A stretch of DNA of 64,000 bases from an uncultured delta proteobacterium. GTDB taxonomy: Bacteria; Desulfobacterota; Binatia; UBA9968. Shown piece by piece: positions 1 to 64,000 of the stretch (its first letter is position 1; every line of letters begins with the position of its first letter). The position numbers were made by a program, and so were the translations under genes. The stretch covers positions 35,358 to 99,357 of the forward strand of contig CAVWLW010000006.1 in NCBI GenBank assembly GCA_963755715.1, read 5' to 3'. The notes below the pieces were generated by a model. That model saw only the letters and a program-made list of their open reading frames with translations, did no database searches and was not told where the DNA came from.

Positions 1-252
1 GATCGCAATCGATTACAGGATCTTTTGATTGTTTCACAAGCGGATATCCTTGGCGATTCTCTCGGCGCAGCCGGAGTCGAGGCATCGGTGTACGAAGCTA
101 CTCAACTCAATTGCCGGATCCTGGTGCGCAAAGCGGACGGTGCGAAATGCACACGCTGCTGGAAATACGACCCCGCAGTGGGCAAAGATCCAACCCATCC
201 GACCGTTTGCGCACGTTGCGCGTCGGTGCTCAATGCCGGAGAAGCGGCTTGA
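1..252 (+). CDS. ileS: Isoleucine--tRNA ligase, C-terminal fragment (gene starts before window)
   Basis: Frame is open from base 1 and encodes the IleRS C-terminal zinc finger KCTRCWKY...VCARC. It lies directly upstream of lspA (conserved ileS-lspA synteny). Confidence 0.9.
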   Translation, partial: DRNRLQDLLIVSQADILGDSLGAAGVEASVYEATQLNCRILVRKADGAKCTRCWKYDPAVGKDPTHPTVCARCASVLNAGEAA

Positions 253-749
253 GTGCGAAAAAATGGCAGCTCGTCGGCACTTGGCTGATTTTGATTGTCG
301 TTCTTGATCAGCTCACCAAGATCATCGTCGACCGCACGATACCGCTGCATCACTCGATCCCAATCATCGATGGCTTGTTCAGCCTGACTTACGTGCGCAA
401 TACCGGCGCCGCATTCGGCATTTTCGCCGGCAGCCATGAAGCTTTTCGTTTGCCCTTCCTCGTGCTGGTTTCCGCTCTAGCCATCGGCTTCATCATCGTC
501 ATGCTGCGGCGCCTGCGCGAGCAAGAAACCGGGCTGATAACCGCGCTCGCGTTTATTCTCGGCGGCGCCGTTGGGAATCTGATCGATCGGGCTTTGCATG
601 GCGAAGTGATCGATTTTTTGGATTTCTATTGGTCGAACTATCACTGGCCGGCATTCAATCTCGCCGACAGTTTCATCACCGTCGGAGTGGCGATCACGAT
701 TTTTTATTTAATGAAAGCGAAAGGCGAAGATCCTTTCGCTCCCGCCTAG
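249..749 (+). CDS. lspA: Lipoprotein signal peptidase II
   Basis: Motifs DQLTK, NTGAAFG, GNLIDR, VIDF, FNLAD. The TTG start at 249 overlaps the ileS stop (TTGA). Confidence 0.95.
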   Translation: MSAKKWQLVGTWLILIVVLDQLTKIIVDRTIPLHHSIPIIDGLFSLTYVRNTGAAFGIFAGSHEAFRLPFLVLVSALAIGFIIVMLRRLREQETGLITALAFILGGAVGNLIDRALHGEVIDFLDFYWSNYHWPAFNLADSFITVGVAITIFYLMKAKGEDPFAPA

Positions 750-1081
750 CTTTCCTGTTTCAAGGCAACTATCGTCGCGCCCCAGCTGCCGACCTCAAGC
801 GGCGCGTCATGAAATGAATCGACGCCGGGATGTTTCTGCAATAGCGAACGCACGATATTGCGCTGCACGCCTTTGCCTTTGCCGTGGATCAAGCGCACTT
901 CGCGATAACCAGCTTGTTTGCATTGTTCGAGATATTCTTCGACGACGCTCGGAATGTCTTTGGGCCGAAAGGGATGGAGATCAAGAGTGTCGGTCAGCGG
1001 AATGGTCACGGGTTCGCCGAAGGGAGAAGCCGTATCGCCAGCAGAGCCATCTCTTTCTTTTTCCTGGTCGCGCTGCGCCAT
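746..1081 (-). CDS. Smr/MutS2 C-terminal domain protein
   Basis: LDLH, IHGKGKG and GATIV Smr motifs. Confidence 0.9.
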   Translation of the reverse strand: MAQRDQEKERDGSAGDTASPFGEPVTIPLTDTLDLHPFRPKDIPSVVEEYLEQCKQAGYREVRLIHGKGKGVQRNIVRSLLQKHPGVDSFHDAPLEVGSWGATIVALKQES

Positions 1082-1113
1082 AAAAAAGAGGGCAAGAAAC
1101 TGTTCCTGCCCTC
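1082..1113 (-). terminator. Rho-independent terminator after the ABC substrate-binding gene
   Basis: Minus strand reads GAGGGCAGGAA-cagt-TTCTTGCCCTC-TTTTTT: a hairpin followed by a U-tract. Confidence 0.7.
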
Positions 1114-1144
1114 CCTCAGTGTTAATCGGAATCTAGCGTTTCAG

Positions 1145-2158
1145 CTAATCCCAACGTTTGTCGCCTTTCAAACGGCCGCCGGCTTTTGCCAACGCAGCTT
1201 GGACGATCGAGACGTCGACGAGTTTTTCGTAGCTTGGTTTATCATCTGCTTTGATCGTGCCTAACTCCACTTGCTTGTTGACCGTCCACTCGACCATATC
1301 CTTTGGCAAGCCGTCGTTCACCGGCCAGGCGCCCGCGTTCGCTAAGATGTCGTACGTTTGCGCCACGGCGTCACCGTCCTGCTGCGTGTATTTTGTCGCG
1401 ATTTCTACGACCCTGGCTTTGTTATTGTAAATGTAACGGTTTGCCTTGATGAGCGCCGCCATGATGTCGATGTAAAGTTGGCGATTATTCGCGATCTCTT
1501 TTTCCGGCGCGATGTAAGCGGCGTAGAGCCACTTGGGCAGCGGCTCCCAGAGATTGACCAGAATATTGAGCTCCGGTTTTTTCTTTTTTGCCACGATCGC
1601 TTGGTCGACATGAAGAATCGCCGTGTCGATTTGATTGGTCAGCAATCCCGGCACGCGGCCTTTGGTGCTCACCGGTATGTATTGCACGTCCTTGGGCGTG
1701 AGCCCGCAAGTCGCCAGCACCGCGCGGCTCATGACTTCGTTAAACGCGCCGACTTCCTGAATGCCGATTTTTCGATCTTTGAGATCCTTGCAACTCTTGA
1801 TGTCGCCTTGCACTAACATCGACTGAGATAATCGATGCGAATAGCTGCCGAGCACTTTGGTGCCGGCGCCTTTGGCCGCAGCGATGATCGCCGGATCGGA
1901 GCTCGTGCCGGTGATATCCAGGCCGCCGGCGACGCTGCCGCGCAGAGTCTGCGTGCCGCCTTCGAAGGTGACGAACTCCACGTCGATATTATTCTCGGCA
2001 AAGAAACCCAGCTCCTTGGCGACGTAGGGCGGAATATGAACCACATTGGGAGGCGTGACGGGCACGCCAAAGACAACTTTTCGTTTGGTCTGCGCATCGG
2101 CGGAGCGCTCCAAATCCATACAGTTGCGAGCAGCCAGAATCAGCAAAGCTTTTTTCAT
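1145..2158 (-). CDS. ABC transporter substrate-binding protein, NMT1/THI5/SsuA-like
   Basis: PPYVAKELGFFAENNIDVEFV and DLKDRKIG motifs; adjacent permease and ATPase. The signal peptide appears scrambled by compensating indels. Confidence 0.88.
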   Translation of the reverse strand: MKKALLILAARNCMDLERSADAQTKRKVVFGVPVTPPNVVHIPPYVAKELGFFAENNIDVEFVTFEGGTQTLRGSVAGGLDITGTSSDPAIIAAAKGAGTKVLGSYSHRLSQSMLVQGDIKSCKDLKDRKIGIQEVGAFNEVMSRAVLATCGLTPKDVQYIPVSTKGRVPGLLTNQIDTAILHVDQAIVAKKKKPELNILVNLWEPLPKWLYAAYIAPEKEIANNRQLYIDIMAALIKANRYIYNNKARVVEIATKYTQQDGDAVAQTYDILANAGAWPVNDGLPKDMVEWTVNKQVELGTIKADDKPSYEKLVDVSIVQAALAKAGGRLKGDKRWD

Positions 2159-2172
2159 AAGACCTCCTTTCC

Positions 2173-2931
2173 CTATTCCCGTTCGTCAAAATTTCTCCAC
2201 GGCGCGATGCGCCCCTCGATCCACTTGGCGAGTGACATAAGCCCAACCCCTAATATCATAACCACCACGATCGGAACAAAGAGCTTGTCGGTCTCGAAGG
2301 CATTGGCGTAGCGGACGATCATATAGCCCAAGCCTGTGACCGATGTGTAAAATTCCGCGACGATCATGCCGACCAGTCCGCGGCCGATCGCCAGCCGAAT
2401 GCCAACGACAATGAACGGCAGCGCGGATGGGATGATCAAATGGCGCCAGAGCTGGGCTTCGCTGGAGCAAAACGAGCGGGCGACTTCCTGCAGATTGCGA
2501 TCGACGTCTTTGACACCTTGATAGGTGTTAATCAGAATCGGGAAGACCATGAAGAGAAAAACGATGATGACTTTCGCCGGTATCTTAAAGCCGAACCAAA
2601 GCACGATCAGTGGCACCATCGCCACCATCGGCATCGAATAAAGCGCATTGACATAAATATCCGTCGCCCACTCGACCAAGGCATAGCGCCCCATCACCAC
2701 GCCAAGAAATACGCCGACGATCACCGCGAGAATCGAAGCATAAAGCAAAACCAAAAGGCTGGCCTGCATGTAGCTTTGCAATTCGCCCGAACCGGACAAG
2801 ATCGATGAAACGCGCGGAGCGATCGCGAGCGGATAGGTAAACAAGATCGGATTCACGCGCCGCCCGTAATATTCCCACAGCGCCAGAACTAGGAGAAGCG
2901 AAAGCAGACGAACTTTAGCGCGCCGGCTCAT
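2173..2931 (-). CDS. ABC transporter permease (SsuC/TauC type)
   Basis: Multiple TM helices; EAA-loop-like EVARSF...LWRHLIIPSALP; IVAE motif. Confidence 0.9.
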   Translation of the reverse strand: MSRRAKVRLLSLLLVLALWEYYGRRVNPILFTYPLAIAPRVSSILSGSGELQSYMQASLLVLLYASILAVIVGVFLGVVMGRYALVEWATDIYVNALYSMPMVAMVPLIVLWFGFKIPAKVIIVFLFMVFPILINTYQGVKDVDRNLQEVARSFCSSEAQLWRHLIIPSALPFIVVGIRLAIGRGLVGMIVAEFYTSVTGLGYMIVRYANAFETDKLFVPIVVVMILGVGLMSLAKWIEGRIAPWRNFDERE

Positions 2932-3712
2932 GGGCGATTTCTCCTTCGGGGTTTTGCTCTTGTTCCGATTTGAGCATTTCCCAGATAGCGTTTCTAAGCT
3001 CGATGTAGCGCGGATGAGCTCGGACCGTAAGAATTTTTCGCGGCCGTGGAATATCGATGGAAAAAATCTCTCGAATCCGGCCGGGCCGGCACGACATAAC
3101 GACGATGCGGTCGCCTAAAACGATTGCTTCGTCGATGCTGTGGGTCACAAAGATCATGGTTTTCCGTTCGGTTTCTAATAGGCGCAGCAGCTCTTCCTGC
3201 ATCAGTTCTCTGGTTTGTGCGTCGAGCGCGCCGAACGGTTCATCCATGAGCAGCACCGACGGATTGATCGCCATGGCGCGCGCCAGGCCGGCGCGCTGCT
3301 GCATGCCGCCGGAAAGCTGGTGCGGGTAGGATTTTTCGAACCCCTTGAGCCCGATTAGAGTGACGTAACGCTTAACGAGCGCCGAAATATCCTCGCGCGA
3401 TTTGCCTCTGAGCTCCAAGCCATAGGCAATGTTTTCTTCCAAGCGCTTCCAGGGAAAAAGACCGAAGTGTTGAAACACGACGGCGACATCAGGCCGCGGT
3501 TGGGTCACAAGCTGGCCGTCGATCAGCACCTCACCGCGGTCACGGCTGATAAGACAATCGATGATTCGCAGTAAAGTTGTCTTGCCACAGCCGCTCGGCC
3601 CTAAAACACAGAGGCTTTCATTGGGGGCGACTTCAAGGTCGATATCTTGCAACGCCACCACCGCTCCGCCGCTGTAAGTCTTGGTGAGATTCCGGATGAC
3701 GATTTTGTTCAT
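2915..3712 (-). CDS. ABC transporter ATP-binding protein (SsuB/TauB type)
   Basis: Walker A GPSGCGKT, LSGGMQQR signature, DEPFGALD, VTHSIDEA. Confidence 0.93.
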   Translation of the reverse strand: MNKIVIRNLTKTYSGGAVVALQDIDLEVAPNESLCVLGPSGCGKTTLLRIIDCLISRDRGEVLIDGQLVTQPRPDVAVVFQHFGLFPWKRLEENIAYGLELRGKSREDISALVKRYVTLIGLKGFEKSYPHQLSGGMQQRAGLARAMAINPSVLLMDEPFGALDAQTRELMQEELLRLLETERKTMIFVTHSIDEAIVLGDRIVVMSCRPGRIREIFSIDIPRPRKILTVRAHPRYIELRNAIWEMLKSEQEQNPEGEIAHEPAR

Positions 3713-3719
3713 GGAGAAA

Positions 3720-4917
3720 TTATGCTTGGGGGTTCTCAAGCAGTTTCTTGACGTTTTGCAAAAAGCGCGCGGCCATGGCGCCGTCGACGATCCGATGGTC
3801 GGCTGACAAGGTGGCGGTCATCATGGATTTGATCGCGAACATTCCTTCTTCAACAATCACTCGCGGCGCCACGCGCCCGACGGCCAGGATCGCTGCCTGG
3901 GGCGGGTTGATGATCGCGGTAAAGCTGTCGACGCCGAGCATGCCGAGATTCGACACCGTAAACGTGCCGCCCTCATAATCGAGCGGGAAGAGTTTTTTAT
4001 CTTTGTGCTTTGTCGGCCAATGCTGGCGGCTCTGCGCCGCGAGCTCCGTCAGCGACAAGCGGTCGGCATTACGAATCACCGGCACCACAAGTCCTTCGTC
4101 GAGGGCGACGGCCATGCCGATGTTGATCTCCGATTGAGAGTTTGATCCCCTGCTCCGTATAAGTTGAATTGATCAACGGGAAATCTTTCAGGGCGCGCGC
4201 GCAGGCGCGTAGAATAAAGTCGTTGATCGAAGGGACGATCTCGTCACCGCGGCTCTTCCACTCGCCGCGCAGCGCGCCGACCGCGCTCATGTCGATATCC
4301 ATGCTGATGTAAAAATGGGGCGCGCTCAGTTTGCTTTGCGTCATGCGCTCGCCGGCGATGCGACGCATGGGCGTAAGCGGTATGATTTTCTCAGCTTCAG
4401 GAATCGCCGGTCTGTGCGGCAATTCGGTAGTCGACGCCCGCAGCACATCATCGGCCAAAACGCTTCCCTCCGGACCGCTGCCTTGGAGAGAAGCGAGGTT
4501 CACTCCTTTTTCTTGTGCGATTCTTTTGGCGGCCGGCGATGCGAGCACGCGGCCGCGATTCGGTGTCATTGATGCTGCGGACGGAGTCGTTTTTGGCGCC
4601 GCCGGCGGAGCGAAGATCTTTGCCTTATTCGGCGTCGGTGTTGGCTCGGGTGATTTTGCCTCGGTCTCCGGTGACTCGCCCGGCGCTAGGATCAAAGCTA
4701 TTCTCTGCCCCACGGGAACTTCGTCGCCAGCCTGGGCGATCACGTGAGCTAAAACGCCGGAGGCCGGCGCTTCGATTTCAACCGTCGCTTTGTCGGTTTC
4801 GATTTCCATGAGCGGCTCGCCTTTCGACACCGATTGGCCTTCGGCTTTGAGCCACTTGAGCAGCGTGCCGGTTTGCTGTGCGACGCCGAGCGCGGGCATG
4901 ATTACGTTGGTGGGCAT
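3720..4917 (-). CDS. Dihydrolipoamide acyltransferase (E2), split by a frameshift near 4135
   Basis: Lipoyl domain ETDKAT, E3-binding ASPAAKRIA, catalytic TFTVSNLG and DHRIVDG are spread over ORFs 4069-4917 and 3720-4115. One extra base explains the break. Confidence 0.88.
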
Positions 4918-4940
4918 GGTTGTCGTTTGTCTAATGGCTG

Positions 4941-4964
4941 AGGGCGACCGCCGGTCGCCCCTAC
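4941..4964 (-). repeat. GTAG-family REP-like palindrome
   Basis: Minus strand GTAG-GGGCGACC-GGC-GGTCGCCC-T in the M24/E2 intergenic space. Confidence 0.65.
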
Positions 4965-4982
4965 AAAATTCTTATCGCGCGC

Positions 4983-6299
4983 CTAGGATTTTATCCGTTC
5001 CAATGCGCCGGGGTTATTCAGATTCGATTGCGTCTCGCGCGTCGTTGAAAGCTCGCCGCCGGTGGTGAAGTAATGGGTGCCGGCGACTAGCAATTTTTCC
5101 GATGGAAAGCGGGTGATGACTTCGCAGCCGTCTTTAGTTACAACCACTTCTTCTTCGAGCCGGGCAGCGGACCAGCCGTCGGACGCAGGCCAGTAGGTTT
5201 CCAGCGCAAACACCATTCCTTCTTCGATCACTTCGGGATGATCGAGCGAGACCAAGCGGCTGAAGATCGGTTTCTCCCAGATCGAAAGACCCACCCCGTG
5301 ACCGTATTGGAGCGCGAACGCGGCTTCTTCGTTGGCAAAGCCGAACTCTTGCGCTTTCGGCCAGAGCTTGACTACGTCGGCCGTGGTGATTCCCGGTTTG
5401 ACGATGCTGATGGCGGCGTCCATGTAGTCGCGGCTGCGTTTGTAAGCGTCGACCATCGCCGGAGAGGCGCTGCCGACGGCGAAGGTCCGATAGTAGCAAG
5501 TGCGATAGCCATTGTAGCTGTGTAGGATATCGAAAAACGCCGGATCGCCGGGACGAAGCACGCGGTCGGTGTACACATGCGGGTGCGGGCTGCAACGCTC
5601 ACCGGAGATCGCGTTGACGCCTTCGACATGTTCCGAGCCGAGATCGTAAAGAACTTTACTGACGACACCGACGCATTCGTTTTCTTTCACTCCCGGTTTC
5701 ATGAAGCGATAGAGCTCGTCATACGCGGCATCGACCATCATCGTCGCCGTGTTGAGCAGTGTGATTTCGTCTTGGGTTTTGATTTTTCTGACTTCGTGCA
5801 TGAGCTGCTGGCCGTCGACGACTTTCATGCCTTGAGCTTGGAGAGCGAACAGCACGGGCATCTCGATCACGTCGACGCCGACCGGTTCGTTGTGCAGCCC
5901 GCGTTTTTCCAATTCCAGCTTGATTTTTTTTGCCACGTCTTCGGCCAAGCCGGAGCCTGGATGGGTCGCGCCGCGTAAGGTGGAGATGCCGGCGCGCGAG
6001 CGCTCGCCGAGCCAGGGGCAATAGATCTGATGATGGCGGGCCGCGGAGCCGAAGTCCCACAGGATCGGCTCATCGTCCTGCGCCAACAGCGAGAAGCGCA
6101 CCAGTTTGTCCATCGCCCACGTGCCGATGTGCGTGGCGGTGATGTAACGAATGTTGTTCATATCGAAGCAGAGCAGGGCGCCAAGCTCCGATTTTTTCAG
6201 CGCCGCCTTGATGCGGTTCAAGCGATCTTGGCGCAGCCGCTCGACGTTGACCCGTCCTTCCCAATCGACGGCCATCAGGCCGAAGGTCTTGAGGCCCAT
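4983..6299 (-). CDS. M24 family (Xaa-Pro peptidase/creatinase-like) hydrolase
   Basis: RKIKTQDEI, D..Y.GY, GHGVG, LET, RLEEEV pita-bread fold motifs. Confidence 0.9.
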   Translation of the reverse strand: MGLKTFGLMAVDWEGRVNVERLRQDRLNRIKAALKKSELGALLCFDMNNIRYITATHIGTWAMDKLVRFSLLAQDDEPILWDFGSAARHHQIYCPWLGERSRAGISTLRGATHPGSGLAEDVAKKIKLELEKRGLHNEPVGVDVIEMPVLFALQAQGMKVVDGQQLMHEVRKIKTQDEITLLNTATMMVDAAYDELYRFMKPGVKENECVGVVSKVLYDLGSEHVEGVNAISGERCSPHPHVYTDRVLRPGDPAFFDILHSYNGYRTCYYRTFAVGSASPAMVDAYKRSRDYMDAAISIVKPGITTADVVKLWPKAQEFGFANEEAAFALQYGHGVGLSIWEKPIFSRLVSLDHPEVIEEGMVFALETYWPASDGWSAARLEEEVVVTKDGCEVITRFPSEKLLVAGTHYFTTGGELSTTRETQSNLNNPGALERIKS

Positions 6300-6375
6300 G
6301 ATTACTCCTTTCGTCTCGGCTCTAGAGTCTTATGTATCGAGTTGAATACAAGACGCGAAACCGTAAACGCCGGAC

Positions 6376-7449
6376 TCATGTTTTTCCGCATAACTGGTGC
6401 GCCATTTGCGCTACGGTTTCCGGCGTCGGCACGGTTTGGTCTTCGAGCACCGGCGAGAACGGCACGGGCACGTCCATGGCGCCCATGCGTTTCACCGGCG
6501 CGTCGAGATAATAAAAGGCGCCGTCGGCGATTATAGATGCGATCTCCGCCGTGACGCCGTAGCTTTCGTAGCCTTCGTCGACGACGATCGCCCGGCTGGT
6601 TTTCTTGACTGATTCGATCAGCGTCTGCTTGTCCAGCGGCAACGTGGTTCTAACATCGACGACTTCGGCGCTGATGCCGGTTGCCTCAAGCGATTGCGCT
6701 GCGGCCAACGCGACGTGAACCATGCTGCTCGTGGCGACGATAGTGATATCGCGCCCAGCGCGCTTCACATCGGCGACACCTAACGGAATCGTGTATTCCT
6801 CCGGCGGCACCGGTCCCTTCAACTGGTACATCATTTTATCTTCGAAAAAGACCACCGGATTGTCGTCGCGGATCGCGCTCTTGAGCAAACCTTTGGCGTC
6901 ATACGGTGTGGCTGGGACGACAACTTTCAACCCGGGAATATGGCTGACCCAGGCATGCAAACTCTGGCTATGTTGCGCGGCAGAGCGGCGCGTGGCACCG
7001 AGGGTCGTGCGCAAGACCAGCGGCACTTTGAGCTTGCCGCCGGACATGTAGTGGATCTTCGCGGCTTGATTGACCAACTGATCCATCGTCAAGGTGAGAA
7101 AATCGCCGAACATGATGTCCACGACAGGGCGCATGCCCGTCATCGCCGCGCCGACCCCGATGCCGGCGATGCCGGCTTCCGAGATCGGCGAATCGATCAC
7201 CCGCTTGGTGCCGAATTCCTTCGCCAGCCCGGAAAGCACTTTGAACGGCGTGCCCGCTTCGGCGACATCCTCGCCGATGATAAAGACCGTCGGATCGCGG
7301 CGCATTTCCTCGGCCAACGCTTCATTGATCGCTTGCGCGAATGTGATCTCGCGTGTTGCTGCACTGACAAGGGTCGACTGCGATCCCTCACCCTTGCCCT
7401 TTTCCAGCCGCCGCGGCAAGGAGGACGAGGGGTGTCTAGGCGTAGACAT
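6376..7449 (-). CDS. TPP-dependent 2-oxoacid/acetoin dehydrogenase E1 beta subunit
   Basis: GEDV, DSPISEAG, AAQHSQ, PYDAKGLL motifs. Start is uncertain; ATG 7449 overlaps the E1 alpha end. Confidence 0.92.
   Translation of the reverse strand: MSTPRHPSSSLPRRLEKGKGEGSQSTLVSAATREITFAQAINEALAEEMRRDPTVFIIGEDVAEAGTPFKVLSGLAKEFGTKRVIDSPISEAGIAGIGVGAAMTGMRPVVDIMFGDFLTLTMDQLVNQAAKIHYMSGGKLKVPLVLRTTLGATRRSAAQHSQSLHAWVSHIPGLKVVVPATPYDAKGLLKSAIRDDNPVVFFEDKMMYQLKGPVPPEEYTIPLGVADVKRAGRDITIVATSSMVHVALAAAQSLEATGISAEVVDVRTTLPLDKQTLIESVKKTSRAIVVDEGYESYGVTAEIASIIADGAFYYLDAPVKRMGAMDVPVPFSPVLEDQTVPTPETVAQMAHQLCGKT
7385..7432. repeat. GC-rich imperfect palindrome (CCCTCACCC...GAGGG type) at the E1a/E1b junction
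   Basis: CCCTC pairs with GAGGG, and CCTTGCC (7392-7398) pairs with GGCAAGG (7415-7421). Confidence 0.45.
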
Positions 7450-8443
7450 GCTGATCCACCTCGTCAGCATCAGGGTAAGGAGTCGCCAGGGCGAAGGTCA
7501 CCGCCTGTTTAATTTCTGCAGCGACTTCAGTCTCGATTCGGCCGAGGAGATGGCCGTCGGCTAATTTGCTTTTGGTGAGCCACTGAGCGAAGACTTTCAC
7601 CGGATCGCGTTGCGTCTTCCACTCTTCTTCCTCCCTCTTCGATCGGTAGTAAGCTCGATCGATGTCGCCGACATGGTGACCGTGAAACCGATAAGTATTG
7701 CATAGTAGGAAAGCCGGACCGCCGCCGCGCCGCGCCTGCTCGACTGATTTTTGCGCGGCGGCGTGGACCGCTCTCACATCCTGGCCGTCGATTGATTCGG
7801 TGTGAATACCGAATGCTTCGGCGCGCGCGGTCAGCCCGCCCGCCGTGGTTTCGCTGTAGTGCGTGTATTCGTTGTATTGGTTGTTCTCGCAGGCATAAAT
7901 GACCGGCAGCTTCCAGAGGGAAGCCATGTTCATGGCTTCGTAGAGCAGTCCCTGCCCCAAAGCGCCGTCGCCAAAAAAACAAACGGCTACTTGATCGCTG
8001 CCGCGCATTTGCGCAGACATGGCGGCGCCGGTTGCCATTCCGGCGCTGCCGCCGACGATGGCGTTGGCGCCGAGATTACCGGTGTCTTGATCGGCGATGT
8101 GCATGGAGCCGCCTTTGCCGCGGCAATAACCGGCGGCTTTGCCCAAGAGCTCGGCAAACATTTTGTCCGGCGCCGCGCCTTTGGCGATGCAGTGGCCATG
8201 GCCGCGATGTGTGCTCGTGATGTAATCGTCTTGACGAAGCGCTTCGCACACGCCCACTGCCACCGCTTCTTCGCCGATATAGAGATGCGCGAGCCCGGGC
8301 ATCTTAGCGCCGAGATAGAGCTGATTGACCTCTTCTTCGAAGAGGCGGATTTTCACCATCTGACGATAGAAATGCAGCCAGCGCTCATCGCGCGCGACGG
8401 CGGCCTTCGCGGCGGTCGGTTTAGCTTTCTTGGATTGGGCCAT
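7436..8443 (-). CDS. TPP-dependent 2-oxoacid/acetoin dehydrogenase E1 alpha subunit
   Basis: HRGHGH, GKGGSMH, TPP motif GDGA...ENN, YRFHGH. Confidence 0.93.
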   Translation of the reverse strand: MAQSKKAKPTAAKAAVARDERWLHFYRQMVKIRLFEEEVNQLYLGAKMPGLAHLYIGEEAVAVGVCEALRQDDYITSTHRGHGHCIAKGAAPDKMFAELLGKAAGYCRGKGGSMHIADQDTGNLGANAIVGGSAGMATGAAMSAQMRGSDQVAVCFFGDGALGQGLLYEAMNMASLWKLPVIYACENNQYNEYTHYSETTAGGLTARAEAFGIHTESIDGQDVRAVHAAAQKSVEQARRGGGPAFLLCNTYRFHGHHVGDIDRAYYRSKREEEEWKTQRDPVKVFAQWLTKSKLADGHLLGRIETEVAAEIKQAVTFALATPYPDADEVDQHVYA

Positions 8444-9393
8444 CAGAGTGTCACCGCAAAATCGAGTATTGCAGATCGATCCGGAACTATCTGAGTATTC
8501 AACTCGCTTTTCTCAGTCTTTACTCCCGCCATTCGCGCCAGCGCTTCGAACAAAATGGCAAAATCTTTTTCCGCCAGTCCCATGCCGCGCGCGGTCGTGA
8601 GCATTTCATTGGTAATCGCCGTGGACGGCAGCGGGACGTCGAGCTGGCGGCCCATTTCCAGCGCGAGAAGCAGGTCTTTTTGCATCATATTGACATCGAA
8701 CCAGGCTTCATCGGGCATGTTGAGAACGAACGGCCCACGGTATTTCACCATCGGCGAGGCAATCACGCTATTGAGCAAGACTTCGACTGCCGTTGCGCGC
8801 GCGATACCGCTCTTTTGCGCCAGCAGCACTCCCTCGCTAAAGGCTAGCATTTGCACGGCGAGGCTCAAGTTGGTTGCGATCTTCATCGAAACGGCAAGGC
8901 CATTGGCGCCGACGTGAGTCACCTTGGGACCGATCGCTTGCAGGATCGGCAGCGCGCGTTCGAACGTCTGAGGATCGCCGCCGACCATGATGGATAGCTT
9001 GCCTTCTTCGAGAGTGATGACGCTGCCGGATACCGGCGCATCGAGCATCTGCGCGCCCTTGGCTTCGACTTGCCGGGCAATTTCGCGGCTTGCCGCCGGG
9101 CTCACCGTGCTCATATCGATGTAAATCTTCCCTGGGGCGAGACCGGCTAAAATCCCGTTCGGACCGCTGGTGATCGTCTGGAGCGCCTCGGTGTTTGTGA
9201 CCATTGAGAAAATAATCTCGGCCGCCATCGCGACGCTGTGCGGCGATTCGCCCCACTGCATGCCGGCGTCCAACAAACCCTGCGCCTTGGACTTAGTGCG
9301 GTTATATCCGATCACCGAATGGCCCGCCGCCAGGAGACGCTGCGCCATCCGGCTGCCCATGACACCGAGACCAACAAAACCTAGATTTGCCGT
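8443..9393 (-). CDS. NAD(P)-dependent beta-hydroxyacid dehydrogenase (3-hydroxyisobutyrate dehydrogenase family)
   Basis: GFVGLGVMG Rossmann motif lies upstream of ATG 9360; DMSTVSP, DAPVSG, KDL motifs. Start inferred at ACG 9393. Confidence 0.9.
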   Translation of the reverse strand, partial: TANLGFVGLGVMGSRMAQRLLAAGHSVIGYNRTKSKAQGLLDAGMQWGESPHSVAMAAEIIFSMVTNTEALQTITSGPNGILAGLAPGKIYIDMSTVSPAASREIARQVEAKGAQMLDAPVSGSVITLEEGKLSIMVGGDPQTFERALPILQAIGPKVTHVGANGLAVSMKIATNLSLAVQMLAFSEGVLLAQKSGIARATAVEVLLNSVIASPMVKYRGPFVLNMPDEAWFDVNMMQKDLLLALEMGRQLDVPLPSTAITNEMLTTARGMGLAEKDFAILFEALARMAGVKTEKSELNTQIVPDRSAILDFAVTL

Positions 9394-9517
9394 AAAGCCT
9401 CCCCTAGAAGTAAATCGTATAGCTGATGTCGAGATCTTTTTGTATAGCGATTTTTAGAGGCGGGGGCTAGGCCGATCTTGGCTGCGCTGCGCAAGTTCGG
9501 CGCGGAGAAGCAGCGTC

Positions 9518-11989
9518 TTAGAGCTCGCGATGCCGACCGATTTCGATCTCGTCGTTTACCGCTAATCGATCGAGAACTTCCGCCAAGGTTTCATACTTGG
9601 CCGGCTTGGTGAGATGGGCGTCAAAGCCGGCTTCCTTGGTGCGCTGACGATCCAACTGATGGCCCCAACCGGAAAGCGCGATCAAAAAAATCCGCTTCCC
9701 CCAGGGTTGTTCGCGGATTAGACGCGCGACGTCGTAGCCGTTGAGTTTCGGCATCGCAAGGTCAAGTACTGCCACGTCCGGTTGAAATTCAGCGGCGGCT
9801 TCGACGGCTTCGATGCCGTTTTGCGCGATCTGTACTTCGTTGCCGTCTTGTCGCAACAGCCGCGCGAGGATCTCAGCCGATTGGGGAAAATCATCGGCAA
9901 CGAGGATGCGGCGGCGGGGCCGGCTCACCGCGCCGTTGCCATGAGCCGGTTCGTAACGATCGGCAATCGAGTGTTCAGGAAGCGCGCGCAAATGGACGAT
10001 GAATTCGCTGCCGCGATTGACGCCGTCGCTGCGCACTTCGACATGGCCGTCGTGCATTTCGACCAATCGATGAACCAGCGTGAGACCGAGACCAAGCCCG
10101 CCTTCGGCGCGCGTGAACGAGCGGTCGACTTGATAAAACAATTCAAACAAATGGGGCAAATTTTCAGCGGCAACTCCAATGCCTGTGTCTTTAACGCGGA
10201 CGACGACCGTATCGCCCGCCTGTTCGACGTTTAACCAGATGTGTCCGTTGTTGGGCGTGTACTTCGCGGCGTTGTTCAATAAGTTCATGAAGACCTGGGT
10301 GAGCCTGACGCGGTCAGCTTCCACGTAGATGGACTGCTGCGACATCGCGATCGCAAGCTCGTGTTGCCGCTGGTCGATCAGCGGGCGGCTCGATTCCACC
10401 GCCGCCCGGATTACGTCACCCAGGTTCACCGGCTCTTTTTGCAAAATGAGCTTGTCGCGCGTAATTCGGCTCACGTCGAATAGATCATCCGTCAACCGGG
10501 TAAGATAATTGACTTGTCTCTCGATGATGTCCTGTCCCCAGTGCGGATCGGGTTCGGGTGAGCCCGGGGTATTTTGTAGCGTGCTGACATTACGGATCAG
10601 CGACAACGGATTGCGCAGCTCGTGGGCCAAGGTTGCCAGGAACTCGTCTTTGCGCCGATCGGCGTCGCGCAGCGCGGCATCGCTCTCGCGTAGCGTCATA
10701 TCCAGGCGCAATTTTTCGACGGCCAGCCACGTGCGTTCAGCGACGATATTGGCCAGGGTAATTTCTCGTTCGCTCCATTCGTGCGCCTCGCTGGTGGCGA
10801 CGACCAGTGCCGAAACCAGGCTGCCATCGCGCAGCAGCGGGCTTAAAACCAGGCTGCGGGCCCCGTGTTTTTGGTAGGCTTTGCTGTCTTGCGCCGTGCG
10901 CTCGTCGCTGTGGATATCGGCAATCGCGATGATCTGACCTGAGCTGGCCGCCGCCTCGATAACGCCTGAGCTGAACGCGGTCAGCGGGTAAGAGCCGACT
11001 AACGACGGCACATGAGGATGGTAGTCGCGCTGGACGGTAAGCTGGTCACGGTCCGTATCGATCTCCACAAAACCACACCGGCTCGCTTTCAAGTGTTCGC
11101 CGAGGGAAACGGCGACCGCCCACAACAATTCGTCGGCGTCGGCTGCGAAGCGAATCCCTTCGCCGAGATCGAGCAAAAACAGCGTGTCCGCTTCCGCTTG
11201 CTTACGCCGCGTCACGTCTCTGACCGCGACGTTTACCCCAAGCAACTCGCCGGCGTCGTTGTGCACCGGGTAATAACTGCACAGCCAGTGGCTCGGTTCT
11301 TTTCGACGAATGGGATGAGTGCCTTGAACCTCTTCGTCAACGACGGGCTGACCCGTTTCAATGACGCGGCGGTAATGAGCTTCGACGGCATCGGCGAGCT
11401 CCGGCATCGCCTCGCGGACGGTTTTGCCGATGAAATAGTCGGGCGACTTTCCGCTCAATTCCGCCAGCGCGTTGTTGATCGAGACGTAACGCAGGTCGCG
11501 ATCGACAAAACACAAACCGACCGGCGCCGAGGCGTAAATCGTATTTAATTGGGCCAGCCGTTCGTTGGCCACTCGTTCATTCACGCGCATCACTTCTTGA
11601 GCGTGGCGATGGCGCAAAACCAGGATCGTTACGATCCAAATCATAGCGATCGCCAAGATGTGGTTGAAAAGGTAAACCCAATGGGGCACGCCGACTAAGA
11701 GCGACGATAAAAAATAGTCGACGATCATCAGCAGGGTGCAGGTTGCCGCCGCCCAGATTTTTTCGCGGCTATCAGGCAAGCCGATGACGAGAAGCAGGCC
11801 GGCGGCGTAGTAGACCGGCAGCGCGAGATCGTCCGGAGTCGATACATCAATCGAAAAGATGGCGAACAGCAGCAAAAGTACCAACAACCACAACAGCGAT
11901 CGGGAGGTGGCCAAAGGGGCGCGTTCCGGCTTTACCGGAGTGCCAAAATCGGTGCTTGAAAATGAGGATTCCGTAATCTCTTTTGTCAT
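9518..11989 (-). CDS. Hybrid sensor histidine kinase (TM-PAS-GAF-HisKA-HATPase-REC)
   Basis: FLATLAHELRNPL, NLLNNAAKY, DTGIG, GLGLGL, and a C-terminal receiver (VADD...LDLAMP...KP). Confidence 0.93.
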   Translation of the reverse strand: MTKEITESSFSSTDFGTPVKPERAPLATSRSLLWLLVLLLLFAIFSIDVSTPDDLALPVYYAAGLLLVIGLPDSREKIWAAATCTLLMIVDYFLSSLLVGVPHWVYLFNHILAIAMIWIVTILVLRHRHAQEVMRVNERVANERLAQLNTIYASAPVGLCFVDRDLRYVSINNALAELSGKSPDYFIGKTVREAMPELADAVEAHYRRVIETGQPVVDEEVQGTHPIRRKEPSHWLCSYYPVHNDAGELLGVNVAVRDVTRRKQAEADTLFLLDLGEGIRFAADADELLWAVAVSLGEHLKASRCGFVEIDTDRDQLTVQRDYHPHVPSLVGSYPLTAFSSGVIEAAASSGQIIAIADIHSDERTAQDSKAYQKHGARSLVLSPLLRDGSLVSALVVATSEAHEWSEREITLANIVAERTWLAVEKLRLDMTLRESDAALRDADRRKDEFLATLAHELRNPLSLIRNVSTLQNTPGSPEPDPHWGQDIIERQVNYLTRLTDDLFDVSRITRDKLILQKEPVNLGDVIRAAVESSRPLIDQRQHELAIAMSQQSIYVEADRVRLTQVFMNLLNNAAKYTPNNGHIWLNVEQAGDTVVVRVKDTGIGVAAENLPHLFELFYQVDRSFTRAEGGLGLGLTLVHRLVEMHDGHVEVRSDGVNRGSEFIVHLRALPEHSIADRYEPAHGNGAVSRPRRRILVADDFPQSAEILARLLRQDGNEVQIAQNGIEAVEAAAEFQPDVAVLDLAMPKLNGYDVARLIREQPWGKRIFLIALSGWGHQLDRQRTKEAGFDAHLTKPAKYETLAEVLDRLAVNDEIEIGRHREL

Positions 11990-12238
11990 TTGTCTCCAAG
12001 CGGATGGTTGGTGCCAAGATCAAACGCAAGTGTATCAAACCCGCTCATGGCCGTACAGGGGAAAACGATCCACCTAGGATCTCGTCCGTCAAAACGATTC
12101 GCTGTAGGAGCAGAACCAGTCCATCTCGGTGCACCGACCGAGAAAACTTGGCGGTGAGGCTAGCCGAGGTCGTTACTCCTTGACAACCCATGCTGCGCCA
12201 TTGATAGATGGCAACAGAAATATCAAAAGGAGATCTGC

Positions 12239-13837
12239 ATGGCAGGCAATAGCGCGTATTACAAAGATTTTCGCGAACATTTAAATGCGCTTGAGAAGCG
12301 CGGCAAATTGGTTCGCATCAGCCGCGATATCAATAAGGACACTGAACTGATGCCGCTGGTGCGCTGGCAATTTCGCGGTTTGGACGAGCGCGAGCGCAAG
12401 GCGTTTATTTTTGAGAATGTCATCGATTCGAAAGGGCGCCGCTACAACATGCCGGTGACGGTGGGCACTTTGGCCGCGACCACAGAAATTTACGCCATCG
12501 GCTTGATGTGCGAGCCGGATCAGATCCATGAGCGCTGGACCCAAGCGCAGCTCCAGCCGATCGAACCTGTGGAAGTCGCAAGCGCGCCGGTACAGGAAGT
12601 AGTGTGGCAGGGACGGGATTTGCTGAACGGCCACGGCCTCGACATGATCCCCGTGCCGATTTCCACGCCGGGGTTCGACAACGCGCCCTATCTCACGTCC
12701 GCCAACTGGATCACCAAGGACATCGAAACCGGCATCTACAACATCGGCAACTATCGCAGCCAGATCAAAGCGCCCGATCGCGCCGGCGGTTTTTTCGTCT
12801 CCCAGCACATGGGCCAGCACTGGCGCAAATGCAAAGCCAAGGGCAAGCGGCTCGAGGCCTGCATCGCCATCGGCGTGGTGCCGAGTATCGCTTATTCGGC
12901 GACGGCAAAGATTCCCTACGACTTTGACGAATATCGTCTGGCCGGCGGTCTCGCCGGCGCGCCCATGGAGCTGGTTCAGGCGAAAACGGTTGATCTGCTC
13001 GTGCCGGCGACGGCGGAAATCATCATCGAAGGGACCATTCCCACCGACGTCATCGAACCCGAAGGGCCGTTCGGCGAATATCCCGGCTACATGGGCCACC
13101 GCTCGGTTTCGCCCTTTCTCGAAGTGAGCTGCATCACGCACCGGCGCGACGCCATTTATACGGCGCTGATGAGCCAGTTTCCGCCCAGCGAGTCGAGCAA
13201 GATCAAGCACACCGGCACGGAAAAAATTATTTACAAATTCCTGCGCCACGACAGCGGCAACGCCGCCGTGCTCGACGTCGCGCTGCACGATGAAGTGAGC
13301 GGCAGCGGGCAGGCCTACTGCGTGATAAAAATGCGCCACGGCAGCAAAGTCGACGCTTGGCGCGCGCTCAACGCTTCCGCGGGTTTCACCGGCGCCTACG
13401 GCAAGGTTTGCGTCGCGGTCGACGAAGACGTGGACATTCGCGATCCGGCGATGATCAACTGGGCGATCTGTTACAACATGAGACCCGACGAAGACGTAAT
13501 CATCGCCAAGGGCAAACCGCCGGGACTCGATCCTTCGACTTATCCGCCAGGCCGGGAAAGCGAAGACAAGCGGCCCACCTGGACCTCGTCGCTCCTGATC
13601 AACGCCGTGCGGCCGTGGCCGTACACTCCGGTATCGCTGCCGAAAAAAGAATTCATGGAGCGCTCCAGAAAAATCTGGGAGGAACTCGAGCTGCCGCCGC
13701 TGAAACCGCGCATGCCATGGTACGGCTACAGTCTCGGCGTGTGGACCGACGAAGATGAAAACGAGGCCGGCATCGCGGCCAAGAGCGACTATTTCGAAAC
13801 CGGCAAAAAGCAGACCGGACTGAGGAAGAAGACCTAG
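12239..13837 (+). CDS. UbiD family (prFMN-dependent) decarboxylase
   Basis: NIGNYR, EGPFGEYPGY, VDEDVD motifs; RBS AGGAG. Confidence 0.9.
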   Translation: MAGNSAYYKDFREHLNALEKRGKLVRISRDINKDTELMPLVRWQFRGLDERERKAFIFENVIDSKGRRYNMPVTVGTLAATTEIYAIGLMCEPDQIHERWTQAQLQPIEPVEVASAPVQEVVWQGRDLLNGHGLDMIPVPISTPGFDNAPYLTSANWITKDIETGIYNIGNYRSQIKAPDRAGGFFVSQHMGQHWRKCKAKGKRLEACIAIGVVPSIAYSATAKIPYDFDEYRLAGGLAGAPMELVQAKTVDLLVPATAEIIIEGTIPTDVIEPEGPFGEYPGYMGHRSVSPFLEVSCITHRRDAIYTALMSQFPPSESSKIKHTGTEKIIYKFLRHDSGNAAVLDVALHDEVSGSGQAYCVIKMRHGSKVDAWRALNASAGFTGAYGKVCVAVDEDVDIRDPAMINWAICYNMRPDEDVIIAKGKPPGLDPSTYPPGRESEDKRPTWTSSLLINAVRPWPYTPVSLPKKEFMERSRKIWEELELPPLKPRMPWYGYSLGVWTDEDENEAGIAAKSDYFETGKKQTGLRKKT

Positions 13838-13876
13838 CTGATCTAAGCCGTCAACGAGATCTCATCATTGTGATTT

Positions 13877-14359
13877 TTAGAAAAGCGCCGGAATCCAGCG
13901 TTTGACGGACGCCAAGTATTGTTCATACGGTTGGCCCAAACGCTGAACCAATTTCCGCTCGTCGCGGCAAACGCGGAGGTGAAACCAAACCGCCACGGCG
14001 ATCGTGATAAGCGCGGCGAGCCAGGATCGCAACGTTAGCGTCAGACCGCTCAAAAATATGATATGGCCGAGATACATGGGATTGCGGCTGTAGGCGTACG
14101 GCCCGGTGTTGACGAGGCGATCGGGCGGTGTTTCCAGCCCAGGTCCGCCGCCGCCATGTTTAATCCGGTAGCGGCCGCAGAGACGATACTGCAAATAACC
14201 CCAGACGAGCAGCGGAGAAAACCAAAGGTTGGGCGCGAAATTTCCGCCGTGGAGAAGTAACTCCCATAACAGCGCCAAGAGCGGATAAACGATGAAAGTT
14301 CTAATCGGCGTGCGGCTTAAAAAACGCATGATTTTTGATCTCGTGAAACTTGTTGCCAA
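13877..14359 (-). CDS. Isoprenylcysteine carboxyl methyltransferase/PEMT family membrane methyltransferase
   Basis: LVNTGPYAYSRNPMYLG and DE..L....G..Y..Y...V.RWIP motifs. Start may be ATG 14329. Confidence 0.85.
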   Translation of the reverse strand: MATSFTRSKIMRFLSRTPIRTFIVYPLLALLWELLLHGGNFAPNLWFSPLLVWGYLQYRLCGRYRIKHGGGGPGLETPPDRLVNTGPYAYSRNPMYLGHIIFLSGLTLTLRSWLAALITIAVAVWFHLRVCRDERKLVQRLGQPYEQYLASVKRWIPALF

Positions 14360-14432
14360 TGTTCATACGGTGCCCACCGTCATCCCTCCACTTGACTAAT
14401 ACATCTTCAGATTAGCGCAGCCCAGGTTAAAA

Positions 14433-15185
14433 ATGGCATTCGACCTCACCTATCTAGTCGTCGGCATCGCTCTGCTCCTCGCCGCGTTCGTCAAGGGCGT
14501 CACCGGGCTCGGGTTTCCGCTGATCGCGACGCCCACGGTCGCGCTGCTTTTGGATATCCGCACCGCGGTGACCGTATTGATCTTGCCCAACCTGTTCATG
14601 GATTCGGCGCAGGTGATCCGCGACGGTTTGCCTTACGAGATCTTCCGGCGCTTTAAAGCGTTTATCGCGCCGACCATCGTCGGCGTTTTCCTGGGAACTC
14701 TGGTGCTGGTCAAGACACCGTTGTGGATCCTCAATCTTTTTCTCGGCGTGATGGTGCTGATCTTCGTGATTTCGAACCTGCTCAAACTCGATTTCACCGT
14801 GTCGCCGCAACAGGAGAAATTTCTTTCGCCGCTATTTGGCTTTCTCAGCGGTTTTCTAAACGGCGTGACCAATGCCGCCGGGCCGGCGTTGGCGATCTAT
14901 TTTTACAGCCTCAAGTTGGAAAAGCGTGCCTTCGTGAAATCGATGGCGACGATCTTTGTCACCACTAAACTCACGCAGTTGGTGGCGATCTCGACATGGA
15001 ATTTGTTCAACTGGTATACCTTGAAACTATCCGTGCTCGTAATCTTGTTTACCCTTGTCGGTTTTTATGCCGGCATCAAAGCGCAAGACCGGATCGATCA
15101 AAAAAACTTTAATCGCGGCTTGCTGGCGCTGTTGGCTTTCGTCGGCGTGATTTTGATCATCCGTGCCGTTACGCAAGATGCCTGA
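14433..15185 (+). CDS. Sulfite exporter TauE/SafE family membrane protein
   Basis: About 8 TM helices; VKGVTGLGFP and GFLNGVTNAAGP repeats. Confidence 0.85.
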   Translation: MAFDLTYLVVGIALLLAAFVKGVTGLGFPLIATPTVALLLDIRTAVTVLILPNLFMDSAQVIRDGLPYEIFRRFKAFIAPTIVGVFLGTLVLVKTPLWILNLFLGVMVLIFVISNLLKLDFTVSPQQEKFLSPLFGFLSGFLNGVTNAAGPALAIYFYSLKLEKRAFVKSMATIFVTTKLTQLVAISTWNLFNWYTLKLSVLVILFTLVGFYAGIKAQDRIDQKNFNRGLLALLAFVGVILIIRAVTQDA

Positions 15186-15188
15186 TGA

Positions 15189-16298
15189 CTAAACGTTTGG
15201 CCAGACATTATGGGCGGTGTTTACCACTAGCTCGAGTTTTCGCCTTTGCTCATGCGGAGCAATGCGGTTGCCAATGATAGACGAAGCAAAACCGCATTGA
15301 GGACTCAGACCCAGTCGGTCTTTGGAAATATACCGACTCGCTTCGACAATTCGTCGTGACAATAATTCGTCGGCTTCGAGATCCGCTTTCTTCGTCGTCA
15401 CCAGTCCTAAGACGACGAATTTGTCATCCGGGACATCCTGCAAGGGTTCGAAGGAACCGGATCGAGCGTCGTCATACTCCAGTAGCAATCGCTGGGCATT
15501 AACGCGACGAAACAAACCGCGGCTGATCGCTTCGTAGCCACCTTTGGACAGCCACCGACTGCCCTGGTTACCACGTCAAACGTGAAACCCGAACGTAACA
15601 TCGTGAAAGCCCGTCATCACAGCATTATCCAGCTCGATACCAAAGGAAAGCCACTTGTCGAAGCTCCAGCCGAGCCCTTCGTAGAAACTGCGAGTACTGG
15701 GATCGAGTAATAAGCCGTAATGCGGGGCGTCGATCTGAATATAGGTCGCGCCGAGGCGGACAAGCTCGGTAACTTCCTCGCGCAGAATCGCGACAATGTC
15801 ATTCAGGAAATCATCGAGCGTCGGATAGGCATCTCGGGAATACTTCGGCGACCAGAAGTTCGCCCACAAGCCGGGACTCGGAAGCGTTATCTTGGGAATT
15901 CGATTCGTTTTGTTCTGCAGGTAAGAAAATTCATCCGCCGAGAGAGAACGAAGACGCTTGAGCTTCGCGATCGCGCCGAGGCGACGGGGTCGGCGTTTCT
16001 TCTGCACGCCCTGCTCGTCATACCACTCTCCCCAAAGAAAAGCGTCGAGGTCAAACTCGCCAAGCCCAGCGACCGCCGCGGTCATTTGGCTCTGAAATGA
16101 CTGGCGACGCATCTCGCCATCGGTGACGATCTCCAGACCGACGCTCTCTTGCAGCGAGACAGCTTCATCGACGGCGCCGTCTTCTATTTCTTTGAATTGT
16201 GTCGCAGTGATCGTTCCGATCGCAAGGTCTTTCTGCGCTGCGAGTAGGCTTGCCGGTCGAAGCAAGCTACCGATCACATCGGCATGAGCGGTGATCAC
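15189..16298 (-). CDS. Cobalamin-independent methionine synthase II (Meth_synt_2/MetE C-terminal) family protein, predicted selenocysteine at codon 241 (369 aa)
   Basis: ORFs 15576-16298 and 15189-15515 are in the same frame. Readthrough gives FHV-[TGA]-RGNQGSRW (family motif HxCRGN). Also present: ADVIGSLLRP, TDGEMRR, YIQIDAP, LLLEYD, LGLVTTK, LSPQCGFAS. SECIS-like hairpin follows the TGA. Confidence 0.88.
15546..15564 (-). promoter_or_regulatory. Putative bacterial SECIS element
   Basis: Begins 11 nt after the in-frame UGA (15578-15576): GGGCAGUC-GGU-GGCUGUCC, an 8-bp stem (2 G-U pairs) with a G-containing apical loop. Confidence 0.78.
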
Positions 16299-16366
16299 GA
16301 TTTTACGCAGGCCAACAAGAAGCTCCGGGTCAATCGGCGCGCGTGCAACCCGAAGTGAGTAAATTG

Positions 16367-17089
16367 TTACAGTGCCGGCGCGTACAAGTTATCCGGCAAA
16401 CTGCGGATGTAGTCGATGGTTTCTTTGAGCGAGATCACGTCGGCGTATTTCATCGCCATGTCGAACAAGTTGATCTTGTGCGACGCTTGGCCGCGGTCGA
16501 AAACGCATTCTTCGACCACGGAAACTTTCATATTATACGAAAATGCGTCGATGACACTGGCGCGCACGCAGCCGCTGGTGGTGGTGCCGGTGACGATCAG
16601 GCTGTCGGCATGGACTTCGTTCAGCATGCTCATGAGCGGCGTGCCGAAAAAAGCGCTGGGCTTTTGTTTGTGTACGACAATATCACCCGCCTGGGGCGCG
16701 ATCTCTTGGACAATTTGATTGGCTTTCTCCCATTGCGCGGTCATGTCTTCCGTGGTTCGGTTGCTCTTGGCCGCCCAACCGCCAACCAACACCGTGCTGT
16801 TGGCGCGATTCTCCTCGGCGGTGGTATAAAACGTCGGCAAATGTTTTTTACGCGCTTCGGTGAGCAACTCGCGGATGTGATAAACCCCGTCCCATCCTTC
16901 CTCGCCGCAACTCGTGCGGAAACGTTTGACCGACTCGAGAATCGGCTCGGGCCTGTCGCCGGTAAAATTGTAATTGACATCGATGATCAGCAGCGCCGGG
17001 CGCTGACCGAAACCGGCTTTCTTGCCAAACCCTGAGAGCGCAAAGACCTCTTTATCGCGTGAAGTGAGAATATCGTCCCAGCTCGACAT
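16367..17089 (-). CDS. Isochorismatase/cysteine hydrolase family amidase (N-carbamoylsarcosine amidase/NicF-like)
   Basis: PALLIIDV, K..PSAFFGT, GTTTSGCVRAS (Asp-Lys-Cys triad). Confidence 0.9.
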   Translation of the reverse strand: MSSWDDILTSRDKEVFALSGFGKKAGFGQRPALLIIDVNYNFTGDRPEPILESVKRFRTSCGEEGWDGVYHIRELLTEARKKHLPTFYTTAEENRANSTVLVGGWAAKSNRTTEDMTAQWEKANQIVQEIAPQAGDIVVHKQKPSAFFGTPLMSMLNEVHADSLIVTGTTTSGCVRASVIDAFSYNMKVSVVEECVFDRGQASHKINLFDMAMKYADVISLKETIDYIRSLPDNLYAPAL

Positions 17090-17210
17090 ACGCTGCTCCT
17101 TTGTTTGGTTTGTACTTCCGGATGTTCATAACAAACCGCCGACGATGTCAAGACGATGGTTGCGCTTACTGCATTGACGCTGGTTCGGTCAATACTCTAT
17201 AAACGACAAC

Positions 17211-17768
17211 ATGCGTACAAAAATTTTTCGCGCGAAGGTTTTTTTCGGTGCCGTTCTGATGATCGCAAACGGGTGCGGCTCATCCGTTGCGGTCTGGACG
17301 GATGGCGAAGTACCGTTTGTCCGCTCAACGCCGGAGGTCATCGATCGCATGCTCGACCTGGCGCGGGTGAAACCGAGCGATCTTCTTTATGATATTGGCA
17401 GCGGCGACGGCGCGATCGTTATCCGGGCCGCGAAGAAGTACGGCGTAAAGGGCGTCGGTATCGAAATCGATCAGGGCCTGGTAGCGAAAGCACGCGACAA
17501 TGCGTTTCGGGAAAATGTCCAGGATCTTGTGGAATTTCGCGCCCAGGATGCATTCACGGTCGATGTGTCGGCGGCGACGGTGGTGACGCTGTATATGCTA
17601 CCGGATTTCAATGCCAAGCTCCGGCCGATGCTCGATCGCCAGCTAAAACCCGGCACCCGAGTGGTCTCCCACGATTTCGACATTCCCGGCTGGGTACCCG
17701 ATAAGGTGGAAACGGTAAAGGGCGACTTTATCCACGATCATAAAGTATTGCTGTTCGAGATCCGCTAA
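17211..17768 (+). CDS. Class I SAM-dependent methyltransferase with N-terminal signal/lipoprotein-like leader
   Basis: VPFV, YDIGSGDG, GIEID, VVTLYML, VVSHDF. Confidence 0.87.
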   Translation: MRTKIFRAKVFFGAVLMIANGCGSSVAVWTDGEVPFVRSTPEVIDRMLDLARVKPSDLLYDIGSGDGAIVIRAAKKYGVKGVGIEIDQGLVAKARDNAFRENVQDLVEFRAQDAFTVDVSAATVVTLYMLPDFNAKLRPMLDRQLKPGTRVVSHDFDIPGWVPDKVETVKGDFIHDHKVLLFEIR

Positions 17769-17781
17769 AAAGCGGGTGCAA

Positions 17782-18919
17782 TCAAAATCCCGCTAACTTA
17801 TAAAAGCGCGCCGGATTGGTTTCCAAAATTTTTGTTTTGGCGGCCTCGCTGATATCTTTTCTTTCGCGCAATGTCTTTTCCGCGAAACGCTCCCGGTCGC
17901 CGTGCGGCATATCGGAGCCGAACAAAATTTGTCCGTCGCCCACCAACTCGATAACTTGCGGCAAGAGTACGTCTTCGATTTCCGCGCTGAAATAAAGATT
18001 GCCCTTTTTGATGTATTCCATCGGCTCGATTTTCTGGATCGGCGCGGTGCGCGAGACGACATTGACGAGATTTTTCCCCGAGTGCTGAAAGCGGTGATGC
18101 AGTCTTTCGAGGATGAAATGCACCCATAAACAGCCGGCTTCGAGATAGACCACGCGCAGGCTCGGGAAGCGATCGAATATGCCGCCGCTCATCATCGACA
18201 CCAAACCCATGAGCACCGGCATGGAAAACGCGATGACGCCGGAAGGGTAAATGTGTGTGTACAAATTATTAATCGACGGGCAAGCCCAGCCGACGTGAAC
18301 CGCGAGGGGTAAGTCCGCTTCCGTCACCGCTTCGTAAAGCGGTAGCAGGCTCGGATCGTCGAGCAAACGATCTCCGGCGGTGCCTAAAATCATCATGCCC
18401 ACCGCGCCCAATTTCTTCGCTTCTTTCACTTGACGCACGGCCGCCGGGACGTCGATCGAGATTGACCACGCCCACCCACTTGAGCCGCTCCTGACCCGAT
18501 AGAACATCGCCGAGCCAACGATTGTAAGCGTCGCACATGGCGGTCACGTAGTCCGGATTGCAGCTCAGCGGATAGGCGAGAAAGAGCGTCGGATACAGAA
18601 CCTGGAGCCAGATGTTTTCTTCGTCCATGATCTGCAATCGCTCTTTTAGGTTCGTGAGCTCCATGCTGCCGAGAGTGTCGGGCTTGCGCTGCGCGTGGCG
18701 CACCGGTTTACCTTGATAGCTGGTCGGTGTGCCGAGATTGTTGCAGCCGCGGCCGACGCGGCGCGGGAAAAGCTGCTCGTCGATCATCCAATAGGCAAGA
18801 CCGTCTTCCGTGCCGGGGACCACTTGGGGGCGTTGTGCGCGGAAGGCAGGAGCAAAATATTGATCACTGAAGGTTATTGGATTTTCTTCGACATGACCGT
18901 CGGCATCGATAACGCGCAC
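17782..18919 (-). CDS. Amidohydrolase_2 family protein, frameshifted near 18456
   Basis: DADGH at the N-terminus (ORF 18269-18919); LEAG and GSDMPH in ORF 17782-18507. One extra C after VNLD. Confidence 0.85.
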
Positions 18920-19025
18920 TTTGGCATCCTCCGTTCAAATGAGCTGGTTCGATTGTTACAAGCTTCGTAACGGCGATTCAACCGGGAGGTTGGCGCAAAA
19001 AGATTTGGCAGAGGTCGGAGTCCCT

Positions 19026-20033
19026 TCAGCGATACAAAGCGTCGATGAAGCCGCTCGATTGCAATTGCCGCACGAAGGAATCATCAAAAAATTTTCTTGG
19101 CTCGCTGTCTTTCGCCTTGGGAATTCTGGCGGCGAGATCGTCCAAAACCGACCTCATCGCTTCGACGGTCGTGAGTGGGACTTTGAGCATGTATTTCTGC
19201 ACGTCGACGTCGTACGATTCGGCCAGCGCCGCCGGATTCGCCGTCCGTAAATACTTACCCATCACTTTGAGCGCAAAAGTCTTGTCTCGTTTGGCGCGCG
19301 CGATCGCTTCGGTTTGCGCCGTTACGTAACGGCGCACCAGATCGGCATCCTCGCGGATCAAGCGGCCGCGCGTGGTGATACCGGTGAACGCATAAGGAAT
19401 TCCCAGCGCGGCGACATCGAGCAATGCATGATGGCCGAGCTTCAGCGCTTGGGTAATCGCGGGATAGGAAAGGATTCCCGCTTGAATGCGATTGCCCTGC
19501 AGCGCCGCGACCATGGATTCCATGCCGCCGACCTGGACGATAGCGACGTCTTTTTCGGGCACGAGGCCGAAATGGCGCAGCGCCAGGCGCGCCCCGACGT
19601 CGATCGAAGTACCGAAGCGCGTGATGCCCAAGGTCCGGCCCTTCAGCTGCTCTGCCTTTTCGACTTCCGGCCGAGCGATCAGTTGCTGCACGAGAGATTC
19701 CAACGTCGTACCAACGACGATGACATCGGCGCCGCCGAGGGCTGCGCTCGCGGTGGTACCGCCAGAGATCTGCAAGAACTGCACTTCGCCGGCGATCAAA
19801 GCGTTCATGCCTTCAACGCCGGTGGGCGTGGCAATCACTTCCACGTCCAGGCCATGTTTGTTGAAGATGCCAGCTTCGCGCGCGATCCAGGGCGGACACA
19901 TCGATGAAGAGAGCGAAGTAAAAGCCATGCGCACTTTGCGCAACGGCGGAGACTCAGCGGCGTAGGCGCCAGGCAGCACTGGACCTAAGACGATGAGAAA
20001 AATAGTGAACAAAACGAAAGGACGAATCTTCAT
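19026..20033 (-). CDS. ABC substrate-binding protein, NMT1/THI5-like (orphan)
   Basis: Signal peptide; WIAREAGIFNKHGLDVE; LKGRTLGITRFG. Confidence 0.85.
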   Translation of the reverse strand: MKIRPFVLFTIFLIVLGPVLPGAYAAESPPLRKVRMAFTSLSSSMCPPWIAREAGIFNKHGLDVEVIATPTGVEGMNALIAGEVQFLQISGGTTASAALGGADVIVVGTTLESLVQQLIARPEVEKAEQLKGRTLGITRFGTSIDVGARLALRHFGLVPEKDVAIVQVGGMESMVAALQGNRIQAGILSYPAITQALKLGHHALLDVAALGIPYAFTGITTRGRLIREDADLVRRYVTAQTEAIARAKRDKTFALKVMGKYLRTANPAALAESYDVDVQKYMLKVPLTTVEAMRSVLDDLAARIPKAKDSEPRKFFDDSFVRQLQSSGFIDALYR

Positions 20034-20224
20034 TTTATCGCTAGCAAAAATTGTTTGGCGGCTTCTCGCGCCACTTTTGCTTGGCTTCACGGTGACAAGC
20101 TTCTCCGCCGTAACTTAGTCGAATATCTTTTCGCTGACAAACAGATACGGCAGAGGAAAAGCAGATGAGGAGCAAGATTGAGCGGCCTTACTCGAAGCTC
20201 AAAGACGGAAAGCCTTCTCAGGCC

Positions 20225-21487
20225 TCAGGCCGCGGGAGGAATAGCGATCTTTTGTCCGATATAAATGTAATCGGGGTTGACGATAACTTTCCGGTTAGCT
20301 TCGTAAATCTTTGGCCACTTCAACGGGCTGCCATAAAACCATTCGGCCAAATCGCTGAGGGTATCACCTGCCTTCACGGCGTAGTCCACTGGCTCAACCG
20401 GCAATCTCGGCGGCTTGTCAGCGACCACGATCGGCTTGGTTTTGTACAGACGATCAATAAATCCAGAATTATCCAGTTCTTTGACAAATGACAGGTCGAC
20501 AAACTGCTCCGGCCGAGCTGTCTTTGCTTCGGGCTCCCTTCCACCTACTTCTCGAAGGATGGCGTCAATTCCTTTCAGCGTCGGATACGGCTTCGCGGGG
20601 ACAAGAGCAAGTCCGATATCCGCGTGTATCTCCTTCAAAGCCTCGGCATTGTTGGTCTTGAGATACTTTGCCAGAACGGTTAGCGACTCCTGCCGGTTGG
20701 TTTTGTAGTAATGAATACCTTCCACATAGGCTTTCATGACATTGCGGACAAGGTCAGGCTGGGATTTGATCAATGCCCGAGTCGTTGCTAATCCCGTGTG
20801 CTGATACTCGAGGCCGAGCATTTTAAGGTTGGCTAGAACGCGAAAGCCCTTTGTTTTCGCATGGAGACTCTGAGGAACTTCCAGCATCACCCCTTGGACC
20901 TTTCCTGTCTCAAGCGCGGCGAACCGGTCCGGCTGCGTCCCGATCTCAAGAATTTTTACATCCTTATCCGGGACTAAACCATACTTATCGAGGGCGAAGC
21001 GAATCGCAAAGTCCGAAGAACTCCCATACCGGCTCACCGCCAGGGCCTTGCCCTTCAATTGATCCGGTCGTTGGACGGTCTTGTCAACGATGAATTGATA
21101 ATTCATCGTGTTCAGGATCCCGGCGATCATCACGATGTCCGCGCCCTTGAGGTTACTCTGGATAACCCCAGCGCCTGCCATCTGTGCAAAGGCCACGTCG
21201 CCTGACGCGAGGGTTTGTGCGGCCCGGCTTCCTCCTTCCACAAGCACGAGCTGCACGTTCAAGCCATACTTGCTGAAGAAACCCTTTTCGTAGGTCACCC
21301 ACAAAGGCGCCATGTTACCCGAAATAGAGCTATAAGCTATGATAACCTTCGACAAAGGGCGCTCCGCCGTTTTTTCCGCAGGGTTGGCCAGAGCAGGAGT
21401 GAGGAGTCCTATTGCCCAAAGAAAAATGACAATGCCAACCCGCACGTCTCGCATTCTCCGCCGGGTAAAGTCCGATTGCGAAAACAT
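20225..21487 (-). CDS. NMT1/THI5-like substrate-binding protein fused to a C-terminal LysM domain
   Basis: SBP motifs (PLWVTYEKGFFSKYGL, LKGKALAVSRYG), followed by YAVKAGDTLSDLAEWFYG...IYEAN...NPDYIYIGQKIAIP. Confidence 0.85.
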   Translation of the reverse strand: MFSQSDFTRRRMRDVRVGIVIFLWAIGLLTPALANPAEKTAERPLSKVIIAYSSISGNMAPLWVTYEKGFFSKYGLNVQLVLVEGGSRAAQTLASGDVAFAQMAGAGVIQSNLKGADIVMIAGILNTMNYQFIVDKTVQRPDQLKGKALAVSRYGSSSDFAIRFALDKYGLVPDKDVKILEIGTQPDRFAALETGKVQGVMLEVPQSLHAKTKGFRVLANLKMLGLEYQHTGLATTRALIKSQPDLVRNVMKAYVEGIHYYKTNRQESLTVLAKYLKTNNAEALKEIHADIGLALVPAKPYPTLKGIDAILREVGGREPEAKTARPEQFVDLSFVKELDNSGFIDRLYKTKPIVVADKPPRLPVEPVDYAVKAGDTLSDLAEWFYGSPLKWPKIYEANRKVIVNPDYIYIGQKIAIPPAA

Positions 21488-21526
21488 AACTCCGCTAAGT
21501 CGGCTGTGTGCGCATCTGCCGCGATC

Positions 21527-22270
21527 TCATCTCGCGACTCTATTCTCAACTGGGGTGTTCAGTTCGGCCGCGCTTGCGTCAGTCTTGTCGGTCCGCTCGC
21601 CGATGGGCGCAATAATGGCGCGCACGAGAAAAACAGAGAGAGCGACAGTAACGAGAAGCACGAGGACGATTAAGCCAACAAAGCGAAGCAGGACTGTGTT
21701 GATCTCTGTTTTCACGCCCTCTGCCCATATTCCCAGATGGGCTGTCCCTAGTTGTCCTTCAAGAACCGGTACACGGGTCTCGTATACGGTGTTTCCTTGC
21801 AATGTCACGACCCGCGTGCCGATTTGTTTTCGCTCGTCCGGCGTCAACGTTCGCATAAGCTCTGGAGGGAACGGCCTCATGCTATGGCCAACGATCTGAC
21901 CGTTAGTATCTTCGATAAAGGCGTATGCCACTCCCTCCAATCGGGCGTACTTTGTGAGCAACGCGTAAAGGTCCAGAATATTTTTGCCTATGACAGGGCC
22001 TGCGGCTGCGTCACTTAAGTTAGTTGCTATGGCCAATGCCCGCTGATCAATTTCGCTCCGCAGCGCGCGGTCTATGAATTGATTCGCAATGACTATAAGA
22101 AGAAGCCCAAAAGCGAGCATCACAGCTGCAACAGTCCCAGTAATTTTCCATGCGAGGCGCGAAGATAGTCGTGGGAGCGCGATTTCCTGATCGGTGCTAC
22201 TGCGAAAGACCGCTGCTCTTGAGTCACTATTTTTTGCTGCTTGGATTAGGGCATCATAAATTTTGCTCAT
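21527..22270 (-). CDS. Membrane protein: MSKIYDAL N-terminus, 2 TM, periplasmic sensor-like domain, truncated HAMP start
   Basis: TM at about 38-62 and 190-217; IIAPI HAMP-like start; no output domain. Confidence 0.65.
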   Translation of the reverse strand: MSKIYDALIQAAKNSDSRAAVFRSSTDQEIALPRLSSRLAWKITGTVAAVMLAFGLLLIVIANQFIDRALRSEIDQRALAIATNLSDAAAGPVIGKNILDLYALLTKYARLEGVAYAFIEDTNGQIVGHSMRPFPPELMRTLTPDERKQIGTRVVTLQGNTVYETRVPVLEGQLGTAHLGIWAEGVKTEINTVLLRFVGLIVLVLLVTVALSVFLVRAIIAPIGERTDKTDASAAELNTPVENRVAR

Positions 22271-22284
22271 ATCCTCTCCGCTGG

Positions 22285-23883
22285 CTAATAAGTCGTATCT
22301 GCTTTACCTAATGGGTCGACACCGTTTGCCCTGCTGACGAAGGCGAGCCACTGCTTGCCCAGTCCGGCCTCCCAGGTTTGCATCGCCTCTTTAAGATTTT
22401 TCAACTGGACAATCTCGACCCGCTGCAGCAAAAGATCGTCCGAAACCCTGCTCGGTGTGATCGCCACTTGATATCCCTCGTTGCCCAAGACGCGGGCGTG
22501 TACCCGGGCGTCCGCTCCGTTGTAAAAAGATGCCACGATCAAATGATACGAACCATCGGATTGTTCCCTTAACAATGTCTCCTCCGAGAGCGGCACGAGT
22601 AAGAGTTCCTGTCCCGGCATGACCCGGTTAAGGTTCTGGATCTTCGGGTTGAATTCTTTGATGAGGTCCATACCGAGAACCGCACTGGGGCCGTACGTTT
22701 CGCCGGCAATTTTTTGGATGGTAGAGCCGGGCTGAATGGTAATGCGTTGGTACTGCCGTTTAGAGCCAACTTCTGCACGGGGCTTTTGCGGTAAGGCTTG
22801 TGGCGGTAAGGCTTGTGATTGACTGACCGGCACAACCCAATTGAGATTGTGCCTCAAGGAGTCCAGGCCTCTTCCAGCAATGCTGAACACCGTTCGGGAA
22901 TCGATAACCGATGCTATGCCGATCAGAAGGAACATCACGAAGAAGGTGCCAGCGCCGGCTCTCATCAGACGTGTCGCGAAGTGCCGAGGAAGTTCATTGG
23001 GTACCTGAGGCAGGGAGGTTTCCTCTTTGACCTTCGGCGCCAACAGAGCGGGAACGTCGCGTATCTCGGTGACAGTAGGGTCCAGCTCGAGGTCGCGCGC
23101 AACTCGGTCGATTTTATCCGCGTAAACACGTTGTTGCGACTCGGCGTAGGCGCTAATTAGCGCATTATCGCAGATGATGTTTATGACGCGGGGAATTCCT
23201 TTCGAATAATAGGCGATCCGTTCAACCGCGTCAGGATGAAACAGATCCTTGCCCTCATAGCCGGCAGCCACGAGCCGAGAATCAATGTAAGGACGTACTT
23301 CGTTATCCATAAGAGGGTTGAGGCGGCATTGCACGGCGACGCGCTGCTTAAGTTGTCGGAGATGGGGTTGAGCCAGTTTTGCGTGAAGCTCAGGTTGACC
23401 CATCAATACAATTTGGATCAGTTTCTCCTGATCGGTTTCCAGATTCGAGAGCAGTCTTAAGTTTTCCAAAACCTCGTCGCTCAGGTTTTGAGCTTCGTCG
23501 ATTAGCATCGTAACTGTGTGTCCCTGATTGAGCTGCTTGATCAAATAATCATTCAGTTCCAGCAACATCGCTACTTTGCTTTGATCTTTCGATGTTAAGC
23601 CCAGGTCCTGAAGTGTGAGCTGGAGTAATTCAGGAAAGCTTAAACAGCTATTAAATACAAAGACCGAATGGACGGTGTCCGCCAAGTTGCGCAATAGTCT
23701 ACGGAGCAAGGTGGTTTTTCCTGTCCCGACCTCGCCGGTAATGACAATGAAACCCTTTTTGGCCTCGATCCCATAGCGCAGGGCAGCAAACGCTTCTAGG
23801 TAGAGAGGATTGGTATAGAAAAAACGGGGATCAGGGGTAACGCTAAAGGGTGATTCTCGGAATCCAAAGTAGCTATTGTACAT
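22285..23883 (-). CDS. ExeA/GspA-like AAA ATPase with TM, LysM-like and SPOR-like C-terminal domains
   Basis: MYNSYFGFRESPFSVTPDP, GEVGTGKT, IDEAQ, GQPEL, GIPRVINIICD; C-terminal ITIQPGSTIQKIA...PGQELLL and YHLIVASF. Confidence 0.87.
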   Translation of the reverse strand: MYNSYFGFRESPFSVTPDPRFFYTNPLYLEAFAALRYGIEAKKGFIVITGEVGTGKTTLLRRLLRNLADTVHSVFVFNSCLSFPELLQLTLQDLGLTSKDQSKVAMLLELNDYLIKQLNQGHTVTMLIDEAQNLSDEVLENLRLLSNLETDQEKLIQIVLMGQPELHAKLAQPHLRQLKQRVAVQCRLNPLMDNEVRPYIDSRLVAAGYEGKDLFHPDAVERIAYYSKGIPRVINIICDNALISAYAESQQRVYADKIDRVARDLELDPTVTEIRDVPALLAPKVKEETSLPQVPNELPRHFATRLMRAGAGTFFVMFLLIGIASVIDSRTVFSIAGRGLDSLRHNLNWVVPVSQSQALPPQALPQKPRAEVGSKRQYQRITIQPGSTIQKIAGETYGPSAVLGMDLIKEFNPKIQNLNRVMPGQELLLVPLSEETLLREQSDGSYHLIVASFYNGADARVHARVLGNEGYQVAITPSRVSDDLLLQRVEIVQLKNLKEAMQTWEAGLGKQWLAFVSRANGVDPLGKADTTY

Positions 23884-24054
23884 TGATTCCAGCCTTCCTC
23901 TTGTTAACGTAGCTGTGTGTTTAGCGTCTGCCTGAACCTGTAAACCGAGCCGCACAACCTCATCGGCTTTATTTCACGGCGTCATGTTCAAGAGATTCTT
24001 TGATGAAAAGGAGATTGACTGCGCAAGGTCGTAGTAAACCGTGGCTTTTCTCGA

Positions 24055-24069
24055 GCAAGGCAAATGCCA
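24055..24069 (-). promoter_or_regulatory. sigma54 (-24/-12) promoter for the ExeA-like operon
   Basis: TGGCATTTGCCTTGC = GG-N10-GC, matching TGGCA-N5/6-TTGC. Confidence 0.7.
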
Positions 24070-24358
24070 ACGGGACAAGTTGCTGATTTCTAATAGGTAG
24101 AGTCTTAAAAGCTGGAGGCATTTTCAAACGCGAGCCTAGCGGGCTTTATCATACACTAGGATAGGTTTTGGCAGGGGACTCATGACTCGGCTGGAAATAG
24201 TCTTAACTGAATTTAGGACTTCCGTCCTCTCTCTCTTTGGGAAATGGTCGCCTAAGGATGAGTCCCTCCTATACGATTTAATTTCGCTGTTTGTCAAACA
24301 GCCGCGAATGAATCGGCCAAACCAGCAATAAAATAAAAGACTAGAACGAGATTTCAGA

Positions 24359-25363
24359 TCACTGCCAGCCGTAGAAGCGCTTGGCATTCTCGCCTAAGAC
24401 TTTGGCCTTGGCTGACTCCGAGATGTCCTTGCGGCCGCGGATGGTCGATACCACGTGCGGGAAGATGCCATCCCAATGCGGATAGTCGGAGGCAAAGACG
24501 ATCTTGTCCTCGCCGATGCGTTCGATGACGTAGGGCAAAGTTTCCTCTTCCGGTTCCATGGCGAAGAACCAATTGCCGTGCTTGACGTATTCGCTGGGCT
24601 TGTTTTTACAGAGCGGCGCTTCGATCTTGCCGCGTTTTTCCCATTCTTCATCCATCCGTTCCATCCAGTACGGCACCCAGCCCACGCCGCATTCGAGAAA
24701 CGCGATGCGCAGCTTGGGAAAGCGCTCGGCAACGCCGCCGTACATCAGGCCGGCGAACTGGATAAAAGTTTCCACCGGCCGCCCTATGGTGTGCATGAAG
24801 ATAAAACTATCGAAGCGGACTTCTCCCGCCGGTCCCTCACGCCGATTGTGCACGCACAGCGGCACGTTGAGGCGCTCAAGCTCTTCATAGAGCGGCCAGA
24901 AGGTTTGCGCGCCCAAGTGCTCCTTCATGCCTTGAGTGGCCACGGCGATTGACGCCAAGCCGAGCTTGGTGACGGCGCGATTAGCCTCCGCGACCGCCGC
25001 TTTCGGGTCCTGAAGCGGCACCAACGCAACGCCCTTCAGACGCGGGCTCTGACTGCATACGTCTGCGATAAAATCGTTGTAGGCGCGCGCGTAAGCGATC
25101 GCGTAATCGCGCTCGATCATGCTGTTGACTGAGAAGCTGCTGGTGGGAAAAAGCACCGAGAGATCAATCCCCTCTTTATCCATGTCGGCCAGGCGCGTCG
25201 GCAGATCATTTTTTTCCAAACCACCGAGCGATCCGCCCATGTTGGTATCCATTCCGTCGGAAGGCAAAAGACCGCCGGTGCGTTTTGAATAGGGCTCCGG
25301 CAGCCGTTTTCGTATGTCGATATCTTTTTCGACAATGTGACCGTCGGCATCGATCGTGTTCAT
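24359..25363 (-). CDS. Amidohydrolase_2 family protein
   Basis: DADGH, D.SVLFPT, LECGVGW, ASDYPHWD; RBS GGAGG. Confidence 0.9.
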   Translation of the reverse strand: MNTIDADGHIVEKDIDIRKRLPEPYSKRTGGLLPSDGMDTNMGGSLGGLEKNDLPTRLADMDKEGIDLSVLFPTSSFSVNSMIERDYAIAYARAYNDFIADVCSQSPRLKGVALVPLQDPKAAVAEANRAVTKLGLASIAVATQGMKEHLGAQTFWPLYEELERLNVPLCVHNRREGPAGEVRFDSFIFMHTIGRPVETFIQFAGLMYGGVAERFPKLRIAFLECGVGWVPYWMERMDEEWEKRGKIEAPLCKNKPSEYVKHGNWFFAMEPEEETLPYVIERIGEDKIVFASDYPHWDGIFPHVVSTIRGRKDISESAKAKVLGENAKRFYGWQ

Positions 25364-25538
25364 GCAGAATCCTCCTGACCGAATTGAAGCAAACAAATAG
25401 CTGACGTGAGAAAGCTTAGTCAGAGGACTGCATCGGTGTCAACCGGAAGCGCTGCGGAGTGTTGCGCAAAATACTTCGAGGGAACTCGGAGTGAAAACTC
25501 GTCGAGTTCCCTCGAAGGAGTAGCTGGAAGTGCGGCTC

Positions 25539-25859
25539 CTATCGCCGTCGCGCGTTCGGCAACGGCGCGGCCGCTTCATTCATGGCAAAGGCTTCGACGT
25601 CTTGTTCTCTTAGATCGCGGGTCTTTTCCACTTCCGCCTCGCGCGCGGTCAGCACCCGCACCTGGCCTTGCGCCAGCGGTTTTGCATAGGTTTTAATGAG
25701 CCACACTTTGCCAGTGAAGCGATTCATTTTGTAGGCGGTGTCGACGGGTCCGCTCGGCGGAGTGATGGTGTACACTCCGCCGAGCAGGAAAGCGACCAGG
25801 AGCACCAGCACAGTGCCGGCGCTGGCCCACATGATTTTTTCGGTTGTAATCGAATTCAT
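25539..25859 (-). CDS. Hypothetical membrane-anchored protein
   Basis: N-terminal TM; YKMNRFTGKVW; RBS GGAGG. Confidence 0.7.
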   Translation of the reverse strand: MNSITTEKIMWASAGTVLVLLVAFLLGGVYTITPPSGPVDTAYKMNRFTGKVWLIKTYAKPLAQGQVRVLTAREAEVEKTRDLREQDVEAFAMNEAAAPLPNARRR

Positions 25860-25890
25860 CTTCGATCCTCCCGGAAGACAAAATCAGAAA

Positions 25891-26247
25891 TTAATATTCG
25901 CTGCGTTGGCGCTGCAGCCGCTGAATATCCTGCTGGTTGCGGTTGATCTCGGCCTGATTGCGATTGATCTGCTGCTGTTGCTGGTAGTTGGTGATCTCAT
26001 GCCCCTGCAATTGGTCGCCAACCAAAGCTCCTGCGCCTAAGCCGAGCGCGCCGCCGATGGCCGCTCCAGCAGCTGGATGACCCACCGCCGAGCCGATGAT
26101 ACCACCCGTCGCGGCACCGCCCAACGCGCCGATGCCTGCGCCTTTCTCGCGCGTACTCAAAGGACCGCCGGCGCAACCCGTCAGCAGGAGCGCTCCAGCC
26201 AAAACCGTAATACCCGTGCTTTGCACAATCGTTTTGTTAGTAAACAT
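25891..26247 (-). CDS. Glycine-zipper lipoprotein
   Basis: Lipobox LTGC; GAGIGALGGAATGGIIG glycine zipper; Gln-rich coiled-coil tail. Confidence 0.85.
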   Translation of the reverse strand: MFTNKTIVQSTGITVLAGALLLTGCAGGPLSTREKGAGIGALGGAATGGIIGSAVGHPAAGAAIGGALGLGAGALVGDQLQGHEITNYQQQQQINRNQAEINRNQQDIQRLQRQRSEY

Positions 26248-26290
26248 ATCATCCTCCCATTCGTTCCATCTAATATTGGACGGTTAAAAC

Positions 26291-26581
26291 TTATTTGCTT
26301 TGTCCCTTTGGCTTTCCGTTCTTCGATCTCGCATCGTCTGTCCGATTGTCTTTGTCGTGCTGTTTGTGACGCTCGTCGGCGCGTACCCAACCCTTGTCCG
26401 GATCCGCGGACCACTGCGAATTGGTATTGAACGAGCCCTTGGAGCTCATGTGCTCGGCACCCTTGCCGCCACGCTGGTTTGCGTCATTTTTACCCGTTGA
26501 CGCGGCGCCGACCGTCGAGAGCGTAAATGCCAGCAACGCGTGAAGAGGTATCACCGCAATTAAATACTTCGGCGGTTTCAT
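26291..26581 (-). CDS. Small secreted hypothetical protein
   Basis: Signal peptide followed by a low-complexity charged tail with NSQWSADP..G..RA.ER. Confidence 0.6.
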   Translation of the reverse strand: MKPPKYLIAVIPLHALLAFTLSTVGAASTGKNDANQRGGKGAEHMSSKGSFNTNSQWSADPDKGWVRADERHKQHDKDNRTDDARSKNGKPKGQSK

Positions 26582-26596
26582 AAAAGCCTCGCATCT

Positions 26597-26782
26597 TTAA
26601 GCTTTGGCCGCAGTATCAACCGTAGCAGGTCGTGTAAACGCTTCGTGCAACGGTTTTAACTCGACCTTCGAAATATTCTCGTTTAGGTGCCGCACCATCT
26701 CGGTCAGAATCGCCAAAATGGCCATATGATTCGGTGCATTCATCGAAATCTCCTCGGACGACTTTTTCGTAGTTTTTTTCAT
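26597..26782 (-). CDS. Small hypothetical protein
   Basis: First ORF downstream of the sigma54 promoter; RBS GGAGAG. Alternative start at MNAP. Confidence 0.5.
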   Translation of the reverse strand: MKKTTKKSSEEISMNAPNHMAILAILTEMVRHLNENISKVELKPLHEAFTRPATVDTAAKA

Positions 26783-26815
26783 GAGCTTAATTTCTCTCCG
26801 TTCACAGACTAAACC

Positions 26816-26830
26816 GCAATCGCAATGCCA
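26816..26830 (-). promoter_or_regulatory. sigma54 promoter for the small-protein operon
   Basis: TGGCATTGCGATTGC = GG-N10-GC. Confidence 0.72.
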
Positions 26831-27005
26831 AAAGAAAAATCTTGTAATTTTAATGGCTTAACACTCTATTGATATTCGCGGACTGGTAAAAATGGCGGGA
26901 TTGGGGAGAAATTACCCTAGCGTGGGTAAGGGTCGAAAAGTGACAGCGACGCAACAGTAACCGCCGCAGCGGTATGCTAGATAGAGCTGAATTAGAGCGC
27001 CGAGA

Positions 27006-27692
27006 TTACCTGAGCGCACGCAGGGCGTGAATGCGCTCGGATGTCGCAGGATGAGTCGACAATAGACCGCCGCCGCTATTGCCATTGCGTTGCACCAGCC
27101 ACTCCAGCGTATTCAACATAGTCTCTTTGGAATAGCCGGCGCGCTGCAGCAGTGTCACGGCATGGCGATCGGCCTGGGCCTCAAGCGGACGGGTATAACT
27201 GTTGGTAATCAAAGTGCCGGCGATCGGCGTCACCGCGCTGCTGCCGGGTATCAGTTGCTCTAAGAGCGCGACGCCGATGTTTACGCCCGCACCGACGACC
27301 TGGGCTTGCGCCGGATGGCCGAGATCTTCGTGGGCAATTTCATGGGCCAAAACGCCGCGCAGTTGATCATCGCTGGCTTGGTTCAATAATCCAGTGGTGA
27401 CGTAGTATCGTCCGTCGCCTGCGCTGGCAGCATTGATCGCCGGATCGTCGACGATCGAAACGCGAATATCATCGGTTGCGATTCGATGATTGGTCACGCG
27501 CAGCAGTGGCACCATCACATAGCGTAGCCGGTCGAGCTGTTGCTCGGCCTGCGTCGAGTAGTCGTAACGCCGCGCGCGCTCTTTGCGGATCGCCTCTGCG
27601 TCGGGCGCCACCGCGGCGCTAAGCAAAACAGCCAACGATAGCGTTAGCAGCGTTGGTTTCTTCAGCCCAAAAATTTTTTGCCAAACACTCAC
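27006..27692 (-). CDS. M48 family metallopeptidase (secreted)
   Basis: Signal peptide; INA; GVLAHEIAH (HExxH); EAQAD; STHP...RI. Confidence 0.9.
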   Translation of the reverse strand: MSVWQKIFGLKKPTLLTLSLAVLLSAAVAPDAEAIRKERARRYDYSTQAEQQLDRLRYVMVPLLRVTNHRIATDDIRVSIVDDPAINAASAGDGRYYVTTGLLNQASDDQLRGVLAHEIAHEDLGHPAQAQVVGAGVNIGVALLEQLIPGSSAVTPIAGTLITNSYTRPLEAQADRHAVTLLQRAGYSKETMLNTLEWLVQRNGNSGGGLLSTHPATSERIHALRALR

Positions 27693-27729
27693 AAATTTCC
27701 TACGTGGCCAATTTTTACTTAATCAAAAC

Positions 27730-27744
27730 GCAATGCGCATGCCA
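27730..27744 (-). promoter_or_regulatory. sigma54 promoter for the M48 gene
   Basis: TGGCATGCGCATTGC = GG-N10-GC. Confidence 0.7.
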
Positions 27745-27827
27745 CGTCGCCAACGTAAAGAAATTGATCGTTTGCGCTCGCTGGAGAAACAACCGATGGC
27801 GCAAAAATGTTAAGTGCGTGGAAAAAA

Positions 27828-29186
27828 TTACTCTTTCGAGTACAAGGCGAGTTTAGCGTTCAATGTTTTGGGGGTGATGCCGAGCAACTGGGCCGCCTGA
27901 GTCTTGTTTCCGCCGGTAGCGCCGAGCGCGCGTTCGATGGCTTGACGTTCGGCTTCGGCCAGAGACATGGGCGCAAGATCGGACGGCTCATCGACGACGT
28001 TTGTCAGACAATACTGCTGAAAATCTTTTGCCGTGAGATCGGGGCCGGGGGCGAGCACGGTGAGGCGTTCCATGGCGTTGCGCAACTCGCGAACGTTGCC
28101 CGGCCAGCTGTGCGCTTGCAGTGCTGCGGCCAAGTCACCCCCCCAGGGCGAGACCGTACGTTGATACTTCGCCGCAAAAGTCTCGAGAAAGTAGCCGGCC
28201 AGCAGTGTGATGTCTTCGCCGCGTTCACGCAGCGGCGGCAACTCCAGGTGAAAAACATTCAATCGATAAAAAAGATCCTGGCGTAGCTTGCCCTCTTTAA
28301 CCGCGCTCGCCGGTTGGCGGTTGGTGGCGGCGACGACCCGAACCGATACGGGCAAACTCTTATTGCCGCCGATGCGGCGGATTTGCCCTTCTTCAAGCAC
28401 GCGCAGAAACTTGGGTTGGATCTCCAGTGCCATCTCGGTAATTTCGTCTAGCAAAAGCGTGCCGCCGTCGGCTTGTTCAAAGCAACCCAGGTGGCGGTCG
28501 ACGGCGCTGGTGAACGCGCCTTTTTCATGGCCAAAGAGCTCGCTCTCCATCAACGTCGGTGAAATCGCCGCACAGTTGAGCGCAAGAAAATTGCCCTCGC
28601 GCCGCGCCGAGAGATCGTGCAGCGTCTGCGCCACCAGTTCTTTGCCGGTGCCGCTTTCGCCGCTCACCAGCACGGCGGCGTCGGTCGGCGCGATTTGGCC
28701 GATCTGCTGATAAAGCCGGCGCATCGGCGCCGACTTGCCGATGAGGGCGCCGTAAGAACCGAGTGGCGACTCCAGACGCTGGCGCAACGCGCCGGCTTCG
28801 CGCGCGAGCGATATTTGTTTCAAGCCTTTTGTAAGGACGTCGCGCAAACGCTGCGGCTCGAGCGGTTTGGGCAGGTAGTCGTAAGCGCCCAGCTTGATCG
28901 CCTGGACCGCCGTGTCGATGCTCGCCTGCCCGGTGACAAAAATGATCGCGATTTTCTCGGTCCGTTCGCCGAGCGCTTCGACAAATTCCAGTCCGTTCAT
29001 GCCCGGCATCATCAAGTCGGTGACGATCGCGTGGGGCAACTCCTCCTCGCATAGTTTCAATGCCGCTTTGCCGTCGGCGGCCAGCGCGACTTGATAGCCC
29101 CAACTTTCCAGCAATACCGCTAGGCCGTCCCGGGTTGCGCCGTCGTCATCGACGACCAGCACGGTGGTTTGCCGCGTTCGAGCCAT
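27828..29186 (-). CDS. sigma54-dependent Fis-family response regulator (NtrC/AtoC type)
   Basis: Receiver domain; GESGTGKE; ESELFGHEKGAFTSA (GAFTGA variant); WPGNVREL; HTH GNKTQAAQLLG. Confidence 0.95.
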   Translation of the reverse strand: MARTRQTTVLVVDDDGATRDGLAVLLESWGYQVALAADGKAALKLCEEELPHAIVTDLMMPGMNGLEFVEALGERTEKIAIIFVTGQASIDTAVQAIKLGAYDYLPKPLEPQRLRDVLTKGLKQISLAREAGALRQRLESPLGSYGALIGKSAPMRRLYQQIGQIAPTDAAVLVSGESGTGKELVAQTLHDLSARREGNFLALNCAAISPTLMESELFGHEKGAFTSAVDRHLGCFEQADGGTLLLDEITEMALEIQPKFLRVLEEGQIRRIGGNKSLPVSVRVVAATNRQPASAVKEGKLRQDLFYRLNVFHLELPPLRERGEDITLLAGYFLETFAAKYQRTVSPWGGDLAAALQAHSWPGNVRELRNAMERLTVLAPGPDLTAKDFQQYCLTNVVDEPSDLAPMSLAEAERQAIERALGATGGNKTQAAQLLGITPKTLNAKLALYSKE

Positions 29187-30719
29187 TTAATGGATCGTCT
29201 CCATCGGCAAAGTTATGCGAAAGGTGGCGCCGGCGTCGTTGTCATCGCGATAGACCAGAGAGCCGCCGTGGGATTCGACGATCAACTGGCTGAGCGGCAA
29301 GCCGATGCCGCTGCCGCCGACTTTGGTCGTCTTGCCGAAATCGAACATCTCAGAGCGGCGTTCCGGCGGCACGCCCGGACCGGCGTCATTGACATCGACG
29401 GTGACGGTATCGCCATTCTTGTGGGCGCTCACGCGAATAGCGCCGCCGCCGGGTTGAGCCTCCATGGCGTTGCGCAAAAGATTGTCGAAAGTTTGTCGCA
29501 GGCGGGTCGCGTCACCCTGGATCGGCCAAGGTCCAGGTGCTAGTTCCGCCGAGAGGGTAATCTTTTTGGCTGCGCAGGCCGAGCCCGCTGCTTCCAAGCT
29601 CGTCGCCAAGACTTCGGCCACATCGATCGGTTTACGCTCCATCGTCACCGGCGCCGAATAATCGGTAAAGTCGCGCACCAGACGATCGACCTGGCGAATG
29701 CTCGAATCGAGGGCAGCGATAGAGCGCTGCGGCTGATCGCCGTCGCTGTGGTCACCACCGGCAATTTTTTCGCGCAGCACTTCGAGGTGAATCGCTAAAG
29801 CATTGAGCGGGGTTTTCACTTCGTGGGCGAGCGTGCGCGCGGCGATCGCCAGGCGCTGCACCGGGGCGGGAGCGCCGACGTTCTTTCTTTGCTTCATCAC
29901 CAAACGATCGATCAAGTCCAGGCTGGCGCCGACTTCATCATGGCTGGCATATTGCGGACGGGCCGCGTAAGTTCCCGCCTCAGCCTGACGCAGGGTGTCG
30001 CTGATCAAACGAAAGCGGCGCGTATAAAGCGCCGTGGTCAGGAAGGCGCTGACCAAGGCGACGCCGGCGCCGAGAGCGAAAAGAAGAATGAACTGACGCC
30101 AAAGTCCCGAGAGCAAACCCGTCCAGTCGGCCGGGTTGATCCATAACCGGAGGCCGCCTGGGCTACGCACCCCCGCGGGCATTTGCAACGGCACCCAAAC
30201 GTCATAATAACTGGCCTTTCCCTCTTTCCTGGTATCGATGACCGTCTCGCCGCGGCGTAGCTTTGCGAGCGCCGCTTCGCTGATCGGCGTTTTATCCTTG
30301 TCATTGTCGATCGAGTTGTAAAGCAGCCGGCCTTCGGCATTAACCACCCACATCGCCTCGATGCTGGCGCTGCGATCGAGGAATGCTTGCATCAAACCTT
30401 TTACCTCGGCCTGACGCGACGGCGTGTAGCGAATCGGCCCGGAAGAGGACCCCGTCGATCTACCCGGCAAGAGATTGCCGAGAAAGTCCCAAAAAGAAGA
30501 TTGCGCCTTTTGTCCTTGGCGCGGTTGCACGACGATCGAGCGCTCACGCAAGCTGTCGGCCAGGGCGATTTCCACTTGGCGCGCCATCAAAAGCGCGGTT
30601 TGCAGCGTCGTTTCCGTCGTGAGTCGCTCGGCAATCCACCAAATGCCGACGCCGAGAATCCCGAAAATGACTACGACCGTGGCGCAAAAGACGGTTACTT
30701 GCTGCTGACGCAGGCTCAT
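29187..30719 (-). CDS. Membrane sensor histidine kinase
   Basis: 2 TM; LAHEVKTPL, NLLRNAMEA, DAGPG, GSGIGL. Confidence 0.92.
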   Translation of the reverse strand: MSLRQQQVTVFCATVVVIFGILGVGIWWIAERLTTETTLQTALLMARQVEIALADSLRERSIVVQPRQGQKAQSSFWDFLGNLLPGRSTGSSSGPIRYTPSRQAEVKGLMQAFLDRSASIEAMWVVNAEGRLLYNSIDNDKDKTPISEAALAKLRRGETVIDTRKEGKASYYDVWVPLQMPAGVRSPGGLRLWINPADWTGLLSGLWRQFILLFALGAGVALVSAFLTTALYTRRFRLISDTLRQAEAGTYAARPQYASHDEVGASLDLIDRLVMKQRKNVGAPAPVQRLAIAARTLAHEVKTPLNALAIHLEVLREKIAGGDHSDGDQPQRSIAALDSSIRQVDRLVRDFTDYSAPVTMERKPIDVAEVLATSLEAAGSACAAKKITLSAELAPGPWPIQGDATRLRQTFDNLLRNAMEAQPGGGAIRVSAHKNGDTVTVDVNDAGPGVPPERRSEMFDFGKTTKVGGSGIGLPLSQLIVESHGGSLVYRDDNDAGATFRITLPMETIH

Positions 30720-30820
30720 GGCAGTTAGAATAACAGATCGGCCTATGCCTGCAAAGTTGCGATTTTTCGGGTAAAAACCCTGCCTTGCGCCTCCTGACCC
30801 TTTATTGCATAGTGAATTAG

Positions 30821-31831
30821 ATGCTCGTCGACGCCTACCAAAGACCGATCAAGGATCTACGCATTTCGGTGACCGACCGGTGCAATTTTCGCTGCAGCTA
30901 TTGCATGCCGCTAGATCACTATGAATGGATCGATAAAAAAGAAATTCTGACCTTTGAAGAGATTACCCGATTGGCCAAGCTGGCGATCGAATTGGGCGTG
31001 GAAAAGATCCGCCTGACCGGCGGCGAGCCGCTGGTGCGCCAGGACTTGCCGCTCCTGATCGAAAAACTGGCTGCGCTCGAGGGGTTGCACGATATTTGTT
31101 TAACCACTAACGGGGCGTTGCTGGGCGAACGCGTCCAAGCCTTGAAACAAGCCGGTTTGCGCCGGGTCAATATCAGCATCGACACTTTGGATGCCGAAAA
31201 GTTCAAACAAATGACCAAACGCGGCGACCTCGACAAGGTGCTCGAAGGAATTTTTGCCGCGAAGGATGCCGGCTTGGCGCCGATCAAATTAAACGCCGTC
31301 GTCGAGCGCGGCGTCAATGACGATGACATCATTCCGCTGGTCGAATTTTCCCGCGAGCACGGCTTTGCCATGCGTTTTATCGAATACATGGATGTCGGCA
31401 ACTCCAACAACTGGACCTCCGCGAAGCTGGTATCGAAAAAGGAGATCATCGAGAAAATCCATTCCCGTTATGCGCTCAGAGAAATCGGTCGTGACCAGGG
31501 TAGCGCGCCGTCGGTGGATTACGAATTTGCCGACGGCCGGGGCGATATCGGCGTGATCGCGTCGGTGTCGGAGCCCTTTTGCGGAAGCTGCACGAGATTG
31601 CGTCTGACGGCGGACGGCAAGATCGTCACCTGCCTGTTTTCGCAGCTGGGTCATGACGTCAAAGGTTTGATGCGCGGTGGCGCGACGGATGACGAGGTTC
31701 GAACCTTCCTGAGCTCGATCTGGCAAAAAAGGACGGATCGTTACTCCGACGAGCGCCTGACGGCGTTAAACTCCGCCACCTACGATCCGAAAAACCATCG
31801 AAAGATCGAAATGATCTCGCTCGGCGGTTAA
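30821..31831 (+). CDS. moaA: GTP 3',8-cyclase
   Basis: LRISVTDRCNFRCSYC radical SAM motif; FCGSC.R.RLTADG...C second cluster; C-terminal GG. Confidence 0.95.
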   Translation: MLVDAYQRPIKDLRISVTDRCNFRCSYCMPLDHYEWIDKKEILTFEEITRLAKLAIELGVEKIRLTGGEPLVRQDLPLLIEKLAALEGLHDICLTTNGALLGERVQALKQAGLRRVNISIDTLDAEKFKQMTKRGDLDKVLEGIFAAKDAGLAPIKLNAVVERGVNDDDIIPLVEFSREHGFAMRFIEYMDVGNSNNWTSAKLVSKKEIIEKIHSRYALREIGRDQGSAPSVDYEFADGRGDIGVIASVSEPFCGSCTRLRLTADGKIVTCLFSQLGHDVKGLMRGGATDDEVRTFLSSIWQKRTDRYSDERLTALNSATYDPKNHRKIEMISLGG

Positions 31832-31852
31832 TTCGTGCAATTTGCGCATCCG

Positions 31853-32131
31853 CTAATCTTTGGGTAGTAGGCCGCGCCGCTCTAGACTGGCACGCTCCTC
31901 CGGAGTCAAGCGTTGCACGGCGACGTAACCGCGGTTTTCGTAGGCGCGGCTGCAACCGTCGACAAAACTTTCACTAAAAAGCGGCCCGATGCCGACGCTT
32001 GAACCGCTGCACTCGGCGGTGGCGCCGGTCTGTGGCTGAATCATTTTTACGGTTTGACTCGTGCAGGCAGGAATTGCGAGCAAGAGAGCAACGAAGCTCA
32101 TGGCGTAAAAGCGCGCCCTTCCGGTTTCCAT
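31853..32131 (-). CDS. Hypothetical lipoprotein
   Basis: Lipobox-like IPAC; P.TG.T.EC...C...YE..GY pattern; RBS GGAGG. Confidence 0.7.
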   Translation of the reverse strand: METGRARFYAMSFVALLLAIPACTSQTVKMIQPQTGATAECSGSSVGIGPLFSESFVDGCSRAYENRGYVAVQRLTPEERASLERRGLLPKD

Positions 32132-32283
32132 ATTCTTGCCTCCTGGCGATCGACGAAAAAATCACCGCAAATTATCAATAGCATTTAGGCGCGCGCGTTA
32201 GAACTCCGGTAACATCAAGGCGAGGATTGCTTGGCGCTATCGATTGGAGATAGCTAGGAGTTCAAATCACTGGAAGGACGAAA

Positions 32284-32322
32284 ATGTCGCTCAAAGACAA
32301 AGTCGTATTTGTGACCGGTTGA
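32284..32322 (+). pseudogene. 12-codon N-terminal remnant of a short-chain dehydrogenase
   Basis: RBS GAAGGA then MSLKDKVVFVTG-stop: a typical SDR start truncated within the TGxxxGxG motif. Confidence 0.55.
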
Positions 32323-32323
32323 A

Positions 32324-33103
32324 ATGCCGCTGGTGCGCAGGTTTTCGTTGTCGAGGGTTGGCTCGGTAGCCGTTATGGGATTGCTGCTCGATGTCACCTT
32401 CGCATTCCCTTCGGGGTACACTGAGTTGAGGATGGCGGCGCTAAAGCAATGCCAAGCGATCGATCCCGCTGACTACCAGAGCGGATTATTTTTCAATCCC
32501 GATGGCTATCGCTCGTACTACGTTCGCTCCGAGTGTTTTCAAAAAACTGCGGTTCAGTTTCGCGATGAAGCCCTGTGCGCTGAAGTGAGACAACGGGTCT
32601 CGCTATTGTCATCCAGTTGGGGCTACTCGAGAACCCGTTGCCGTGAACTTGTCGCACAAGGCGTGGCCTCGGATCGAAAGACGCTGGAAGAGATCAAGCG
32701 GCTTTACATCAAGGGAGCCGTCACGCTGCGTGACTTCCGCGTCGAAAGGAACGGCAACGGTCGTGACTTTGATATCATTCCCTCTTTCGCCGGCGATTAC
32801 GCGCATGGCTACGTTCTTAACTTTGACCTTGTCCCGGTGGATCCCGGCAAAGTCTCGATGCTTCTACACTCCTCCGGCTATTATGTGGATGGAAATAGTA
32901 ACCTACGAGTTTTTCTTAGGCAGGACGAGATTCGCAAGCACTTTCCTGATTTTGCGCTGAACCATCCCTACACAGTCCGCGCAACGTTAATTCTCGACGT
33001 CGGCAATGGCGGTCAATCGGGTTATTGGAGCGATGCTTTTATCGAGCGAGTCTTCCCGATCCGAGAGCGCTCGCAATCAGTCACGAGAGAAATCCGTTTC
33101 TGA
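32324..33103 (+). CDS. Hypothetical exported Cys-containing protein
   Basis: 259-aa ORF; N-terminal hydrophobic segment; 4 Cys in the N-terminal half. Confidence 0.7.
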   Translation: MPLVRRFSLSRVGSVAVMGLLLDVTFAFPSGYTELRMAALKQCQAIDPADYQSGLFFNPDGYRSYYVRSECFQKTAVQFRDEALCAEVRQRVSLLSSSWGYSRTRCRELVAQGVASDRKTLEEIKRLYIKGAVTLRDFRVERNGNGRDFDIIPSFAGDYAHGYVLNFDLVPVDPGKVSMLLHSSGYYVDGNSNLRVFLRQDEIRKHFPDFALNHPYTVRATLILDVGNGGQSGYWSDAFIERVFPIRERSQSVTREIRF

Positions 33104-33124
33104 ATTCCTTCAATTGAGCGACGC

Positions 33125-33898
33125 TCAGCTAGCCATGGCCGCGAGCGATGATTTTAGCAAGTCGGTGAATTTCGCGAGCTGGTTTTGTTCGAGATCGGAC
33201 ACAACCCAAAAATTCATCCCGGAACCCGTCCAACGAATCACACGGTAACCCTGGTGCGTTTTGATGGGACCGCCGGTCTGTGCGCTATTGTCTGAAGGCC
33301 AGATAAAAACGTTGATGACGTGCTTGTCGCGCTGGTAGACCAAAGCGGCGACCGGTCGATTGTTTAAATAATCGAGACGGCCGCCAACCAAAGGAAACCC
33401 CTGCTTGGCCAAGTCACTGACCGGCGGTGAAAAATCCAGCTTGCCATTGAACCAAGGCTTGACCGTATGTTCGTCCGTCGAGGGAACGTCGGCCAAATGA
33501 TTAACCATCAGCGAACGGATATGACTGGCAACGACTTCCTGCGTCAAGATTTGGTCCGACGACGGGCCACCGAAATATGGAACGAGCATCAAGACGACAA
33601 GCGCCGCTGTGGCCAGGGGCGCGGCGATTTTCAACCATGATCCGGAAAACCAACCAGCCGGCGCCTCGGCTTTGGCAGCTTGACGCACCGAGCGCTGGAT
33701 GCGTTTTTCCAAATCGGCAGGTGCTTTGAAATAGAGCGATTCCGTTTTCAGGCCTCCGCGAATAGCTTGGCGGTCGCTATAACTCTGTGCACAACGAGCG
33801 CAGCCGTGCAGATGTTCTTCAATGTCCAAGTTACGCAGCGGATCAAGCTCTCCGTCCACGTAGGCATCGAGTAAGGTCTCTGCGTTCGAGCAATCCAT
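33125..33898 (-). CDS. Anti-sigma factor (zinc-finger HxxxCxxC + TM + PrtR/RsiW-like periplasmic domain)
   Basis: HLHGCARC; HTVKPWFNGKLDFSPPV; GFPLVGGRLDY. Confidence 0.92.
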   Translation of the reverse strand: MDCSNAETLLDAYVDGELDPLRNLDIEEHLHGCARCAQSYSDRQAIRGGLKTESLYFKAPADLEKRIQRSVRQAAKAEAPAGWFSGSWLKIAAPLATAALVVLMLVPYFGGPSSDQILTQEVVASHIRSLMVNHLADVPSTDEHTVKPWFNGKLDFSPPVSDLAKQGFPLVGGRLDYLNNRPVAALVYQRDKHVINVFIWPSDNSAQTGGPIKTHQGYRVIRWTGSGMNFWVVSDLEQNQLAKFTDLLKSSLAAMAS

Positions 33899-33899
33899 T

Positions 33900-34427
33900 C
33901 TAGGGCTTCTCCTTCAGGCGCGAGCACAGAATCTGCTTGAGCCTGCCGCGAGCGCGCGCCAGACGCGACATGACCGTACCCAGAGGAGCGTTGATCACTT
34001 CGGCAATCTGCTTGTAGGACAACTCTTCCAGATCACGTAAAACGATGACTTCGCGAAAATCATCCGGTAGTTCCTCCAATGATACTTTGAGCATCTCCAT
34101 GTCGCTGCTCTTGAGCGCCAACGCCGAGGGATTCAAAGCATCTTTTTCGACAGTATGAATCTCCTCGTCGAAGGAAGTTGTCAGCTGACTGCGGCGGTTT
34201 TGCGCGAGCCAGGTGTAGCAGGTATTGCGCACCGTAGTGAGCAGCCACGCGCGCGCGTCCACGCCGTGAAACCCATCAAAAAATTTAAACGCGCGCAGAG
34301 ATGCCTCCTGCACCATATCCTGTGCATCATGCTCGTTGCGCGTCAGCCAGCGGGCCAGATTATACGCGGCATCGAGATGCGGCAATATGGCCTTTTCGAA
34401 ACGCTCCAGTTTCTCTTTGCCTCCCAA
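33900..34427 (-). CDS. ECF sigma-70 factor
   Basis: HLDAAYNLARWL, DAQDMVQE, SYKQIAEV...GTVMSRLARAR. Confidence 0.93.
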   Translation of the reverse strand: MGGKEKLERFEKAILPHLDAAYNLARWLTRNEHDAQDMVQEASLRAFKFFDGFHGVDARAWLLTTVRNTCYTWLAQNRRSQLTTSFDEEIHTVEKDALNPSALALKSSDMEMLKVSLEELPDDFREVIVLRDLEELSYKQIAEVINAPLGTVMSRLARARGRLKQILCSRLKEKP

Positions 34428-34430
34428 CGT

Positions 34431-34458
34431 TAGACCACTCCTCCAACGATTTTATTCC
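34431..34458 (-). promoter_or_regulatory. Putative autoregulatory ECF promoter GGAAT-N18-GTCTA
   Basis: Lies 3 nt upstream of the sigma TTG start; the same motif precedes the two divergent genes. Confidence 0.55.
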
Positions 34459-34689
34459 CGAAAGAAAGATTGGATCTGAAAAGAATATCGCCTCGAAGTC
34501 TATGCGCGTGCCTGCGGCGAGTCAATCAAGCCGGTTTTGGACACTGATTGGAGAAATTTGCCGCCGGTGTGAATTCTGGGAGCTGCCGACTCTTCTCTAC
34601 CACCGTCCACCCAATTCTTCACGTACATAACCGGTTTGATAACGAGAAAATTCCGCCCGCGACAAAAAGGAAAAATATTTTCGCCGCGC

Positions 34690-34716
34690 GGAATTTCTGA
34701 ATCGGATTTCAGTCTA
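34690..34716 (+). promoter_or_regulatory. Putative ECF promoter GGAAT-N17-GTCTA
   Basis: Upstream of secreted paralog 1. Confidence 0.55.
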
Positions 34717-34758
34717 GTGGGCAGAGGCCGTTCACCGGCCAGAAAGGGGCAAAAAATA

Positions 34759-35072
34759 ATGAAGACCATGAAAGCAGCGTTAGCGATTCTGTCGCTCGCC
34801 GGAAACATGGGGTTCACTACAGCGTCTGCAGCCGGTGTCCCAGGGATCTGATATCCAAAGATGCTTTAGCGGCAGGCGATTACTGTCACATGAAATTCGC
34901 GGCGATTCGGGAGGAGACATTGGGTTCGCCTTATCCGGTTCTTAAAGAAGCGAACGAGGGTGACATCGTCGACTTCTATGGGCCGTGCAACCACGATCCG
35001 CTGGGCAGGGAGGAAGTTCAAGCACAGCTCCTCCAACTGCAGCATCGTCGAGCTCGCGAATATGCGGATTGA
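34759..35072 (+). CDS. Small secreted protein, paralog 1 (frameshift near 34845)
   Basis: Signal peptide MKTMKAALAIL..., then ISKD...YCHMKF...DIVDFYGPCNHDPLG in another frame; homologous to 35386-35688. Confidence 0.75.
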
Positions 35073-35314
35073 CCGCAGCTAAAGATCCAAAGGGGAGAAG
35101 TCCAGTGCTTCTCCTCTTAGGACTTTTTCTCCATCGAATCGATCTTGCTTCTGAAAGGAAAAATTCTGCGATGAATGTCTCAACGTCATGGTTTTATGCG
35201 GTGGCAGCCCCAGTGTCGGTGCGCGCGACAGTGGCGCTGCCTTGGTGCGACTGTCCGATCGGCTCTTGCGGAAACATTCTAGCGGAAACCTTTTCAAGAA
35301 AAGTTTGCTTGCCG

Positions 35315-35342
35315 GGAATTTTTAGCGCTCGGCTCCCGTAAA
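35315..35342 (+). promoter_or_regulatory. Putative ECF promoter GGAAT-N18-GTAAA
   Basis: Upstream of secreted paralog 2. Confidence 0.45.
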
Positions 35343-35385
35343 GCAAAGTAGAGAATGCAATTAAAGCCGAAAGGAGGTGATGAAA

Positions 35386-35688
35386 ATGAAGAGCATCAAG
35401 TTATTGCTGACCGGCATGGCTCTGACAGGAGCGTTGAGCTTAAGCGCAGTGTCAACTCGAGCTGAAACGGTCATCTCGAAGGACGTCTTTGCCAACGGCA
35501 GTTACTGTCACGCGAAGTTCGAGACCATTCGTGACGAAACTTTGGCCTCGTCTCAACCGGTCCTTAAGGACGTCGATGACATCGTCGATTTTTATGGTCC
35601 CTGCGACCATGATCCTCTGGGGAAGGAGGAGATTCAGGCCCAGAAGATCGAGGCGCAACACAGGTTCGCCACGGATTACGAGGATTGA
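35386..35688 (+). CDS. Small secreted protein, paralog 2
   Basis: RBS AAGGAGG; signal peptide; YCHAKF...DIVDFYGPCDHDPLG. Confidence 0.82.
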   Translation: MKSIKLLLTGMALTGALSLSAVSTRAETVISKDVFANGSYCHAKFETIRDETLASSQPVLKDVDDIVDFYGPCDHDPLGKEEIQAQKIEAQHRFATDYED

Positions 35689-35703
35689 AGATTTTGTGAT
35701 GAA

Positions 35704-35745
35704 GCGCCCGGAGGGGAAATGCCCCCTACCGGGCGCCCGCCTTTT
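35704..35745 (+). terminator. Probable intrinsic terminator
   Basis: GCGCCCGG/CCGGGCGC stem with inner AGGGG/CCCCT, followed by a short T-run. Confidence 0.5.
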
Positions 35746-35902
35746 CACAGCGTTAAGTTCAAATTAACTGTCCGGGAATGAAAATTTCGATGAGAATAGT
35801 TTGGTGAAAGACGGAACAATAATGAGAGTTCGCTTCGACTGGAGCGCGCTCACTACGATCGACCGCTTGAATAAATAATCCCGCTTTCGTATTTCCCTGT
35901 AA

Positions 35903-37114
35903 ATGCAATTCCGATCTTTGTCGCGTGATGGCTGGCTTCTCTTCGCCACCTGCGGCGTGCGCTCGTTTGCCTACGGTTTTCTCTCGGTTATTCTCGGTCT
36001 TTATCTCGATACCGTCGGACTGAGTCCGGTGGCGATCGGCTGGATCTTCACGGCCGCGCTGGCGGGCGGTGCGGTGATGACCATCATTATTACCGCGGTC
36101 GCAGACAGGTTTGGGCGACGCGCGCTCTTGATTGTCGGCGCGGTCCTAATGGCGTTGGCCGGCTCGATATTCGCGCTCAGTCGTGATCCGATCCTGCTCA
36201 TGATCGCCGCGGTTATCGGCACGATCAGTCCATCGGGCAAGGAAGTGGGTCCGTTTCTTTCGATCGAGCAAGCCATATTGCCGCAGACAACCCACGACCA
36301 GCAGCGAACTGCGATTTTCTCGGTTTATAATCTCGTTGGATCATTTGCCGGTGCCGTCGGCGCGCTGGCTGTGGCGATTCCATCTCTCCTCTCGCTGTCC
36401 CCAATCAAGGGTTATCGGTTTTTGCTCTGGGGATACGTCTTCGCGGCCACAGTTATGGCGGTCTTGTTCGCTTTGCTATCACGACAAGTAGAAACAAAAA
36501 ACCGCGCCTCGCTTCAAAGCCGGCAATTCGGCGTGCACAAGTCGCGGCAAATCGTCGCCAAGCTTGCCGGGTTGTTTGCGTTGGACGCCTTTGCCGGCGG
36601 CTTTATCGTGCAAAGCATCGTCGCCTACTGGTTTTATCTTCGTTTCAAAACCGACTTGAACTCGCTCGGCGGAATCTTCTTCGGCACCAATTTTCTCTCT
36701 GCCCTGTCATTTCTTGCCGCTCCCGCGATCGCGCGCCGATTCGGGTTATTAAACGCGATGGTCTTCACCCATCTGCCGTCAAATTTTCTGCTGTTGTTCG
36801 TGCCGCTAATGCCCACGCTCGAACTCGCCGTCATCATGCTGCTTGTGCGCAATTCACTATCGCAGCTCGATGTGCCAACGCGCCAGTCCTACACGATGGC
36901 TGTCGTCGATGCCGACGAACGCGCGGCTTCGGCAGGGATTCTCTCGGTCGCCCGCAACGCGGGCGCTGCTGTCGCGCCATTGTTTACCGGGGCAATACTG
37001 GCAGTTCCGACACTGGGATTGCCGTTCTTGCTGGCCGGCGGATTAAAGATAATTTACGATCTGTGGATCTTCGCGGTGTTTCGCAACGTCAAACCGCCCG
37101 AGGAGAGCAGATAG
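35903..37114 (+). CDS. MFS transporter
   Basis: About 12 TM; ADRFGRR motif; GPFLSIEQ; DVPTRQSY. Confidence 0.9.
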   Translation: MQFRSLSRDGWLLFATCGVRSFAYGFLSVILGLYLDTVGLSPVAIGWIFTAALAGGAVMTIIITAVADRFGRRALLIVGAVLMALAGSIFALSRDPILLMIAAVIGTISPSGKEVGPFLSIEQAILPQTTHDQQRTAIFSVYNLVGSFAGAVGALAVAIPSLLSLSPIKGYRFLLWGYVFAATVMAVLFALLSRQVETKNRASLQSRQFGVHKSRQIVAKLAGLFALDAFAGGFIVQSIVAYWFYLRFKTDLNSLGGIFFGTNFLSALSFLAAPAIARRFGLLNAMVFTHLPSNFLLLFVPLMPTLELAVIMLLVRNSLSQLDVPTRQSYTMAVVDADERAASAGILSVARNAGAAVAPLFTGAILAVPTLGLPFLLAGGLKIIYDLWIFAVFRNVKPPEESR

Positions 37115-37216
37115 TCGCACGCGGCGGTAACCCGCGGTCAGGAGTACAGCGTAGAAGTTGACTCGTGGAAGCTCTCTTACAATTCATTCGCATGAATCTC
37201 AGCAAACAAGATTCCA

Positions 37217-38627
37217 TCACGCGTACTTCATCAACGCCATGAAGCCGAAATCCATGTGAAGTTGCATGTGGCAATGAAAAAGCGTGAGTCCCGGGTCATC
37301 CGCAACAAAATCGATTTCCGCGCTTTGGCGGCGGGGAATGTTGACAGTGTCCTTGCGAATTCCCGATGTTGTTTTTCCAGCGATCCGCGTTACTTCAAAA
37401 GTGTGGCGGTGGAGATGAATCGGATGATCATCTCCACTTTTGTTTTCCATGACAAACCGGTAGCGTTGCCCCGCCTTTACCGTCAGCGGATCAGCGTCCG
37501 GCCAGGATTTGCCGTTGATCGTCCAACGATTGAAACCGCCGTGACCACCGGGGATTTTTTCAAATACAAGGTTGAAGCGGTAGTCCGGTTCAGGAGTTCG
37601 TCGTGTTCGTTCCAAAGACGGTGTAATCCCAACCGCTCGACTGCGGCTTCGACCACTGGGGCGCGCCGCGCTGTTCGGCGTATTCGACGACGACCCCCAT
37701 GCCCATTTCCCGCATGCTATCTTCAGTTGCGCCGAAGACCCACACACCCGGTTGTTTCATTTCGACGATGGCATCGATGCGTTCCGCGGGCGCGAGCACT
37801 AAGACCGGCACTGCGCGGGGATTTGGTACCGGGTTGCCGTCGAGTGCGATCACATTGAAATCATGTCCAGGCAACGCGAGGCGAATATCGTCCGTGGCGC
37901 TGGCATTGAGCACGTGAAACAAAACGCGCTCGCCGGTTTTTACTCGGATCGGCTCGCCGTGTCCAAGCGCTTTGTCATTGATCGAGGCGGCTTGATACAT
38001 AACCTCCATGCCGTTGTCCGGCGGCGGCCCTTTTCGTATGTCCTGCATGCTGACGAATTCCGGATTCCACTGATGCGCCGCGAGAAAAACTTCTTGGTCA
38101 TAATTGCCTGGATTGTTTTTGGGCTCGATGTAAAAAAAGCCAAACTGACCGGAATACAAGCTACGGCGCAGGTCTTTGCCGGCGAAGGCGTGGGTGTGAT
38201 ACCAGCGGGTTCCGCTCGGCTGCGCCGTGAAAGAATACTGGCGCGAACTTCCCGCTGGCACCATCGGCGTCCCTTCTTCCATCGCGCCGTCCACTTCCGA
38301 AGGCACGTAGAGCCCGTGCCAATGCACCAGCTCGGGAACGTCGCTGTCGTTACGAACAGTGACGGTGACTTGCTGGCCTTCTTTGACGCGCAACAAGGGT
38401 CCGGGGGCACTGCCGTTGTAGCCGATAGTCTGGATTGTTTGCCTTGGTGAAAGTTCGAGTTTAATCGGAGCGATTCGCAATGAAAGATGCGCTGCGTCGC
38501 CAAACTGAGTGGCGGCTGAAGCGGAAGATTTAGCGGTGCGGTCGACTACAGAGGCACAGCCCGAGAGAATCGAGGCGCCGGATAATGCCGACGTACTCGC
38601 TAGCTGGAGAAATTTTCTGCGGTTCAT
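37217..38627 (-). CDS. Tat-exported multicopper oxidase (frameshift near 37605)
   Basis: MNRRKFL Tat signal with lipobox LSGC; copper motifs HWHG, WYHTH, HPIHLHRH, HCHMQLHMDFGFM. Confidence 0.9.
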
Positions 38628-38983
38628 GATTTATCTCTCAATCTGCCTGCGTCGCGAACACTCGCCGGCCCGTTGGTGGGCTTGAGGACAAAAAAGCGCC
38701 GAGTGATTACTTCGGATTTAATCGTGCGCGTATCTCTCCACCCTTATGCGTAAACTGTAAAAAGCTGCCATCAAATGTCAACACCGCGTTTTTGTTCGTC
38801 CCCTGGAGTTCCAATATGAGCTCCTATCAATTATTGTCGACACGCCATGAGTAAGCATGCCTCGGCGATTCGTCAGAACCGCGACCAGCGAAGCAGAGCG
38901 GGTAGTACACGAGAGGCGGCACACGAGACTCCGCCGTCGGCAGAGTCACAGCCAACCTCGCAAGTATACGAGCTGGGAGTTTT

Positions 38984-40288
38984 ATGAGAGACAACCAGCC
39001 GGGATCGGCACGTAATGTGCTGGAGGATGATCGGGCGGGACAGACTCCGGTCGCCGCGCTCCGTCACCGCGACTTCGCCATTTACTGGAGCGGGTCAGTC
39101 GTGTCCCTGGTGGGAAGCCAGTTCACCACGGTGGCGATGGCCTGGCAGATCTACGAACTGACCAACTCGCCGCTAGAACTCGGCCTCCTGGGGTTGGCCC
39201 GTGGCGCTCCAATGCTGGCGTTGCTCCTCTTTGGAGGACTTCTGGCCGACGCAGTGAACCGGCGTCATCTCATGATGGCGACGCAGGTTGCTCAAATGTG
39301 TGTCTCAGCCACTCTCGCCGTGATGACACTTGTGGGATGGGTCTCTCCACCGGTCCTATATGCCGCCAGCCTGTTTCTCGCGCTATTCAGCGCGCTCGAG
39401 CAGCCGGCGCGGACCGCAATCATCCCGAACCTCGTCCCTCGCAGCGATCTGACCAATGCGCTCGCCCTGAGTGGCACGCAACGCCACGTGGCGACCATCG
39501 TCGGTCCCTCACTGGCGGGCCTTCTGCTCGCTCATAGCGGACCCACGCTATGCTACGCGGTCGACGCGGTATCATGGCTCGCGATGCTCGCCGCGCTTGC
39601 CATCATGCGGCCCCTCGCCCAGGTCGCTCGCGGGCGTGGTGCTGTCTCCATGCAGGCTCTGCGCGAAGGAGTGGGGTTCGTGTGGACGCACCCGGTGATA
39701 TTGTCAATGATGGCGTTGGATTTTAGCCAGAACTTCTTCGGGAGCGGTCGAGCCCTACTTCCGATCTATGCGCGGGACATCCTCGGCGTCGGACCCCAGG
39801 GCCTCGGGCTTCTTTACTCAGCCACTTCGGCGGGAGCTCTCGTCATGGGAACAGTGATGAGCTTACGGACGCAGGTACGGCGGCCAGGAGCGTGGGTTCT
39901 CGTGAGCGTGGGTATGTATGGGGTCTTCACGACGCTCTTCGGCGTCTCGCACCTCTTCTGGTTTTCGTTCCTGATGCTCGCCGCCGCGGGGGCGGCCAAC
40001 ACAGTAAGCTTCGTTCTACGCAACACGATCAATCAGCTGGTAACACCCGATGAGATCAGGGGCCGGGTCACGAGCGTGAACAGCATGTTTACGAACACGG
40101 GTCCACAGCTCGGCCAATTCGAAGCGGGCGCCCTGGCCTCGGCGATCGGCCCTGTCGGCACGACTGCCGTAGGAGGGCTGCTCGTCACGTCGATCGCCGC
40201 TGGACTTGCGGCCGTTGCGTCTGTCCGGAGATTCGAGGTTCGCGAGAGCGTGCCTGCAGAAACGGGCGAAGCGCCGGCGCGTGTCTGA
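38984..40288 (+). CDS. MFS transporter (EntS/DHA3-like)
   Basis: ALRHRDF, WQIYELTNS, GGLLADAVNRR, RGRVTS. Confidence 0.88.
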   Translation: MRDNQPGSARNVLEDDRAGQTPVAALRHRDFAIYWSGSVVSLVGSQFTTVAMAWQIYELTNSPLELGLLGLARGAPMLALLLFGGLLADAVNRRHLMMATQVAQMCVSATLAVMTLVGWVSPPVLYAASLFLALFSALEQPARTAIIPNLVPRSDLTNALALSGTQRHVATIVGPSLAGLLLAHSGPTLCYAVDAVSWLAMLAALAIMRPLAQVARGRGAVSMQALREGVGFVWTHPVILSMMALDFSQNFFGSGRALLPIYARDILGVGPQGLGLLYSATSAGALVMGTVMSLRTQVRRPGAWVLVSVGMYGVFTTLFGVSHLFWFSFLMLAAAGAANTVSFVLRNTINQLVTPDEIRGRVTSVNSMFTNTGPQLGQFEAGALASAIGPVGTTAVGGLLVTSIAAGLAAVASVRRFEVRESVPAETGEAPARV

Positions 40289-40351
40289 GCCGGCAGGCTC
40301 AGGTTTCTCACGAAATCATTGAATAAGAATCCAGTAGAATTCTCATCGGAT

Positions 40352-41584
40352 TTAAATATAGGCAATGATTTCGCCTCCGACGGCGGTCAGCACAACGACC
40401 AGCCAGGGCGGCAACTTCCAGAAGGCCAACAATCCGAAAGCGAGAATGGCAAGCCCGAAATCTAGTGGCTTGAAAATCGCGCTCGTCCACACAGGATTGT
40501 AAAAGGCCGCAAGGAGAAGACCTACGACAGCCGCGTTGATGCCACGGATCGCGGATTGGAAACTCGCGCGTGAGCGAAGTAAATCCCAAAATGGCAGCGA
40601 ACCAGCCGTCATCAGAAGGCCTGGGAGGAAGATTGCAACGAGCGCGAGAGCCGCACCGGCCAGGCCGTTAGGCTCCGGCTGCATAACAAATCCGAGATAA
40701 GCGGCAAAGGTAAAAAGAGGTCCGGGAACCGCTTGGGCTGCGCCGTAGCCAGCGACGAACTGCTCGTTTGATACCCAACCCGGCGCCACAACTCCGGCCT
40801 GCAACAGGGGCAGGACAACGTGGCCCCCGCCGAAAACCAGAGCCCCAGCACGATAGAAACTGTCGAAAACGGCTAGTGATTGACTGGAAGCCACTTGACG
40901 GATCACGGGGAGCCCAAGCAAAAGTCCAAAGAAGAGCACCCATGAAATCGTCCCTACCAAGCGGCTAATCGGGACGCGAATATGAAGGGCAGGAGGCGTG
41001 TTTGCCGGAGGGAAAAAGTACCACCCGATAAATCCCGCAACAATTATGGGCAGAACCTGCCCGAGCGCAGTGGGCGACGCTAAAGCGACGATGGCCGTGA
41101 GAATGGCGAGCGTGGCCCGTTCGCGATCGGGACAAAGTGTGCGCGCCATTCCCCAGACCGCCAGAGCAACGACCGGCACGGCAACGAGCTTCAACCCGTG
41201 CAACCATCCGGCGCCGCTTGCCGCACCAACGTCTCCGAGGCCGTACGCAAACGCGATCAAGGCGAGTGCCGATGGTAGCGTGAAGCCAAACCAGTGCGCG
41301 AGTCCACCGGCCAAGCCGGCGCGGGTGAATCCTATTGCAGTACCCACCATGCTGCTGGTCGGCCCAGGAAGAGACTGGCATAGGGCCACGAGATCAGCGT
41401 AGCTCTGCTCATCTATCCACTTTCTGCGCTTTACGTATTCCTCGTGAAAGTAGCCAAGGTGAGCGATGGGGCCGCCAAAAGAGGTCAAGCCCAATCGTGT
41501 GGCGACCCAAAGAATCTCCAGGAGTGAAACCTGGCTCTGAGTAGGCACGACCTGATCCGCGGCAATCTCGACGTGCTCATTCAT
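40352..41584 (-). CDS. chrA: Chromate efflux transporter (long-chain CHR), copy 1
   Basis: SFGGPIAHLG, LPGP, FGGGHVVLP, QAVPGP motifs. Confidence 0.92.
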   Translation of the reverse strand: MNEHVEIAADQVVPTQSQVSLLEILWVATRLGLTSFGGPIAHLGYFHEEYVKRRKWIDEQSYADLVALCQSLPGPTSSMVGTAIGFTRAGLAGGLAHWFGFTLPSALALIAFAYGLGDVGAASGAGWLHGLKLVAVPVVALAVWGMARTLCPDRERATLAILTAIVALASPTALGQVLPIIVAGFIGWYFFPPANTPPALHIRVPISRLVGTISWVLFFGLLLGLPVIRQVASSQSLAVFDSFYRAGALVFGGGHVVLPLLQAGVVAPGWVSNEQFVAGYGAAQAVPGPLFTFAAYLGFVMQPEPNGLAGAALALVAIFLPGLLMTAGSLPFWDLLRSRASFQSAIRGINAAVVGLLLAAFYNPVWTSAIFKPLDFGLAILAFGLLAFWKLPPWLVVVLTAVGGEIIAYI

Positions 41585-41956
41585 AGTGCTCGGCCACCTC
41601 TTCGAGTGAACCCTCGGCGATTTCCAATGCTTTCAACGCTGTTTCTAGATCCTCGCTAGGATGAGTTTTAAGAAATTTGCCGCCCTTGGACGCGCAACAC
41701 TTTGACGATCTTATGCCATTGCTTAGCCTGCCGGTGTGCTTTTGGATTTCGGCTTGTGTCGAATCTCTCCGCCCAAGCCTGTGTGTTCGAGAGTTTCCTC
41801 CACAGTGTGCTCAGCAATTTCCAGCGCGAGTACACCATGGGCGAGGTCTTCGTAACCGGTTTTTTTATGGAGAGCCTGTAGCTGTCTTTGAAGTCGTTCG
41901 AATTCCTTTTTTAGCGCTATCAGTTGATTCTTTTGAGCTTTCCCTAGTTGAGCCAT
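41577..41956 (-). CDS. Hypothetical ~125-aa helical protein with internal duplication (two homopolymer frameshifts)
   Basis: Removing one A (~41747) and one G (~41684) gives an ORF ending HYE-TGA that overlaps the chrA ATG. Repeats EDL.....ALEIAE...EE..EH. Confidence 0.65.
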
Positions 41957-42008
41957 TTGTCGGGTTTCCTTTCCTGCTTTGTTTTGGATTTATTTTTGGT
42001 CTTGCCGG

Positions 42009-42690
42009 TTATTTGATCAAATCGATTTTGGTCAACGTCACCTGTTGCCCGACGCCGGGAGCATTTGCCAAATGATAAGCGGTATACTGCTCAAAATAAG
42101 TGTTTTCCGCCGACATACCGTCTATACGGGATGATGACTTGCAGTCCCCGGAACGCGGCCTGACTGGCAGTGTTGAGCACGGCGCCCTGAGCAGCGGTGC
42201 CCACGATCACGACCATCTTGATGCCTTTGTCGTTTAGGATTTTTTCCAAGTCAGTCTTAAAAAACTTATCCGCCGGCGCTTTAACTATAGGTTCCCCCTC
42301 AGCTGGAGTTAATTCTTTCGCGATATCAGCCGGAGTCGCTGCCGTAGTGATGCTATGGACGACCACCACCCCTTTGTCTCTGGCGAGTTTCAACAGAGCT
42401 TGAACCTTAGGGACCGACGTCAGGCAGCGCGGCCGCCTCTCGGCATTACAGGTCTGTTTAACAAAATCGAGAACCAGCAGTGCGGTTGTCTTAGGATCGA
42501 GCGTTACAGGTTTCAACTCCGGAGGCTTGGGCGCCTGCACTGTAGCCCACTCGTCCACAATGGTTTGAGCGGATGCCGGGGCAGCGCCTTGGCAGAGGAA
42601 AAACCCCGCCGTGATCGCAAGCGCGGCAAACGTTCTGCTGCGAACCGAATATCGTTTCTGAAAAGATATTTTTCCCATGGTCTCCTCCAA
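42009..42690 (-). CDS. Exported isochorismatase-fold protein lacking the catalytic Cys (frameshift near 42125)
   Basis: TTALLVLDF, K..ADKFFKTDL, GTAAQGAVLNTA. The C-terminus IDGMSA...TLTKIDLIK is in another frame. Confidence 0.8.
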
Positions 42691-42700
42691 ATATTAGAAT

Positions 42701-43255
42701 TTACCACTGCTGGTTGGTGACGGGCGGCGCACTGGGCCGGACGATATGAATGAACTTGTAACCGGCCTCGGTGTGACAGCCGTTGCATGCGCTCAGAGTC
42801 TCATCATAGGATTTTTGAAAATCGGTTTGTTTTTTACTTTTTATGGATTTATCTAACTCGGCAACTTGAGTCTGAAGAACGGAGTCGAGAACGTTTGAGA
42901 TTTTGATTCCGTTCTTCTCGGCGTTTAAGCCTTTAGCTGCTTCCATGGTTTCCTTCAGTTCATCAAGCTCGTATTGCGCCAGCTGCCAATTGTTTGCTTT
43001 GGCAGCGAACCAGAGTTTGCCAGCGTGGAGTTGGATCGTCGTCATGTATTCGCCCAACCCCGGTGCTAGTTCCTTAATGCTCGCGAGGTCGGATTGCGTG
43101 CGTTTGAGGGAATCCTGAAGTGCGACCAGGCCGCCGGTATTTGGCTGGTTTAAGCTTTGGACTTGGCTATCCAAACGCAGGACCCGCAAAAAAAGCGCTA
43201 AGATTAAAACCATACTTAGTATCAGCGCGCCCCATAAATAGGCTGCGTGTTTCAT
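42701..43255 (-). CDS. Membrane-anchored helical c-type cytochrome-like protein
   Basis: N-terminal TM; C-terminal CNGCH heme motif, as in four-helix cytochrome c'. Confidence 0.7.
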   Translation of the reverse strand: MKHAAYLWGALILSMVLILALFLRVLRLDSQVQSLNQPNTGGLVALQDSLKRTQSDLASIKELAPGLGEYMTTIQLHAGKLWFAAKANNWQLAQYELDELKETMEAAKGLNAEKNGIKISNVLDSVLQTQVAELDKSIKSKKQTDFQKSYDETLSACNGCHTEAGYKFIHIVRPSAPPVTNQQW

Positions 43256-43296
43256 CGGATCCTCCGCTTACTTTGGCACCTTATTTCGGATGTCAG

Positions 43297-43635
43297 TCAT
43301 TTGTCTTCTAGCAGCTCGCCGAAAAGTTCGCTGACCTTTTGTCGCGCAGCAACGAGCGCTTTGCGCCCTAGAGGCGTCGCTTGATAGAGCCGACGCAAGC
43401 TCTTGCCCTCGCGTTCCTTGATGGAACGCAAGTAACCCTTTTCCTCGAGTCCGTGAAGCAAAGGATAAAGCGTGCCCGGACTGAGCTTGTATCCATGACG
43501 AGCCAATTCTTCGATAAACCATAATCCAAAGACAGGCTTTTTCGCGGCATGATGAAGGATATGCAGCCGGATCAAACCACCGTATAAATCCTGGTCCCGT
43601 CTCTCCCCTGCCGATCTTTTTTCAATATTTTGCAT
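43297..43635 (-). CDS. PadR family transcriptional regulator
   Basis: LHILHHA, GTLYPLLHGLE..GYL, R..Y..T..G. Confidence 0.9.
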   Translation of the reverse strand: MQNIEKRSAGERRDQDLYGGLIRLHILHHAAKKPVFGLWFIEELARHGYKLSPGTLYPLLHGLEEKGYLRSIKEREGKSLRRLYQATPLGRKALVAARQKVSELFGELLEDK

Positions 43636-43656
43636 TTCGATATCGAAATTCGATAT
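43635..43656. promoter_or_regulatory. Overlapping palindromes, candidate PadR operator
   Basis: TTTCGATATCGAAA (43635-43648) and ATATCGAA-A-TTCGATAT (43640-43656) at the padR start. Confidence 0.55.
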
Positions 43657-43820
43657 AGACCTTAGTGGATGTCGAGTCAATCAGCGGTAATCGACAGGTT
43701 TTGGCTTGTTGGCTCAAATATGGGACGATACCCCCGGCAGGTTGAATTGAGTGTGCGTCAAGCTGGATCGTCTTCCAATAACCATCTCTCCGGCTCTGGT
43801 ACGGGAGAGGAGCATAAGCG

Positions 43821-45180
43821 ATGTCAGGAATCGGCGGCGAAATAATTATCATTTTCTTTTTGATCTTAGCGAGCGGCATCTTCGCGATGGCCGAGATGGC
43901 CGTTATCACGGCGCGCAAATCCCGACTTGAGGAGTGGGTCAAAAAAGGCAGGCGCGGGGCGGGCATCGTCTTAGCGCTTGCTCAGACGCCGAACCGATTT
44001 CTTTCGACGGTCCAAATCGGGATCACTTTCGTCGCCATCCTGGTGGGGGTATTTGCCGGGAGAAACACCGCGGATTGGATGGCGACACTGATCCAGCGGG
44101 TGCCGGTGGTTGGACACTATCACAACGAAATCGCTCTCGGACTCGTGGTCCTCATGATCACTTATCTGGCGCTTGTCATTGGCGAGCTTGTGCCCAAGCG
44201 CCTGGCGCTGCGCTATCCGGAAAAGATCGCGGCGGCGCTTGCCATCCCACTGCGACTCTTCACCCAAGTGTGCGCGCCGATGGTCGGCTTGCTGAATCTA
44301 TCCACCGACGCGGTTTGCCGGCTTTTTGGCAGCCAGCAGCCGAACGAGCCGGCGGTTACGGAAGAGGAAATCAAAATGCTCGTGCGTCAAGCCACCGAGG
44401 CAGGCGTCTTCGAGGAGTCGGAGCAAGATATGTTCGAGGCGGTGTTGCGCTTCGGCGATAAGAGCGCGCGGTCACTGATGACGCCGCGAACTCGGATCAC
44501 TTGGCTCGATCTCGAATTCACGCACGAACAGATTCGCGAGAAAATTATTTCCAGCGGCCATTCCTGTTTTCCAGTTGGCAGCGGCGGTCTCGATATGGTT
44601 GCCGGCGTGGTCCACGCTAAAGATTTGCTGGCGCATAGCCTCGCGGGCAATGCCCTCGATCTGCGCGCGCTGTTCCACCAGCCCTTATTTGTGCCGCGCA
44701 CGGTGACGGCGCTGGAAGTCTTGGAGTCGTTCAAAAAATCTGGCCAACATATCGCGCTCGTGGTCGACGAATACGGCGGCATCGAAGGACTGTTGACCCA
44801 GCATGATATTCTGAAGGCGATCGCAGGCGACATTCCTTTCGAAGGTCGACAGAACAATCCCAAGGCGGCGCAGCGTCAAGACGGCTCGTGGTTGCTCGAC
44901 GGCATGTTGAGCGTGGATGAATTTAAGGAGATTTTTAACTTTAGAAAATCTGCCGGGCGAAAAGCGCGACGCCTATCAAACCCTGGGCGGGTTTGTTTTC
45001 AGGCAAATGGGCCGGATACCGGCGGTCGCCGATGCATTCGACTGGAACGGATTGCGCCTCGAAGTGGTGGACATGGACGGCAAACGGATCGATAAGCTCC
45101 TCGTGACAAGGCTGCACGATGTGAATAGGAGCGCGCCGGCGCCGAAGACCGGCTCGCGAAACCAACCGACGGTGGAATAA
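43821..45180 (+). CDS. Hemolysin/CorB-CorC family protein (CNNM-CBS-CorC), frameshift near 44940
   Basis: FAMAEMA, LSTVQIGIT, GELVPK, MTPR, VVDEYGG; the CorC tail YQTLGG...VVDMDGKRIDK is in the next frame. Confidence 0.9.
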
Positions 45181-45294
45181 GCCGACATTCTATAGATGCC
45201 ACTCCGCGACGAAACCTGTGCTTCTTTGCCTACCTCCAACATACTAACGCGGCGCGGTAGCTGCGTGCGTTCGCGCCGTAGAGGCCTCTAAGAT

Positions 45295-46270
45295 TCAGTC
45301 CTGCTTGCGCTTAAAATATTCATAAAGATCGTCGAACATCGCCGAGGCGCGCGCCAGCCGGCCGTCATCGTCTTTATGTCCCATCGCGATGCCGGCGATC
45401 AATCGGTCGATGCCGATGGTTTCTTCACGCGCGAATTTTGTATCTTTAAGATCGATGTCATGAATGATCTCTGCGATTGATTTGAGCGCCGGATCTTTTA
45501 GGGTGAACCTTTCGAGCAAGACTTCGAAGGTGCAGCGATCGCCTTCGTGAGTGAACTCGGCTTCGTACATGTCGAAGCGAAGCTCTGCGGGCTCCGGTTG
45601 GTATCCTTTGGCTGGAACGAATTTAAAGCGGGCGCCCGGGATCGATGAAACGGCGGATCAACCACGCGCTACCCATTCGATCGACGTGAATACCTTTGCG
45701 TGTGACCCACATGCGGCCACGGAACTCTTCGGCTTGCAATTTCATCTGCATTGCTTTTTCCGACAAACTAGGCTGGCGCAGTCGCGCGTCGAGGGCAAAA
45801 ATCTGCCGTTCCACGGCCTCACGGCCGGGAGCGCCGAAGAAATCGATGGCCGTAATCTCGGCGACGCGTTTATGCAGCTTCTCCAATTCTACCGCGAGCG
45901 GTTTTGTGTTCGCGCCCGAGGCTTTTGATTTCTTGGATAAAGAGTTTCTAAGCCGCTCCGCTTCCCGGCTGATCTCACGATATTCCGGTTCCCGCGCCGA
46001 ACGAAACAGCTCCTCTACTTCACCGTCGGTGAGGCCGTCGACGAAGCGGGCCTCACAGAGCGAAGCATCTCCGCCCGACTCGATGACCTCGCGCAGAACC
46101 CATTGAAAATCTTCCTGAGCTTGCTCGCTTTTTGGCAGGACATAAACGGAATTTTTTACAGGAACTGAACCTAGTTTCTGTAGCCGTCGCCAGATTTTGA
46201 CCCGTAAATAGTCCGGCTTCGGCGGGATTTGGTGGATGAGCAGCAGCCAGCGACTTTCTAATTCCGGCAT
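45295..46270 (-). CDS. chrB: Chromate resistance protein ChrB (frameshift near 45635)
   Basis: WLLLIHQIPPKPDYLRVKIWRRL, WVTRKGIHVDR...WLIRRFID, FTHEGDRCTFE, HDIDLKD. Confidence 0.88.
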
Positions 46271-46492
46271 AAGTCCTTAGAGGCTATTGACTAAAAAGAT
46301 ACGGTTGTTATAGCTAAAGCTTCGGTTGCTAGTTATTGGATAACACATGCCCGCAAGATAGTCGAGCGTGAGCGGTTGCAAGATGAATGTAAAATCATAG
46401 CGCTACCAAAACCTCGAAAACACCTCTGCTCAACACAAATGAGAGTGTGATGGCTAACATTTTAACTCCGTTCGTAATCTACTCATAGCGAC

Positions 46493-47414
46493 ATGGCATT
46501 AGCACGAGTAGGTTTTATTCCGATCCCGCCTGGGAAGGAGCCAGGTTTCGACCACGCCGACGTCTACCGGTGCCAGTCGCCGGTAATGTCGCGCCTGTAT
46601 GTGGCTCATACGGGCGCCGATCGCATTGACATTATCGACTGTCACACAAATAGCCTATCTGGGTTCTCTGCCAGATGTGCCAGGCGTCGCCGGTGTTTTG
46701 ATCGATAGCGAGCAGGACTTCCTTTTCTCGTCCGATCGTGGCTGTGCGCGGGTGAGTATCTATCGCTGCTCTGACGAAACGCTGCTCGGCCGCGTTGCGG
46801 TCGGTGATCGTCCCAATGGGTTGGCGTACGATCCGGCGCGGCGGCGTCTTTTTGTGTTCAATATCGGTGATCCGCCGGGCGTGAACTGCACGGTTTCCGT
46901 GGTCGCGGTTGACGAGTTGCGGGTGATCGCGACCATCCCGCTTCCCGGTCGACCGCGCTGGGCTGTTTATGACGCCGTCACCGAGCACATCTACGCGAAC
47001 GTTCAGAAGCCAGCTCAAATCGTCGTGCTCAGTGCGAAGGACCTCAAGATCGCACGGGCTTTCAACGTCCCAACTGCTGGGCCACATGGCTTGGCGATTT
47101 CTGGCGATCGTCTTTTCTGCGCGGCCGATGGCGGGGCACTGGTTGCGCTGGATCGCGACAGCGGAGCAGTGCTCGGCACCGTCACATTGCCGGGAGAGCC
47201 CGACGTCGTCATGCATGACCCGGCTGCGGCTCGCTTGTACGTGGCCATCGGAGCGCCGGGAGTCGTCAGCGTGATCGACGAGCAGCGCTTGGAGACGTTG
47301 GAGACAGTCGCGACTGAGTCCGGAGCCCATACCATTTGTTGGAATCCGGATACCCGCACGCTTTATGCATTTCTTCCTGGCAGCGGGGGCACCGCGGTAT
47401 TCGCTGAACATTAA
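46493..47414 (+). CDS. YncE/YVTN-type beta-propeller protein (frameshift near 46653)
   Basis: GFDHADV, RLYVAH, repeated P.G.AYD/VYD blades, GAHT. Confidence 0.8.
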
Positions 47415-47430
47415 AAAAAGAGGAGGGGAG

Positions 47431-48666
47431 ATGGCAATTTCGAAAGCAGAACCGACTGAGCGATTACATGATGATGAGAACTTGGCACAAAAGGGAATTA
47501 GCTTATGGCCGCTCGTTGGCTATTTCCTGAAGCTAGGCACCATAGGCTTCGGTGGGCCGGCTGCGCTGGTCGGTTTCATGCACAGAGACCTTGTAGAGCA
47601 ACGGCGTTGGATCACTGAGGATACTTACAAGCTGTCTCTAGCACTCGCGCAAATCATGCCAGGACCGCTTGCAGCACAAACTGCCATTGCCATTGGCTAT
47701 TTCGAAGGCGGTGTTCTCGGGGCAACTCTGGTCGGTCTCGGCTTTATTATTCCCTCATTTCTGATGGTGGTTGCGATCTCATTGGCTTACGTTTCTTATG
47801 GCGGTCTGTGGTGGATGCAAGCACTCTTCTATGCGATTGGTGCAACCGTCATCGCCATCATCGCCATTGCTGCGTACAAGCTGGCCCGCAGCACCAACAA
47901 GCGTAATCCGCTCCTCTGGGGCATCTTCGCCGTCCTAACGGTCGTAACCGTCTGGGCGCAAACGGAGTTGGCGGAGTTCTTCATTCTTGCCGGACTCATC
48001 GTCCTGGTTTTTCAGGCTTGGCCAGGTTGGAAACCCGGAATTCTGATGATACTTGGCTGTGCGACGCTCGGCGTCGCTGTTTGGCTGATGGAATCGTGGC
48101 TCGGGCAGGCGGGCACAGGTAGCAATAGTGGCCAGATATTGACCGAGATCCTATTGTTTTTTACCAAAGCCGGCGCGTTTGTGTTCGGCAGCGGCCTGGC
48201 AATCGTTCCGTTCTTGCACCAGGGAGTCGTGCAGCAGTTCGGCTGGCTGAACGAGCATCAGTTTTTGGACGCCGTCGCCGTCGCGATGATCACTCCTGGT
48301 CCAGTTGTCATAACCGTCGCTTTCATCGGGTTTCTCGTTGCCGGCTTCGCGGGAGCGGTTATGGCGTCAATTGGTATTTTCTTGCCGGTGTATATATTCA
48401 CGATCGTGCCGGCACCCTGGTTTAAACGTCATCGCGACAACCCTCAGCTTAAAGCCTTCGTTGACGGCGCTACCGCTGCTGCGACCGGCGCGATCACGGG
48501 CGCAGTGATTGTGTTGGGCGCGCGAGCAATCACAGATCTGCCGACAGCAGCAATCGCGCTTATCAGTTTAGGCGTTTTGTGGCGCTACAAAATTTCGGAA
48601 CCGATTATGGTCACCATCTCCGGACTGGTTGGATTGATACTCTGGCCCCTGGTCCGCGGAGGGTGA
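47431..48666 (+). CDS. chrA: Chromate efflux transporter (long-chain CHR), copy 2
   Basis: GFGGPAAL, MPGPLA, FGSGLAIVP, ITPGP; RBS GGAGG. Confidence 0.92.
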   Translation: MAISKAEPTERLHDDENLAQKGISLWPLVGYFLKLGTIGFGGPAALVGFMHRDLVEQRRWITEDTYKLSLALAQIMPGPLAAQTAIAIGYFEGGVLGATLVGLGFIIPSFLMVVAISLAYVSYGGLWWMQALFYAIGATVIAIIAIAAYKLARSTNKRNPLLWGIFAVLTVVTVWAQTELAEFFILAGLIVLVFQAWPGWKPGILMILGCATLGVAVWLMESWLGQAGTGSNSGQILTEILLFFTKAGAFVFGSGLAIVPFLHQGVVQQFGWLNEHQFLDAVAVAMITPGPVVITVAFIGFLVAGFAGAVMASIGIFLPVYIFTIVPAPWFKRHRDNPQLKAFVDGATAAATGAITGAVIVLGARAITDLPTAAIALISLGVLWRYKISEPIMVTISGLVGLILWPLVRGG

Positions 48667-48692
48667 TCGCAGATACAAAGGAGGCGAAAGAT

Positions 48693-49148
48693 ATGAAGTG
48701 GGTTACCCGAGCTAGACCGAAGGTGGACCGCGTTGCTTGTCCCTGGCTAATCAAGCGCTTTGTTGATCCAGCGGCCGAGTTTCTGTACGTGCCGACTGAC
48801 CAAGTGATGGAGGTAGCGAAACGCGAAGGCGCTATCCCGTTCGATGTGGCGAACGTCGAATTGGGCCACGACGGCCCCGATTGCAGCTTCGACGCCATAA
48901 TCAAAAAGTACAATCTCACCGATCCAGCGCTTCAGCGACTTGCACCGATAGTCAGAGGGGCTGATACAGATGCCAAGGATCTCACGCCGGAGTCACGCGG
49001 ATTGGAGGCGATCGCCGAAGGGTTTCGACTGGTCTACCAGAATGATCACGAGCTGCTCGAACGGGAGTCGTCTGTTTATGACGCGCTGTATGCCTATTGC
49101 CAGCAAACGACTGAGCAAAACACATCTAGCGAACGCGCCAAGAACTAG
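48693..49148 (+). CDS. Chromate resistance protein, ChrB C-terminal domain only (ChrF-like)
   Basis: MKWVTRARPKVDRVACPWLIKRFVD...CSFD...IVRGAD; RBS GGAGG. Confidence 0.88.
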   Translation: MKWVTRARPKVDRVACPWLIKRFVDPAAEFLYVPTDQVMEVAKREGAIPFDVANVELGHDGPDCSFDAIIKKYNLTDPALQRLAPIVRGADTDAKDLTPESRGLEAIAEGFRLVYQNDHELLERESSVYDALYAYCQQTTEQNTSSERAKN

Positions 49149-49281
49149 CGAAACCTTCGAAGAGACCGCTTCACGGGACGAGGTCTCATGCATGCCACTA
49201 CGGAACAAAAATTCTGATGCGGAACGGTTAAGCGACTATTCGTTACATACCGAAAATCCAAGTAAAGGAAGGAATTATCAT

Positions 49282-50211
49282 ATGGAAAAGAAATTTTGCA
49301 TGAAGGCGCTGTGTTCTGAATTGGTGTTCGGACTGACGGTGCTTGCGTTCGTATCGCTGGCGGGAACTGCGAGAGTCGCCATTGCCGCGCAAGGAAAACT
49401 CGACAGCGCGAAAATCGAGCAGCTTACAGGCATGAAAGGCGAGATGAACGAAAAAGAGGGAGTGCTCACCGTACGAGCTCCGCGCACGGATCTTCAGGTG
49501 ACTACAGCCGGAGTGAAGATGAACCCGGCGATGGGCTTGACCTCATACGCAGCATTCATGAAAGCCGGCGCCCGGACAATGGTTATGGGCGACACTACAC
49601 TGCTCGAAGATCAGGTTAACCCTGTCATGAGTGTTGCATTGGACAGCGGCCTGGAAGTCACCGCATTGCACAACCATTTTTTCTGGGACTCGCCCAAGGT
49701 CATGTTCATGCACATCGGTGGTATGGGTGATGAGGAGAAACTGGCTGCTGCGGTTGGAAAAGTGTTCGCGAAAATTAAGGAAACCAGCGGTGGCAAAGGA
49801 GAAATACCTAAGGCTGATCTTGATCCGGCCAAGACCTCCCTGGATCCCAAAAATATTGAAGGCATCATGGGCATGAAAGGGCAATTGGCGAGCGGTGTTT
49901 ACAAAATTACTATCGGCCGAACGACGAAGATGGGCGGACATGAGGTTGGGAATGCCATGGGCATCAACACCTGGGCCGCGTTTGTTGGAAGCGATCAACA
50001 AGCGGTGGTCGATGGTGACTTTGTGATGTTAGAGAAAGAGCTTCAGTCCGTGCTCAAGGCATTGCGCGGTGCCGGCATCAACGTCGTTGCTATTCACAAC
50101 CACATAGAGACGGAATCCCCGCGCATCGTGTTCCTGCACTATTGGGGCGTGGGGACGACGACTGATCTTGCGAAGGGTTTAAAGGCTGCTCTCGATACTC
50201 AAAAGAAATGA
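49282..50211 (+). CDS. DUF1259 (LppY/LpqO) family secreted protein
   Basis: Signal peptide; duplicated domain with ALHNH...FMHIGG and AIHNH...FLHYWG. Confidence 0.85.
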   Translation: MEKKFCMKALCSELVFGLTVLAFVSLAGTARVAIAAQGKLDSAKIEQLTGMKGEMNEKEGVLTVRAPRTDLQVTTAGVKMNPAMGLTSYAAFMKAGARTMVMGDTTLLEDQVNPVMSVALDSGLEVTALHNHFFWDSPKVMFMHIGGMGDEEKLAAAVGKVFAKIKETSGGKGEIPKADLDPAKTSLDPKNIEGIMGMKGQLASGVYKITIGRTTKMGGHEVGNAMGINTWAAFVGSDQQAVVDGDFVMLEKELQSVLKALRGAGINVVAIHNHIETESPRIVFLHYWGVGTTTDLAKGLKAALDTQKK

Positions 50212-50307
50212 AAAGTTTCGACAATATTTTTTTGACTTGGAACTTACTCTATTTCTGACGCGTCACAGGAAATAGGCCAATTCACCTTCCAGAAAAAGAA
50301 ACTTTCG

Positions 50308-51435
50308 ATGGAACAAGATAGTTACGCGCGAGTGGCAATTCTTTGCTCTGGCAATCGTGAGGCGAGGAGGAATACAACCGCCGAGAATAGCCGATTCTCA
50401 GATTTGTTCAGGGCCTTCGCCGCCAGGCGGATTTACGTTGAGCCTGCGATATATCACGATGATTTTTGCGAGGACGTTCGAGAACAGCTCATGCGGGTTG
50501 ACGGCGTTCTGGTATGGGTCAATCCCATTGAAGGCGGGAGGGACAGATCCGTCCTCGATTCTATGCTTCGTGATGTCGCAGGCGCTGGCGTTTTTGTCAG
50601 CACGCACCCCGACGTCATCCTGAAGTTGGGGACAAAAGAAGTTCTGTATCGCACGCGCAATCTTGAGTGGGGCTGCGATACACATTTATACAGCACTATG
50701 GATCAGATGATTCAAGAGCTGCCTTTGCGACTAGCAACAGCCAAGGCCCGGGTACTCAAGCAACATCGCGGCAATGGTGGAAACGGCGTATGGAAAGTCC
50801 AGCTGCCGGTAGACGCCTTGGCGAATAGCGAAGGCTGCAGCCTCGCTGTGTTGCCGCAGCCTGAAACCATCATTTGTGTCCGCCACGCCAAGCGTGGTTG
50901 CGGCGAAGAGCAAATCACGCTGGGCGAATTCTATCGCCGGTGTGAGCCTTACTTTTCCGCCAACGGCCGGATGATTGATCAAGAATATCAAGAGCGCCTC
51001 CCGGAAGGCATGATTCGCTGCTATCTCGTGCATGACAAGGTGGTCGGGTTTGGACATCAGGCTATCAATGCGCTGTTTCCCGCGCCCCTGGGCGCACCTT
51101 CAACGGAAGCGCCCCCACCCGGGCCCCGTTTGTACTATCCGCCGTCCATGCCGGAATTCCAGACCCTTAAACGCAAGCTGGAGCACGAGTGGGTGTCGGC
51201 AATGCAGCGACTGTTGGAAATTGAGACCGAGAGTCTTCCGATTCTCTGGGATTGCGATTTCCTGCTCGGTCCGAAGGGAGACAACGGCGAAGACACCTAT
51301 GTTCTTTGCGAAATCAACGTCAGTAGCGTTGCGCCGTATCCCGAATCTGCTGTGCCTTACGTCGTCGATGCGTCAGTGGCTCGGGTGCAGACGGCGCGAC
51401 AGAGACGCTTTTCGGCGCGCGGCAAGACGTTTTAG
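50308..51435 (+). CDS. Cj0069-like ATP-grasp fold protein
   Basis: VLVWVNP, HPDVILKLGTKEVL, RVLKQHRGNGG.GVWKV, CEINVSSV. Confidence 0.8.
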   Translation: MEQDSYARVAILCSGNREARRNTTAENSRFSDLFRAFAARRIYVEPAIYHDDFCEDVREQLMRVDGVLVWVNPIEGGRDRSVLDSMLRDVAGAGVFVSTHPDVILKLGTKEVLYRTRNLEWGCDTHLYSTMDQMIQELPLRLATAKARVLKQHRGNGGNGVWKVQLPVDALANSEGCSLAVLPQPETIICVRHAKRGCGEEQITLGEFYRRCEPYFSANGRMIDQEYQERLPEGMIRCYLVHDKVVGFGHQAINALFPAPLGAPSTEAPPPGPRLYYPPSMPEFQTLKRKLEHEWVSAMQRLLEIETESLPILWDCDFLLGPKGDNGEDTYVLCEINVSSVAPYPESAVPYVVDASVARVQTARQRRFSARGKTF

Positions 51436-51454
51436 GTCAGTAAGAGAGATTAAG

Positions 51455-52509
51455 ATGCTGACAGGGTTTCTTATTATCCGCGAAAATCGAATTGCCGAAA
51501 AATGCAAGCTTGTTTCTGCAATCTTTTGGCCGTTTCTAATTTTCCTTATGGGAATGGCAATGACCAGAAATCTTGAGGCCGAAGAAGCCGGGCCGCTGCG
51601 ATTGATACAAACAATCCCATTACGCAATGTAGAGGGCCGCATCGATCACATGGCCGTGGATCTCAAAGGCGAACGGTTGTTCATTGCTGCGTTGGGGAAC
51701 AACACCGTGGAGATTGTGGACCTTCGTGCCGGCAAGCACATGGAGACCATTACCGGATTGCATGAGCCGCAGGGTGTTGGGTTCGTTCCTGAATTCAACA
51801 AGATCTTCGTCGCCAATGCGCAAAGCGGCGCCTGCGAGGTGTTTGACGGATCGTCGTTCAAGCGCATCAAGAGCATCAAGTTATCCGACGACGCCGACAA
51901 CATTCGATACGATGCCGCCGCCCGTCGTGTCTACGTCGGTTATGGGAGCGGCGGGCTCGGGATTATCGATGCAGCGACTGGTGATCAGCTCGGCGAGATC
52001 AAATTGGACGGCCACCCTGAATCCTTCCAATTAGAGAAGTCTGGACCGCGCATCTTCGTGAATATTCCTACATCCCAAAAGATAGCGGTCGTGGACCGTG
52101 AGAAACGGGCGGCGGTTACGGCATGGTCAGTCGGGGGCGATACGGCCAATTTCCCAATGGCACTTGACGAAACGCATCATCGGCTGTTTGTCGGCTTTCG
52201 AAAACCCGCGAAACTTATGGTCTTCGACACAGAGTCAGGCAAAGTGATCGCCAATCTGACAGCCCCGGTGATGCTGATGATATTTTTTACGACGGTACAA
52301 GGCAGCGAATTTACATTTCCGGTGGAGAGGGCTTCATCGGCATTATTCAACAGCAGGATGCCGATCACTATAAATCACTAACAAAAATCCCTACGGCTTC
52401 GGGCGCCCGCACGTCGTTGTTCGTGCCTGAGTTAGGTCGTCTCTATCTCGCGGTTCCACATCGCGGTACCCAAAGAGCAGAGATACGAGTGTACGAGGCG
52501 CAGCCATGA
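51455..52509 (+). CDS. YncE-type beta-propeller, secreted (frameshift near 52258)
   Basis: GRIDHMAVD, DADNIRYD, GHPESFQLE, NFPMALD; the tail GDADDIF...GARTSLF...VYEAQP is in another frame. Confidence 0.85.
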
Positions 52510-52605
52510 ATAGCACTGTCTAACTCAGTGTTCTGGAGCCTGGCTGCAATATTGCTGCTGTCTTGTTTTCCAGCTGCGGCTTGGGGATATCGACCTTTCG
52601 TGTGC
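52506..52605 (+). pseudogene. Truncated remnant of an exported protein
   Basis: ATG overlaps the previous stop. A signal-peptide-like FWSLAAILLLSCFPAAAWGYRPFV appears in a shifted frame, then protein-like sequence is lost. Confidence 0.35.
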
Positions 52606-52846
52606 ATCTGGAAAGCGCCATGGCAAAACGTCTTCATCGATGAGTGTATCCGGAAAGGCATTAGCAGTGCGGCCGCCGACCGGATGTTACAACGGGTTTG
52701 ACTTTTAGCTTCTCTCTGGCAACTATCTCACAGAAGTACCTGACACACATCACGGTCACTTCATTTGACTGCTGGACAAGGCACAATCGCGGTGAGTAGA
52801 ATAAATTCCAACTTAGGCAGATCGGTCGGGAGGCAATTTAAATCTC

Positions 52847-53836
52847 ATGCTTAAAGTCATACCCGTGGAAGAAGCCGTGGGTTTACCCTTGGCTCACGAC
52901 ATCACCGAGATCGTGCCCGGCAAGCACAAAGGCCCGGCGTTTCGCCGGGGCCATATCGTGCGCCAGGAAGACATTTCGAAGTTACTCGATGTTGGCAAGC
53001 GCAATCTTTACGTGATGGAACTGGAAAAAGACGAGCTGCACGAAGAGGACGCCGCGCACCGGCTCGCCACAGCCGCGGCCGGGGCAAATTTAAGTTTGAC
53101 CGATCCGAGCGAAGGACGGATCAATCTGGTCGCGACTATTTCGGGTTTGCTGAAAGTCGATGCCGATCTGCTCTATCGTTTCAATTCTTTGGGCGACCTG
53201 ATGATGGCGACATTGCCGGGCGATCGTTATGTGAAAGAAGGCACCGTGGTTGCTGGGACTCGGACGATTCCGGTGATCGTGAAAGAAGAACTGATTCGGA
53301 AAGCCGAAGCGATCTGCAAGGAAAAACCGATCGTGACAATCCTGCCGATGCCGGCGAAACGCATTCATCTGGTCGTTACCGGCAGTGAAGTTTTTACCGG
53401 GAGAATTAAAGACGGTTTCGGCCCGGTGGTCAGTAAAAAAGTCGGTGAGCTCGGCTCCGAGCTTGAATCGGTAAAGTTCGCGCCGGACGATCCCGACGTG
53501 ATCGCCGGACATATCAAAGACGCCCAGCGGGCCGGCGCCGATGTGATTCTCGTCAGCGGCGGCATGTCGGTCGATCCCGACGACAAGACGCCGGAAGGCA
53601 TTCGCCGAAGCGGCGCCAAAGTGGAAACTCATGGCTTTCCCGTGTTGCCCGGCTCGATGTTTGTCATGGCCTATCTCGATAAAACTCCGGTTATGGGTCT
53701 TTCGGGTTGCGTGCTGCACGATCCGTTCACGGCCTTCGACGCGCTTCTGCCGCGTTTGCTTGCCGGGGAAAAAATCAGCCGCGCCGACATCATGGCGATG
53801 GGCCATGGCGGCCTGCAGCGAAAACACGACCATTGA
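52847..53836 (+). CDS. Molybdopterin-binding protein (MoeA/MoCF_biosynth-like)
   Basis: LAHDITEIVPG, TGSEVFTG...D.F, GGMSVDPDD.TP, PVLPGSM. Confidence 0.88.
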   Translation: MLKVIPVEEAVGLPLAHDITEIVPGKHKGPAFRRGHIVRQEDISKLLDVGKRNLYVMELEKDELHEEDAAHRLATAAAGANLSLTDPSEGRINLVATISGLLKVDADLLYRFNSLGDLMMATLPGDRYVKEGTVVAGTRTIPVIVKEELIRKAEAICKEKPIVTILPMPAKRIHLVVTGSEVFTGRIKDGFGPVVSKKVGELGSELESVKFAPDDPDVIAGHIKDAQRAGADVILVSGGMSVDPDDKTPEGIRRSGAKVETHGFPVLPGSMFVMAYLDKTPVMGLSGCVLHDPFTAFDALLPRLLAGEKISRADIMAMGHGGLQRKHDH

Positions 53837-53896
53837 AAAAATTGAAAATTGAAAATGGATAATTTCTGCCCGCGATTTAAACAGACGAGGTGAACC

Positions 53897-54547
53897 GTGG
53901 ATATCTTACGAAGCTTAAAAGAACGGTGCGATCCTAAGTACGCGGCGCTAATTGTCGTCGATGTGCAAAATGATTTTGTCAGTCCGCAAGGCAGCGCCGC
54001 CAAGCGCGGCGAGGATGTCAGCGCCGCGATGGCGATGGTGCCCAATCTGCGCCGGCTCATCGACGAAGCCCGACGCGTGGGATTGACGATCGTATACATC
54101 AGGACGACTCACAGCGAGTGGACGGACACGCCGTCGTGGGTTTATCGCACTTCGCAAAAAGGCGGCTTGAGCACCTGCCGCGAGGGCACCTGGGGCGCCG
54201 AACTTTATGAGGGAATTTCCCCATTGCCCAGTGAACGTTTGGTGATCAAGCATCGCTACAGCGCGTTTATCAATACCGATCTCAACACCGTGCTCAAAGC
54301 GCGCAACATTCAGAGCGTGCTGGTGTGCGGCGTTGCCACCAACGTATGTGTCGAGACGACGGCGCGGGACGGCTACATGTACGACTACTACGTCACCATG
54401 ATCGATGATTGCTCGGCGGCCTACGAAGCCAAGTTACATCTGGGCACCTTGGAAAATATCCGGCGCCATTTCGGTCTGGTGGCCTCGTCACAGGAAATCA
54501 TCGACTCTTGGCACGACCTGCCGGCGAAACAGGCGGCGGGGCTTTAG
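53897..54547 (+). CDS. Cysteine hydrolase (RutB/isochorismatase family)
   Basis: ALIVVDVQNDF, KHRYSAF, GVATNVCVETTAR. Confidence 0.9.
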   Translation: MDILRSLKERCDPKYAALIVVDVQNDFVSPQGSAAKRGEDVSAAMAMVPNLRRLIDEARRVGLTIVYIRTTHSEWTDTPSWVYRTSQKGGLSTCREGTWGAELYEGISPLPSERLVIKHRYSAFINTDLNTVLKARNIQSVLVCGVATNVCVETTARDGYMYDYYVTMIDDCSAAYEAKLHLGTLENIRRHFGLVASSQEIIDSWHDLPAKQAAGL

Positions 54548-54577
54548 CTCAAGAGCGAGAGGTGAAGCGGGTCTAAT

Positions 54578-54616
54578 AAAAAAAGCCTGGCAGGATTCCT
54601 GCCAGGCTTTTTCTTT
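54578..54616. terminator. Bidirectional intrinsic terminator
   Basis: AAAAAAA-GCCTGGCAGG-att-CCTGCCAGGC-TTTTT between convergent genes. Confidence 0.9.
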
Positions 54617-54636
54617 GAAGAACGATCAAGCTTAGA

Positions 54637-55665
54637 TTACTTCATCATGTCCGCGTTGATTCTTTCCAAGGCTTCCGGCGGCGGTTGCAGATCATTCTGG
54701 CCGAGCTCCGAAAGCGGGATGTCGCAAAGATTTAGTTCCTCGGCGAACTCTTTGCGGTTCGGATTGTAATAAATTATACCGGTTAAGAATTTCCCCTCGG
54801 CGATGGCGCCGTGGATCGCCTGGATCGCCTGCGCCTTACTCGTCGGATCGTAATCTTTGCCGAGCTTGTGCAGAATAATGTGCGATCCGTCGTGCATGGT
54901 TACCTCGTGATCGGTACCTTCGTCGTAATCGGCTTCGATGTTTTCATAGGGCGGGATGAAGTCGAGATCGTGGATCGGATCGAGATGGCCTTTGACGTAT
55001 TTCAGACTCTTGGTCGACCCTTCATGGTTATTAAACGTCACACATGGGCTGATGACATCTAAAATCGCACTGCCCCGATGCGCGAGCGCGCCTTGCACCA
55101 TCGGCGTGAGTTGTTTGCGGTCGCCGGAGAAGCTCCGCGCGACGTATGTGGCACCGAGCGTGATCGCTAGCTCGGCCAAGTCGATGGCCGGGATGTCGTT
55201 GACTTTTCCACCCTTCATCACCGAACCCACATCTGCCGTGGCGGAAAACTGGCCTTTGGTCAAGCCGTAGACGCCGTTGTTTTCGATGATGTAAGTGATG
55301 TTCACGTTGCGTCGCATCATGTGGCAAAAATTGCCCAGACCGATGGCTGAGGTATCACCGTCGCCCGATACTCCGATGGGCAACAGCGAATGATTCGCCA
55401 GATTGGCGCCGGTCGCGACTGCCGACATCCGGCCGTGAACGGCATTGAAGCCGAATGACTGGCTCAAAAAATACGCCGGAGTTTTAGACGAGCAGCCGAT
55501 GCCGCTTAGTTTAACAACTTTGCGCGGATCAATGCTGCTTTCGTAGTAGGCGCGCTGCACCGACGCCGATATCGCGTCATGACCGCAGCCCCGACACATC
55601 GTCGAAGGGGCGCCGTCGTAATCTTTTTCCACTAAATTGAGACGATTGGGCTTTGTTTCTGCCAT
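54637..55665 (-). CDS. korB: 2-oxoacid:ferredoxin oxidoreductase beta subunit
   Basis: CRGCGH, GIGCSSK, HGR, GDGD, NNGVYGLTKGQ.S.T, SPCVTFN. Confidence 0.9.
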   Translation of the reverse strand: MAETKPNRLNLVEKDYDGAPSTMCRGCGHDAISASVQRAYYESSIDPRKVVKLSGIGCSSKTPAYFLSQSFGFNAVHGRMSAVATGANLANHSLLPIGVSGDGDTSAIGLGNFCHMMRRNVNITYIIENNGVYGLTKGQFSATADVGSVMKGGKVNDIPAIDLAELAITLGATYVARSFSGDRKQLTPMVQGALAHRGSAILDVISPCVTFNNHEGSTKSLKYVKGHLDPIHDLDFIPPYENIEADYDEGTDHEVTMHDGSHIILHKLGKDYDPTSKAQAIQAIHGAIAEGKFLTGIIYYNPNRKEFAEELNLCDIPLSELGQNDLQPPPEALERINADMMK

Positions 55666-55677
55666 TTTTCTTTTCCT

Positions 55678-57498
55678 CTACGCAGTTTTTGCCGACTGAG
55701 CGGCAGCGAAAATTTGGTTGACGACTTCGAGCGGCGTCGCCGGCAAGCCGTTGTAAATTAACACGCTGACGATCTTGGCGCCCAGCTCGGGAGATTCATC
55801 CTTGATAATCGCCGCCATCTGACCGTCGCGATTCTGCTCGACAAGATAAATCGTGTCGTGTTCCGCCAAGAAATCCCTGACCTCGCTCGTCAACGGCAAG
55901 GCGCGAATCAGCATGTGGTTGGTTCTCAGTCCCCGAGCTTTCAATCTGTCGCGCGCCTCGCGCACTGGCTCATAGCTCGAGCCGTAACAAATAATGCCGG
56001 TCCTGACACCTTTTTCCTTTTCGATGATCGGTTTGGGAACGAATTTGCGCGCGGTGTCAAATTTTTTGCGCAAGCGGTCGAGAATGTATTTGTAGTCGTG
56101 CTCATCTTCAGAATACCTTGCATCGGCATCATGGCCCGATCCGCGCGTGAAATAGGACGCCATCCGATGCTCATTGCCGGGCACGGTGCGATAGGGAATG
56201 CCGTCGCCGTCTTGATCGAAGTAGCGGCGGAATTTTTTGCCGGCTTTCGTCCACTCTTCCAGCTGTTCGGCGTCCAGCCGTTTGCCATAATCGAAAGGTT
56301 CCTGGTTCAATTTAAGCGGCTCAGACGACCACATGTTCATGCCAAGATCGAGGTCCATGGCCACGAATACCGGGGTTTGGAAGCGATCGGCGTAATTAAA
56401 GCTCTGGCGGGCGAAATCAAAACAGGAATTCATGTCATGAGGAATTAAAATTATGTGGCGAGTGTCGCCGTGAGAGGCGCCGTACATCAGTGAAATATCC
56501 GACTGCTGCGTTCTCGTCGGCAGTCCGGTCGATGGCCCGCCGCGTTGGATAATAAAAAAGACCGAAGGAATTTCGGCGTAGTAAGCTAAGCCGATGGTCT
56601 CGTTCATCAACGAGACGCCAGGGCCGGAAGTCGAAGTCATAGCGCGCGCGCCAGCCCAGCCCGCGCCGACGACCATTCCCGCCGAAGCAATTTCGTCCTC
56701 CGCCTGGACGATCGCATAGGGTTTTTTGCCGTCGATCTGTTTGCGCAATCTCGGCAAGTAATATTCCATCGCTTCAGCGAGCGAACTCGAAGGCGTGATC
56801 GGGTACCAGCAAATGACCGAAGCGCCGCCGTAAATGGCGCCAAGCGCGGCCGCGGTGTTGCCTTCGGTAATGATTTTCCCTTTGTTGCCATTAGGAATCG
56901 TCTCGAAGCGAGCGATGCTCTGCTTGTAACCCTGTTCCTTGCAGTACTGATAGCCGGCGTCGATACAAATCAAATTGGATTCGATCACCGCGGGTTTTTT
57001 GCCGAAAGTGTCTTCCAGGACCGCCTTGATGACCGACATGTCTATGCCGAACAGGTAGGCCAATGCGCCGACATACACCATGTTACGCTGCTTGGCGCGC
57101 AGCGGCGATGCGGGAACAAGCTTGGCGACCAACTTGTTTGCCGGAAAACCGATATACTGGACGCCGTCTCGTTTTAAATTTGCCGCTAAGGGCGTGGAAT
57201 CATCATAGAGAATCAAACCGCCGTCGCGGACGCGATAAACATCCTTCGCCGCCGTCGGTTCGTTGAACATGACCATCACATCGATGACATCTTTGCGACT
57301 CAAATATCCTTCCGCCGATGCGCGAATCTGGTACCAGGTGGGCAATCCCTGAATATTGGACGGGAACATGTTCTTGGAAGAACAAGGAATGCCCATTTTA
57401 AAAATCGCCTTAAAGAGAATGTTGTTCGATGACGCGCTGCCTGAACCATTTTCAGTCGCGACGCAAATATTTAAGTCGTTGATTGCCGGTGTATCCAA
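55678..57498 (-). CDS. korA: 2-oxoacid:acceptor oxidoreductase alpha subunit
   Basis: NGSGS, YPITPSS, QAEDE, TSGPG, QRGGPSTGLPT. Confidence 0.9.
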   Translation of the reverse strand: MDTPAINDLNICVATENGSGSASSNNILFKAIFKMGIPCSSKNMFPSNIQGLPTWYQIRASAEGYLSRKDVIDVMVMFNEPTAAKDVYRVRDGGLILYDDSTPLAANLKRDGVQYIGFPANKLVAKLVPASPLRAKQRNMVYVGALAYLFGIDMSVIKAVLEDTFGKKPAVIESNLICIDAGYQYCKEQGYKQSIARFETIPNGNKGKIITEGNTAAALGAIYGGASVICWYPITPSSSLAEAMEYYLPRLRKQIDGKKPYAIVQAEDEIASAGMVVGAGWAGARAMTSTSGPGVSLMNETIGLAYYAEIPSVFFIIQRGGPSTGLPTRTQQSDISLMYGASHGDTRHIILIPHDMNSCFDFARQSFNYADRFQTPVFVAMDLDLGMNMWSSEPLKLNQEPFDYGKRLDAEQLEEWTKAGKKFRRYFDQDGDGIPYRTVPGNEHRMASYFTRGSGHDADARYSEDEHDYKYILDRLRKKFDTARKFVPKPIIEKEKGVRTGIICYGSSYEPVREARDRLKARGLRTNHMLIRALPLTSEVRDFLAEHDTIYLVEQNRDGQMAAIIKDESPELGAKIVSVLIYNGLPATPLEVVNQIFAAAQSAKTA

Positions 57499-57577
57499 AA
57501 TCCGCCTCCTTCAAATCGTATCTAGACAACACTCAAAGTTTAACATGTTCGCCTTGAAATACAACGTTTTATAGAGC

Positions 57578-58438
57578 TCAGCCCGGCGTGTATTGATCCT
57601 CTGAGTCGAGATACTCGGCGACTTCTTTCCAACTGCGGCGGACCTGTTCGTCGATATTAAATGCACGCGCGAATTGAAGAATTTCCGGCATGGCGACGAG
57701 CCCGGTTATTTCTTCACCCGCGCCCCTAACCGGCATATTTCTGATATCGCGATGATACATTTCGGCCAATACGTCGCCGACCAGCGCCGCAGCAGGCATA
57801 CTAATCATCGGCGTGGTCATGACTTGTTTAATTGGGGTTTCCTTACCTTTAATTTCCTTAATGGCCACTCGTTTGAGCACGTCGCGCTCGGTGAAGATGC
57901 CACTCGGTTTGCCTGACGCGGTGACGATCACCGCGGTAACGCCTTTGTCGTTCATCAGTTCGATGGTCTCATGCACCGTAGCCAATTGATCCACTGTCAC
58001 AAGGTCCGCCGTGGCGATCTCACCTAGGTTTTTCGTCTCGCTCAGCCCCTGGCCAAGCTCCACCGCCAAGTTGAGGATGCGCCGCATGGAGACGATCCCG
58101 ATGATTTTACCGCGCCGGCCGCGCACCAATAGATGGCGATACTTGCCGCGATACATTCTGCCGAAGGCATCGATGATGTGGGTTTCTTCGCGGACGGCCC
58201 GGATCGGCGCCGTCATGACTTTTTTTATCGCGGTTTTGCGCGCTTGGACATCACTGTTGACCACCCGTTTTAAGACGTCCTTCTCGGTGAAAATTCCCAC
58301 CGGCACGTCATCATCGGTGACGATAATGCGTCCGACGTCCTCGGCCACCATTTTTTCCATGACCTCGAAAACCGACGCGGTCACAGCGGCCGTGATGAGA
58401 TGGGTGGTCATGATCTCGCTGACTTTGTTGGAAAGCAT
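57578..58438 (-). CDS. Four-CBS-domain protein
   Basis: Internal duplication GIFTEKDVLKRV / GIFTERDVLKRV. Confidence 0.88.
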   Translation of the reverse strand: MLSNKVSEIMTTHLITAAVTASVFEVMEKMVAEDVGRIIVTDDDVPVGIFTEKDVLKRVVNSDVQARKTAIKKVMTAPIRAVREETHIIDAFGRMYRGKYRHLLVRGRRGKIIGIVSMRRILNLAVELGQGLSETKNLGEIATADLVTVDQLATVHETIELMNDKGVTAVIVTASGKPSGIFTERDVLKRVAIKEIKGKETPIKQVMTTPMISMPAAALVGDVLAEMYHRDIRNMPVRGAGEEITGLVAMPEILQFARAFNIDEQVRRSWKEVAEYLDSEDQYTPG

Positions 58439-58635
58439 AGGGCACCTCCATGGATTTGCTCAGACGTTCACCGGGAGCCGAGAAATGTCAGTCCGATAAA
58501 GCTAGGTTATTATAACATCGCGCGAGCCGTTAGTTAAAAGGATTACGAAGTCGACTCCTAGCGAGGGCGCGGATTGCGACTCGGTGCGACGCCATGTTAG
58601 ATTTAAAGCCACTCCCAGGGGAATAAAGGTCCGTT

Positions 58636-58950
58636 ATGAGCCGAAGGGAAACCGAATCTGAACACGGGTTAGTCACCGAGACCCAAAAAAAGGTAAAGCG
58701 CCCTCCCCTATATAAAGTTCTCCTGCATAACGACGATTACACTACTAAAGAGTTCGTTGTGCAGATTCTGCAATATGTTTTTCATAAAGAGCAGACCGAA
58801 GCGGTTCAGATCATGCTCCACGTGCACAAGAAAGGCATAGGCGTCGCCGGCGTTTATACTTATGAAATCGCCGAAACCAAAGTGGCGCTGGTTGAGGATC
58901 TTGCGCGCCAGCATGAATATCCGCTGAAATGCACAATGGAAGAGGCTTAG
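58636..58950 (+). CDS. clpS: ATP-dependent Clp protease adaptor
   Basis: YKVLLHNDDYT, MLHVHKKG, YPLKCTME; upstream of clpA. Confidence 0.95.
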   Translation: MSRRETESEHGLVTETQKKVKRPPLYKVLLHNDDYTTKEFVVQILQYVFHKEQTEAVQIMLHVHKKGIGVAGVYTYEIAETKVALVEDLARQHEYPLKCTMEEA

Positions 58951-58951
58951 A

Positions 58952-61219
58952 ATGATCAGCAAAGAACTCGAAGGAACGCTGAACGTCGCGCTTAAAGAAG
59001 CGAAAGCGCGGCGCCACGAGTACGTCAGCTTGGAGCATCTGTTATTCGCGCTGCTCAAGGACAAGGACGGTAAAGCGGCGATTGTGGCCTGCGGCGGCGA
59101 CGTCGAGCGGCTGGCCAAATCATTGGAGGAATTTTTCAGCGACCGGTTAGAAACCCTGCCCGAAGGGTGGGGGGACCAGGAACCGCAACAAACCTTAAGC
59201 TTTCACCGCGTCCTCCAGCGCGCCGTGATTCATGCGCAGTCGGCCGAACGCAAAGAAATTAACGGCGCTAATTTACTGATCGCGATGTATCGCGAGCCAG
59301 ATTCCTACGCGGTTTTTTTGTTGGAAGAGCAGGGCGTCACTCGTTTCGATCTGGTCAATTATGTCTCCCACGGCGTGTCGAAGATCGCCACCGAGGAAGA
59401 ATCCGAGACGCAGTCCGACGAGGAAGAACCCGGCGACGAGCGGCCATCCAAACGGGTAAAGCCGCTGGAAGCGTTTACCGTGAACCTGGTCGACAAAGCG
59501 GCGCGGGGCCTCATTGATCCGCTGATCGGCCGCGATGATGAGATCGAGCGGACGATCCATGTGCTCTGTCGAAGGCGGAAAAACAACCCGATCTACGTCG
59601 GTGATCCGGGGGTCGGCAAAACCGCTATCGCTGAGGGCTTGGCGATGCAGATTCACGACGGCGCGGTGCCGGATGTGCTCAAAGATGCGGTGATTTACGC
59701 CCTCGATATGGGCGCACTGCTTGCCGGCACCAAGTTTCGCGGCGATTTCGAAGCGCGCCTCAAGGGCGTGCTGAACGGACTCAAAAAACATCCCAACTCG
59801 ATTCTGTTTATCGACGAGATTCACACGATTGTCGGCGCCGGTGCGACCAGCGGCGGCTCCATGGACGCTTCCAATATTCTAAAGCCGGCCTTGGCCTCCG
59901 GTGAGCTTAAATGCATCGGCTCGACCACCTATCACGATTATAAGAGCTACTTCGAGCGCGACCGCGCGCTGGCCCGGCGTTTCCAAAAGATCGAAATTCC
60001 GGAGCCGAGCCAAGAAGACGCGATCAAAATCCTCGAGGGTTTGAAGCCGCATTATGAGAAGCATCACGGCGTACGTTACAGCAGCGGCGCGATCCGGGCG
60101 GCGGTCAAACTTTCGGCTAAGCATATCAACGACCGGCGCTTGCCGGACAAGGCGATCGACGTCATCGACGAGATCGGCGCCGCGGTAAAAATCCAGCCCG
60201 AAGAGAAACGGCGCAAAACCATCGGTCCCAAAGACGTCGAAATTATGGTCGCTAAAATCGCCAAGATTCCGCCGCGCAGCGTGTCGAGCTCTGACAAAGA
60301 ACAACTGCAAAATTTGGATCGCGATCTGAAGCTCGTCGTTTATGGCCAAGACTCGGCGATCGACACGCTGGCGAGCACGATCAAGCTCTCGCGCTCCGGT
60401 TTGGGCCATCCCGAAAAACCGATCGGTTGTTTTCTCTTTGCCGGGCCCACCGGCGTCGGTAAGACCGAGCTGGCCAAGCAACTGGCCAAAACCATGGGCA
60501 TCGAGTTCTTGCGCTTCGACATGAGCGAATACATGGAAAAGCATACGGTATCGCGCCTGATCGGGGCGCCGCCGGGCTATGTCGGCTTCGATCAGGGCGG
60601 TTTGCTGACCGACTCGATCAATCGCAATCCTTACGCCGTGCTGCTGCTCGATGAAATCGAAAAAGCCCATCCGGATCTTTTCAATATTTTGCTGCAAGTG
60701 ATGGATCACGCGACCTTGACGGATAACAACGGCAAAAAAGCCGATTTTCGCAATATCGTCTTGATCATGACGACCAACGCCGGCGCGCGCGAGATGAGCG
60801 GGGCGCCGCTCGGCTTCGGAGCGCAGTCAAACGCCGGCAAGGGCAAGGAAGCTATCGAAAAAATGTTCAGTCCGGAGTTTCGTAATCGACTCGATGCGAT
60901 GATTACGTTCAATTCGCTAAGCCAGGAAAATATCGAGCGCGTGGTCGACAAATTCATCATCGAGCTCGATCAGCAACTCAACGAGCGCAAGGTTTTCCTG
61001 CAGCTTACGGTCCGGGCGCGGGGCTGGTTTGCGGAGCGCGGCTATGATCCGACTTTCGGCGCGCGGCCAATGGCGCGGCTGATTCAAAACGAGATCAAGA
61101 GGGTTCTTGCCGACGAGATCCTGTTCGGCAAGCTGCAGAGCGGCGGCAAAGTTGAAGTCGACGAAAGCGAAGGGAAGCTAATTTTTTCCTATAGCACGCC
61201 GAGCGCTCCAAATCCGTAA
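58952..61219 (+). CDS. clpA: ATP-dependent Clp protease ATP-binding subunit
   Basis: Two AAA modules (GDPGVGKT, GPTGVGKT), no M-domain, LGF loop, 755 aa. Confidence 0.95.
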   Translation: MISKELEGTLNVALKEAKARRHEYVSLEHLLFALLKDKDGKAAIVACGGDVERLAKSLEEFFSDRLETLPEGWGDQEPQQTLSFHRVLQRAVIHAQSAERKEINGANLLIAMYREPDSYAVFLLEEQGVTRFDLVNYVSHGVSKIATEEESETQSDEEEPGDERPSKRVKPLEAFTVNLVDKAARGLIDPLIGRDDEIERTIHVLCRRRKNNPIYVGDPGVGKTAIAEGLAMQIHDGAVPDVLKDAVIYALDMGALLAGTKFRGDFEARLKGVLNGLKKHPNSILFIDEIHTIVGAGATSGGSMDASNILKPALASGELKCIGSTTYHDYKSYFERDRALARRFQKIEIPEPSQEDAIKILEGLKPHYEKHHGVRYSSGAIRAAVKLSAKHINDRRLPDKAIDVIDEIGAAVKIQPEEKRRKTIGPKDVEIMVAKIAKIPPRSVSSSDKEQLQNLDRDLKLVVYGQDSAIDTLASTIKLSRSGLGHPEKPIGCFLFAGPTGVGKTELAKQLAKTMGIEFLRFDMSEYMEKHTVSRLIGAPPGYVGFDQGGLLTDSINRNPYAVLLLDEIEKAHPDLFNILLQVMDHATLTDNNGKKADFRNIVLIMTTNAGAREMSGAPLGFGAQSNAGKGKEAIEKMFSPEFRNRLDAMITFNSLSQENIERVVDKFIIELDQQLNERKVFLQLTVRARGWFAERGYDPTFGARPMARLIQNEIKRVLADEILFGKLQSGGKVEVDESEGKLIFSYSTPSAPNP

Positions 61220-61275
61220 CCGGCAGGCCGCGCAAGCCGTCGCCATTTCTCTGGTCAGAGTGATTTCACGCCCGG

Positions 61276-62541
61276 ATGGAACAACTAATTGTAGTCCTGT
61301 TTCTGATCTTTTTCGCCCTCGATTTCCTCATTGAATTTGTCCTCAACGAGTTGAATCTGCGTTTCGTGCGCGCTCGCTCGGCAGAGAAAGACATCCCCGA
61401 TTCGTTTCGCGGCAAAATAAGCCCCAACGCCTACGAAAAATCGGTAGAATACAGCCTTGCCAAAGGACGCTTCGAGAGATGGACCGAAATTTATAGCCGG
61501 GCCGTTACCCTCGTGGTTTTATTCAGTGGGGTGCTGAGCTTGTTAGATCGACTGGCCGGCGGCCTAGCACAAAAATATTCTCTAGGCAGCTATGGCCAAG
61601 GCATCCTCTTCTGCCTGGCAATAGGTCTGCTTTTTTTTCTCGCGGGCCTTCCGCCAAGCCTTTACTCGACCTTTGGCCTCGAAGCCAGGTTTGGCTTCAA
61701 CAAAACCACCGTCGGCGTTTACCTCAGTGACAAGCTCAAAGGGCTCATTCTGGTTTTGCTAATCGGCGTGCCTTTTCTGTTTGTCGTGCTTTGGTTGATG
61801 GATGTGATGGGGCGCTTTTGGTGGATTTGGTCGTTCGGCTTTATCACGACGTTCCAACTCTTGATGATCGTGGTTTTTCCGACATTCATCGCGCCGTGGT
61901 TCAATAAATTCGAGCCGCTCAAACAGGGCGAGTTTCGTGACCGAATTCTTGCACTCGCCGATCAAGTCGGCTTTAAGACAAGCGGGATCTATGCGATGGA
62001 CGGGTCAAAACGTTCGTCTCATTCGAATGCCTATTTCACGGGCATCGGGAAATCTAAGAGGATCGTCCTGTTCGACACGTTGATCGAGCAGATGACGATT
62101 GACCAAGGGTTGGCGGTGTTGGCGCATGAGATGGGGCATTACAAAATGAAGCATATCGCGCGCATGCTGATCGTCCAGACGGGTTTTTTATTGACTGGTC
62201 TATTCGTTCTCAGTTTACTGCTCGATTTTTCGGCTCTTTATACGGCGTTCGGATTGACGCCGAGTCATCACGCTGCGTTGGTTCTCTTTAGCCTACTATC
62301 CGGACCGGTGATTTTTTATCTCGGGCCGCTTATGAACGTGCTATCACGCAAGCATGAATACGAAGCGGATCGCTTTGCTGCGCTCACCTTGCGCGACGGC
62401 AAACCGATGGAGGATGCCCTGATCAATCTTACGGTGAAGAATCTGTCGAACTTGACGCCCCATCCGTGGTACTCGGCGTACCATTACTCCCACCCGACAC
62501 CAGTGGAACGAATCAGCGCGATGCGTCGATCTCCAGCGTAA
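61276..62541 (+). CDS. M48 family Ste24-like endopeptidase
   Basis: TM helices; DGSKRSSHSNAYFTG, HEMGH, EYEAD, HYSHP. Confidence 0.92.
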   Translation: MEQLIVVLFLIFFALDFLIEFVLNELNLRFVRARSAEKDIPDSFRGKISPNAYEKSVEYSLAKGRFERWTEIYSRAVTLVVLFSGVLSLLDRLAGGLAQKYSLGSYGQGILFCLAIGLLFFLAGLPPSLYSTFGLEARFGFNKTTVGVYLSDKLKGLILVLLIGVPFLFVVLWLMDVMGRFWWIWSFGFITTFQLLMIVVFPTFIAPWFNKFEPLKQGEFRDRILALADQVGFKTSGIYAMDGSKRSSHSNAYFTGIGKSKRIVLFDTLIEQMTIDQGLAVLAHEMGHYKMKHIARMLIVQTGFLLTGLFVLSLLLDFSALYTAFGLTPSHHAALVLFSLLSGPVIFYLGPLMNVLSRKHEYEADRFAALTLRDGKPMEDALINLTVKNLSNLTPHPWYSAYHYSHPTPVERISAMRRSPA

Positions 62542-62561
62542 AAAAAATTTGCCGGTCCTTT

Positions 62562-62785
62562 TCATTTCTCGGGGAGAATAAATTTATCAATAATTGATTT
62601 GATTACGGCCGACTGAATTGGTTTTTGCAGATATTCGGCCATTCCCACGCGCAATGCTTCTTCGCGCCATTCCCATCCACTCAAGGCGCTGCAAGCAACG
62701 ATAGGGATATTGGCAGTCGTTGGATTTTTCTTAATCACTCTGGCGGCATCGATACCGGTTACGGCAAATTTTGGATGTTCTCCCG
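62562..62785 (-). pseudogene. C-terminal half of a single-domain response regulator receiver
   Basis: TGIDAARVIKKNPTTANIPIVACSA...EEALRVGMAEYLQKPI...; the N-terminal half with the phospho-Asp is missing and there is an in-frame stop just upstream. Confidence 0.7.
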
Positions 62786-62956
62786 TCTAAAATAGTACCC
62801 GGCTGTCCCAATATTGGTTGTCTCGACATTAGCGTCATGATTTTGCTGGTATTAAGACGTATTAGTATCAAGATATTCCCTTACCGACCAAAATATTCCT
62901 ATGAACCTCTGGTGTCTTAAAATAAAATCCGATGTCAACTTGTTCGCAAGGAGTGG

Positions 62957-63157
62957 TTGCCTGTGGCAGAGAAAGAGCTTTCATCGATTACGATCCTGAG
63001 GGTTAAGAAAGCATGCAGTCCCGTTACCAAATGCCCGGTGATCGTCGATGGTGAAACATGCGGTCTCGATGTCATAGAGGAAAAAACAGACGATCCTATT
63101 CCGCTACCGGTATACCGATGTTCTTTGGGGCATCGGTCCTACGATAAAAAAGACTGA
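62957..63157 (+). CDS. Small Cys/His-rich protein (zinc-ribbon-like)
   Basis: RBS AAGGAG; CP......C and YRCSLGH. Confidence 0.55.
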   Translation: MPVAEKELSSITILRVKKACSPVTKCPVIVDGETCGLDVIEEKTDDPIPLPVYRCSLGHRSYDKKD

Positions 63158-63218
63158 CCCCTCGTCGCCTCTGTTTAAGATTTCGTCGGCAGAATTTCGC
63201 AGAACAAGCTCCGATGAT

Positions 63219-63413
63219 GTGTGGCACTTCTGCGCTAACTGTTCGCACTGGCCGATTGATGCTTATGTTGCTTGCGTGGAAGTGCCGGGCGACTATGCCG
63301 CCTGTAACGAGTGCATCATTGAGTACGAGCGCGGGTTTCTGGCTAGTCTAAGAAAAGCATCCTTAAATGCCAGTCGCGCTTTTTCAGAACTACGTCTCTT
63401 GAAAATTAATTAA
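63219..63413 (+). CDS. Small Cys-rich protein (CxxC...CxxC)
   Basis: WHFCANCSHWP...CNEC. Start is uncertain; the frame is open upstream (EFRRTSSDDV). Confidence 0.5.
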   Translation: MWHFCANCSHWPIDAYVACVEVPGDYAACNECIIEYERGFLASLRKASLNASRAFSELRLLKIN

Positions 63414-63573
63414 AGGGAATGGTTTTTCTCGGTGACACTCTGGTCGTGCGTCAAAAGACTTTGGGACTGGATTTACTTTATTTCAGACCAGCCAAAGATT
63501 GGATCGATACTCAATCCGGCGCGTGAGGGATTTGGACGGCATCAAGATTTTGGCCGAACGAGCGCGGACAAAG

Positions 63574-63604
63574 AAAAGGCGCCTTAGGGGGCTAAGACGC
63601 CTTT
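63574..63604 (-). terminator. Probable intrinsic terminator
   Basis: Minus strand AGGCGTCTTAG-cccc-CTAAGGCGCCT-TTTCTTT. Confidence 0.5.
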
Positions 63605-64000
63605 GGTTGGCGATCAGGATTTAGAGGGCAATTGTCCTCATGACTCCCACCCGACGATTCTGGCAACGTTAGGGAGCCAGCTCAATAGCGAGCATCGCCA
63701 ACTCCTGATTTTAGGATAGCGCTCGAAAACGAGAAAAAAAGTAGCCGAGAAAAAACAACGACCGCTAAGGTCTGCGAGCTAAGGGATATGACTTAATGGG
63801 TCCGCGCCAGATTCTGAGTTTTCCTAGTTGCCGGTTAACAGCGGCGATAGTCCTTCTGCATTCCGCAATGGCATCTCTCGATTGTTGTAAGAATGGTCTC
63901 GGATCGCTGCTTGGACGGTAGGATTCTTAGGATTAAATACCTACTCTGCTCGACATAACGCGAAATTCGCTTGCTCGCCGACCTCGGCGTCACGGATGAC

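What the first reader, a model, noticed from the sequence alone, without database searches (positions are those of the whole stretch)
15189..16298. Candidate selenocysteine-containing MetE-like (Meth_synt_2) zinc enzyme
Seen in sequence: the two ORF pieces are in one frame, separated only by TGA at 15578-15576, reading ...GFHV-TGA-RGNQGSRWLSKGGYE.... Readthrough gives a full-length 369-aa protein with all other family motifs intact (GSLLRP, TDGE.RR, QIDAP, LLEYD, SPQCGFAS). Established: in MetE/Meth_synt_2 proteins the H-x-C of HxCRGN supplies two Zn ligands, with a downstream Glu and the SPQCGF Cys. Sec is encoded by UGA at positions where homologues have Cys. Inference: this is a selenoenzyme with a His/Sec/Glu/Cys zinc site, probably activating a thiol (or selenol) for alkyl/methyl transfer. 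Sec as a Zn ligand in this fold is not among the classic bacterial selenoprotein families I know (formate dehydrogenase, SelD, Grd/Prd, NiFeSe hydrogenase, thioredoxin-fold proteins). I cannot search to confirm it is undescribed. Every other broken gene here is broken by an indel; this is the only in-frame stop, and it falls on the catalytic Cys.
Basis: partly seen in the sequence, partly recalled or inferred. Interest (0 to 1): 0.95.

Follow-up and report, generated by a model that had tools for sequence, protein, structure and literature searches.

The report
Selenocysteine in a MetE-like zinc enzyme
A soil bacterium of the Binatia group encodes a small methionine-synthase-like enzyme in which a conserved "stop" codon almost certainly inserts selenocysteine in place of one of the cysteines that hold the catalytic zinc, a selenoprotein family that is missing from the current catalogue.

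Summary
Window 16298..15189 (-) is one reading frame with a single TGA at 15578-15576, reading GFHV-U-RGNQGS.

The TGA is not damage:
- It sits at the same codon in 57 of the 58 genomes of the same order whose orthologue covers that codon. The one exception has Cys.
- The 120 best full-length homologues, mostly labelled as other phyla, all have Cys there.
- dN/dS downstream of the TGA is 0.14.
- Contigs from three independent soil studies show no variant at the TGA.

The genome can make selenoproteins. It has tRNA-Sec, selA, selB and a Sec-containing selD, and its fdhA also carries one TGA.

A hairpin lies at +15 to +33 after the UGA, with a GGU loop. It has the same position and loop as the hairpin after the fdhA TGA in this genome. 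In Sec forms it is stronger than in Cys forms, and the GGU loop is 33/39 against 3/51.

The protein is a single-domain Meth_synt_2 barrel, closest to PDB 1YPX. The predicted zinc ligands are His239, Sec241, Glu274 and Cys335, and the homocysteine-binding residues are conserved.

No such family appears among the 119 prokaryotic selenoprotein families in a May 2026 review.

Selenium incorporation, zinc binding, substrate and methyl donor are all inferred, not shown.

The parts
15189..16298 (-). Coding sequence of a 369-aa single-domain MetE-like (Meth_synt_2) protein. GTG start at 16298, TAG stop at 15191-15189, one internal UGA.
   Evidence: Orthologues begin with the same MIT.HADV.GSLLRP N-terminus. 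AlphaFold2 gave mean pLDDT 81.6 and pTM 0.86. Foldseek top hits are 1YPX, Thermotoga maritima MetE and 3RPD.
15576..15578 (-). UGA at codon 241, read as selenocysteine. It takes the place of the Cys in the H-x-C zinc-ligand motif.
   Evidence: 26 TGA and 2 TGC among 28 aligned orthologues. 57 of 58 order genomes covering the codon have TGA. All 120 full-length homologues have Cys. It aligns with the Cys of HICRGN in 1YPX and of HICYG in 3RPD.
15546..15564 (-). SECIS-like hairpin at +15 to +33 from the U of UGA: an 8-bp stem (GGGCAGUC/GGCUGUCC) with loop GGU at 15556-15554 and an 11-nt spacer.
   Evidence: 90.8% of cells are paired, against 28-76% when the partners are slid. Pair 18-30 shows CG to AU and GU changes. 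In Sec forms the loop is GGU in 33/39 and the mean MFE is -11.3 kcal/mol; in Cys forms 3/51 and -7.45. The fdhA hairpin in the same genome spans the same positions. No Rfam hit.
15582..15584 (-). His239 codon, the predicted zinc ligand (H of H-x-U).
   Evidence: Invariant in alignment A2. Aligned with the H of H-x-C in 1YPX and 3RPD.
15477..15479 (-). Glu274 codon (LLLEYDD), the predicted third zinc ligand.
   Evidence: Invariant in A2 and A3. The assignment is inferred from motif order. The HMM alignment to 3RPD is off by two residues here, so Asp276 or Asp277 cannot be excluded.
15294..15296 (-). Cys335 codon (SPQCGF), the predicted fourth zinc ligand.
   Evidence: Invariant in A2 and A3. 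Aligned with the PDCG and TNCG cysteines of Candida MetE and 3RPD.

Best explanation
This is a working selenoprotein gene, not a broken one.

**Decoding.** Translation does not stop at UGA-241. A hairpin 11 nt downstream (+15 to +33, GGU loop) is proposed to recruit SelB carrying Sec-tRNA(Sec), so selenocysteine is inserted and the full 369-aa protein is made.

**The protein.** It is a 'core' MetE-type (beta/alpha)8 barrel without the folate-binding N-terminal domain. It belongs to the 1YPX/YxjG-like 'methionine synthase II' branch.

**Proposed active site.** Sec241 takes the place of the Cys of the H-x-C motif. The catalytic zinc would then be held by His239, Sec241, Glu274 and Cys335. The residues that bind homocysteine in MetE are conserved here as Ser11, Glu62 and Asp190.

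**Proposed chemistry.** The most likely reaction is zinc-assisted activation of homocysteine, or a similar amino-acid thiol or selenol, for methyl transfer from a donor that is not methyl-folate.

**What the selenolate may do.** It may raise the reactivity of the zinc-bound substrate, or make the oxidation-prone zinc site easier to repair.

**Shown here:** the conserved UGA, Sec/Cys pairing, purifying selection, the Sec machinery, a hairpin specific to Sec forms, and the fold.

**Inferred:** Sec incorporation, the Zn-Se bond, the substrate, the donor and the benefit of Sec.

**My odds:** genuine selenoprotein about 0.9; Sec is a zinc ligand about 0.6; homocysteine-type S-methyltransferase about 0.5.
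For: **1. Conservation.**
- TGA is at the identical codon in the window and 15 other genomes of the relatives set.
- 12 further genome-contig loci carry it.
- In the whole order, 59 of 123 genomes have an orthologue. 57 carry TGA, one (G009) has Cys, and one is a fragment that stops short of the codon.
- 21 of 80 metagenome loci also carry TGA. 8 of these are closer to a Cys form than to the window.

**2. Cys partners.**
- All 120 best full-length homologues (63-77% identity) have Cys at this position.
- All 8 paralogues from the same genome that I examined have HxCRGN.

**3. Selection.**
- dN/dS is 0.138 downstream and 0.110 upstream of the TGA.
- Directly after the TGA, third codon positions vary while R-G-N-Q-G stays invariant. 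No start codon lies there.

**4. Machinery in the same genome.**
- tRNA-Sec scores 76.7 bits and has anticodon tca.
- selA scores 617 bits, selB 416 bits, and selD contains its own TGA.
- fdhA has one TGA.
- selA was found in 110 of 123 genomes of the order and in 50 of the 57 TGA holders.

**5. Hairpin.**
- Its span and GGU loop match the hairpin after the fdhA TGA in the same genome.

**6. Reads.** Contigs of three soil DNA runs from three studies cover 15576-15578 with no variant listed.

**7. Fold and site.**
- Pfam, NCBIfam, PDB, AlphaFold2 and Foldseek results agree on the fold.
- The zinc ligands and homocysteine-binding residues of E. coli MetE are taken from PMC7857596 (passages).
Against: - There is no experimental evidence of selenium in the protein.
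- RNAalifold prefers a different, weak consensus structure.
- The window's hairpin alone is not exceptional: z = -1.69, and 14 of 200 shuffles fold at least as well.
- The inner 4 bp of the hairpin are dictated by the conserved S-R-W-L codons. They pair in every Cys form too.
- The link between TGA and the CGG loop codon rests on only 3 phylogenetically independent pairs on supported branches (p 0.25).
- Rfam has no match.
- selD is assembled in two frames in this genome. If that is real, Sec synthesis would fail.
- 7 of the 57 TGA holders showed no selA. Two of them are MAGs scored 96-100% complete.
- Zinc ligands in MetE are not known to be redox-active or nucleophilic, which is unusual for a Sec site.
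- The third ligand is not securely aligned.
- The gene neighbourhood gives no methyl donor or corrinoid partner.
- The genome already has a complete MetH, so the physiological role is unclear.
Confidence: 0.85

Rival explanations
1. Sec is inserted, but it does not act as a passive zinc ligand. In this reading Sec241 is the chemically active residue. It could form a reversible selenenylsulfide with Cys335, acting as a redox switch that releases zinc. Alternatively it could itself accept or transfer an alkyl group, or bind a soft metal or metalloid.
For: - Most known selenoproteins use Sec in redox-active or nucleophilic sites (PMC13188914, section 7).
- The zinc-site cysteines of MetE-type enzymes are known oxidation targets. 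Examples are Bacillus subtilis MetE Cys730 and YxjG S-bacillithiolation (PMC4360819, passages).
- An 'oxidized' T. maritima MetE structure (1XR2) is among the fold matches.
- Cys and Sec have exchanged repeatedly on the family tree: 9 changes, at least 3 of them forced by supported branches.
Against: His239, Glu274, Cys335 and the three substrate-binding residues stay invariant in both Sec and Cys forms. That argues for the ordinary zinc site and the ordinary reaction. No thioredoxin-like or reductase partner is conserved next to the gene.
Confidence: 0.25
2. The UGA is passed without Sec, or the gene makes two polypeptides. Passing without Sec would mean near-cognate read-through by Trp, Cys or Arg. 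The two-polypeptide case would be a 240-aa N-terminal piece plus a separately started C-terminal piece.
For: No direct evidence of selenium. A TTG-started ORF (15189..15515) exists downstream of the TGA.
Against: - The 20 codons between the TGA and that TTG are the most conserved part of the protein. They show synonymous-only variation.
- Homologues have Cys, the hallmark partner of Sec, and not Trp or Arg.
- The Sec machinery and a Sec-form-specific hairpin are present.
- The one close relative with Cys (G009) is also one in which selA was not found.
Confidence: 0.04
3. The gene is a pseudogene, and the TGA is a nonsense mutation in a decaying paralogue of a large MetE-like family.
For: The genome has at least 11 paralogues at about 40% identity, and three appear split. 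Other genes in this assembly carry frameshifts.
Against: The same TGA is kept in 57 species-level genomes across 2 families and at least 22 genera, and in separate metagenomic lineages. dN/dS downstream is 0.138. No orthologue has any other in-frame stop apart from its terminal stop.
Confidence: 0.02
4. The TGA is a sequencing or assembly error for TGC or TGT.
For: This assembly has apparent indel errors.
Against: Contigs from three soil DNA runs of three different studies cover the codon with no variant listed. Independent assemblies by many groups carry the same TGA. The other defects seen in this assembly are indels, not substitutions.
Confidence: 0.01

Closest known systems
Cys-containing 'cobalamin-independent methionine synthase II family protein' orthologues (about 369 aa; PDB 1YPX from Listeria; Bacillus subtilis YxjG/YxjH type)
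   Same: Same length, fold and motifs. 63-77% identity to the nearest metagenomic Cys forms. 1YPX aligns end to end at 160-210 bits, with HICRGN opposite HVURGN.
   Different: Those proteins have Cys where this one has UGA/Sec. Their DNA lacks the extended hairpin and the GGU loop. Their biochemical function is itself not established in anything I read.
MetE catalytic (C-terminal) domain, the zinc-dependent homocysteine methyltransferase
   Same: (beta/alpha)8 barrel with TM-score about 0.72-0.77 to T. maritima MetE. Same H-x-C...E...C zinc-motif order. Ser/Glu/Asp homocysteine-binding residues are conserved (residues from PMC7857596).
   Different: No N-terminal folate-binding domain. It scores 35 bits against a cut-off of 930 for TIGR01371. 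There is an 11-residue longer spacing between H-x-C and the Glu. Sec replaces Cys.
Core methionine synthases MesA-MesD / core-MetE (PMC7857596; PMC7005905, search listing and abstract only)
   Same: Single-domain MetE homologues that keep the zinc and homocysteine sites and use non-folate methyl donors.
   Different: Only distant similarity to MesD structure 3RPD (25-45 bits). MesX was not found in the genome, but that search had no positive control. No corrinoid protein lies nearby. None of those families is reported with Sec in the passages I read.
Selenoproteins in which Sec binds a metal or metalloid: FdhA (Mo/W), [NiFeSe] hydrogenases (Ni), Sec-type arsenite methyltransferase, and the predicted SO_0444 Cu/Zn efflux transporter and CobW-related selenoproteins (Table 1 of PMC13188914)
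   Same: Sec stands at a position where homologues use a metal-binding Cys, and it is decoded by the standard bacterial SelB/SECIS route.
   Different: None of them is a Meth_synt_2 protein. None is a catalytic His/Cys/Glu/Cys zinc site of an alkyl-transfer enzyme.

Membership tests
Bacterial selenoprotein (UGA decoded by SelB/SECIS) | In-frame UGA aligned with Cys in homologues | tested here: met
   All 120 full-length homologues have Cys. Two close orthologues have TGC. 59 of 80 metagenome loci have TGC or TGT.
Bacterial selenoprotein (UGA decoded by SelB/SECIS) | UGA conserved among orthologues, with purifying selection downstream | tested here: met
   57 of the 58 order genomes that cover the codon have TGA. 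dN/dS downstream is 0.138.
Bacterial selenoprotein (UGA decoded by SelB/SECIS) | selA, selB, selC (tRNA-Sec) and selD in the genome | tested here: met
   All four are over their curated cut-offs. selD is assembled in two frames, and I take this to be an assembly indel.
Bacterial selenoprotein (UGA decoded by SelB/SECIS) | Stem-loop about 11 nt 3' of the UGA with G/U in the apical loop (the geometry is recalled from E. coli fdhF work, not from a call) | tested here: met
   Hairpin at +15 to +33 with loop GGU. The fdhA hairpin of the same genome has the same span and loop. It is stronger in Sec forms than in Cys forms. Statistical support is modest.
Bacterial selenoprotein (UGA decoded by SelB/SECIS) | Selenium shown in the protein | not testable with these tools
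   Needs 75Se labelling or mass spectrometry.
Pfam PF01717 Meth_synt_2 (MetE catalytic domain) | Profile match above the gathering score, and the fold | tested here: met
   53.4 bits against a cut-off of 21, covering residues 8-339. Foldseek to 1YPX and MetE gives E 2e-18 to 1e-15.
Pfam PF01717 Meth_synt_2 (MetE catalytic domain) | Zinc ligands His, Cys, Glu, Cys | tested here: inconclusive
   His239 and Cys335 align. Position 241 is Sec instead of Cys. Glu274 is assigned by motif order only. Metal binding itself is not testable here.
Pfam PF01717 Meth_synt_2 (MetE catalytic domain) | Homocysteine-binding Ser, Glu and Asp (E. coli S433, E484, D599; PMC7857596) | tested here: met
   Ser11, Glu62 and Asp190 align with them in Candida MetE. 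Glu62 and Asp190 are invariant and Ser11 is nearly invariant in A2; all three are invariant in A3.
Full-length MetE (TIGR01371) | Two-domain protein of about 750 aa with an N-terminal folate-binding domain, scoring over the cut-off | tested here: not met
   369 aa. 35.1 bits against a cut-off of 929.95.
NCBIfam NF005085 (PRK06520) / NF004875 (PRK06233) short methionine-synthase models | Score over the curated cut-off | tested here: not met
   244.3 bits against 313, and 214.7 bits against 576. These are the nearest models, but the protein does not pass either.
MesD core methionine synthase | Close similarity to ACIAD3523/3RPD and a MesX partner | tested here: inconclusive
   3RPD scores only 25-45 bits. 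MesX (PF08908) was not found in G000, but no control genome matched either.

The most novel reading that the evidence does not exclude
This would be the first natural enzyme with a selenolate (Sec) ligand on a catalytic zinc. It is a non-redox, MetE-type alkyl-transfer site in which Cys and Sec have been exchanged repeatedly in soil bacteria. The exchange may harden an oxidation-prone zinc-thiolate site, or tune it for thiol or selenol methylation. It would form a selenoprotein family widespread in the order of Binatia that holds this genome, and present in at least one other lineage, yet invisible to annotation because gene callers cut it at the UGA.
Probability: 0.55. Interest if true: 0.8.

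Novelty: new variant of a known kind. Interest (0 to 1): 0.72.

Why it matters
- **Different chemistry from most selenoproteins.** Nearly all known selenoproteins are redox enzymes. A Sec in the His/Cys/Glu/Cys zinc site of a methyltransferase fold would add a new type of metal site (Zn-Se) to natural enzymology.
- **A natural comparison.** Sec and Cys forms reach 79% identity, so one can ask directly what selenium does for zinc-thiolate alkyl transfer and for resistance to oxidative inactivation.
- **A missing catalogue entry.** The family is absent from the 119 families listed in May 2026.
- **An annotation problem.** Related short database entries from Binatia MAGs are named methionine synthase, 'partial'. 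I did not check whether those entries end at the UGA or at a contig end. If callers do stop at the UGA, metabolic reconstructions of these abundant soil bacteria drop the catalytic half of the protein.
- **A pointer to an unexplained gene family.** The genome holds at least 11 paralogues of this core-MetE type, and their substrates are unknown.

Tried and rejected
**Searches that gave nothing**
- Rfam on 15400-15700, both strands, up to E = 10: no match.
- RNAalifold on the 48 nt after the TGA chose a different, weak structure (-8.0 kcal/mol, no compensatory pairs). I kept the +15 to +33 hairpin because of the single-sequence folds, the pair counts, the contrast between Sec and Cys forms, and the fdhA control.

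**Underpowered test**
- Correlated evolution of TGA with the CGG loop codon was tested on independent pairs. Only 3 pairs lie on supported branches (p 0.25), so I report it as suggestive only.

**Gene neighbourhood**
- A TauE/SafE gene is convergent directly downstream in many loci.
- An isochorismatase-like gene lies upstream in several loci.
- Amidohydro_2, NMT1/SsuA-like binding proteins and SAM methyltransferases recur nearby.
- No corrinoid protein or other methyl-donor partner is conserved, so no substrate could be deduced.

**Other checks**
- MesX search: nothing found, and no control genome matched either. Inconclusive.
- A paralogue in G007 flagged '1 TGA' turned out to have the TGA as its terminal stop and Cys in HICRGN. 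It is not a second Sec paralogue.
- RNA evidence: one rhizosphere metatranscriptome run gave two 151-nt contigs at depth 2 on 15209-15521, 3' of the TGA. This is too weak to claim expression.
- The share of TGA among the metagenome loci (21 of 80) is not a frequency, because one of the two scan patterns required Cys.
- Phylum-wide sample: 2 of 401 genomes had an orthologue at E <= 1e-120, both with TGA.
- The protein-representatives search, the complex prediction and the ESM Atlas look-up were not used.

**Literature**
- Searches were.
- None returned a paper describing a Sec-containing MetE-like or Meth_synt_2 protein.
Candidate lists in supplements (for example of PMC12013277) may contain this family, and I could not see them.
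Full report
**What is in the sequence**

On the minus strand, a frame opens at GTG 16298 and runs to TAG 15191-15189 with a single internal stop. That stop is a TGA at 15578-15576, in the context GFHV-TGA-RGNQGSRWLSKGGYE. Under table 11 this gives two ORFs of 240 and 108 aa. Read through, it gives a 369-aa protein.

The protein matches Pfam Meth_synt_2 over residues 8-339, at 53.4 bits against a cut-off of 21. In NCBIfam its nearest models are the short 'methionine synthase' models NF005085 (244 bits, cut-off 313) and NF004875 (215 bits, cut-off 576). It passes neither, and it hits no selenoprotein-specific model.

**Is the TGA damage?**

No.

A search of 40 relatives found orthologues of 62-97% identity, each with one in-frame TGA. 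Translating them showed the TGA at exactly the same codon, H-[V/I/L]-U-R-G-N-Q-G, in 15 other genomes. One close relative (G009, 79% identity) has TGC (Cys) there. One hit is a contig-end fragment that stops before the codon.

A scan of one genome per species found 12 further loci with the same TGA, and a second Cys form at 62.5% identity.

Across all 123 species-level genomes of the order:
- 59 have an orthologue at E <= 1e-100.
- 57 of those carry the TGA, G009 has Cys, and one is the fragment.
- By family the counts are 55 of 89 and 3 of 5, with 0 of 28 in the third family.
- Four of the 57 (G005, G476, G479, G493) are unpublished genomes. Without them the count is 53.
- I verified the codon position residue by residue for 26 sequences. 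For the rest I rely on the '1 TGA inside the match' column.
- Where two stops were reported, the one case I checked (L039, genome G015) had the second as its terminal stop.

In a phylum-wide sample, only 2 of 401 genomes had an orthologue, and both had TGA.

Pairwise dN/dS (NG86, pairs with dS between 0.05 and 2.5) has a median of 0.110 upstream of the TGA (173 pairs) and 0.138 downstream (116 pairs). dS is near saturation for many pairs, so these values are rough, but they lie far below 1.

Directly after the TGA, the third codon positions of R-G-N-Q vary while the residues stay invariant. This part is therefore translated in frame, although it contains no start codon.

Contigs of three soil DNA runs from three studies cover 15576-15578, and no variant is listed there. 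One example is a 192-nt contig with no differences from the window.

**Sec/Cys pairing**

The 120 best full-length database homologues are 63-77% identical. They carry labels such as Proteobacteria, Acidiferrobacterales, Blastocatellia, Anaerolineae and Nitrospirae, and are named 'cobalamin-independent methionine synthase II family protein'. All of them have Cys at this position. So do the 8 paralogues from the same genome that I examined.

On a tree, the relatives form a clade of 25 Sec rows with 3 Cys rows nested inside, and that clade sits within the Cys family.

A metagenome scan seeded with Cys forms returned 80 loci: 59 with TGC or TGT and 21 with TGA. One of the two scan patterns required Cys, so this ratio is not a frequency. 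Eight of the TGA forms are closer to a Cys form than to the window.

On a 108-row tree the Sec/Cys state needs 9 changes, at least 3 of them forced by supported branches. Cys and Sec have therefore been exchanged more than once.

**Machinery**

Record titles of close relatives name 'Candidatus Binatia' MAGs. The genome is 7.4 Mb in 76 contigs and scored 93.6% complete. It has:
- tRNA-Sec at 76.7 bits, confirmed by ARAGORN as tRNA-SeC with anticodon tca
- selA at 617 bits and selB at 416 bits
- selD next to them, with its own TGA in G-U-A-A-K
- an fdhA over its cut-off with one TGA

selA was found in 110 of 123 genomes of the order, and in 50 of the 57 TGA holders. It was not found in G009, the Cys-form genome, which is scored 93% complete. 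The MAGs are incomplete, so the seven TGA holders without selA and the G009 coincidence are only hints.

**SECIS**

Folding the RNA after the UGA gives a hairpin at +15 to +33. It has an 8-bp stem, a GGU loop at +23 to +25 and an 11-nt spacer, and folds at -15.7 kcal/mol in the window. The z-score is only -1.69.

Pair counts on 17 sequences, one of them from the unpublished G005:
- 90.8% of cells pair, against 28-76% when the partners are slid.
- Pair 18-30 changes from C-G to A-U and to G-U at synonymous sites.

The best control is the comparison with Cys forms:
- The inner four pairs are fixed by the S-R-W-L codons. They pair in all 39 distinct Sec forms and all 51 distinct Cys forms.
- The outer four pairs form far more often in Sec forms: 25/39 against 17/51, 39/39 against 47/51, 24/39 against 8/51, and 33/39 against 29/51.
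- The mean MFE is -11.3 kcal/mol in Sec forms against -7.45 in Cys forms.
- The Arg248 codon is CGG (loop GGU) in 33/39 Sec forms against 3/51 Cys forms.
- Sec forms that lie among Cys neighbours on the tree have CGG, while those neighbours have CGC.
- The formal test on independent pairs is underpowered: 3 pairs, p 0.25.

As an internal positive control, the fdhA TGA of the same genome is followed by a hairpin that also spans +15 to +33, with loop GGUCU. From memory, this matches the geometry described for E. coli fdhF.

Against this reading, RNAalifold chose another weak structure and Rfam gave no hit.

**What the protein is**

The closest solved structure by sequence is 1YPX, a structural-genomics 'putative B12-independent methionine synthase' from Listeria. 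It scores 160 bits with the single sequence and 210 bits with the orthologue profile, and aligns end to end with HICRGN opposite HVURGN.

An AlphaFold2 model has mean pLDDT 81.6 and pTM 0.86. Its low-confidence loops are 243-248 and 338-342, next to Sec241 and Cys335. The model matches 1YPX, T. maritima and Candida MetE, and the MesD structure 3RPD, with E from 2e-18 to 1e-14 and TM-scores of about 0.7-0.8.

PMC7857596 (passages) gives the E. coli MetE zinc ligands as H641, C643, E665 and C726, and the homocysteine-binding residues as S433, E484 and D599. By the alignments:
- His239 and position 241 correspond to H-x-C.
- Cys335 corresponds to the C-terminal Cys ligand.
- Ser11, Glu62 and Asp190 correspond to the substrate-binding residues.

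His239, Glu62, Asp190 and Cys335 are invariant in both the Sec-clade alignment and the Cys alignment; Ser11 is nearly invariant in the former and invariant in the latter. Glu274 (LLLEYDD) is my assignment for the third ligand by motif order. The HMM alignment to 3RPD is shifted by two residues there, so this point is inferred.

There is no N-terminal folate-binding domain. The genome has a complete MetH (1684 bits) and no full-length MetE. This protein is therefore not the only route to methionine, and its methyl donor is unknown.

**Context**

An isochorismatase-family gene (16367-17089, same strand) lies 68 nt upstream. A TauE/SafE membrane protein gene (14433-15185) converges on the 3' end with a 3-nt gap. 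The TauE gene is kept next to the orthologue in at least 10 loci and the isochorismatase gene in several. Amidohydro_2, NMT1/SsuA-like binding proteins and SAM-dependent methyltransferases recur nearby. Nothing in this context identifies a substrate.

**How it probably works**

SelB, recruited by the +15 to +33 hairpin, inserts Sec at codon 241. Sec then replaces Cys as one of the four zinc ligands of a core MetE-type site, which activates homocysteine or a similar amino-acid thiol or selenol for methyl transfer.

Why Sec is used is inference:
- The zinc-site cysteines of MetE-type enzymes, including YxjG, are documented targets of oxidative S-thiolation, which causes methionine auxotrophy (PMC4360819, passages).
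- A selenolate is oxidised reversibly and is a softer donor to zinc.

The main mechanistic rival is that Sec241 is itself redox-active or nucleophilic rather than a spectator ligand.

**Novelty**

Table 1 of PMC13188914 (Appl Environ Microbiol, May 2026) presents itself as the most comprehensive inventory, with 119 families and subfamilies. I read it in full. It has no Meth_synt_2, MetE or methionine-synthase entry.

Term searches for 'methionine synthase', 'MetE' and 'homocysteine' gave no occurrences in four papers:
- the review PMC13188914
- PMC12013277 (deep-Sep)
- PMC2398784
- PMC9312934

Seven full-text searches found no description of such a protein. NCBIfam release 20.0 has no model for it.

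Short database entries related to it from Binatia MAGs are named methionine synthase, 'partial'. I did not check whether those particular entries end at the UGA or at a contig end.

I rate this a new Sec variant of a known enzyme family, decoded by the known route. What would be new is the kind of site, a zinc-selenolate in a non-redox alkyltransferase.

**Verdict**

- Genuine selenoprotein gene: about 0.9.
- Sec as a zinc ligand: about 0.6.
- Homocysteine-type methyltransferase: about 0.5.
- Interest: 0.72.

Noticed in passing
window 17782-18919 (-), near 18455: An Amidohydro_2 gene is split into two overlapping ORFs by a 1-nt insertion relative to the 97%-identical relative L065, where the gene is in one frame. 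The cause is either an assembly indel or a true frameshift.
   Followed up: partly
G000:C3:71086-72013 (locus L019): The genome's selD has its own Sec codon (G-U-A-A-K) but is assembled in two frames, with a shift near KGGADKG. If real, it would disable Sec synthesis. I think an assembly indel is more likely.
   Followed up: partly
G000 contigs C59, C29, C26, C73, C34, C64, C55, C50 (loci L025-L035): The genome holds at least 11 paralogues of this short MetE-like protein at about 40% identity. Four sit on contig C59, and three are split across two frames. The 8 I examined all have Cys in HxCRGN. Why the family is this large is unexplained.
   Followed up: partly
G000:C1:10092-13070 and G000:C73:94983-98218 (loci L165, L166): One fdhA is intact with a single TGA. 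Its hairpin at +15 to +33 (loop GGUCU) served as the SECIS control. A second fdhA-like gene on C73 is broken into pieces in several frames and carries TGAs.
   Followed up: partly
window 14433-15185 (+) and 16367-17089 (-): A TauE/SafE membrane protein gene converges on the 3' end of the Sec gene with a 3-nt gap. It is kept there in at least 10 orthologue loci. An isochorismatase-family gene lies 68 nt upstream on the same strand in several loci.
   Followed up: partly
G009 (locus L043 = L076): The only Cys-form orthologue within the order belongs to a genome in which selA was not found, at 93% completeness. This could be loss of the Sec trait together with a Sec-to-Cys change, or simply an incomplete MAG.
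   Followed up: no
metagenome loci L089, L092, L093, L097, L104, L107, L110, L132; genome locus L083: TGA-bearing forms lie outside the main clade that holds the window, among Cys forms on the tree. Most have the CGG loop codon while their Cys neighbours have CGC. Their organisms are unknown.
   Followed up: partly
window 9518-11989 (-) and 12239-13837 (+): A hybrid PAS/GAF histidine kinase with a receiver domain and a UbiD-family decarboxylase lie nearby, and both are syntenic in some relatives.
   Followed up: no
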